Shown here: positions 1 to 64,000 of the stretch, one piece after another
Layout: the number at the start of each line of letters is the position of its first letter
Position numbering within the stretch: the stretch's first letter is position 1
Notes under the pieces: generated by a model
Told to the model about the DNA's origin: nothing
The model's input: the letters and a program-made list of their open reading frames with translations, nothing else
Databases searched by the model: none
Translations under genes and position numbers: made by a program
DNA from: an uncultured beta proteobacterium
GTDB taxonomy: Bacteria > Pseudomonadota > Gammaproteobacteria > Burkholderiales > SG8-39
NCBI GenBank assembly: GCA_963714925.1
Contig: CAVQQK010000003.1
Coordinates: forward strand, 80,186-144,185
Reading direction: 5' to 3'
DNA length: 64,000 bases

Positions 1-19113: not shown

Positions 19114-20160
19114 ATGGACATCTCTGTCGCCGTTGACTGTATGGGGGGCGATCATGGCCCCCAGGTCACAATTCCCGCTGTGCTCGATTTCCAGACCCGG
19201 CACCAGGACGTCGATGTCGTGCTGGTGGGCCTGCGCGACGCGGTTGAGGCGGCGCTTTTGGTGCACGGTGGCCGCACCGGCCCACGCTTGAGCGTGCATC
19301 ACGCGAGTGAGGTGGTCACGATGGACGAGTCACCCGCTGCGGCGTTACGTTTCAAAAAGGATTCGTCGATTCGCGTCGCGGCAAATCTCGTGAAATCCGG
19401 TCAGGCGCACGCCTGCGTAAGCGCCGGCAATACGGGCGCCTTGATGGCAATCTCGCGTTTCGTGCTGAAGACCCTCAGCGGGATCGACCGACCCGCAATT
19501 GCCACCGTCTTGCCTAACATGCGCGGCGACCACACCACGGTGCTCGACCTTGGCGCGAACGTTGACTGTACGTCGCAAAATCTCCTTCAATTCGGCATCA
19601 TGGGCGCCATGCTCGTCGCCGCGGTTGAACACAACGCGCGTCCGACCGTCGGGTTGCTCAACATTGGCGTTGAGGATATCAAGGGCAACGAGACGGTGAA
19701 GCGGGCCTCGGAGTTACTGCGTGCAAGCGGACTCAACTTTGTGGGCAATGTCGAAGGCGACGACATCTACAAGGGCACGACCGATGTCGTCGTGTGCGAT
19801 GGATTCGTCGGTAATGTTGCGCTCAAGGCGTCCGAGGGCGTCGCGCAGATGATGGCTTCGGCATTGCGCGAAGAGTTCACACGCAATCCGCTGCGGCGAT
19901 TTGCCGCGTTGGTCGCGACGCCGGTGTTGCGTTCGTTTCGGGAACGCATGGATCATCGCCGCTATAACGGCGCGAGCCTTCTTGGCTTGCGCGGTATCGT
20001 GATCAAAAGTCACGGCGCGGCCGATGTGTTCGCGTTTGGACAAGCACTCGCGCGCGCGGTCGATGAAGTTCGTAACGATGTCCCGCAACGGATCGCGCAG
20101 CGCATGGCGGAACTGGTCGAAACCGCAGGCACGTTGCCAGTGCGCATGACGGACGCATGA
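19114..20160 (+). CDS. plsX: phosphate acyltransferase PlsX
   Basis: [24 protein letters not shown], 348 aa, ahead of fabH. Confidence 0.95.
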
Positions 20161-21116
20161 CCTACTCTCGAATCGTCGGCAGCGGAAGCTATCTGCCCGA
20201 GCGTGTCGTTCGCAACGATGAATTTTCTGCACGCCTGGACACGAGCGATGCGTGGATTCGCGAGCGCACCGGAATCGTGGAACGCCGCATTGCAGACGCG
20301 TCGCAGACCTCGAGCGATCTCGCGTTTGAGGCCAGTCGCCGCGCGCTCGCGGCGGCCGGCGTGGCGCCGGGGGACATCGATCTCATCATCGTCGCGACCT
20401 CCACGCCCGATTTCATCTTCCCGAGCACCGCGTGCCTGCTCCAAGCCAAACTGGGCGCCTCGCACTGTCCAGCCTTCGATGTGCAGGCCGTATGCAGCGG
20501 ATTCGTTTACGCCCTGGCGACCGCGGATGCGTTCATCCGCGGTGGAACGGCGAAACGCGCGCTCGTGGTCGGCGCCGAGGTGTTTTCGCGCATCCTGGAC
20601 TGGAATGACCGAGGTACCTGCGTGCTGTTTGGCGACGGTGCCGGCGCGGTGGTGGTCGCCGGCGGGGACGCGCCGGGGATTCATGCGTCGGTGCTGCGCG
20701 CGGATGGTCGCCACGCGGACCTCCTTTCGGTGCCCGGCAATGTCAGTGGTGGACGCATCGTCGGTTCACCATTTCTGCAGATGGCGGGCGCCCAGGTGTT
20801 CAAGTACGCGGTACGCGTGCTGGATGAAGTAGCGCGCGAGACCGTCGCTGCGGCCGGCATGCAGATCGAGGATATCGATTGGCTCATTCCGCACCAGGCG
20901 AACGTGCGCATTCTTGAAGCCACGGCACGCAAGCTTGGTCTGCCGCTTGAGCGACTTGTGGTGACGGTAGATCGGCACGGCAACACCTCGGCCGCCTCGG
21001 TGCCGCTGGCGCTCGACGAATCGCTGCGCGCGGGCAAGATCCGAAGTGGTGATCGCGTACTGTTGCAAGGCGTCGGGGGCGGGTTTACCTGGGGCGCCGT
21101 GCTCGCGACCCTTTGA
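20157..21116 (+). CDS. fabH: 3-oxoacyl-ACP synthase III
   Basis: Active-site Cys in [25 protein letters not shown] overlap with plsX. Confidence 0.95.
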
Positions 21117-21128
21117 AAGGATCAGCGT

Positions 21129-22064
21129 ATGAAGCTCGCATTCGTGTTTCCGGGGCAGGGTTCGCAGGCGGTCGGCATGCTTCAGGCCTACGCCGGACTG
21201 CCTGCGGTGGACGCCGTCCGGCAGGAAGCCGGCGAGGTGCTCGGCGCCGAATTTCTTCGCGTGCTGGACGACGGGCCTGCGGAGGCGCTCGCGTTGACCG
21301 TCAATACGCAGCCGGCGATGGTCACCGCCGGCATCGCCGCCTTCCGCGCTTGGCGTGGGCTCGGCGGACCCGAGCCGAGCCTCGTTGCAGGCCACAGCCT
21401 TGGCGAGTACAGCGCACTGGTCGCGGCAGGGGCGCTGTCGCTCAAAGCCTGTCTGCCGATCGTGCGCTTTCGCGCGCAGGCGATGCAGCAGGCGGTTCCG
21501 GAGGGGCAGGGCGCGATGGCGGCGATCATGAGCCTTGACGACGACGCGGTGCGCGCGGCCTGCGCGGAGGTTGCGCAGGGCGAGGTGGTCCAGGCGGTGA
21601 ATTTCAACGCCCCCGGCCAGGTGGTGATTGCCGGACACCAGAGCGCGGTTGCGCGCGCAATCGATGCCTGCAAGGCGCGTGGCGCCAAACGTGCGATGCG
21701 CCTGCCGGTCAGCGCACCGTTCCACTCAAGCTTGATGCAGCCGGCGGCGGAGCAACTCCGGGTCCATCTCGAGGCGGTGGGGTTCGATGCACCGCGCATC
21801 GATTTGATCAACAATGTAGACGTCGCGATTGCCGAATCGGCCGCGGGCATCCGGGATGCCCTCGTACGCCAGGCCGCGTCCCCGGTGCGCTGGGCCGATA
21901 CGGTGCGGCGCATGGCGCGCGACGGGGTCACGCACATCGTCGAGTGCGGTCCTGGCAAGGTGCTCGCAGGCCTGGTCAGACGCATCGCGCCGGAAGTGCA
22001 GGGACTTTCGCTCGGCGACCGCCAATCCCTCGAGCAGGCGCTCGCGGAGATTCAGGGCGCATGA
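21129..22064 (+). CDS. fabD: malonyl-CoA:ACP transacylase
   Basis: FPGQGSQ and active-site GHSLGEYSAL. Confidence 0.95.
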   Translation: MKLAFVFPGQGSQAVGMLQAYAGLPAVDAVRQEAGEVLGAEFLRVLDDGPAEALALTVNTQPAMVTAGIAAFRAWRGLGGPEPSLVAGHSLGEYSALVAAGALSLKACLPIVRFRAQAMQQAVPEGQGAMAAIMSLDDDAVRAACAEVAQGEVVQAVNFNAPGQVVIAGHQSAVARAIDACKARGAKRAMRLPVSAPFHSSLMQPAAEQLRVHLEAVGFDAPRIDLINNVDVAIAESAAGIRDALVRQAASPVRWADTVRRMARDGVTHIVECGPGKVLAGLVRRIAPEVQGLSLGDRQSLEQALAEIQGA

Positions 22065-22810
22065 GCACGCTGGAGGGGAAGGTGGCCTTGGTTACCGGCG
22101 CTTCGCGCGGGATTGGGCGTGCGATCGCGCATGCCCTCGCGGGCCGGGGCGCGACGGTGATTGGTACTGCGACGAGTGAAGCCGGGGCACAGGGCGTGAC
22201 GGCCGCGCTCGGCGCGTTGGGTGGAAAAAGCGCAGGCCGGGTCCTCGACGTACGCGACCCGGCGCAATGCGACGCGATCGTGGCGTCGGTGTGCAAGGAC
22301 TACGGCGACATCCTGATCCTCGTCAACAATGCTGCCGTCGTGCGCGACAACCTGGCGTTGCGGATGAAGGACAGCGAATGGGACGAGGTCATGGAAACGA
22401 ACTTGCGGGCCGTGTTTCGCCTCTCGCGTTCGGTGCTGCGGGCGATGATGAAGGCGCGCTGGGGACGGATCATCAACATCACGTCTGTCGTTGGCGCATC
22501 GGGCAACGCCGGACAAGCGAATTATGCGGCGGCCAAGGCCGGTGTCGCGGGGATGACCCGCGCGCTCGCCCGCGAACTTGGGAGCCGGAATATCACCGTG
22601 AACTGCGTTGCCCCCGGGTTCATCGACACGGATATGACGCGGGCGCTCACCGACGCGCAGCGCAGCGCGCTGCTGGCACAAATCCCGCTGGGTCGCCTTG
22701 GCGCGGCAGACGACGTCGCCTCGGCGGTGGCCTATCTGGCCTCGCCCGAGGCGGGCTACGTGACCGGGACCGTCCTCCACGTCAACGGCGGCATGTATAT
22801 GAGCGGTTGA
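22061..22810 (+). CDS. fabG: 3-oxoacyl-ACP reductase
   Basis: TGASRGIGRAIA, NYAAAKAG (Y-X3-K). ATG 22061 overlaps the fabD stop (ATGA). Confidence 0.95.
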   Translation: MSTLEGKVALVTGASRGIGRAIAHALAGRGATVIGTATSEAGAQGVTAALGALGGKSAGRVLDVRDPAQCDAIVASVCKDYGDILILVNNAAVVRDNLALRMKDSEWDEVMETNLRAVFRLSRSVLRAMMKARWGRIINITSVVGASGNAGQANYAAAKAGVAGMTRALARELGSRNITVNCVAPGFIDTDMTRALTDAQRSALLAQIPLGRLGAADDVASAVAYLASPEAGYVTGTVLHVNGGMYMSG

Positions 22811-22915
22811 GCGCTCGATATTCGGTCCGATCGAGGCCGGATAGGCTCGATCGTTTGGTAGAATTCAGCCCGCTCCTCGGTACTCAGACGGAGCCCCAGA
22901 GGGAAGGAGCAGAAG

Positions 22916-23155
22916 ATGGAGAATATCGAACAACGCGTCAAGAAGATCATCGCCGAGCAGTTGGGCGTCAACGAGGCGGAGATCAAGATCGAATCGTCTT
23001 TCGTGGATGATCTTGGCGCGGATTCACTCGACACGGTCGAGTTGGTGATGGCATTGGAAGAAGAATTCGAGACCGAGATCCCGGACGAAGAAGCCGAGAA
23101 GATCACGACGGTCCAGCAGGCCATCGACTTCATCACGGCGCACCAAAAGGCCTGA
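22916..23155 (+). CDS. acpP: acyl carrier protein
   Basis: 79 aa with the [12 protein letters not shown] phosphopantetheine-attachment site. Confidence 0.97.
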
Positions 23156-23210
23156 CCCACGTACGCGCAGGCCGGTTTCAGACCGCCGCGCGCCACCTGC
23201 AGGACGCACG

Positions 23211-24443
23211 TTGTCTCGTCGCAGAGTCGTTGTCACCGGACTGGGTGCCGTGTGCCCGGTCGGCAATACGGTGAATGAAGCCTGGCAAAACGTCGTCGCT
23301 GGTCGTTCCGGCATCGGACCGATCCAGCGTTTCGACGCGTCCGCCTTCGCCTGCACGTTCGCGGGCGAGGTGAAGGGGTTCGACGTTTCCGCGTACCTGC
23401 CCGCAAAGGAGGCGCGGCACATGGACACCTTTATTCATTACGGTCTCGCGGCGGGAATCCAGGCCTGGCGTGACTGCGGGCTCGAGGTCAGCGAGACGAA
23501 CGCCGAGCGCATCGGCGTGAACATCGGCTCCGGGATCGGGGGCCTGCCGATGATCGAGCGGACGCACCAGGAATACGTCAACAAAGGACCGCGCCGAATT
23601 TCGCCCTTTTTCGTACCTGCAACGATCATCAATTTGATCTCCGGCCATCTGTCGATCATGCTGGGTATGAAGGGCCCGAATCTGGGCGTGGTGACGGCAT
23701 GTACGACCGGTTTGCACTCGATCGGTCTCGCGGCACGACTCATTGAACACGGTGACGCCGATGTCATGGTCGCCGGGGGCGCTGAAGCGGCAATCTCGCC
23801 GCTCGGGCTCGGGGGATTCGCGGCTGCGCGCGCCCTGTCGACCCGCAATGATGACCCGCAGGCCGCAAGCCGGCCATGGGACCGCGGTCGTGACGGATTT
23901 GTCCTGGGTGAAGGCGCCGGGGTGCTGGTGGTCGAAGAATACGAGCATGCACGCGCGCGCGGCGCCCGCATCTATTGCGAGTTGGCGGGTTTCGGCATGA
24001 GCGCCGACGCATTCCACATGACTGCACCGAACGTAGACGGGCCGCGGCGTTGCATGCGGAATGCCCTGAACGATGCCGGACTTGCCCCGGATCGAGTGAA
24101 CTACGTGAACGCACACGGTACCTCGACTCCGCTGGGCGACAAGAACGAAACCGATGCGATCAAGGCGGCGTTCGGGGAATCCGCCAAATCGCTGGTGATC
24201 AGTTCCACCAAGTCGATGACCGGGCACCTGCTCGGCGGCGCCGGCGGGGTTGAGTCCGTGTTCACGGTTCTCGCACTGCATCACGGCATCTGCCCGCCAA
24301 CAATTAATCTCACCGATCCCGACCCCGAGTGCGATCTTGATTACTGCGCCCATACGGCGCGCGAACTCGAAGTGGACGTCGCCGTGAAGAACAATTTTGG
24401 ATTTGGCGGAACGAACGGAACCTTGGTTTTCGCGAAAGTGTGA
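23211..24443 (+). CDS. fabF: 3-oxoacyl-ACP synthase II
   Basis: Active-site Cys in [22 protein letters not shown], 410 aa. Confidence 0.95.
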
Positions 24444-24922
24444 GTGCGCGGAATACGCGGAACGTGGGGAACGTGCGGAACGCGACGCATTTCCAGTTGA
24501 CACCGTCGCGCCGAATCGCACTGTTCATCGTGCTGGCACACGGCGCCTCGGCTGCCGCGTTGCTTACGCTGGCCAGCGACGCCATCGGCTGGATGCTCGC
24601 CGCGCTGATCGTCGCGCTGGGAATCGCAACGACATGGGATCGTGCACTTCTGCGCGCACGCCGATCGGTGCGGGGATTCGAAGTCCAGGGGGCGGACCGG
24701 ATCGTGCTTGAATTCTCAGGCGGCCAGCAGCGCGCGTCACCGGTGGGATCTCGGCGCTGGGTGAGCGCGCATCTGGTCGCGCTCCCGCTCGCGGCGCCCG
24801 GGCGCCGTACGCTACTGATCGCCGACGACATGCTTGACCCGGACGCGTTTCGGCGCCTGCGGCTGTGGTCACTTTGGGGGCGACTGCCCGGCGTCGCGCC
24901 CCTGCCACGCGAACCGGCGTGA
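24440..24922 (+). CDS. YgfX/CptA-like inner-membrane protein (DUF1434-type)
   Basis: Two predicted TM helices ([36 protein letters not shown]), then ..[24 protein letters not shown]. This parallels E. coli YgfX ..HLWLAADSMDEAEWRDLRRILL, recalled from memory. GTG 24440 overlaps the fabF stop. The true start may be further downstream. Confidence 0.5.
24448..24483 (+). repeat. 4 x 9-bp tandem repeat (GCGGAACGT-like)
   Basis: gcggaatac gcggaacgt ggggaacgt gcggaacgc, in frame with the 24440 ORF ([12 protein letters not shown]). Confidence 0.9.
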
Positions 24923-24941
24923 CCAAGCGTGGTTTTCGCGT

Positions 24942-24968
24942 GAACTATTTCCCTCTGTGCCTGTCTTT
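24942..24968 (+). promoter_or_regulatory. candidate sigma-E (RpoE/AlgU)-type autoregulatory promoter
   Basis: GAACTA - 16 nt - TCTTT, compared with the consensus GAACTT-N16/17-TCTGA. Lies about 80 nt upstream of the rpoE GTG. Confidence 0.35.
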
Positions 24969-25045
24969 GCCACATAGACGTTTCGGCGGGACGGGTCTCG
25001 CGGCCGGTCGCAGGCAGGCGCAGTGCGAGGCAGGAACCAGCGACC

Positions 25046-25645
25046 GTGTCTGAGCGCGATATCGACCGCCAGTTGGTCGAGCGGGCGCAGCGCGGCGACA
25101 AGCGGGCCTTTGAGTTACTCGTCGAAAAGTACCAACGCAAGCTCGGACGACTGCTGTCCAGATTTATACGGGATCCGTCAGAGGTCGAGGACGTGATGCA
25201 GGAAGCATTCATCAAGGCCTATCGCGCATTACCCGCATTCCGTGGCGACAGTGCGTTCTATACCTGGCTTTACCGCATCGGGATTAACACGGCCAAGAAT
25301 TACCTGGCGGCCCTGCGTCGCCGCGCGCCAACCTCGACTGAAATCGATGCCGAAGAGGCCGAAGGGTATGACGATGGCGAGCGCCTGCGGGATCTCAATA
25401 CGCCCGAGAACATGCTGCTCTCGAAGGAAGTCGCGGACGCGGTCAATGCGTCGATGGAGGAACTTCCGCAGGAATTGAGGACCGCGATCCAGTTGCGCGA
25501 GATGGAAGGCATGAGTTACGAGGATATTGCGCGCATCATGAATTGCCCGATCGGTACGGTCCGATCGAGGATATTCCGGGCGCGGGAGGCGATTGCTGAG
25601 CGGCTGCGCCCGTTGATCGGAACGCCGAAGGAAAAACGATGGTAA
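25046..25645 (+). CDS. rpoE: ECF sigma factor sigma-E (RpoE/AlgU)
   Basis: VSERDIDRQLVERAQRGDKRAFELLVEKYQRK..., region 4 MEGMSYEDIARIMNCPIGTVRSRIFRAREA. Followed by anti-sigma genes. Confidence 0.95.
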   Translation: MSERDIDRQLVERAQRGDKRAFELLVEKYQRKLGRLLSRFIRDPSEVEDVMQEAFIKAYRALPAFRGDSAFYTWLYRIGINTAKNYLAALRRRAPTSTEIDAEEAEGYDDGERLRDLNTPENMLLSKEVADAVNASMEELPQELRTAIQLREMEGMSYEDIARIMNCPIGTVRSRIFRAREAIAERLRPLIGTPKEKRW

Positions 25646-25669
25646 CAGTGGCAACAGTGGCAACAGTGG
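25643..25669 (+). repeat. 3 x 9-bp tandem repeat (CAACAGTGG) starting at the rpoE stop codon
   Basis: taacagtgg caacagtgg caacagtgg, in the 49-bp rpoE-rseA spacer. Confidence 0.9.
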
Positions 25670-25694
25670 TAAGAATGATTATGGTGGATATCCA

Positions 25695-26291
25695 ATGAAG
25701 ACGAAAATCTCTGCGTTGGTAGACGGTGAGTTGGAACCGCAGACGGCGGACCATGTGATCGACCTGCTCGGGCGTGACGACGCATCACGCGAGACATGGC
25801 GGCTCTATCACGTCATCAGTGACACGTTGCGCGATACCGCGTTGCGATCCGCAGATTTCTCTGCGCGCTGTGCTGAGAAACTGGCGGCCGAGCCGACGGT
25901 CCTTGCCCCGGACCGTCTCCCGGCTGAACCCAGGCGCTGGACACTGTTGTCGGCGGTCGCAAGCCTCGCCGCCGTCGCCCTGGTCGGTTGGCTCGCGTTT
26001 GCACCGGATCCGGAGATGCGCCCCGGCGTGCTGCCCGGCACGCCGCTCGCGAGCGCCCCGCAAGGCGGGCGGATCCAGTCGGCCTCGACCGAGGGCGTCC
26101 GACCGGTCGCGCGGCGGGCGGTCGAACACCGGCGCGGGTCGGCACTGCGCCCGGCGCTGGTGCTGCTGCCTGAGGCGGCAAATGAGTACCTGCTCGCGCA
26201 TCAGGAGTTTTCGCCACGGACGTCGCTGCAAGGCATGGCGCCTTACGTACGCACCGTGTCGGCGCCAACGGTCGAGGCCACGCGTCGATGA
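25695..26291 (+). CDS. rseA: anti-sigma-E factor RseA/MucA
   Basis: N-terminal MKTKISALVDGELE, central TM (WTLLSAVASLAAVALVGWLAF), position after rpoE. Confidence 0.85.
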   Translation: MKTKISALVDGELEPQTADHVIDLLGRDDASRETWRLYHVISDTLRDTALRSADFSARCAEKLAAEPTVLAPDRLPAEPRRWTLLSAVASLAAVALVGWLAFAPDPEMRPGVLPGTPLASAPQGGRIQSASTEGVRPVARRAVEHRRGSALRPALVLLPEAANEYLLAHQEFSPRTSLQGMAPYVRTVSAPTVEATRR

Positions 26292-27262
26292 ATGGCGCCG
26301 TGCGCGGCGCCCATGCCCTGGCGCTTGCGTTCGCCTGTGCCACCGGTAGCGCCATTGCGCAGACCGCGCAGGACGCAGCTGCGGTGCTCAGCAGAGCCTA
26401 TGCCGCCACGCAATCGCTGTCGTACACGGGAACGTTCGTTTTTCAGCACGGCCGGCGTAGTGAAACGTCGCGCATCACGCGCCGTGCCAGCGCAACGGGC
26501 AACGTCGAGCGCCTTGAAATACTTGATGGCACGCCACGCGAGGTCATACGCACCCAAGACGGCGTCCGCTGCTATCTGCCGCAAGCGCAGACGGTGAAAA
26601 TTGGTCACCGTGACGCGACCCGCAGTTTCCCCGCGCTGCTTCCGGCGCAATTGGATGAACTTCTGCGCCATTACACGGTACGGCTAGGACCCATGGATCG
26701 CGTGGCAGGCCGCGCATGCCAGACCGTTACGCTACAGCCGAAGGATGATGTTCGATACGGCTATGCGCTGTGTGCCGACGAAGCGAGCGGCCTGTTGTTG
26801 CGTGCGATTACCCTAAGTGAAACTGACGTGCCGGTCGAGCAGTTCACGTTTACACAGCTTTCCATTGGCGACGTTCGCCCGGAGGCCGTCGAACCGCAGC
26901 CCGCAACCCGATCCTGGCGCGTCGAGGAAGCGTCGGTACGGCCGGCAGACTTGAAGGCCGAGGGCTGGCGCATCGATTCGGATCTGCCGGGATTTCAAAA
27001 GATCGTCGAAGTCGTACGCGTCTCGGAAGCGCGAAAACCCGTTAGCCAGGTCGTGTTCTCAGACGGCCTGGCCGCAGTCTCGGTGTTCATCGAATCTGCG
27101 CGTGGGCGGACCGAGCCTATGATGCGTGGCGCGATAAACATGGGCGGTATCAACATCTACGTGCGTGAGGTCGAAGATTATGTCGTGACGGTCGTGGGCG
27201 AAACACCTGCTGCGAGCGTACGACGTCTTGCGGAACAGGTCCGCTACCAGCGTCCGCAGTGA
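26288..27262 (+). CDS. rseB: sigma-E regulatory protein RseB/MucB
   Basis: Signal peptide, MucB/RseB-like YTGTFVFQHG core, ATGA overlap with rseA. Confidence 0.85.
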   Translation: MNGAVRGAHALALAFACATGSAIAQTAQDAAAVLSRAYAATQSLSYTGTFVFQHGRRSETSRITRRASATGNVERLEILDGTPREVIRTQDGVRCYLPQAQTVKIGHRDATRSFPALLPAQLDELLRHYTVRLGPMDRVAGRACQTVTLQPKDDVRYGYALCADEASGLLLRAITLSETDVPVEQFTFTQLSIGDVRPEAVEPQPATRSWRVEEASVRPADLKAEGWRIDSDLPGFQKIVEVVRVSEARKPVSQVVFSDGLAAVSVFIESARGRTEPMMRGAINMGGINIYVREVEDYVVTVVGETPAASVRRLAEQVRYQRPQ

Positions 27263-27317
27263 ACGTTCCTGTGACGAACGGTTCGAACGTCGCAGATCAT
27301 CATCGAAAGGAAACGGT

Positions 27318-28730
27318 ATGCAGTCGGTAAGAAGCCTCGTATTTCTCTGCGTGTTCGCCGTCAGCGGCACGGTCCTCGCGCAAGCACGCGAACTGCCGGA
27401 TTTCACCCGCTTGGTGGAGCAGCAGGGACCTGCCGTCGTGAATATCAGCACGACGCAAACGATTCGACGTAGCAGGCTGCCGCAGGTTCCCGGCATCGAA
27501 GACGAAGAGATGCTGGAGTTTTTCCGACGCTTCATTCCCCACTCGCCAGGCGTGCCGCGCGAAAGCCACTCGCTGGGTTCCGGATTCGTCATCAGCGCAG
27601 ATGGTTACATTCTGACCAACGCGCATGTCGTCGAAGGTTCCGACGAGGTCAACGTTCGTCTCACCGACAAACGCGAGTTCAAGGCGAAGATCATCGGATA
27701 CGACAAGCGCACGGATGTTGCACTGATCAAGATCGAGGCGAGCGATTTGCCGATCGTGCGCTTCGGTACGCCAGGTCAACTCAAGGTCGGAGAATGGGTC
27801 GTCGCCATCGGCTCGCCCTTTGGCTTCGATAACACGGTGACGGCCGGGATCGTGTCCGCGAAGGGGCGCTCGTTGCCGCAAGAAAACTTCGTCCCGTTCA
27901 TACAGACTGACGTGGCGATCAATCCGGGAAACTCGGGCGGACCGCTGTTCAATCTGCGTGGCGAAGTGGTCGGAATCAATTCGCAGATCTACAGCCGAAC
28001 CGGCGGTTTCATGGGGTTGTCGTTTGCGATTCCGATCGACGTCGCGCTCGACGTCCAGAGTCAGTTGCGCGAAAAAGGGCACGTTTCCCGGGGCCGCATT
28101 GGCGTCGTGATTCAGGAGGTGACGCGCGATCTGGCGACTTCGTTCGGACTCGACCAACCGCGTGGAGCGCTCGTCAACGCAGTTGAAAAGGCGAGCCCTG
28201 CGGACAAGGCCGGCATACTTGCCACCGACATCATTACGCGGTTCGGTGGCAAGCAGGTTGGCTCGTCGAGCGATCTGCCGCGCATCGTGGGGGGCACACG
28301 GCCAGGATCGGAAGTAGAGGTTGAGGTCTGGCGCAACGGCGGCACGAAAATACTGCAAATCACCGTTGGTGAACTGAAAGAGGATCGCATTGCCGCGCGT
28401 GACACGACGCCGAGAGAGCGCCCGAAATCCGGTGCGGCGAACCGGCTCGGCATCGTCGTCGCGGAACTCTCCGATGAGCAGAAGCGCGCGATGAAGCTCA
28501 CGCACGGATTGGTCGTGACCGAGGTACGACCGGATGCGCGAGCGGACGTGCGTCGCGGCGATGTCCTGTTGACCTTCGTGCACGGCGGGCAGCAAACGGC
28601 GCTCAAATCGGTGGGCAAGCTCAATCAGCTCCTGCGCAAGCTCGACAAGACCGCGGTGTTTACGTTGCAGATCCAGCGCGGCGAAAACATGGCGTTTGTC
28701 ACGATCACCGGCATCGAGGACAAAGGATAG
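27318..28730 (+). CDS. degP: periplasmic serine endoprotease DegP/MucD (HtrA family)
   Basis: Signal MQSVRSLVFLCVFAVSGTVLAQA, TNAHVV (His), GNSGGPL (Ser), two PDZ-length C-terminal domains. The ORF-track start 27228 overlaps rseB. Confidence 0.9.
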   Translation: MQSVRSLVFLCVFAVSGTVLAQARELPDFTRLVEQQGPAVVNISTTQTIRRSRLPQVPGIEDEEMLEFFRRFIPHSPGVPRESHSLGSGFVISADGYILTNAHVVEGSDEVNVRLTDKREFKAKIIGYDKRTDVALIKIEASDLPIVRFGTPGQLKVGEWVVAIGSPFGFDNTVTAGIVSAKGRSLPQENFVPFIQTDVAINPGNSGGPLFNLRGEVVGINSQIYSRTGGFMGLSFAIPIDVALDVQSQLREKGHVSRGRIGVVIQEVTRDLATSFGLDQPRGALVNAVEKASPADKAGILATDIITRFGGKQVGSSSDLPRIVGGTRPGSEVEVEVWRNGGTKILQITVGELKEDRIAARDTTPRERPKSGAANRLGIVVAELSDEQKRAMKLTHGLVVTEVRPDARADVRRGDVLLTFVHGGQQTALKSVGKLNQLLRKLDKTAVFTLQIQRGENMAFVTITGIEDKG

Positions 28731-28734
28731 CCGC

Positions 28735-28977
28735 GTGATCCACCTGCGCGTGTACGGGCGCAGCTACTGCCACCTCTGTGACGACATGGTCGCGGCCCTG
28801 CGACGGATGCAGTCTGAGCTCGATTTCAAGTTTGAGGTGCTCGATGTCGATGCGCAGCCGGACCTCGAGCGTCGTTTCGGCGAACGTGTGCCAGTGCTGG
28901 TCGATCCAGGCAACGAGGAAATCTGTCACTACTGGCTCGATGAAGACGCCGTGCGCAGGCGCCTTGCGCTAGAATGA
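28735..28977 (+). CDS. glutaredoxin-like thioredoxin-fold protein (DUF836 type)
   Basis: About 80 aa from GTG 28735 with YCHLCDD (C-X2-C) and VPVLVD. Conserved position upstream of lepA. Confidence 0.65.
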
Positions 28978-29020
28978 CGGCCCAATGCAACAAAGGGTGC
29001 CGCGGGCACCCTTTTTTGTG

Positions 29021-39567: not shown

Positions 39568-39593
39568 GGCCAGAGCGCGGTAAGGCTTATAAT
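39564..39593 (+). promoter_or_regulatory. sigma-70-type promoter for the tRNA-Gly/Cys/Leu cluster
   Basis: TTGAGG (39564-39569) - 18 nt - TATAAT (39588-39593), then a GC-rich discriminator. tRNA-Gly begins at 39607. Confidence 0.5.
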
Positions 39594-39606
39594 CCGGCCG
39601 CAACGC

Positions 39607-39682
39607 GCGGGAATAGCTCAGTTGGTAGAGCGCAACCTTGCCAAGGTTGAGGTCGCGAGTTCGAGACTCGTTTCCCGCTCCA
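39607..39682 (+). tRNA. tRNA-Gly (anticodon GCC)
   Basis: Hand-folded: acceptor GCGGGAA/TTCCCGC, anticodon arm CAACC-TTGCCAA-GGTTG, T-loop TTCGAGA, encoded CCA. Confidence 0.92.
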
Positions 39683-39802
39683 GATCATTACAAGGGGAAG
39701 TCCGTGGCGCGTAGGCTCCGGCATTGTCCGTGCCCTGGCCGAAGCGGCGGCGGCTTTCCCTTTTACGTTTCCGGTGCTCGCTTAGCTTGAGCACCGCACC
39801 CC

Positions 39803-39876
39803 GGCTGGGTGGCAGAGTGGTCATGCAGCGGCCTGCAAAGCCGTGGACGCCGGTTCGATTCCGACCCCAGCCTCCA
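39803..39876 (+). tRNA. tRNA-Cys (anticodon GCA)
   Basis: Acceptor GGCTGGG/CCCAGCC, anticodon loop CTGCAAA, T-loop TTCGATT, encoded CCA. One C:A mismatch in the T-stem. Confidence 0.85.
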
Positions 39877-39894
39877 TCCCTTTTTGCGCAAATT

Positions 39895-39981
39895 GCCCGG
39901 GTGGCGTAACTGGTAGCCGCAGGGGACTTAAAATCCCCTGACCGTAAGGTCGTGTGGGTTCGAATCCCGCCCCGGGCACCA
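39895..39981 (+). tRNA. tRNA-Leu (anticodon TAA)
   Basis: 87 nt. Acceptor GCCCGGG/CCCGGGC, anticodon arm GGGGA-CTTAAAA-TCCCC, long variable arm GACC-GTAA-GGTC, encoded CCA. Confidence 0.92.
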
Positions 39982-40061
39982 ATCGACTGACACCGATTGA
40001 CTGACCGATTCGGGTGACTGATTCAGGCGACTAAATCAGGCGGCCGAATCAGGAGCGCGGC

Positions 40062-40868
40062 ATGGCGAAAACAGATCCTTCCCCAATCGAGCGTGCGGCG
40101 CGTACGCTGTTCGACGCCCATCGCAGGAAGGCAACGTTCGCGCCCTTGCCGGACGCGCTTGCGCCGCAGACCACGGAGGCGGCCTACGATATCCAGGACG
40201 ACTTCGTAGCGCTCAAGTCCGATGTGTTCGGTCCGGTGGCGGGCTGGAAGATTGCGCTCACCACGCCCCAGATGCGCGCCATGGTCGGGGTGAATGACTC
40301 GATCGGCGGCACCCTGCATAGCGGACAGATCCAGAACACGCCGGGCCGCGTGCGTGCAGCGGACTACGCGCATCTGATTGTCGAATTCGAAATCGGGGTG
40401 GCGCTGGCGGAAGACCTGCCGGCCGCCGACGCACCGTATACGCGCGAGCGCGTTGCACGGGCCGTCGGTGCCGTGATGCCGGCACTCGAAATTGCAGACG
40501 ACTGGAACGCCGACTACAAGGACCTGGCCAAGCACGCGCTGCTGATCGCTGCCGACAATGCGTGGAACGAAGGCGCGGTGCTCGGCGCCCCGATCGCCGA
40601 TTGGCGCGGGATTGACCTCGAGGCCATTCGCGGCGTGGCCACGATCAATGGCCAGGTCGTCGGCGAGGGGCAGGGGCGCGACTCGATGGGACACCCGCTC
40701 GAGGCGCTGGCATGGGTTGCCAACCATCTTGCGAAGCGCGGACATGGATTGTGGCGGGGTGCCGTGGTCATCACGGGCAGCCTGGTGACCTCGAAATTCC
40801 CGGTCGCCGGCGACGAGATCCGCTTCGAGCTCGGACCGCTGGGCGCAGTCGAGCTCAAGGTGGCGTAG
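40062..40868 (+). CDS. 2-keto-4-pentenoate hydratase-like protein (MhpD/XylJ hydratase-decarboxylase family, FAH fold)
   Basis: 268 aa with AYDIQDDFVALK, GWKIALTTP and C-terminal ITGSL, typical of the family. AGGAG sits 7 nt upstream of the ATG. Confidence 0.7.
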   Translation: MAKTDPSPIERAARTLFDAHRRKATFAPLPDALAPQTTEAAYDIQDDFVALKSDVFGPVAGWKIALTTPQMRAMVGVNDSIGGTLHSGQIQNTPGRVRAADYAHLIVEFEIGVALAEDLPAADAPYTRERVARAVGAVMPALEIADDWNADYKDLAKHALLIAADNAWNEGAVLGAPIADWRGIDLEAIRGVATINGQVVGEGQGRDSMGHPLEALAWVANHLAKRGHGLWRGAVVITGSLVTSKFPVAGDEIRFELGPLGAVELKVA

Positions 40869-40872
40869 GGCC

Positions 40873-41541
40873 GTGGCGCGCATCGGCGACAGTCTCTCGG
40901 GCAAGCGCGTCTACGTGACGCAAATCGACGAATTCATGGGACCGGAGTTGAAGGCGGTGTTCGCCGAGCACGGTGCCGAGGTGCTCGGTGCGTCCGGTGC
41001 GCGCGAGGCCGACCTGCGCGCCGCCGGCCAGGTGGACGTCCTGGTGTGCAATCTGGGCGTACCGGCGCCGTCGACGCGCGTGCACGAAGTGACCGACGAC
41101 GAGTGGCGCACGGTGTTCGCCGGCATGGTCGACCCGCTGCCGCGCCTGTTTCGTACCGTGCTGCCACAGATGCTCGAGCGGCGTGCGGGCAAGATCGTGG
41201 TCATGGGCAGTGCCACCGCCCTGCGAGGACAAAAGCGCACCTCGACTTACGCCGCCGCGCGCGGCGCACAACTGTCCTACGTCCGCGCCGTCGGCGCCGA
41301 GGTGTCGGCGCAGAACGTGCAGGTCAATCTGATTGCGCAAAACTTCGTCGAAAACCCGATGTACTACCCACCGGCCGTGCAGGCGCTGCCTGCGTTCCAG
41401 GAACGCCTGCGGCGTGAAGTGCCTGCCGGACGGCTCGGTACGGCGCGCGAGGACGCCCTGTTCGCGGTCTTTCTCGCCTCGAGCGAGGTGAGCTTCATCG
41501 CCGGGCAGGCGATTCCGTTCGCTGGCGGCTGGGTCAGCTGA
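40873..41541 (+). CDS. SDR-fold protein with halohydrin dehalogenase fingerprint (putative HHDH)
   Basis: VYVTQIDEFMG gives T-X4-F-X-G in place of TGxxxGxG. GSATALRGQKRTSTYAAARG gives S-X12-Y-X3-R (Arg instead of the SDR Lys). Further blocks align by eye with HheC as recalled. Confidence 0.6.
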   Translation: MARIGDSLSGKRVYVTQIDEFMGPELKAVFAEHGAEVLGASGAREADLRAAGQVDVLVCNLGVPAPSTRVHEVTDDEWRTVFAGMVDPLPRLFRTVLPQMLERRAGKIVVMGSATALRGQKRTSTYAAARGAQLSYVRAVGAEVSAQNVQVNLIAQNFVENPMYYPPAVQALPAFQERLRREVPAGRLGTAREDALFAVFLASSEVSFIAGQAIPFAGGWVS

Positions 41542-43009
41542 ACCCGCCGCCCGCTTCGACCGCCTTTTTCAGCTCGAATTTCTGCACCTTGCCCATCGCG
41601 GTCTTGGGCAGGCTGTCCATGAACAGCACGCGGCGCGGGTGTTTGTAGCGCGCGAGCCGGTCCTGGAACAGCGCGAGGACCCCGGCCTGGTCGATCGAAG
41701 ACCCCGCCACGCGCACGATGCAGGCGCAGGCGGCTTCGCCCCATTTGGCATCGGCAATGCCGACGACGGCCGATTCGGCGATCTCGGCGCAGTCGGCGAG
41801 CACGTTTTCCAGCTCCGCCGGATAGACATTCTCGCCGCCGGAAATGATCACGTCCTTCGATCGTCCGGCGATCCAGTAAAAGCCCTCGGCGTCGCGCCGT
41901 CCGAGGTCGCCGCTGCGAAACCAGCCCTCGACCAGGGCTTCGCGCGTCGCTTCGGGCGCGTTCCAGTAGCCGCGCATGACGTTCGGCCCGCGCACCCAGA
42001 GTTCGCCTACGACGTCGGTTGCCGCCTCGGTGCCGGCATCGTCGACGGCGACCCTGACCTCGCAGTGCAGCGCCGGCTTGCCCGCGCTGCCCAGCCTGGC
42101 CTCGGCATCCTCCTTCAGCAGGACGGTGGCGAAGGGCGCGGTTTCGGTCGAACCGTAGATCTGGCCGACCGGGACGCCGCGCGCGAGGAAGGCGCGGATC
42201 AGCGAGTCCGGCACCACCATCGATCCGGCATGGATCATGCGCAGGCAGGACAGGTCGGTCTGCGCCCATGCCGGCTGCGCGAGCACGGCCGCCATCATCG
42301 CCGGCACCAGGACGCTGAGCGAAGGCCGGTCGGCCGCGAGCGCGGCCAGCCACTGCCCCGGGTCGAAGCGTCGCAACAGGGTGACCGAGGCGCCCGCGAC
42401 GAGGACCGGCAGTGCCTGGATGTTCAGCCCGCCGACGTGGAACATGGGCAGGCTGTTGAGCGCGTGGTCGCGCTGGCCCATGTCGTGGGCGTGGATCGCG
42501 TTCCACGCGTTCCACAGCAGCGCCGCCTGCGTGAGCACGGCACCTTTCGGGCGTCCCGTCGTCCCCGAGGTGTACACGATCAGCGCATCGTCGGCGTCGC
42601 AACCGGCAATCGCTGCCTCGGGTCCGCCACCCTCGAGCACCTCGAAGCCCTGCACCGGCACATCGAGGCCCGCGGCGTGCGCGCGGAACTCGGCGTCCGC
42701 GAACAGCAGCTTCGGCGTGCAGTCGCCCAGCATGTACCGGTGCTCGGCCGCGGTGAGGCGCCAGTTGAGCGGAACGAGGATCGCGCCGAGCCGCGCGAGC
42801 GCGAGCAGGACGACGAGAATCTCGGGGCAGTTGGCGGCAAGCAGGGCGACCCGGTCGCCCCGCGCCACGCCGAGTCCGGCGAGCGCGCGGGTGGCGGACG
42901 CGATGCGTTGCCACAGCGCGCCATAGGCGATGTCCTCGCCCTCGAAGCGGAGCGCGCGCTTGGCGGGGAACTGCGCCGCGTTGCGCTCGACGATGCGCGA
43001 AAGATTCAC
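41534..43009 (-). CDS. AMP-dependent acyl-CoA synthetase/ligase
   Basis: AMP-binding signature IVYTSGTTGRPKGAVL, YGSTE, GDLGRRDAEGFYWIAGRSKD, 491 aa. Confidence 0.88.
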   Translation of the reverse strand: MNLSRIVERNAAQFPAKRALRFEGEDIAYGALWQRIASATRALAGLGVARGDRVALLAANCPEILVVLLALARLGAILVPLNWRLTAAEHRYMLGDCTPKLLFADAEFRAHAAGLDVPVQGFEVLEGGGPEAAIAGCDADDALIVYTSGTTGRPKGAVLTQAALLWNAWNAIHAHDMGQRDHALNSLPMFHVGGLNIQALPVLVAGASVTLLRRFDPGQWLAALAADRPSLSVLVPAMMAAVLAQPAWAQTDLSCLRMIHAGSMVVPDSLIRAFLARGVPVGQIYGSTETAPFATVLLKEDAEARLGSAGKPALHCEVRVAVDDAGTEAATDVVGELWVRGPNVMRGYWNAPEATREALVEGWFRSGDLGRRDAEGFYWIAGRSKDVIISGGENVYPAELENVLADCAEIAESAVVGIADAKWGEAACACIVRVAGSSIDQAGVLALFQDRLARYKHPRRVLFMDSLPKTAMGKVQKFELKKAVEAGGGFS

Positions 43010-44248
43010 TCAGTCGTCTGCCTCGTCGGGTTCGTAGAGCGCTTCGCGTCCGATGCGGTCGAGGCAGAGTTCGGCTGTCCACGGCAGCATGAGGGCGCCG
43101 CAGCGCGAATCTCGGTACAGGCGCTCGAGCGGGAGGCTTTTCAGCATCGATTGTCCGCCGCAGGTGCGGATTGCCAGACGGCACAGGTCGTTGGCGTTCT
43201 CCATCACCGTGAACTGGGTCGCGTAGGCGCGCAACCGCGCGTCCTTGGACGGATCGACCCGCGCATCGTCCAGCATGCGGAGAAAGAGGGCGCGCGTCTG
43301 CTCGAGTTTTATGTGCATCTCGGCAACGGCGATCTGCTTGGTTGGATACATGCGCCGCTTGACCGGCGGCATGCCAGGTACCTCGCCACGCAGGTAGCGG
43401 ACCGTGAACGCATAGGCTGCGACGGCAATGCCCATGTAGGTCGGCGAGAGGGTGGTGAACATATGCGGCCAGCGCGAGGCCGCCTGAAAGTAGACGCCCC
43501 GCGGCATCATCGCTGCATCGTCGCTGACGAACACGTCCTTGAAGACGAGATTGCGCGACACGGTCCCGCGCATGCCGAGCGGATCCCAATCTCCCGTGAT
43601 CTCGAGTCCGGGCGAATCGGCCGGCACCGCCAGATACAGCGTGTCGCGCATGCTGCGGTCCGGACGGTCCTCGGTACACAGCATGCCGTAGTAATTCGCA
43701 GCACCCGAGAGTGATGCGAAAATTTTCTTGCCATTGATCAACCATCCGCCATCCACCTTGGCGGCGAGGGTGCCGAATGGCGCCCTGCCTGCGGCGGCGG
43801 CACTGCCCTCTGAAAAGGGCTGTGCGTAGATGGCACCGTCCTTGACCACGCGCTCGAAGTGAATCTGGCGGTGACGCTCGTGCGCCGCCGTTTCCTCTGT
43901 CGTCAGATCGAGGTCGTCGGTCAGGATGCCCGGCCACAGCGTGGAGCAGGCGTGCATGTTGAAGGTGAGGGCCGTGGCGCCGCAGTATTTTCCGAGCGTT
44001 GCCGACACCAGAGAATAGGTCTTGAAATCCGCACCCCGGCCGCCGAATCGCTCTGGAACACACAGTCCGAGCAGACCAGCCGCGCGCAAATCGGCGTAGT
44101 TCTCGAACGGAAACGTCGCTTCCCGGTCGTAACCCGCCGCGCGCTCGGCAAATCCAGGGCCGAGCGATTCGGCAATGCCGATCAAATCGCGCTGACGATT
44201 GGTCAGCAGATAGGGTTCGCCGCAAATGGCGTAGCGTGGGTCTGGCAC
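43010..44248 (-). CDS. acyl-CoA dehydrogenase-fold flavoprotein (dehydrogenase or ACAD-fold oxygenase)
   Basis: ACAD-like N-terminal (LRAAGLLGLCVPERFGG), middle and C-terminal (ERLYRDSR) domains. The usual EGT-x-E catalytic context is not obvious. GTG 44248, preceded by GAGG and 7 nt after the upstream stop, is preferred over ORF-track start 44362, which overlaps the hydrolase by 107 nt. Confidence 0.7.
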   Translation of the reverse strand: MPDPRYAICGEPYLLTNRQRDLIGIAESLGPGFAERAAGYDREATFPFENYADLRAAGLLGLCVPERFGGRGADFKTYSLVSATLGKYCGATALTFNMHACSTLWPGILTDDLDLTTEETAAHERHRQIHFERVVKDGAIYAQPFSEGSAAAAGRAPFGTLAAKVDGGWLINGKKIFASLSGAANYYGMLCTEDRPDRSMRDTLYLAVPADSPGLEITGDWDPLGMRGTVSRNLVFKDVFVSDDAAMMPRGVYFQAASRWPHMFTTLSPTYMGIAVAAYAFTVRYLRGEVPGMPPVKRRMYPTKQIAVAEMHIKLEQTRALFLRMLDDARVDPSKDARLRAYATQFTVMENANDLCRLAIRTCGGQSMLKSLPLERLYRDSRCGALMLPWTAELCLDRIGREALYEPDEADD

Positions 44249-44255
44249 AGTGACC

Positions 44256-44999
44256 TCAAATTGAGTGGCGTCGTAAGAAGGCGAGGAGGGTGGCGTTGAA
44301 CGCCTCGGGCTGATCCATCGGCCCAAGGTGGCCGCAGCCCGCCAGAATCTCGAGTTCGGCACCGGGAATGCGGGGCGCCATGCGCTGCATGACGCTTGCC
44401 GGCGCGGTGCGGTCGTCGCTGCCTGCGACGAGCAGGGTGGGCACCCGGATGTCGGGCAGCAGGGCGCGGCGATCGAAGGTGGTGAGCAGGGCCACCGCTT
44501 TGCGGTAGGTCTCCGGCGGAACGCGCGCCATGAGGCGTTCCGCGCGCGCCAGTCCGCCGGGGTCCGAGCGGGGACCGCGCATGGTCGGCATCAGCGCGGC
44601 CGCGATATCAGACATGCTACGCCCCGCGTCGAGCGGCGCGATCCGCGCTGCGACGAACTCGCGCGCAAAGTCGCTACTGCCGCCGCCGAACGCGCTCGAG
44701 GTGAAGCAGAGCACGAGCGCGCGCACGCATTGCGGATGGCGTGCGTAGGTTTCCTGCGCGATGAAGCCGCCCATGCTGTGCCCGACCAGAACCGCCGCCT
44801 CACCGACCTCGCGCGCGATCATCCGCAGCAGCGCCGCGGCGATCCGCTCGAGATCATAGGGTTCGACCCCCGGCGCATCACCGTAGCCCGGCTGGTCCCA
44901 GGCGAGCGTCCGGTAGCCGCGCGCCGAAAAGAACGCGCACTGATCATCCCAGGCGCCATGACCGCCGCCGACCCCGTGCAGGAAAACCAGCGTGGTCAC
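44256..44999 (-). CDS. alpha/beta-fold hydrolase
   Basis: 247 aa with the oxyanion FLHGVGG, nucleophile elbow GHSMGG and C-terminal GCGHLGPMDQPE (His). Confidence 0.85.
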   Translation of the reverse strand: MTTLVFLHGVGGGHGAWDDQCAFFSARGYRTLAWDQPGYGDAPGVEPYDLERIAAALLRMIAREVGEAAVLVGHSMGGFIAQETYARHPQCVRALVLCFTSSAFGGGSSDFAREFVAARIAPLDAGRSMSDIAAALMPTMRGPRSDPGGLARAERLMARVPPETYRKAVALLTTFDRRALLPDIRVPTLLVAGSDDRTAPASVMQRMAPRIPGAELEILAGCGHLGPMDQPEAFNATLLAFLRRHSI

Positions 45000-46042
45000 G
45001 CGAGTTCGTTCTGCAGTTGGCCGTCGGCGACGATCGTGCGGCCGTCTAGGTTCAGCGTGCAGTGGCGGAATGGCAGGTCGAAGTGTCCGAGCGTGTAGCG
45101 TCCCGCAACTTCGTTTGCGCCGGTGGAATAGAGAAAATTTCCGGCGAACGCGCGCTGTTCTGTGCCATTGACGTCGCGGCGGTCGTACATGACGAGCGCA
45201 TCCCAGCGCGCACGGGGATTCATGCCCCAGCCGACGTGCGATACCGCATAGGCCTCGCGATCGCCCCAGGCGGCAAAGTACTCGCGCATCAGCTCCGCAT
45301 CGAGCGATTGCCCCTCGATGCGCGTTACGTAATCGGATTCAACCACCAGCCGAACCGGCGATTCGACGTAACGTTTGAAGGTCAGATTGAGGTCGCCCGG
45401 CGCCATCACGAGGGTCCCGTCCACACTGCCGGCGGGCGGAAAGCACAGGCATAAGCCACCCGGCCAGTGCGACAGCGTGCCCGGCTTTTCCGTGTAGCCC
45501 CAGACGCCCCCCACGCGGGCACCCGCGACGTTGATCGTGAGATCCGTGCCTGCGGGCGAGCTCACCGTCAGGCGCTTCGCGGCACGCAGCATGCGCATGG
45601 CCGCCCTCACCTTCTCTTCGTCGACGGGGGAGGGGGCGAGGCGTTCGAGCACCTCCGGATGCTCATTCGAGATGTATAGAACGCGCGCACCGCCCTGCAG
45701 GATCTGCGGCAACTCCGGCGCGTGCATGAGCCCTTCGACCGTGCAATCGGCTACGAACGTGCTCGCGGCAAGTGCCTGGAGCACCGCGCCCATGTCAGTC
45801 AGCGCGACCGACGCGCCGGTGGATCGAATCGGGACGGGCGCCGTCTGCCGTGGCGTGGGCACGATGACGTGAAAAGGCCTGGCGCCGATTCGGGCGAGTC
45901 CGAGTTCGGCCAGCTGAACGTTCAGCGGCCTCGATTGGGACTCTGATAGCACCGCGCAAACGTCGCCCGCGCCCACTTTGCAACGCGCGAACACGTCAGC
46001 AAAGAGGTCGATCCATTTGGCTTCGATTCGGTCGTTGATCAT
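44996..46042 (-). CDS. NicX-like 2,5-dihydroxypyridine 5,6-dioxygenase family protein (aminopeptidase-T/M29 fold)
   Basis: Blocks SHWPGG, GTLVMAPGDLNLTFKRY, SHVGWGMNPRARW, RAFAGNFLYSTG and GHFDLPF parallel P. putida NicX as recalled. That includes the His...His-x-Asp positions used for Fe(II). ATG 46042 has GGAG upstream. Confidence 0.55.
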   Translation of the reverse strand: MINDRIEAKWIDLFADVFARCKVGAGDVCAVLSESQSRPLNVQLAELGLARIGARPFHVIVPTPRQTAPVPIRSTGASVALTDMGAVLQALAASTFVADCTVEGLMHAPELPQILQGGARVLYISNEHPEVLERLAPSPVDEEKVRAAMRMLRAAKRLTVSSPAGTDLTINVAGARVGGVWGYTEKPGTLSHWPGGLCLCFPPAGSVDGTLVMAPGDLNLTFKRYVESPVRLVVESDYVTRIEGQSLDAELMREYFAAWGDREAYAVSHVGWGMNPRARWDALVMYDRRDVNGTEQRAFAGNFLYSTGANEVAGRYTLGHFDLPFRHCTLNLDGRTIVADGQLQNELA

Positions 46043-46137
46043 GAGCACTCCGGGCAGCAGGGCGTATTCATACCGCAAAAAAATGCGCTGCGCAGAAAGC
46101 GCATGAGCGATGACGTAATCCCGTAAAATGAAATGCG

Positions 46138-46620
46138 ATGATCGTCTACGACCTGCAATGCGGCGATGGCCACCGATTCGAAGGCTGGTTCGGTTCGGCG
46201 GATGAGTTCCAGGCGCAGTGCGCCCGCGGCCTGCTGACCTGTCCGAATTGTGGCGTGACGGACGTCGTGCGCGTGCCCTCGGCGGCGCGGATCAATACGG
46301 GTGTCTCCATCCAACCCCAGCAGGCGCCGCAGTCGCATGAGATGGCGCGGGAGGCGTCCGGGGTGCCGGTAGAAGGCACTGAGGGCCGGGACCCGATTGC
46401 GATCGCGCAGATGCTTTATTCGCGGTTCGTCGACACACTGCTGACACAGACCGAGGACGTTGGTAAGGATTTTCCGGCCGAAGCGCGGCGCATCCATAGC
46501 GACCAGGCCCCCAAGCGCGGTATTCGAGGCCAGGCCACGCAAGAGGAGCATGACGCCCTGGTGGACGAAGGGATTCCGGTTGCGCGGCTACCGATACCCT
46601 CCGACGGACACTGGAATTGA
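46138..46620 (+). CDS. DUF1178 zinc-ribbon protein
   Basis: MIVYDLQCGDGHRFEGWFGSADEFQAQCARGLLTCPNCG, the characteristic DUF1178 N-terminus. Confidence 0.7.
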   Translation: MIVYDLQCGDGHRFEGWFGSADEFQAQCARGLLTCPNCGVTDVVRVPSAARINTGVSIQPQQAPQSHEMAREASGVPVEGTEGRDPIAIAQMLYSRFVDTLLTQTEDVGKDFPAEARRIHSDQAPKRGIRGQATQEEHDALVDEGIPVARLPIPSDGHWN

Positions 46621-46701
46621 TCGCCGTATTGTCGGCAATGTGTATTATGTCAAATCAATCGGTAGGCTGGACGAGCCACCGACGCGATACCCGCTATTCA
46701 A

Positions 46702-47352
46702 CTATTCCACTGCCCCTGAACGCACCAGGAGCACCTCTAGCTCCTTCATGTCCCTCATACGGGCGATCTTCAGCGCGGTCTGCCCCGACCCTGATCTGTA
46801 ATTGACGTCCGGGTCCCGGTACAGGATGACTTTCGCTACCGCCGAATTTCCGTTCCTCGCGGCCAGCATCAACGCCGTATAGGTGTTGGGTGCCACGGCG
46901 TCCTTGTTGGCGCCACGATCGAGCAGCAGTTTCGCCACGCCGGCATGCCCGGCAAACGCCGCGTAATGCAGCGGTGCCCATCCCTGTTTTGGATTGAGCT
47001 CCCCCCCCGCGTCCAACAGGCGGCGCACGACGCTTTCGTCGCCCTTCAGGCAGGCCATCAACAGCGCGGTATCGCCAAACGAGGTGCGTTGACCCACATT
47101 GGCCCGACGCGCAATCAACAGGGCGACAATCTTGTCGCTTCCCTGGCGGGCCGCAATCATCAGGATCGAGTTGCCTTTCGAGTCCGTCGTATTCGGATCC
47201 ACCCCTTGGTTCAGGAGCTTGCGGACCGCATCGATATCATCGGCTTCCACAGCGCTAAAAATCTTTTCGTACGAAGATTCAGATGACGCCTCTGTAAAAG
47301 CAAAAATACACATAACTACAGATAGATATAAGATGTATTTCATATTTAACAT
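46702..47352 (-). CDS. secreted ankyrin-repeat protein
   Basis: Signal peptide MLNMKYILYLSVVMCIFAFTEASS, then about 5-6 ANK repeats (GNSILMIAARQG, GDTALLMACLKG, WAPLHYAAFAGH, YTALMLAARNGN, GQTALKIA). The first ~25 codons are AT-rich and the rest is GC-rich. The alternative start is 47343. Confidence 0.85.
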   Translation of the reverse strand: MLNMKYILYLSVVMCIFAFTEASSESSYEKIFSAVEADDIDAVRKLLNQGVDPNTTDSKGNSILMIAARQGSDKIVALLIARRANVGQRTSFGDTALLMACLKGDESVVRRLLDAGGELNPKQGWAPLHYAAFAGHAGVAKLLLDRGANKDAVAPNTYTALMLAARNGNSAVAKVILYRDPDVNYRSGSGQTALKIARMRDMKELEVLLVRSGAVE

Positions 47353-47431
47353 TAACTTATATAAATGTTATGTATCAGATAGTTGAAGTCATTTGTGTGA
47401 ATAAACATTACTAAATAACTATATCAATTTG

Positions 47432-48439
47432 TTATTTATACAATTTCTTGTACATGAATAACATTTCAGCCGAAAATAACCTCGGGTTGACCGGATGAGA
47501 CGTCAGCGACCTGGCCCTGCCCATGTACTGTGCAAATCGTGCCCACTCGAGGGCCGAGGCCGAACCTTTTCGAGGCACGACCTCGGTCCCATAAATACGC
47601 CGGCCCGCCAGCGAATCCGCGACCTGGTCGATCGCATGTTTCTGCAACACTTCCGCCAGGGCGTCCAGTGTCTCTCGGTTGCTTGCCTCGGGGATGGAAT
47701 CCGGGTCACCACGGGCGATTGCTGCGATGAACGGGGCTGTCAAAGTGCCTCGTTCACCGGCCGCATATTCGTAGGCACTGCGAGGAGATCCGCCGGCAAA
47801 CGCCAGCCACCGCGCGGCGTCGCAGGAGTCCCCCTGCTCCTCCAGCCAGGCAAGCGCGGCGCGTTCCTCGGGACGTGGTACCGCAACGATCACGCACCGG
47901 CTCCGGATTGTCGGAAGTAACCGCGCCGGTTGATGGGACACCAGAATGAACATGGCACCGGGGGGCGGTTCCTCGAGACCTTTGAGGAGCGCGTTTGCGG
48001 CATGCACATTCATGGCCTCCGCCGGATGGACGAGCGCCACGCGACGGCCCCCCCGGTGAGAGCCGAGGTAGAGGAAATCCGATAGTTCGCGGACCTGGTC
48101 GATCTTGATCTCGAGGCTCGGCTTGGCACCCCGCACGCCCCGCGCCCCCCCTTCTACTCCGGGCGCCGCGTCCTCGGCGTCCGATCTCTGCGCGGCAACT
48201 GCCTCTGGCTCGATCCGGCGCAGGTCCGGGTGATTCCCGGACGCCACCAATCGGCAACCGTCGCAGCGACTGCAGGCGTCCCCCTCGGTGGTCGGTGTCT
48301 CGCACAACAGGCGCGTCGCGAGTTGCTCCGCAAGCGCCAGCTTGCCGATGCCTGCCGGCCCTTGGATGAGCACCGCGTGCGGAAGTCGGTCGACCTGGCT
48401 ACGGAGCACATTCCAGATCGACTCATTAAATATAAACAT
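47432..48439 (-). CDS. holB: DNA polymerase III subunit delta-prime
   Basis: HAVLIQGPAGIGKLALAEQLATRLLCE, Cys cluster C-x2-C-x-GC, SRC motif (IRSRCV). Confidence 0.9.
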   Translation of the reverse strand: MFIFNESIWNVLRSQVDRLPHAVLIQGPAGIGKLALAEQLATRLLCETPTTEGDACSRCDGCRLVASGNHPDLRRIEPEAVAAQRSDAEDAAPGVEGGARGVRGAKPSLEIKIDQVRELSDFLYLGSHRGGRRVALVHPAEAMNVHAANALLKGLEEPPPGAMFILVSHQPARLLPTIRSRCVIVAVPRPEERAALAWLEEQGDSCDAARWLAFAGGSPRSAYEYAAGERGTLTAPFIAAIARGDPDSIPEASNRETLDALAEVLQKHAIDQVADSLAGRRIYGTEVVPRKGSASALEWARFAQYMGRARSLTSHPVNPRLFSAEMLFMYKKLYK

Positions 48440-48446
48440 ATAACTA

Positions 48447-49061
48447 TCAGTACGATAAAAGAATTACTTCAACTTGTTTCTTAACATAATTCAGGTCTTT
48501 TGACGCGTCGATGACATGGACCCGCGCAGGTTCGCACTTGGCCATCTCCAGGTAGGCGCTGCGTACGCGGTCAAAAAACGCCCGGTCTTCCCGCTCGAAA
48601 CGGTCCATTTTCCGCCCGCTGCCTGCGAGCCGCGCGCTCGCGATCTCGTAGGGGCAGTCGAAAACGAGGGTCTGATCCGGGGTCAAGCCCGGGTGCGCAG
48701 CCTGCGTGAGTTCTCGGATCAGTTCGCGGGATACGCCCTTCCCTGCGCCCTGGTAGGCCATTGTCGCATCGGTGAACCGGTCGCATAGAACCCACATGCC
48801 GGCTTCCAGCGCGGGGCGGATCACCGTCCTGACGTGATCGCTTCGCGCCGCAAACATCAGGAGCACCTCGCACACGCCGTCCATAGGGGCTTCGAGTACC
48901 AACTTGCGCAGTGACTCTGCCAGCGGCGTTCCACCCGGTTCGCGGGTCCTCAGCACGCGGTGACCCGCTGCGGTCAGCATCTGTTCGACATGTCCGAGAT
49001 GGGTCGATTTCCCCGCGCCATCGACCCCTTCGAGCGTGATGAATCTGCCCCGCGTGCTCAT
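48447..49061 (-). CDS. tmk: thymidylate kinase
   Basis: FITLEGVDGAGKST P-loop, DRF, LID region. Confidence 0.95.
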   Translation of the reverse strand: MSTRGRFITLEGVDGAGKSTHLGHVEQMLTAAGHRVLRTREPGGTPLAESLRKLVLEAPMDGVCEVLLMFAARSDHVRTVIRPALEAGMWVLCDRFTDATMAYQGAGKGVSRELIRELTQAAHPGLTPDQTLVFDCPYEIASARLAGSGRKMDRFEREDRAFFDRVRSAYLEMAKCEPARVHVIDASKDLNYVKKQVEVILLSY

Positions 49062-50074
49062 TTCGGTCGGGCGCGACGCGCCGGTGCCCGTTGATACTTG
49101 TTCACGGCGCGATTGTGGGCTTCCAGCGTCCGCGAAAATTGGCTGCTGCCGTCTCCGCGCGCCACGTAATACAAGGCGTCGGTGCGCGCGGGTCGCATTG
49201 CGGCCCGCAGCGAGGCCAGCCCGGGAATCGCGATGGGCGTCGGGGGCAGGCCGACCCGTGTATAGGTGTTGTACGGACCGTCGCTCAGCAGGTGAACCTT
49301 CTTCAGATTGCCGTCAAACGCCTCGCCGAGGCCATAGATTACGGTCGGATCGACCTGCAGGCGCATGCCCTTGCGCAGACGGTTGACCAAAGCGCCCGCA
49401 ATCATGTCGCGCTCAGCCGGCTGCCCGGTCTCCTTTTCGATGATCGACGCCATGATCAAGGCGTCGTACGGTCCCCGATACGGCAGGTCGGCGTCTCGCG
49501 TTTTCCATTCCGCGATCAGGTGGCGCTTCATAGCGCGATAGGCGCGGCGCAGCACGGCCAGATCGCTCGAACCCTTGGCGAACAGGTAGGTATCCGGAAA
49601 GACGAGACCTTCCAGCCGCTCTTCAATTGCGCCGATCGCCTGGCGCAACTGTGCCTCGTCCATCGCAGCCGAGTCGTGGTGCAAGTCCGGGCTGGCGTCG
49701 AGTGCAGCCCGCAACTGACGCAATGTCCAGCCCTCGACCAGCCGCACGCCCGCTTGTTGGACATCGCCACGGGTGAGTTTGTCGAGCAGTTCGAGCGGCG
49801 TGAGGGCGCGCGAAATTTCGTAGCTGCCGGCCTTGATCGACTGCGCCTGCCCGAGTGCGCGGGCGAGGGTTTCAAAGCGCAGGCCGCCCGTTTCGATTCC
49901 GGCGCGCTCGAGGATCGTCACCGCGTCCCTGAATCGCGTGCCGCTCGGGATCTCCACTTCGATCGGCAGGGTTTTTACCGGCAGCGGCGTCGTCAGGTAC
50001 CAGGCGACGTAGACCCATGCGGCGCCCGCCGCGAGGACGACAACGAGAACGCTACGGACGATGAACGAAATCAC
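49058..50074 (-). CDS. mltG: endolytic murein transglycosylase MltG (YceG-like)
   Basis: N-terminal TM, YceG core (ASIIEKETG, YNTYTRVGLPPTPIAIPG). Confidence 0.9.
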   Translation of the reverse strand: MISFIVRSVLVVVLAAGAAWVYVAWYLTTPLPVKTLPIEVEIPSGTRFRDAVTILERAGIETGGLRFETLARALGQAQSIKAGSYEISRALTPLELLDKLTRGDVQQAGVRLVEGWTLRQLRAALDASPDLHHDSAAMDEAQLRQAIGAIEERLEGLVFPDTYLFAKGSSDLAVLRRAYRAMKRHLIAEWKTRDADLPYRGPYDALIMASIIEKETGQPAERDMIAGALVNRLRKGMRLQVDPTVIYGLGEAFDGNLKKVHLLSDGPYNTYTRVGLPPTPIAIPGLASLRAAMRPARTDALYYVARGDGSSQFSRTLEAHNRAVNKYQRAPARRARPK

Positions 50075-50122
50075 GACGACAAGGCGATGATCGCCCGAAC
50101 AACGCTAGAATTTCATTCTACG

Positions 50123-51070
50123 ATGAACAAGCATGCTCAACCGATCGAGGCGCTCGGCGTCGCTCCACTGCGACGCGACGGCCTGCTCCAGATCACGGGA
50201 GACGACGCGCGCGGGTTTCTGCACGGGCAGCTGACCAACGACGTCGAGCATCTGGCTTCGGACCGAGCGCGCCTCGCCGGCTGGTGTACCCCGAAAGGTC
50301 GGCTCCTGGCGACGCTATTCGTCGTGCCCGCCGAGCATGGCTTTTTCCTGTTGCTGGCACGCGATCTGATTCCGAGCGTCGTCAAGCGCCTGCGCATGTT
50401 CGTGTTACGTGCCAAGGTCACGATCGAGGACGCGAGTGATCAATGGGCGCAGTTTGGCCTGTTTGGTGCGGCGGCGCTGCCTGCACTCGCGGCACTTGGC
50501 GTCGAGATCCCTGATGCGCCCGATGCGGTGGTCCGCACGGGCGATGCCGTTGTCGTTCGCGTTGGAGGCGATCGCGCCCGCATGCTCGTTCCGGCGCCCG
50601 GACCGGGTGCGTTGATCGAGCGCCTGGACGCCACCGAAGTGGACGACAGCCGCTGGCATCTCGAGGACATCCGCATGGGTCTGCCGCAGGTGGTCGCGGC
50701 GACCCAGGATCTGTTCGTGCCCCAGATGCTGAATCTCGAGGCGATCGCCGGCGTGGACTTCAAAAAGGGGTGCTATCCCGGTCAAGAGATCGTGGCGCGG
50801 ACGCAATTCCGCGGGCAGGTCAAGCGACGCATGGTCCACGCGCGGATCCCGGCGGCAGGCGCGGACGTCGTGCTTGCCCCTGGCCAGGACCTGTTCGGCG
50901 ACGATCAGCCCACGCAGCCGATTGGTACCATCGTTTCAGTGGCGCTGGCGAACGGTGCGCGTGAACTCCTGGCGGTGATTCCGGCCGCGGCAGCAGAACA
51001 ACAGCTGTCGATCCGAACCGCACCCGATGCACCGGCGCTCGAGTTCCTGACGCTCCCGTACGCGGTGTGA
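50123..51070 (+). CDS. ygfZ: folate-binding Fe-S cluster repair / tRNA-modification protein YgfZ
   Basis: GcvT-like fold and the signature KGCYPGQEIVARTQFRG. ATG 50123 was chosen because the upstream part of the 659-aa track ORF is antisense to mltG. Confidence 0.85.
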   Translation: MNKHAQPIEALGVAPLRRDGLLQITGDDARGFLHGQLTNDVEHLASDRARLAGWCTPKGRLLATLFVVPAEHGFFLLLARDLIPSVVKRLRMFVLRAKVTIEDASDQWAQFGLFGAAALPALAALGVEIPDAPDAVVRTGDAVVVRVGGDRARMLVPAPGPGALIERLDATEVDDSRWHLEDIRMGLPQVVAATQDLFVPQMLNLEAIAGVDFKKGCYPGQEIVARTQFRGQVKRRMVHARIPAAGADVVLAPGQDLFGDDQPTQPIGTIVSVALANGARELLAVIPAAAAEQQLSIRTAPDAPALEFLTLPYAV

Positions 51071-51357
51071 TCCGCGCCAACCTGTACGTCTACTACCGGG
51101 CAGACCCGGCGCGCATGGACGCCCTGCGGGCCGCCGTCGGCGCCCTGTTCGACGCGGTGTCGGAAACCTACGGGATCCGGCCACGCTGGATGTGTCGCAG
51201 GGATGACGCGGCGACCTGCATGGAAATCTACGCCGACGTCGAGGACGTCGACGCGCTGGCGGCGTTCATTGGGCGCCAATGCGAGGCCATGGATTTCCGT
51301 CGTCTGCTGGTCGACGCGGGGACACGACACGAGGAATTCTTCGTCGACGGTAACTGA
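51067..51357 (+). CDS. DUF4936 family protein
   Basis: 96 aa with the LYVYYRADPARMDALRAAV...CMEIYADV pattern. Confidence 0.6.
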   Translation: MIRANLYVYYRADPARMDALRAAVGALFDAVSETYGIRPRWMCRRDDAATCMEIYADVEDVDALAAFIGRQCEAMDFRRLLVDAGTRHEEFFVDGN

Positions 51358-51360
51358 CCC

Positions 51361-52128
51361 ATGTGCCTGATCCTGCTTGCCTGGCGTGCGCATCCCCGAT
51401 TTCCGCTGGTGCTGGCGGCCAATCGAGACGAGTTCTACGCTCGGCCGAGCGCGGCGGCTGCATTCTGGCGCGAGACGCCGGCGCTACTTGGTGGGCGCGA
51501 CCTGGAATCGATGGGGACCTGGCTCGGTGTGACACGCAGCGGACGCCTTGCCGCCGTCACCAATGTACGCGAGAGACCCGCTGCGCCCGCCCCGGGCGCA
51601 CCGTCGCGCGGAAAGCTGACGACGGAATTCCTGTGCGGCACCACAGCACCGGCCGATTACGCGGCAGCGGCGTTCGCCGAAGGTGCGGCGTATCGCGGCT
51701 TCAATCTGCTCGTCGCGGATCGGCGTGCGCTGTGGTGGACCTCCAACCGCGCCACCGGCGCCCGCCGGCTCGAGGCCGGCGTCTACGGCCTGTCGAACGA
51801 ACTCCTCGATACACCGTGGCCCAAGGTCGTGAGTGGCAAGCAGCGCCTGGCGCAGGCGCTCGAATCCGGCGTCAGTGTCGACGGCTTGCTCGCGCTTCTC
51901 GCAGATACCGAGCAACCGGGAGACGCCGAGCTTCCCGATACCGGCGTCGGGCTTGAGCGAGAGCGCGAGTTGTCGGCCGCACACGTGGTGTCGGCGGTCT
52001 ACGGCACGCGGTGCTCGAGCGTGCTGATCGTCGATGCGGACGGCCATGCCGAGTTTGCCGAGCGCAGCTTCGAGCCGCACGGCGCGACAGGCGAAACGCT
52101 GACCTATGAGTTCGCGCTCACGCGCTAG
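51361..52128 (+). CDS. NRDE family protein (TANGO2-like)
   Basis: MCLILLAWRAHPRFPLVLAANRDEFYARP, with the N-terminal Cys2 and the NRDE motif. Confidence 0.8.
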   Translation: MCLILLAWRAHPRFPLVLAANRDEFYARPSAAAAFWRETPALLGGRDLESMGTWLGVTRSGRLAAVTNVRERPAAPAPGAPSRGKLTTEFLCGTTAPADYAAAAFAEGAAYRGFNLLVADRRALWWTSNRATGARRLEAGVYGLSNELLDTPWPKVVSGKQRLAQALESGVSVDGLLALLADTEQPGDAELPDTGVGLERERELSAAHVVSAVYGTRCSSVLIVDADGHAEFAERSFEPHGATGETLTYEFALTR

Positions 52129-52583
52129 GTCCGTGGCGACTGCAGGACGCGGCGCATGTCGCGATGCATGATTCCGGCCTCCACGTACGCCTCGCCTTCC
52201 TCGACGAATTCATGCGCGCGATAGAAGGCAAGCGCATGTAACTGGGCGGATAGCGCAACCTCGGTGTCGCCGCGCGCGCGCGCGGCGCCGACGAGCGCCT
52301 CCAAGATTGCACCACCGGCACCCTGGCCGCGCCACGCACCCAACACGGCCATCCGCCCCACATGGCCGATGCAGCGGCTTGCGTGACGCTCGGTGCACAA
52401 CAAACGGCCTGTGCCAACGACCTCGCCCTGTCGGTTCCGTGCCAGCGCGTGGGTGCTGGTGGCATCATGTTCGTCGAGCTCAATTTGCGCTGGAACGCGC
52501 TGTTCCTCGACGAACACGGTAAACCGGATCGGTGCAGCCACGCTGCGTGCCGATTCCCAGGAGAGCAACTCGATGCGGAACAT
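52125..52583 (-). CDS. GNAT family N-acetyltransferase
   Basis: Acetyl-CoA motif RMAVLGAWRGQGAGGAILEALV. The start is uncertain (ATG 52583, 52610 or 52628). Confidence 0.7.
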   Translation of the reverse strand: MFRIELLSWESARSVAAPIRFTVFVEEQRVPAQIELDEHDATSTHALARNRQGEVVGTGRLLCTERHASRCIGHVGRMAVLGAWRGQGAGGAILEALVGAARARGDTEVALSAQLHALAFYRAHEFVEEGEAYVEAGIMHRDMRRVLQSPRT

Positions 52584-52626
52584 CCGCGGAGTATAGAATT
52601 CCACGCCCATCGCCAACACGTTTGAC

Positions 52627-54598
52627 ATGAAAAGCCTCTGGAGCGACGCTGAAGCCGCGCAATTCACCGGTCCGCTCGGGTCGCGGGTGTACAGCGCGCG
52701 TCTGCTCGGGCGCGACAAATCGCTCGTGCTGCACGGCGGCGGAAATACCTCGGTCAAGCTGCGCGAGAAGACCCTGTTCGGCGACGCGCGGGACGTGTTG
52801 TACGTCAAAGGCAGCGGCTGGGACCTGGAATCGATCGAGGCCGCAGGCTTCACACCGGTCGACCTCGACTATGTCAGACGCCTCGCGGATCTGCCGGCAC
52901 TGTCTGATGCGCAGATGGTCAATGAGCTGAACACGCATGGGCTGCGCGCCGGCGCGCCGGCACCCTCAGTGGAAACCATCCTGCACGCGATCCTGCCGCA
53001 CGCCTACGTCGATCACACGCATGCCGATGCCATGCTGTCGATCTCTAATGCGCCCGGGGGCGAAGACCGCATTCGAGAAATCTACGGCGACCGCGTCGTC
53101 GTCATTCCCTACGTCATGCCCGGTTTTGATCTCGCGGCGGCGTGTGCGCAGGCGCTTCGGGCCCATGCCGCCACCACCACGATCGGCATGGTGCTGCTCT
53201 CGCACGGGATGTTTTCGTTCGGCGAAACCGCACGCGAGTCCTACGAACGCATGATCGAGCTTGTTTCGATTGCCGAGAATTATCTTCGCGATCATGCGGC
53301 CTGGGACCTGCCACCCTCCGAACCGCGTCGCGCGCCCGTGCGGCGCGAGGATATCGCCGAACTGCGTCGCGCGATTTCGCAAGCTGCAACCGGCCCCATG
53401 CTATTGCGGGTGAGCGATTCGCCGAAGTTGCTCGGCTTCGCGCAGCATCCCGATCTTGGGCGACTCTCGCAGCAAGGCCCTGCGACACCCGATCACGTGA
53501 TCCGCACCAAGCCGCTGCCGATGATCGGGCGTGACGTCGCGGCGTTCGGGCGACGCTATGCGGCCTATTTCGAGCGTCACGCGGCGCAGGCTAGGGAGCC
53601 CAAAGCCATGCTTGACGTTGCGCCGCGCATGCTGCTCGACCCCGAACTCGGTTTTGCATCGGTCGGGCGCAGCGCGAAGGACGCCGCGATCATCGAGGAC
53701 CTCTACGACCACACGGTCGAAGTGATTCTGCGCGCCGAAAAACTCGGCGGCTGGAGCGCCGTGAGCGCGCGCGACATTTTCGAGATCGAGTACTGGGATC
53801 TGGAACAAGCCAAGTTGCGCAAATCGGGGACCCCGCCTGCGTTCAGCGGCGAGATCGTACTGATTACGGGTGCCGCTTCCGGGATCGGCAACGCCTGCGT
53901 CGACAGTTTTCTGCGGCGCGGTGCAGCCGTGATTGCGCTCGATCGGGACGCCTGCGGTCACCGCGCAATGGCAGCGCCTCGATGTCCTGGGCGTCGAATG
54001 CGACGTCACCGACGCAGATGCCGTGGCACGCGCACTCGACCAAGGGGTCAGACGCTTTGGTGGCGTAGACATGTTGGTTCTCAATGCCGGCGTATTCCCG
54101 GTGACTCAGGCCGTGACCGATATCTCTCTGCCGGCCTGGCACGCCGCCATGTCGGTGAACGTTGAGGCGAATCTAGGTCTGCTACAGCAATGTCATCCGC
54201 TGCTCACGCGCGCCGCGCGCAACGGCCGCGTGGTGGTCATCGGCTCGAAGAACGTGCCCGCCCCCGGGCCCGGTGCAGCCGCGTATTCGGCGTCGAAGGC
54301 CGCGCTCAATCAGCTCACGCGCGTCGTCGCACTCGAATGGGCGAAGGACGGCATTCGGATCAACTCCCTGCATCCTGATGCCGTCTACGACACGGCGTTA
54401 TGGACCGCCGATCTGCTTGCGGCGCGCGCAAAGGCCTACGGCCTAAGCGTTGACCAGTATCGAAGGAAGAACCTGCTCGCCACCGAAGTCACCTCGGGCG
54501 ACGTGGCGGAGCTTGCGGCCGAGCTGTGCGGCACGCTGTTCGCCAAGACGACCGCGGCGCAGATCCCGGTCGACGGCGGCAACGAACGCGTCGTTTGA
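52627..54598 (+). pseudogene. bifunctional class II aldolase / short-chain dehydrogenase, frameshifted in the SDR domain
   Basis: ORF 52627-54165 carries the aldolase/adducin-type N-terminal part (LVLHGGGNTSVK) and the SDR Rossmann start (ITGAASGIGNA...AAVIALDRD). The rest of the SDR (NAGV, YSASKAAL, IPVDGG) continues in another frame (53933-54598). The switch lies near 53945-53955. Confidence 0.7.
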
Positions 54599-55593
54599 TG
54601 GAACGCGCGTTGCCCAAGGACACTGCGGTGCAGACCATGCGTTGGTCCGACGCCGGGCTCGAACTGCTCGACCAGCGGCGCTTGCCCGACGAGGTGGTGT
54701 ACGTCGCCTGCCGCAGCGCAGATGAGGTGGCGGCGGCGATTCGTGACATGGTCGTGCGCGGCGCACCGGCGATCGGCTGTGCGGCGGCCTTCGGCTTCGC
54801 ACTCGAGGCGCGCCTGGGCGGCGATCTCGGGCGTGCCGCGAGGGTGCTGGCGGCGAGCCGCCCGACGGCGGTCAACCTGTTCTGGGCGCTGGAACGCATG
54901 CGCAAGGCAAGCGACCCGCAAGCCGAGGCGGTGGCGATTTTCGACGCAGATCTGGCCGCGAATCGTGCGCTCGGGGCGCACGGCGCGGCCCTGATTCCGG
55001 CCGGCGCGCGCATCATGACGCATTGCAATGCCGGTGCCCTCGCCACTGCCGGCTACGGCACGGCGCTAGGCGTGGTGCGCTCGGCACATGCATCCGGAAA
55101 GCGCGTCTCGGTAATCGCGAATGAGACCCGACCCTATCTCCAGGGCGCGCGGCTAACCGCCTGGGAAATGCTCGAGGAAAGTATCCCGGTCACCTTGGTC
55201 GCGGACGCCGCGGCGGGGCATCTCATGCGTCGCGGCGACATCGACCTCGTATTGGTGGGGGCGGACCGGATCGCCGCAAACGGCGATGTCGCGAACAAGA
55301 TCGGAACCTACACCCTGGCGGTGCTCGCGCAGCGGCACGGCCTGCCCTTCTACGTCGCGGCGCCCAGTTCGACCTTCGATCTGACGCTGCGCGACGGCGC
55401 CGAGATCCCGATCGAAGAGCGTGCGGCCGACGAAGTCACCGGCTTCAGGACCCTGCGCTGGGCGCCGCACGGGGTGGCGGTTCGCAACCCCGCGTTCGAC
55501 GTGACGCCGGCGGATCTGATCAGCGCCATCGTGTGCGAGTTGGGTGTCATTGCACGCCCCGACCGCAAGCGAATCGCCGCGGTGCTGGGCTAG
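54598..55593 (+). CDS. mtnA: S-methyl-5-thioribose-1-phosphate isomerase
   Basis: eIF-2B-like MtnA: LELLDQRRLP, MVVRGAPAIG, THCNAGALAT, VGADRIAANGD.ANKIGTY, NPAFDVTPA. ATG 54598 overlaps the upstream stop (TGATG). Confidence 0.9.
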   Translation: MERALPKDTAVQTMRWSDAGLELLDQRRLPDEVVYVACRSADEVAAAIRDMVVRGAPAIGCAAAFGFALEARLGGDLGRAARVLAASRPTAVNLFWALERMRKASDPQAEAVAIFDADLAANRALGAHGAALIPAGARIMTHCNAGALATAGYGTALGVVRSAHASGKRVSVIANETRPYLQGARLTAWEMLEESIPVTLVADAAAGHLMRRGDIDLVLVGADRIAANGDVANKIGTYTLAVLAQRHGLPFYVAAPSSTFDLTLRDGAEIPIEERAADEVTGFRTLRWAPHGVAVRNPAFDVTPADLISAIVCELGVIARPDRKRIAAVLG

Positions 55594-55608
55594 GCCTCGG
55601 CGCAAACC

Positions 55609-64000: not shown

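Follow-up and report, generated by a model that had tools for sequence, protein, structure and literature searches.

A minus-strand operon of four genes, converging on a plus-strand pair, lies between a tRNA cluster and a DUF1178 gene in the window, by which we mean the whole 64-kb stretch of DNA that was analysed (Table 1). The tRNA-Gly, -Cys and -Leu genes together span positions 39607-39981. The open reading frame list bears out the six genes of a preliminary description, except that the block had been taken to end at 46078, which is an upstream TTG; the 348-aa database form of the NicX-like gene ends at 46042. The ACAD-fold reading frame reaches 44362, and its database form (100% identical) comprises 412 aa from the Met at 44248.

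Table 1. Positions of the genes and other features of the locus in the window.
Feature	Position	Strand	Remarks
tRNA-Leu(taa), last of the pgsA tRNA-Gly/Cys/Leu block	39895-39981	+	ARAGORN and Rfam; cluster boundary
MhpD-like FAH-superfamily member, hydratase/decarboxylase branch	40062-40868	+	268 aa; converges on the operon
HheD-type halohydrin dehalogenase (SDR/HHDH-like)	40873-41541	+	222 aa; 3' of the MhpD-like gene
AMP-forming acyl/aryl-CoA ligase	41534-43009	-	491 aa; begins right after the ACAD-fold stop codon
ACAD-fold flavoprotein	43010-44248	-	412 aa
Alpha/beta-fold serine hydrolase	44256-44999	-	247 aa; GHSMGG
NicX-family Fe(II) ring-cleavage dioxygenase	44996-46042	-	348 aa; first gene of the operon
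Divergent NicX-like/DUF1178 intergenic region	46043-46137		95 nt; presumed operon promoter

The spacing of the minus-strand genes is as previously described, with a 4-nt overlap between the NicX-like and hydrolase genes, a 7-nt gap between the hydrolase and ACAD-fold genes and a 0-nt gap between the ACAD-fold and ligase genes; the ligase and halohydrin dehalogenase (HHDH) genes are convergent and overlap by 8 nt. The earlier family assignments were also borne out for the NicX-like (E 3e-60 against NicX), HHDH-like (E 1e-75 against HheD2) and MhpD-like (E 3e-24 against MhpD) proteins. As had been stated, genes for a regulator, a transporter or a reductase are lacking from the block in this window, and no flavin reductase gene was found in the 64 kb. 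However, the label "regulator-less" does not describe the family, since 12-14 relatives carry a divergent MarR gene 5' of the NicX-like gene, in the same intergenic space. A box, TTTTGCGGTATGAATAC, lies approximately 25 nt upstream of the NicX-like start codon and also occurs in L004-L006; a hairpin at 46083-46104 in the presumed promoter region is not conserved.

The comparison covered 82 distinct loci of species-level MAGs. In approximately 80 such MAGs, the gene order runs from DUF1178 through the NicX-like, hydrolase, ACAD-fold and, optionally, CoA ligase genes to the MhpD-like gene and further on to tRNA-Leu/Cys/Gly, pgsA and uvrC. The DUF1178 gene stands 5' of the operon in 65 of 69 loci, and in each of the 14 related loci tested, pgsA is flanked by these three tRNA genes. 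The NicX-like and ACAD-fold proteins (median identity 81% and 82%, respectively) are better conserved than the neighbouring housekeeping proteins (pgsA 76, uvrC 69, mltG 67, tmk 64 and holB 52). The block had been described as sitting where islands insert, and its acquisition as a horizontally transferred island integrated 3' of tRNA-Leu would be in line with its position directly after the tRNA cluster, with the 1-5 kb of variable genes that relatives carry between tRNA-Leu and the MhpD-like gene (and not in the operon), and with the patchy distribution of the HHDH gene. Such an origin is very improbable, considering that the operon was found at the same place in all 73 related loci with sufficient sequence for assessment, that its divergence follows that of the flanking housekeeping genes, and that insertion-like behaviour is limited to the HHDH gene. 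No integrase and no direct repeat of the tRNA 3' end accompany the block, and there is no compositional break, because the G+C content of the block (0.64-0.72) is close to that of its flanks (0.60-0.66); the host-like composition and lack of an integrase had been correctly recorded. Judging from synteny and divergence, the operon is inherited across an uncultured Burkholderiales lineage and is not an inserted island.

The NicX-like protein matches Pseudomonas putida NicX (7cn3) at E 3.3e-60 and 37% identity, and its homologues carry PF26233 (NicX). In the alignment, the NicX ligands H265, S302, H318 and D320 correspond to its residues H269, S306, H320 and D322, and R293, H189 and H105 to R297, H192 and H107 (residue roles in NicX, including the binding of 2,5-dihydroxypyridine (DHP) by Glu177, are from PMC7910607). 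Glu177, which is invariant among the NicX proteins of nic clusters, gives way to Val or Thr here (V180 in the window, just after G178-G179), and Glu308 is not retained either. The sequence thus marks the protein as a genuine member of the NicX family, although the Glu177 to Val change suggests that it is probably not a DHP enzyme. That the genes are unrelated neighbours and this protein an M29-type peptidase is scarcely credible: NCBI records do name homologues "peptidase M29", and the genes are linked by no experiment, but the protein of the window has no Pfam match at E<=10, Peptidase_M29 included, it retains the whole NicX-type His/Ser/His/Asp Fe(II) site, and the NicX-like, hydrolase and ACAD-fold genes keep together as a conserved triad in Beta-, Alpha- and Gammaproteobacteria. 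The preliminary description had named loss of the metal ligands and grouping with true M29 aminopeptidases as an outcome that would refute it, and on this point the result is in its favour.

The hydrolase, encoded in 75 of 77 related loci, matches Abhydrolase_6 and Abhydrolase_1 in Pfam (Thioesterase weakly), and its top NCBIfam matches are PcaD-type enol-lactonases, all under cut-off. Alignment places its catalytic triad at Ser75 (in GHSMGG), His224 and Asp at 195/196. Contrary to the earlier assumption of a NicD-type deformylase, it is not a NicD orthologue. When compared with NicD from true nic clusters, it shows only 27-34% identity over part of the length (E about 1e-4), and when compared with the hydrolase domain in the alphaproteobacterial clusters, 33-34% over the full length. 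It is a candidate thioesterase or deformylase, and a NicD-like deformylase role could equally be assigned to it.

The ACAD-fold protein (present in 73/73 loci) matches all four ACAD Pfam domains, but both positions of the catalytic Glu are vacant, being Leu388 at the SCAD/MCAD position and Phe264 at the IVD-type position. Its nearest PDB entries are 5z8t and 5gj7 (E 1e-40), the former entitled "Flavin-containing monooxygenase"; the AlphaFold model is poor (pLDDT 68.8). Homologous triads (52-54% identity) occur, in differing surroundings, in Ensifer, Aminobacter, Mesorhizobium, Sulfitobacter and marine MAGs, and the alphaproteobacterial ACAD-fold homologues (likewise 52-54% identical) usually adjoin an HpaC/RutF-type flavin reductase, which lies next to the triad in six of eight distinct contexts (but not on the Tara contig L173/L174 or on the short contig L176). 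These features argue against the acyl-CoA dehydrogenase previously considered, and the protein is more probably an oxygenase component. They resemble those of the ACAD-fold (group D) two-component monooxygenases, such as DszC/TdsC, HsaA, SfnB, the nitrososynthases and p-hydroxyphenylacetate hydroxylase C2, whereas the identity to any solved member is only 19-30% and a reductase gene is absent from the window. With its gene so tightly coupled to that of the CoA ligase, the ACAD-fold protein may act on a CoA-bound substrate, an unusual trait for group D. The ACAD fold is built for holding acyl-CoA, and we know of no ACAD-fold two-component oxygenase described as acting on an aryl-CoA.

The ligase (Pfam AMP-binding and AMP-binding_C) is most similar in the PDB to feruloyl-CoA synthetase (8wev/8weu, E 9e-103); it is present in 52 of 59 loci and adjoins the ACAD-fold gene in 48. 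Because the triad is intact without it in 7-8 beta-clade loci and most alphaproteobacterial contexts, the ligase is possibly dispensable or belongs to a side-branch: L001, L029, L040, L061 and L080-L082 have an intact, highly conserved triad and no ligase, L027 retains only a ligase remnant, and in most alphaproteobacterial contexts no ligase-family gene lies nearby. The CoA ligases beside the triad in different lineages are non-orthologous, that of the beta clade being feruloyl-CoA-synthetase-like, while Mesorhizobium and L175 have benzoate-CoA-ligase-family genes that are 77% identical to each other but differ in the side of the triad on which they lie; the one in L175 is followed by a 4HBT thioesterase gene. 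Weaker hints come from the hydrolase of the alphaproteobacterial version, whose fusion with an SRPBCC ligand-binding domain suggests an aromatic substrate rather than a small aliphatic one, and from gene content, as FAH-family genes accompany both the beta-clade and alphaproteobacterial versions.

The MhpD-like protein (Pfam FAA_hydrolase) matches MhpD (2wqt/1sv6) at E 2.7e-24, and the Lys and three Glu of the latter have aligned counterparts in its K63, E108, E110 and E143; the NCBIfam MhpD, DmpE, HpaH and DmpH models score 94-114 bits against equivalog cut-offs of 350-409 bits. Its gene adjoins the operon in 32 of 59 loci and is found inside the flank in 41. In one form of the hybrid route proposed in the preliminary description, ring cleavage and deformylation would be followed by CoA activation, true acyl-CoA dehydrogenation and MhpD-like hydration, possibly of a halogenated substrate with participation of the dehalogenase. 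This route would be in line with the gene order, with the tight linkage of the ligase and ACAD-fold genes, with the CoA-using family members against which the ACAD-fold protein scores best in NCBIfam (FadE16, acryloyl-CoA reductase and 3-sulfinopropanoyl-CoA desulfinase), and with an enoyl-CoA hydratase gene beside the ligase remnant of L027. It is nevertheless improbable in view of the vacant Glu positions, the flavin reductases accompanying the homologues, the aromatic substrates of the benzoate-CoA ligase family to which the alphaproteobacterial ligase belongs, and the lack of a dehalogenase in most of the clade; moreover, MhpD-type enzymes use free 2-oxo acids and not CoA esters.

We consider it likely that the module is a conserved hydroxylase, ring-cleavage and hydrolase unit and not an island. 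Three enzymes make up its invariant core, namely the NicX-family Fe(II) dioxygenase, the alpha/beta serine hydrolase and the putative flavin-dependent oxygenase of ACAD fold. An aryl/acyl-CoA ligase and, on the opposite strand, an MhpD-like FAH-superfamily enzyme are usually added, and the operon probably breaks down an aromatic or N-heteroaromatic acid. In agreement with the preliminary description, a full-text literature search turned up no pathway that the combination matches, nor any paper on this module. Since non-orthologous aromatic-acid CoA ligases recur beside the core, a CoA-assisted hydroxylation route is the best reading, and its order of steps is put forward tentatively; for conserved module and step order taken together, a single compromise estimate would be about even. 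Starting from an aromatic or N-heteroaromatic carboxylic acid, the ligase would form the CoA thioester, and the ACAD-fold protein would then hydroxylate the ring to a para-diol or hydroxypyridone-type product, using reduced flavin from a dedicated reductase in the alphaproteobacterial versions and from one presumably encoded elsewhere here. The hydrolase may act as a thioesterase that frees the acid or, alternatively, may remove a formyl or acyl group after cleavage in a NicD-like manner. The NicX-like enzyme, in whose pocket the acidic residue for binding the ring N-H/C2-O of DHP (Glu177) is missing, would cleave the ring beside the hydroxyl-bearing carbon, and the unsaturated oxo-acid product could be handled by the MhpD-like enzyme. 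In the tally for and against this reading, the lack of a flavin reductase in the window and the adjacency of the MhpD-like gene in only 32/59 loci were counted against it.

The nic/hpo/pic (maleamate) systems consist of a NicC/HspB-type hydroxylase, NicX/Hpo dioxygenase, NicD/Nfo deformylase, NicF amidase and NicE isomerase. The operon shares with them a NicX-family dioxygenase with the full His265/Ser302/His318/Asp320 site, an adjoining alpha/beta serine hydrolase and a preceding flavin hydroxylase, giving the order hydroxylate, cleave, hydrolyse; its hydroxylase, however, is an ACAD-fold protein of the group D, two-component type and not a class A flavoprotein, and the locus adds a CoA ligase and an MhpD-like enzyme. 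A free-substrate pathway of this type, in which the ACAD-fold monooxygenase would act on a free hydroxypyridine or pyridone, the NicX-like enzyme would convert a DHP-like diol to an N-formyl/acyl-maleamate, the hydrolase would deformylate it, and the ligase and MhpD-like enzyme would serve downstream or in a side branch, is possible but less likely. It would fit the canonical NicX/NicD pairing of true nic clusters, the persistence of the triad without a ligase in several loci and the flavin reductase adjoining homologous triads, and NicF and NicE could be replaced by a nitrilase-superfamily hydrolase (added in the Mesorhizobium and Aminobacter clusters) and an Amdase/maleate-isomerase-like gene (Mesorhizobium). 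On the other hand, the loss of Glu177 and Glu308, the non-orthology of hydrolase and NicD, and the beta-clade loci, in which neither amidase nor isomerase genes were found, do not agree with it, and it offers no explanation for the 4HBT thioesterase and for the recurrence of ligases of the aromatic-acid type.

In the CoA-mediated gentisate route, salicylate is converted by way of salicylyl-CoA and then of gentisyl-CoA to gentisate, on which gentisate 1,2-dioxygenase and an FAH-family hydrolase act; BH1999 is its gentisyl-CoA thioesterase, and there are precedents for CoA-mediated para-hydroxylation and this thioesterase (PMC11335346, PMC516016). The same functions recur in the operon (aromatic-acid CoA ligase, flavin hydroxylase, hydrolase/thioesterase, para-diol-type dioxygenase and FAH-superfamily enzyme), with a 4HBT thioesterase beside the ligase in one alphaproteobacterial triad version. 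All the protein families differ, however, the operon having an ACAD fold in place of a class A hydroxylase, a NicX fold in place of a bicupin and an alpha/beta hydrolase in place of, or besides, a hotdog thioesterase, and its step order is deduced. With the mhp-type hydrolytic meta-cleavage systems (MhpA hydroxylase, MhpB dioxygenase, MhpC or XylF alpha/beta hydrolase, MhpD/XylJ hydratase, aldolase and dehydrogenase), the locus has four functional types in a row in common, as well as the retained Lys and three metal-binding Glu of the MhpD-like protein. Unlike these systems, the locus has a hydroxylase and a dioxygenase of unrelated families, its MhpD-like protein is far under the equivalog cut-offs, no aldolase or acylating dehydrogenase is present in the operon, and the hydratase gene is on the opposite strand and adjacent in about half of the loci.

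The HHDH-like protein matches the D-type halohydrin dehalogenases HheD2 (7b73, E 1.1e-75) and HheD8-M3 (8xxb, E 2.5e-74) strongly and over the full length (entry identities confirmed in PMC9629495 and PMC11782660). It has the T16-x4-F21-x-G23 pocket motif and the Ser-Tyr-Arg triad (S113-x12-Y126-x3-R130), and the Rossmann NAD(P)-binding glycine motif and YxxxK are absent from it; the earlier assignment is therefore correct, and by its motifs the gene encodes a genuine HheD-type enzyme. Unlike HheD2 and HheD8, it is encoded downstream of an MhpD-like gene within a conserved catabolic locus. The six genes do not form the single unit previously assumed, as the MhpD-like gene is not always adjacent and the HHDH gene occurs in this arrangement only in one sub-clade (L004, L093-L101 and L152). 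From this distribution, the HHDH gene appears to be a later insertion, a lineage-specific add-on that nothing ties to the pathway.

The six genes of the block were recovered from the ORF list at the positions first reported for them, with two starts (NicX-like and ACAD-fold) trimmed to the database forms. The close packing of the minus-strand operon, which comprises a triad (NicX-like dioxygenase, alpha/beta hydrolase, and ACAD-fold flavoprotein, ACAD denoting acyl-CoA dehydrogenase) and a CoA ligase, was confirmed as a 4-nt overlap, a 7-nt gap, and a 0-nt gap, and in the beta clade (SG8_39-like Burkholderiales relatives) the ligase start directly abuts the ACAD-fold stop codon. The G+C content is indeed host-like (0.64-0.72 in the block and 0.60-0.66 in the flanks, a slight rise with no break), and no regulator, transporter, reductase, or integrase gene is found among the window ORFs of the block. 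The sole marked G+C dip (0.53-0.55) belongs to a 216-aa ankyrin-repeat protein with a hydrophobic N-terminus (window 46702-47352), whose position is kept in 40 relatives and which is fast-evolving (median identity 48%).

Genes of the block and the adjoining tRNA cluster (window coordinates)
Feature	Coordinates	Strand	Remarks
tRNA-Gly, -Cys, -Leu	39607-39981		
MhpD-like FAH-family protein	40062-40868	+	ORF list
SDR-fold protein, HheD-type halohydrin dehalogenase (HHDH)	40873-41541	+	8-nt overlap with ligase 3′ end
AMP-forming ligase	41534-43009	-	ORF list
ACAD-fold protein	43010-44248	-	412 aa; window product identical to database protein P0392
Alpha/beta hydrolase with GHSMGG	44256-44999	-	ORF list
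NicX-like protein	44996-46042	-	348 aa; window product identical to database protein P0001

A genome scan with one genome per species yielded 425 genomes with a NicX-like relative, of which the best 80 were compared together with two further loci from a protein look-up. The best 80 of the 425 consist entirely of MAGs, and in nearly every case the label is Burkholderiales, Betaproteobacteria, or just Proteobacteria (SG8_39-like). Their conserved gene order is mltG, tmk, holB, (ankyrin), DUF1178 / NicX-like, hydrolase, ACAD-fold, (ligase) / MhpD-like ... tRNA-Leu/Cys/Gly, pgsA, uvrC. Among loci with sufficient sequence, the hydrolase is present in 75 of 77 and the ACAD-fold gene in all 73; the ligase is directly adjacent in 48 of 59 (52 of 59 anywhere within the flank), the MhpD-like gene is adjacent in 32 of 59 (41 of 59 within the flank), and DUF1178 lies upstream in 65 of 69. 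The three tRNAs adjoin pgsA in 14 of the 14 loci tested.

The preliminary description had placed the block where islands insert, in which case pgsA and the tRNAs might be followed directly by DUF1178 in related genomes. Instead, the interval between them holds the operon across relatives at the same position. The operon occurs in every assessable related locus, with no integrase, no repeat derived from the tRNA (such as a duplicated 3′ end), and continuous G+C, so the island reading was abandoned. Variable DNA lies between tRNA-Leu and the MhpD-like gene, and the operon interior is free of it. Because the order is conserved and the variable DNA is confined to this interval, the operon is considered ancestral to the clade, and the tRNA-proximal spacer alone resembles an insertion site. 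Compared with the window proteins, homologues of the NicX-like protein have a median identity of 81% (slightly inflated, as loci were picked by NicX similarity) and those of the ACAD-fold protein one of 82% (unaffected by this choice), against 76% for pgsA, 69% for uvrC, 67% for mltG, 64% for tmk, and 52% for holB among the neighbours. Conservation of this degree is not usual in peripheral catabolism and speaks for constant use.

Several features of these flanks deserve separate mention. In two relatives (L001 14033-18865 and L003 15310-20235), the tRNA-Leu to MhpD-like interval is filled by a partner-switching/signalling module of ~5 kb that encodes STAS, metallo-beta-lactamase-fold, CHASE2-SpoIIE phosphatase, OmpA, FecR, and HATPase_c_2 anti-sigma kinase proteins; many relatives carry this module and the window is without it. 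The window has here an 80-nt spacer (39977-40052) with two short tandem repeats of 13-14 nt and an imperfect 20-nt inverted repeat (80% complementary), which may represent a tRNA-operon terminator or an operator; only 32 nt separate the two genes in the nearest relative, L004. In relatives, the stretch separating the operon from the MhpD-like gene can contain further genes, among them those for an acyl-ACP synthetase/acyltransferase fusion, 5-oxoprolinase subunits, enoyl-CoA hydratase, and a CHASE2-SpoIIE protein; considered as pathway clues, these were set aside, being heterogeneous with no consistent hint. DUF1178 was likewise dismissed as a pathway member, since it is part of the conserved housekeeping order on the holB side and is missing from the alphaproteobacterial clusters.

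The absence of a regulator, reported at the outset, is confirmed in the present genome and fails as a family trait: 12-14 relatives have a divergent MarR gene, and the alphaproteobacterial versions have TetR. The MarR gene (161 aa; L015 9476-9961, divergent from the NicX-like gene; further loci L008, L010, L019, L020, L025, L036, L042, L045, L047, L054, and L076) sits between DUF1178 and the NicX-like gene, beside a palindromic TTTCATTGAC...ATGAA...TTCAT motif. The palindrome, TTTCATTGAC..ATGAAnTTTCAT..AATACGATAG, is conserved. The MarR gene is missing from the window, where the intergenic region is only 95 nt. On the minus strand, a terminator-like hairpin with a T-run (46083-46104) lies ~40 nt upstream of the NicX-like start, adjoined by a box, TTTTGCGGTATGAATAC, that is conserved in the relatives L004-L006. 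A riboswitch or attenuator leader was rejected, as Rfam gave no match and the hairpin is not conserved in L004-L006 and lies upstream of the conserved -10-like box.

The NicX-like protein aligns with Pseudomonas putida NicX (7cn3) over residues 22-354 (E 3.3e-60, 37% identity). The possibility that it is a true M29 aminopeptidase was checked: it has no Pfam match whatever at E<=10, Peptidase_M29 included. Its database homologues carry PF26233 (NicX family). In the NicX structure, Fe(II) is bound by His265, Ser302, His318, and Asp320 (PMC7910607); the corresponding H269, S306, H320, and D322 are invariant in beta- and alpha-clade homologues (the latter being alphaproteobacterial versions with a triad at 52-54% identity), as are the positions of Arg293, His189, and His105 of NicX. 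The substrate pocket is different. 2,5-Dihydroxypyridine (DHP), reported as the only substrate accepted by NicX, is fixed by a hydrogen-bond network of His105, Glu177, and His189, in which Glu177 binds the C2-oxygen and the ring N-H (PMC7910607). In multiple alignments of NicX-like homologues, Val occupies the Glu177 position in the beta clade and Thr in the alpha clade, with Gly-Gly just before it, and Glu308 is not kept. P. putida NicX has Glu177, as do the two NicX proteins that were examined from nic clusters and several canonical-group representatives. A family survey based on 50%-identity representatives (258 at E<1e-30) found it confined to this group, which includes the nic-cluster enzymes, with Gln or small residues in the other groups. 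Judging from these residues, the NicX-like protein can credibly be called an iron dioxygenase, and plain 2,5-DHP is probably not its substrate. The loss of Glu177 would suit an anionic, carboxylated substrate, a hint more than evidence. The protein stands for a large, sharply conserved sister clade in which the iron site is kept and the pocket changed, for which 'Peptidase M29' is a misleading database name; a substrate assignment would widen the known chemistry of the small NicX dioxygenase family.

The ACAD-fold protein has the three-domain fold of its namesakes, and the Pfam domains Acyl-CoA_dh_N, _M, _1, and _2 all match. Foldseek matches are consistent with this fold, all being ACAD-fold structures, although the AlphaFold model used was of low confidence (pLDDT 68.8, from a shallow alignment of sequences at 73-100% identity) and served for fold-level ranking only. 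The catalytic glutamate of canonical ACADs lies in the 'YEGT' motif (MCAD/SCAD) or on helix G (IVD/LCAD). Here, the SCAD/MCAD position is Leu388, the local SCAD alignments ending just short of 'YEGT', and the IVD-type position is Phe264, which speaks against the dehydrogenase option left open at first. Leu388 falls within the near-invariant motif YRDSRCGALMLPW; the motif YRDSRCGALMLP(W/Y/F)T is nearly invariant in beta- and alphaproteobacterial homologues and differs at a few positions in a Dolichospermum homologue. Among solved structures, 5z8t and 5gj7 are nearest (E 1e-40, ~30% identity), the former deposited under the title 'Flavin-containing monooxygenase'. No flavin reductase gene is present in the window or the beta-clade flanks; an HpaC/RutF-type flavin reductase gene lies beside a 52-54% identical ACAD-fold homologue in six of eight distinct alpha- and gammaproteobacterial contexts. 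Since the ACAD-fold protein is the sole plausible client of this reductase and is missing the Glu, it is probably the oxygenase component of a two-component flavin monooxygenase. For such genes, the name 'acyl-CoA dehydrogenase family protein' appears misleading. The combination of a NicX-type dioxygenase with an ACAD-fold hydroxylase that possibly uses CoA esters is not described in the accessible literature.

Two further homologues of the ACAD-fold protein were also noted. One (59% identity; L086 11989-13236) is carried by a conjugative plasmid of the cyanobacterium Dolichospermum sp. DET69 (CP070234), where it stands alone, with no annotated NicX-like or hydrolase gene within the surrounding 25 kb and with XisH/XisI and transposase genes on its flanks. 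The other, database protein P0462 (84% identity), is encoded on a 669-kb contig and labelled 'unnamed protein product [Phaeothamnion confervicola]'; it almost certainly derives from a Burkholderiales contaminant or associate in the assembly of this eukaryotic alga.

The alpha/beta hydrolase has a Ser-Asp-His arrangement and is nearer to PcaD-type lactonases/esterases than to MCP hydrolases. It shares the GHSMGG nucleophile motif with NicD, the deformylase with which it had been compared, but is not its orthologue, giving only partial alignments (27-34% identity, E about 1e-4) with NicD of the true nic clusters L091 and L092. These clusters have the order nicC-E-D-X-F, and the window is without NicC-, NicD-, NicF-, or NicE-type orthologues. 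As the chief alternative to the CoA-assisted route described below, the pathway could act on a free hydroxypyridine, with the hydrolase serving as a NicD-like deformylase and the ligase peripheral. The nitrilase-like and isomerase-like genes found in Mesorhizobium fit this version, which we regard as rather unlikely.

The beta-clade ligase is closest to feruloyl-CoA synthetase (8wev, E 9e-103). In Mesorhizobium, a gene of the benzoate-CoA-ligase family (367 bits, against a cut-off of 375 bits) lies five genes downstream of the triad, and in another locus (L175) its 77%-identical orthologue is located immediately upstream of the triad, followed by a 4HBT-type thioesterase. Both are ~30% identical to the beta-clade ligase. 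The independent recruitment of non-orthologous ligases argues that thioester formation is a step of the pathway, and the alphaproteobacterial ligase type points to an aromatic acid substrate. Speaking against this, a ligase-family gene is absent near the triad in most alphaproteobacterial contexts, and seven or eight beta-clade loci have a pristine triad with no ligase; in one locus (L027 12747-14848), the ligase is reduced to a C-terminal remnant, followed by genes for an enoyl-CoA hydratase and a Glyoxalase_3-domain protein, and the triad is intact. The MhpD-like protein scores 113.5 bits, with a cut-off of 350 for PRK11342, and is likewise below the cut-offs of the DmpE, HpaH, and DmpH models. 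Its K63, E108, E110, and E143 align with the Lys and Glu-x-Glu...Glu metal site of MhpD, which form the active site in the MhpD/HpcG/NahK branch of the FAH superfamily.

Outside the beta clade, tblastn searches against plasmids showed that the NicX-like gene adjoins the ACAD-fold gene (51-53% identity) in Ensifer adhaerens, Aminobacter aminovorans, Shinella, and Sinorhizobium. Further carriers, namely Sulfitobacter, Mesorhizobium, a Granulosicoccus MAG, and marine (Tara) contigs, came from protein look-ups. The invariant unit in these lineages consists of the NicX-like and ACAD-fold proteins, an SRPBCC-fused alpha/beta hydrolase, and TetR; the fused SRPBCC domain would suit an aromatic ligand, which is again suggestive. 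Frequent extras are a glutamine-synthetase-like ligase, the HpaC/RutF-type flavin reductase, and an APC or Tct transporter. Several of these clusters also have a GntR-controlled set upstream, containing a bicupin (gentisate/5-aminosalicylate 1,2-dioxygenase-like), an FAH-family protein, a nitrilase-superfamily hydrolase, and, as a fourth member, the flavin reductase or an Amdase/maleate-isomerase-like protein. The module thus ranges from uncultured Burkholderiales of soil and sediment to marine and rhizobial Alphaproteobacteria, Rhodobacterales being the marine group, with thousands of database sequences (at least 8000 candidates per protein search). Given that it is common across habitats, its substrate is probably a widespread natural (hetero)aromatic compound and not a niche pollutant, and the existence of cultured carriers (Ensifer adhaerens, Aminobacter aminovorans, Mesorhizobium, and Sulfitobacter) makes the question directly testable.

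Unusual arrangements were seen in some of these clusters. In Mesorhizobium (L088 15700-16866) and Aminobacter (L085 17701-18879), the flavin reductase forms a fusion (388-392 aa, no obvious HTH) with a LysR-type substrate-binding domain, an architecture that might couple ligand sensing to flavin reduction. In Tara contigs (L173/L174 1-8112), the triad adjoins an N-methylglutamate-pathway set (GmaS-like, MgsABC-like, and FAD oxidase) together with bacterial-microcompartment shell genes (BMC, EutN), both probably coincidental neighbours.

Taken as a whole, the locus is an orphan ring-cleavage module, widespread and tightly conserved, that varies the familiar logic of aromatic catabolism and is not a surprise of kind. 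The view that its gene combination matches no named pathway was borne out, as a full-text literature search found no publication on the module. It is likely that the core combines hydroxylase, ring-cleavage, and hydrolase activities. The CoA-assisted route is favoured because it accounts for all five conserved genes, and its CoA-first order of steps is proposed tentatively. In this order, the ligase would convert an acid to an aryl-CoA, and the ACAD-fold oxygenase with reduced flavin would hydroxylate the ring on the thioester. The alpha/beta hydrolase (or, in L175, the 4HBT thioesterase) would then free the diol acid, after which the NicX-like enzyme would open the ring beside the hydroxylated carbon and the MhpD-like or FAH-family enzyme would process the unsaturated oxo-acid. 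Precedents are the salicylyl-CoA/gentisyl-CoA route to gentisate and the gentisyl-CoA thioesterase of Bacillus halodurans (PMC11335346, PMC516016), whose steps the proposal mirrors, although the protein families differ throughout.

The same hydroxylate-cleave-hydrolyse logic is found in the nic/hpo, CoA-gentisate, and mhp systems, but the locus belongs to none of them. It departs from nic in its DHP-binding residues and in the company of NicD, NicF, and NicE, from true ACADs at the catalytic Glu, and from MhpD in its scores below the equivalog thresholds. Its probable hydroxylase, of the ACAD fold, is unusual, and its paralogue of NicX has a changed pocket. A more specific proposal, that the triad represents a widespread undescribed pathway in which the ACAD-fold protein would hydroxylate a (hetero)aryl-CoA and the Glu177-less NicX would cleave a substrate other than 2,5-DHP, must be considered doubtful. 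If true, the cleaved substrate could be a carboxylated hydroxypyridone or a para-aminophenol/para-diol acid, group D monooxygenases would gain a new class of substrates in aryl- or heteroaryl-CoA thioesters, the NicX family would have its first second specificity, and the unusual degree of conservation would indicate that the natural substrate is abundant. Among the substrates considered were nicotinate, picolinate, dipicolinate, homarine, aminobenzoates, and 4-aminophenol; the evidence does not discriminate among them and none is asserted.

The SDR-fold protein is closest to the halohydrin dehalogenases HheD2 (7b73, E 1.1e-75) and HheD8-M3 (8xxb, 2.5e-74); HheB is weaker (1.5e-52), and all FabG-type reductases also rank behind HheD. 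Publications on HheD2 and HheD8 confirm what these two PDB entries are (PMC9629495, PMC11782660). The earlier HHDH assignment is upheld by the pocket motif T16-x4-F21-x-G23 and the triad S113-x12-Y126-x3-R130, which may be compared with the catalytic triad S117-Y130-R134 of HheD8 (PMC11782660), and the sequence contains neither the TGxxxGxG NAD(P)-binding glycine motif nor YxxxK. Its neighbourhoods were surveyed by tblastn in 80 metagenomic loci, longest-ORF clustering having been dropped owing to spurious ORFs in high-G+C DNA. Only the SG8_39-containing sub-clade (L004, L093-L101, and L152; HHDH at least 85% identical) has the HHDH gene placed between those for the MhpD-like protein and the ligase, and more distant HheD homologues (at most 78% identity) have unrelated surroundings. 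HHDH is best seen as a recent passenger that is probably co-transcribed with the MhpD-like gene. On two short, unrelated metagenomic contigs (L126 and L151), an MhpD-like gene of 44-46% identity is found just upstream of an HheD homologue.

Follow-up and report, generated by a model that had tools for sequence, protein, structure and literature searches.

A predicted D-type halohydrin dehalogenase without the SDR cofactor loop, encoded behind an MhpD-like hydratase gene in one narrow lineage of Burkholderiales

Two sequence motifs, T-X4-F/Y-X-G and S-X12-Y-X3-R, were published in 2014 as the fingerprint that defines the halohydrin dehalogenase (HHDH) family, and the pair yielded 37 new HHDH genes, with activity in all 19 of the candidates tested (PMC4989007). 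By 2016 the D subtype comprised 38 members, HheD to HheD38, many of them from Burkholderiales such as Methylibium, Limnohabitans, Curvibacter and Ideonella; within this set, HheD19 to HheD38 share 57–95% identity with the verified enzymes HheD to HheD6 (Table S1 and text of the review PMC4989007). Two D-type enzymes with structures serve as references here: HheD2 from the gamma proteobacterium HTCC2207 (7b73), identified as an HHDH in a published paper, and HheD8 from Thauera aminoaromatica S2, whose HheD8-M3 structure (8XXB) has chloride bound in the halide site. The catalytic triad of HheD8 is S117-Y130-R134, and ten of ten substitutions in it gave inactive protein. More distant solved relatives are HheB from Corynebacterium sp. 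N-1074 (4zd6), which represents the B subtype, and HheC from Agrobacterium radiobacter AD1 (1pwx), the enzyme on which the HHDH mechanism is modelled, a 254-residue protein with a C-terminal extension whose gene shares its operon with one for an epoxide hydrolase (PMC11976700). Classical SDRs, including FabG and L-2-keto-3-deoxyfuconate 4-dehydrogenase, carry instead a T-G-X3-G-X-G loop and a catalytic Lys, and bind a dinucleotide.

The 64-kb stretch of DNA analysed here (the window) contains a 222-residue open reading frame with both HHDH motifs (Table 1). T16-X4-F21-X-G23 lies within VYVTQIDEFMGPEL and S113-X12-Y126-X3-R130 within GSATALRGQKRTSTYAAARG, each taken from the translation of the window ORF, and both strings occur exactly as the preliminary description of this DNA had reported them. 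Neither TGxxxGxG nor YxxxK is present in the 222-residue protein, and the pattern [TS]G-x2-3-[GA]-x-G has no match in residues 1–60. Strong purifying selection acts on the gene: dN/dS is 0.058 in comparison with an orthologue at 95% identity and 0.120 with one at 85%; orthologues begin with ATG or GTG at an unchanged position. Because the frame matches a solved HHDH at E = 1e-75 and evolves at a dN/dS of 0.06–0.12, its signal is far beyond chance. Its GC content (0.68) and GC3 (0.83) are inside the range of the neighbouring genes, and by these two measures it carries no compositional signature of recent foreign origin.

Table 1 Positions of the predicted HHDH gene, its motifs and its neighbours in the window
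Feature	Position	Strand	Description
tRNA-Gly, tRNA-Cys, tRNA-Leu cluster	39607..39981	+	ARAGORN; left border of the region read as variable
MhpD-like hydratase/decarboxylase gene	40062..40868	+	FAA_hydrolase fold (Pfam PF01557), 268 aa
Shine-Dalgarno-like AAGGTGG	40857..40863	+	9 nt upstream of GTG, inside the last hydratase codons
Predicted D-type HHDH gene	40873..41541	+	222 aa; GTG start, TGA stop 41539-41541
HHDH motif 1 codons	40918..40941	+	T16-Q-I-D-E-F21-M-G23 = T-X4-F/Y-X-G
HHDH motif 2 codons	41209..41262	+	S113-X12-Y126-X3-R130; predicted catalytic triad
Acyl-CoA ligase gene, convergent	41534..43009	-	Pfam AMP-binding; last gene of a four-gene operon
ACAD type-2-like flavoprotein gene	43010-44248	-	convergent operon
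Alpha/beta hydrolase gene	44256-44999	-	GHSMGG serine nucleophile; PcaD-like matches
NicX-like dioxygenase gene	44996-46042	-	convergent operon

We compared the window protein with solved structures by running phmmer against every PDB chain. The first three full-length matches are HheD2 (7b73; E = 1.1e-75, 56% identity), HheD8-M3 (8xxb; E = 2.5e-74, 59% identity) and HheB (4zd6; E = 1.5e-52, 48% identity). For FabG-type SDRs the E-value is ~1e-26 and the alignment does not begin until residue ~50, and the structures of HheA, HheC and HheG reach only 1e-15 to 1e-22. The comparison with characterised Hhe enzymes that had been proposed for this protein is therefore clearly positive, with HheD2, HheD8 and HheB on top. 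HheC was also aligned directly, using an HheC sequence 100% identical to PDB 1pwx. BLASTP gave 31% identity (E = 2e-21) over query residues 24–220 only, and all six sequence blocks that the preliminary description had lined up with HheC (GQVDVLV-N, SAT, STY-x-AR, RLGT-x-E, FLAS and GQ-x3-AGG) fall into alignment. HheC also has both HHDH motifs.

An alignment of the window protein with HheD2, HheD8 and HheB (A1) shows T16, G23, S113, Y126 and R130 to be invariant, while the position of F21 is occupied by F or Y. S113, Y126 and R130 are also invariant in a further alignment (A2), and they align with S117, Y130 and R134 of HheD8. Motif 1 of HheD2 and HheD8 has the same T-X4-F-X-G form as the window protein, whereas HheB, which shares the triad and the fold and is 48% identical over the full length, has Tyr in place of Phe. 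The D-type proteins align from end to end and are equal in length apart from one loop: the window protein is 6 residues shorter than HheD2 and HheD8 in the beta2-alpha2 loop, a deletion that distinguishes the whole clade of 222-residue proteins from other D-type proteins. We then mapped onto A1 the eight pocket positions that had been picked for the engineering of HheD8. Six of the eight are identical in the window protein (F21, A65, Q156, N157, Y164 and R178), and the other two are changed, with Q120 in place of M124 and T123 in place of R127.

The predicted fold leads to the same relatives. The AlphaFold2 model, computed from 42 sequences, reaches a mean pLDDT of 83 and a pTM of 0.84; its confidence is low over residues 114–120, the loop just past the catalytic Ser, and at the C-terminal tip. 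When this model was compared with the PDB using Foldseek, ranks 1–9 were all HheD2, HheD8 or HheB entries (E = 2e-23 to 1e-17, TM-score 0.85–0.88), with HheD2 and HheD8 as the best structural matches at TM-scores of 0.86–0.88. NAD(P)-dependent SDRs appear near 1e-14, below all of the HHDH entries.

A rival reading takes this protein for a conventional SDR oxidoreductase that depends on NAD(P), in line with the labels that public annotation pipelines give its relatives. The Pfam families adh_short_C2 and adh_short do match it, an SDR fold is predicted, and the source names of its homologues are all of SDR type ('SDR family oxidoreductase', '2-keto-3-deoxy-L-fuconate dehydrogenase'). It also resembles classical SDRs in its Rossmann-type fold and, at ~26–28% identity, over the C-terminal two-thirds of its sequence. 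However, the Pfam match is limited to residues 50–220, and since it begins only at residue 50, the part of the SDR profile that describes the cofactor loop has no counterpart in the window protein. The 178 NCBIfam matches are all to SDR models, but those listed score far under their cut-offs (for example, 105 against 312 bits). The L-2-keto-3-deoxyfuconate dehydrogenase structures 8y11 and 8xwk match at 1.6e-16 by sequence and ~1e-13 by fold, compared with 1e-75 and 2e-23 for HheD2. Where classical SDRs have the glycine-rich loop and Lys, the window protein has T-X4-F-X-G and Arg, and the classical pair is missing from its close homologues as well. A conventional oxidoreductase is, on this evidence, scarcely credible.

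Conservation among relatives bears directly on this choice, since loss of the motif positions in close relatives had been set out beforehand as the result that would speak against an HHDH. Both motifs are retained by 120 of the 120 closest database homologues (71–100% identity), none of which has the Lys or the glycine-rich loop. They are likewise present in 79 of 80 species-level genome loci at 58–76% identity; the sole exception replaces the motif-1 Thr with Val and is otherwise unchanged in the motifs. Natural variation at this Thr position has already been reported (PMC11976700). Within a library of representatives at 50% identity, most of the upper-ranking full-length matches keep the HHDH motifs, and proteins that combine Lys with a glycine-rich loop first show at E ~1e-22, with at most 38% identity. 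The relatives are compact in sequence space, forming 58 representative clusters at E = 1e-30 or better. Sequence, motif conservation, predicted fold and phylogeny together give strong support to membership of the HHDH family, as the preliminary description had argued against an NAD(P)-dependent SDR.

That description also called the family small, which does not hold: besides the 38 D-type members catalogued by 2016 (PMC4989007), our genome scan found D-type-like relatives in at least 529 species-level genomes. They are common in freshwater and soil Burkholderiales and in other Proteobacteria. The nearest relative in the species-level genome collection has at most 76% identity to the window protein, and metagenome contigs carry relatives at 95–100%.

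The subtype was assigned from pairwise identities, from a neighbour-joining tree and from the published 57–95% identity range of D-type members. HheD2 and HheD8 are 61% identical to each other, the window protein is 56–59% identical to both, and all three share 45–49% with HheB. The tree comprised the window protein, 85 relatives and three solved references, HheD2, HheD8 and HheB, and was rooted on HheB. It resolves two sister clades, one containing HheD2 and HheD8 and the other the window protein, and HheB stands outside on a long separate branch. Comparison of subtypes by PDB score extended to HheA, HheC and HheG. We identified no characterised member of the sub-clade of the window protein. 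On the identities and this three-reference tree, the window protein files as a D-type HHDH, a previously uncatalogued but ordinary member of a catalogued subtype. Overall, the window ORF very probably encodes a D-subtype HHDH, that is, an SDR homologue that would act without NAD(P).

A catalytic mechanism can be transferred by analogy from HheC, HheD2 and HheD8 (PMC4989007, PMC11976700). In this scheme, Ser113 would hydrogen-bond and position the substrate hydroxyl, while Arg130 would lower the pKa of Tyr126, allowing Tyr126 to take the hydroxyl proton. By intramolecular displacement of the vicinal halide, the resulting alkoxide would close to an epoxide. The departing halide would exit into a pocket formed by T16, F21, G23 and nearby loops, the former site of the nicotinamide cofactor; by analogy, motif 1 would thus line a halide or nucleophile pocket in place of the glycine-rich NAD(P) loop of SDRs. 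In the reverse direction, a small anion held in this pocket, such as halide, azide, cyanide or nitrite, could open an epoxide. We infer halide release and epoxide opening by the window protein because all 19 of the motif-selected candidates assayed earlier were active (PMC4989007), and its presumed inability to bind a dinucleotide follows from the motifs and from the chloride seen in the homologous site of 8XXB.

The gene lies directly behind an MhpD-like hydratase gene on the same strand. The hydratase gene starts just 80 nt after tRNA-Leu, and its product has E. coli MhpD as its best solved relative (2.7e-24), followed by the NahK decarboxylase; its NCBIfam matches are all far under cut-off. 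The hydratase TAG at 40866-40868 is followed by ggcc and then by the HHDH GTG at 40873, which agrees with the 4-nt gap given in the preliminary description. Both this gap and the Shine-Dalgarno-like AAGGTGG upstream of the GTG are kept in the orthologous loci L001, L003 and L007. The two genes are probably co-transcribed, and the position of the Shine-Dalgarno-like site together with the short gap suggests that they are probably also translationally coupled. A scan of 39850-41750 for promoters and terminators found nothing resembling a promoter and a single terminator-like site, which is not above the expectation from shuffled sequence.

On the other side, the stop of the convergent acyl-CoA ligase gene overlaps the 3′ end of the HHDH gene by 8 nt. 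The four-gene minus-strand operon to which the ligase belongs is also found in lineages without an HHDH and, so far as the evidence shows, is context and not part of HHDH function. The neighbours of the HHDH gene are thus the MhpD-like hydratase and the acyl-CoA ligase, and no epoxide hydrolase gene adjoins it, in contrast to the gene for HheC. This absence, correctly pointed out before, is typical of the family, because only two known HHDH genes share an operon with an epoxide hydrolase (PMC4989007). The alpha/beta hydrolase gene of the convergent operon was considered as the missing epoxide hydrolase and rejected, since its product has a serine nucleophile (GHSMGG) and the gene is retained in lineages without an HHDH.

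To follow the hydratase–HHDH pairing across relatives, we searched all loci by tblastn with six proteins of the window cluster. The hydratase gene adjoins the HHDH gene in four loci only, all at 85% HHDH identity or more, and the pairing is conserved down to 85% identity of the HHDH and 79% of the hydratase. These relatives share the full neighbourhood: uvrC, pgsA, the tRNAs, the hydratase and the HHDH, followed by the four convergent genes (ligase, ACAD-like, alpha/beta hydrolase and NicX-like) and by DUF1178, holB and tmk. Among the 80 species-level loci (58–76% identity), the hydratase adjoins the HHDH in none; one locus (L033) has a distant FAA-hydrolase (29% identity) 4 kb from the HHDH. 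Relatives at 78–80% identity lie between a Mrp antiporter/Na-Ca exchanger and an NRPS cluster, and of those at 74–75%, one is beside a CMD-family gene and another beside a TctC gene. In the 80 species-level loci, we also grouped into families every ORF lying no more than 3.5 kb from the HHDH gene. No family occurs in more than 9 of the 80, and several of the top neighbour clusters resembled spurious high-GC ORFs or synteny within a genus.

The hydratase can be traced in the opposite direction, through four loci with orthologues at 64–72% identity (L088–L091), three of which (L089, L090 and L091) occupy the chromosomal position of the window. None of the four has an HHDH gene. In L088, L090 and L091, a 3-HAO gene, a gene for an ACMSD-like Amidohydro_2 protein and, in last place, the hydratase gene form an operon. 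This operon converges on the same ligase and ACAD-like genes in L088 and L090, and in L091 the hydratase gene is separated from a truncated ligase gene by a glyoxalase-family and an enoyl-CoA hydratase gene. The alpha/beta hydrolase gene directly follows the hydratase in L089. The window hydratase and the products of the four convergent genes are 63–81% identical to their counterparts in L090, the ligase being at 63%.

The simplest reading of these loci is that the region downstream of the tRNA-Gly/Cys/Leu cluster is variable in gene content. The HHDH gene was apparently gained at the junction between the hydratase and the convergent acyl-CoA ligase in one narrow lineage of Burkholderiales, and the direction of this event, like the gain itself, is our reconstruction. 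Because the region is variable and the gain would be confined to one lineage, gene context is weak evidence on the physiological substrate. The pairing is a quirk of one narrow lineage and not a substrate clue for the family, and conservation does not back the earlier suggestion that the hydratase may point to a different physiological substrate.

A more specific proposal is that hydratase and HHDH form a two-step module, in which hydration of a halo-2-oxopent-4-enoate would give a vicinal halohydrin for the HHDH to convert into an epoxide. An intermediate of the 5-halo-2-oxopent-4-enoate type has been described in the meta-cleavage of 4-chlorocatechol. The expected chemistry is compatible: hydration of such a compound would place a C4 hydroxyl beside the C5 halogen, as in 5-chloro-4-hydroxy-2-oxopentanoate, which belongs to the substrate class of HHDHs. 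The resemblance of the upstream protein to MhpD, the 4-nt gap with a Shine-Dalgarno-like site inside the 3′ end of the hydratase gene, and the persistence of the arrangement over the identities given above are all in keeping with such a module. However, the pairing is restricted to one narrow lineage and may merely reflect recent common ancestry, since that lineage shares the whole neighbourhood. The 80 species-level loci provide neither the pairing nor a neighbour that recurs in more than 9 of them, and relatives at 74–80% identity sit in unrelated contexts. Moreover, the orthologous hydratases go with 3-HAO and ACMSD-like genes and without an HHDH, no ring-cleavage gene adjoins the window hydratase as a feeder, and no homologue of 3-HAO or ACMSD occurs in the whole 64-kb window. 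We consider this module very unlikely. If it were true, the window protein would become the first member of its family to be given a defined native substrate, within the meta-cleavage pathway of an aromatic or heterocyclic compound.

The wider distribution of the family allows a different view of the native role, in which the protein would perform HHDH chemistry in vitro and yet serve the cell, as the product of a stand-alone gene of housekeeping type, in something other than the degradation of halogenated xenobiotics. Candidate roles include the use of an abundant anion to detoxify epoxides of endogenous or environmental origin, or the turnover of a natural halohydrin or similar metabolite. 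The occurrence of relatives in so many species genomes, their highly variable contexts with no conserved operon partner, and the strong purifying selection on the gene are consistent with such a role. In addition, other physiological functions of HHDHs cannot be excluded according to the review of the family (PMC4989007), and the substrates tested in a study of motif 1 are, according to its authors, probably not natural ones (PMC11976700). This proposal refines the assignment as a D-type HHDH and does not replace it; we regard it as a tentative option, on balance unlikely, though with a real share of the probability.

D-type HHDH genes have no conserved operon partner, so little can be learned from their surroundings about the native substrates, a question of long standing. 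Our literature search for studies of HHDH gene neighbourhoods or native substrates found none of relevance among the papers covered. Public pipelines systematically mislabel D-type HHDHs as SDR oxidoreductases or as 2-keto-3-deoxy-L-fuconate dehydrogenases. Neither this mislabelling nor the missing operon partner will surprise specialists. HHDHs are prized as biocatalysts for chiral epoxides, beta-substituted alcohols and, in the case of HheD8, oxetanes. Each natural variant is therefore a possible starting point for engineering, and the window protein differs from HheD8 at two of the positions that were mutated in the engineering of that enzyme.

In an alignment of the product of the D-type halohydrin dehalogenase (HHDH) gene with HheD2, HheD8 and HheB, the beta2-alpha2 loop of the 222-aa clade (at least 85% identity) is 6 residues shorter (columns 40-45). 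These residues are present in all three reference enzymes and in the 227/228-aa relatives. The clade carrying this deletion is also the one whose HHDH gene adjoins the MhpD-like hydratase gene.

Public pipelines name homologues with the HHDH fingerprint '2-keto-3-deoxy-L-fuconate dehydrogenase', 'NAD(P)-dependent dehydrogenase' or 'SDR family oxidoreductase' (P0007, P0011, P0014, P0044 and others), and no NCBIfam model reaches its cut-off with the window protein. D-type HHDHs thus look to be systematically mis-annotated. A natural D-type relative with 68% identity, encoded at 4211-4888 of the related locus L021, has Val in place of the Thr of motif 1, T-X4-F/Y-X-G (RVLIVQAADFMGP), and keeps F-X-G and the Ser-Tyr-Arg triad. 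HHDH-like or SDR-like segments also lie within four library proteins that far exceed the usual ~225 aa (P0247, 379 aa; P0340, 403 aa; P0359, 423 aa; P0362, 516 aa), which could be fusions or gene-call artefacts.

Features of the HHDH gene and its surroundings
Feature	Window position	Strand	Detail
beta2-alpha2 loop deletion site	40987-40992 region		protein residues ~39-41
Variable region	39982-46617		
Four-gene operon	41534-46042	minus	acyl-CoA ligase, ACAD type-2-like flavoprotein, serine alpha/beta hydrolase, NicX homologue
ACAD-like mechanical ORF	43010-44362	minus	450 aa
Low-GC segment	47000-47599		GC 0.48

Gene content between the tRNA-Gly/Cys/Leu cluster and DUF1178/holB/tmk differs among related Burkholderiales. 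When the window is compared with four loci that carry hydratase orthologues and no HHDH (L088-L091), some lineages have the hydratase together with 3-HAO and an ACMSD-like gene at this site, and one has the hydratase and an alpha/beta hydrolase only. In the window lineage, HHDH stands in place of 3-HAO and ACMSD, both of which are missing. Just past the ankyrin-repeat and holB region, GC content drops sharply against the window mean of 0.64.

Convergent with HHDH is a minus-strand operon. Its ACAD-like ORF, read mechanically, begins at a GTG at 44362 and is probably too long; gene calls for its orthologues give 412 aa, the tblastn alignment starts at 44248, and the long ORF would run ~100 nt into the alpha/beta hydrolase gene. 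Another member is a clear homologue of the 2,5-dihydroxypyridine 5,6-dioxygenase NicX (E 3e-60 to 7cn3), and a search of a local Pfam copy returned no match for this protein. Because these four genes occur together, the operon suggests a catabolic pathway for a pyridine ring or related heterocycle that includes a CoA-thioester step.
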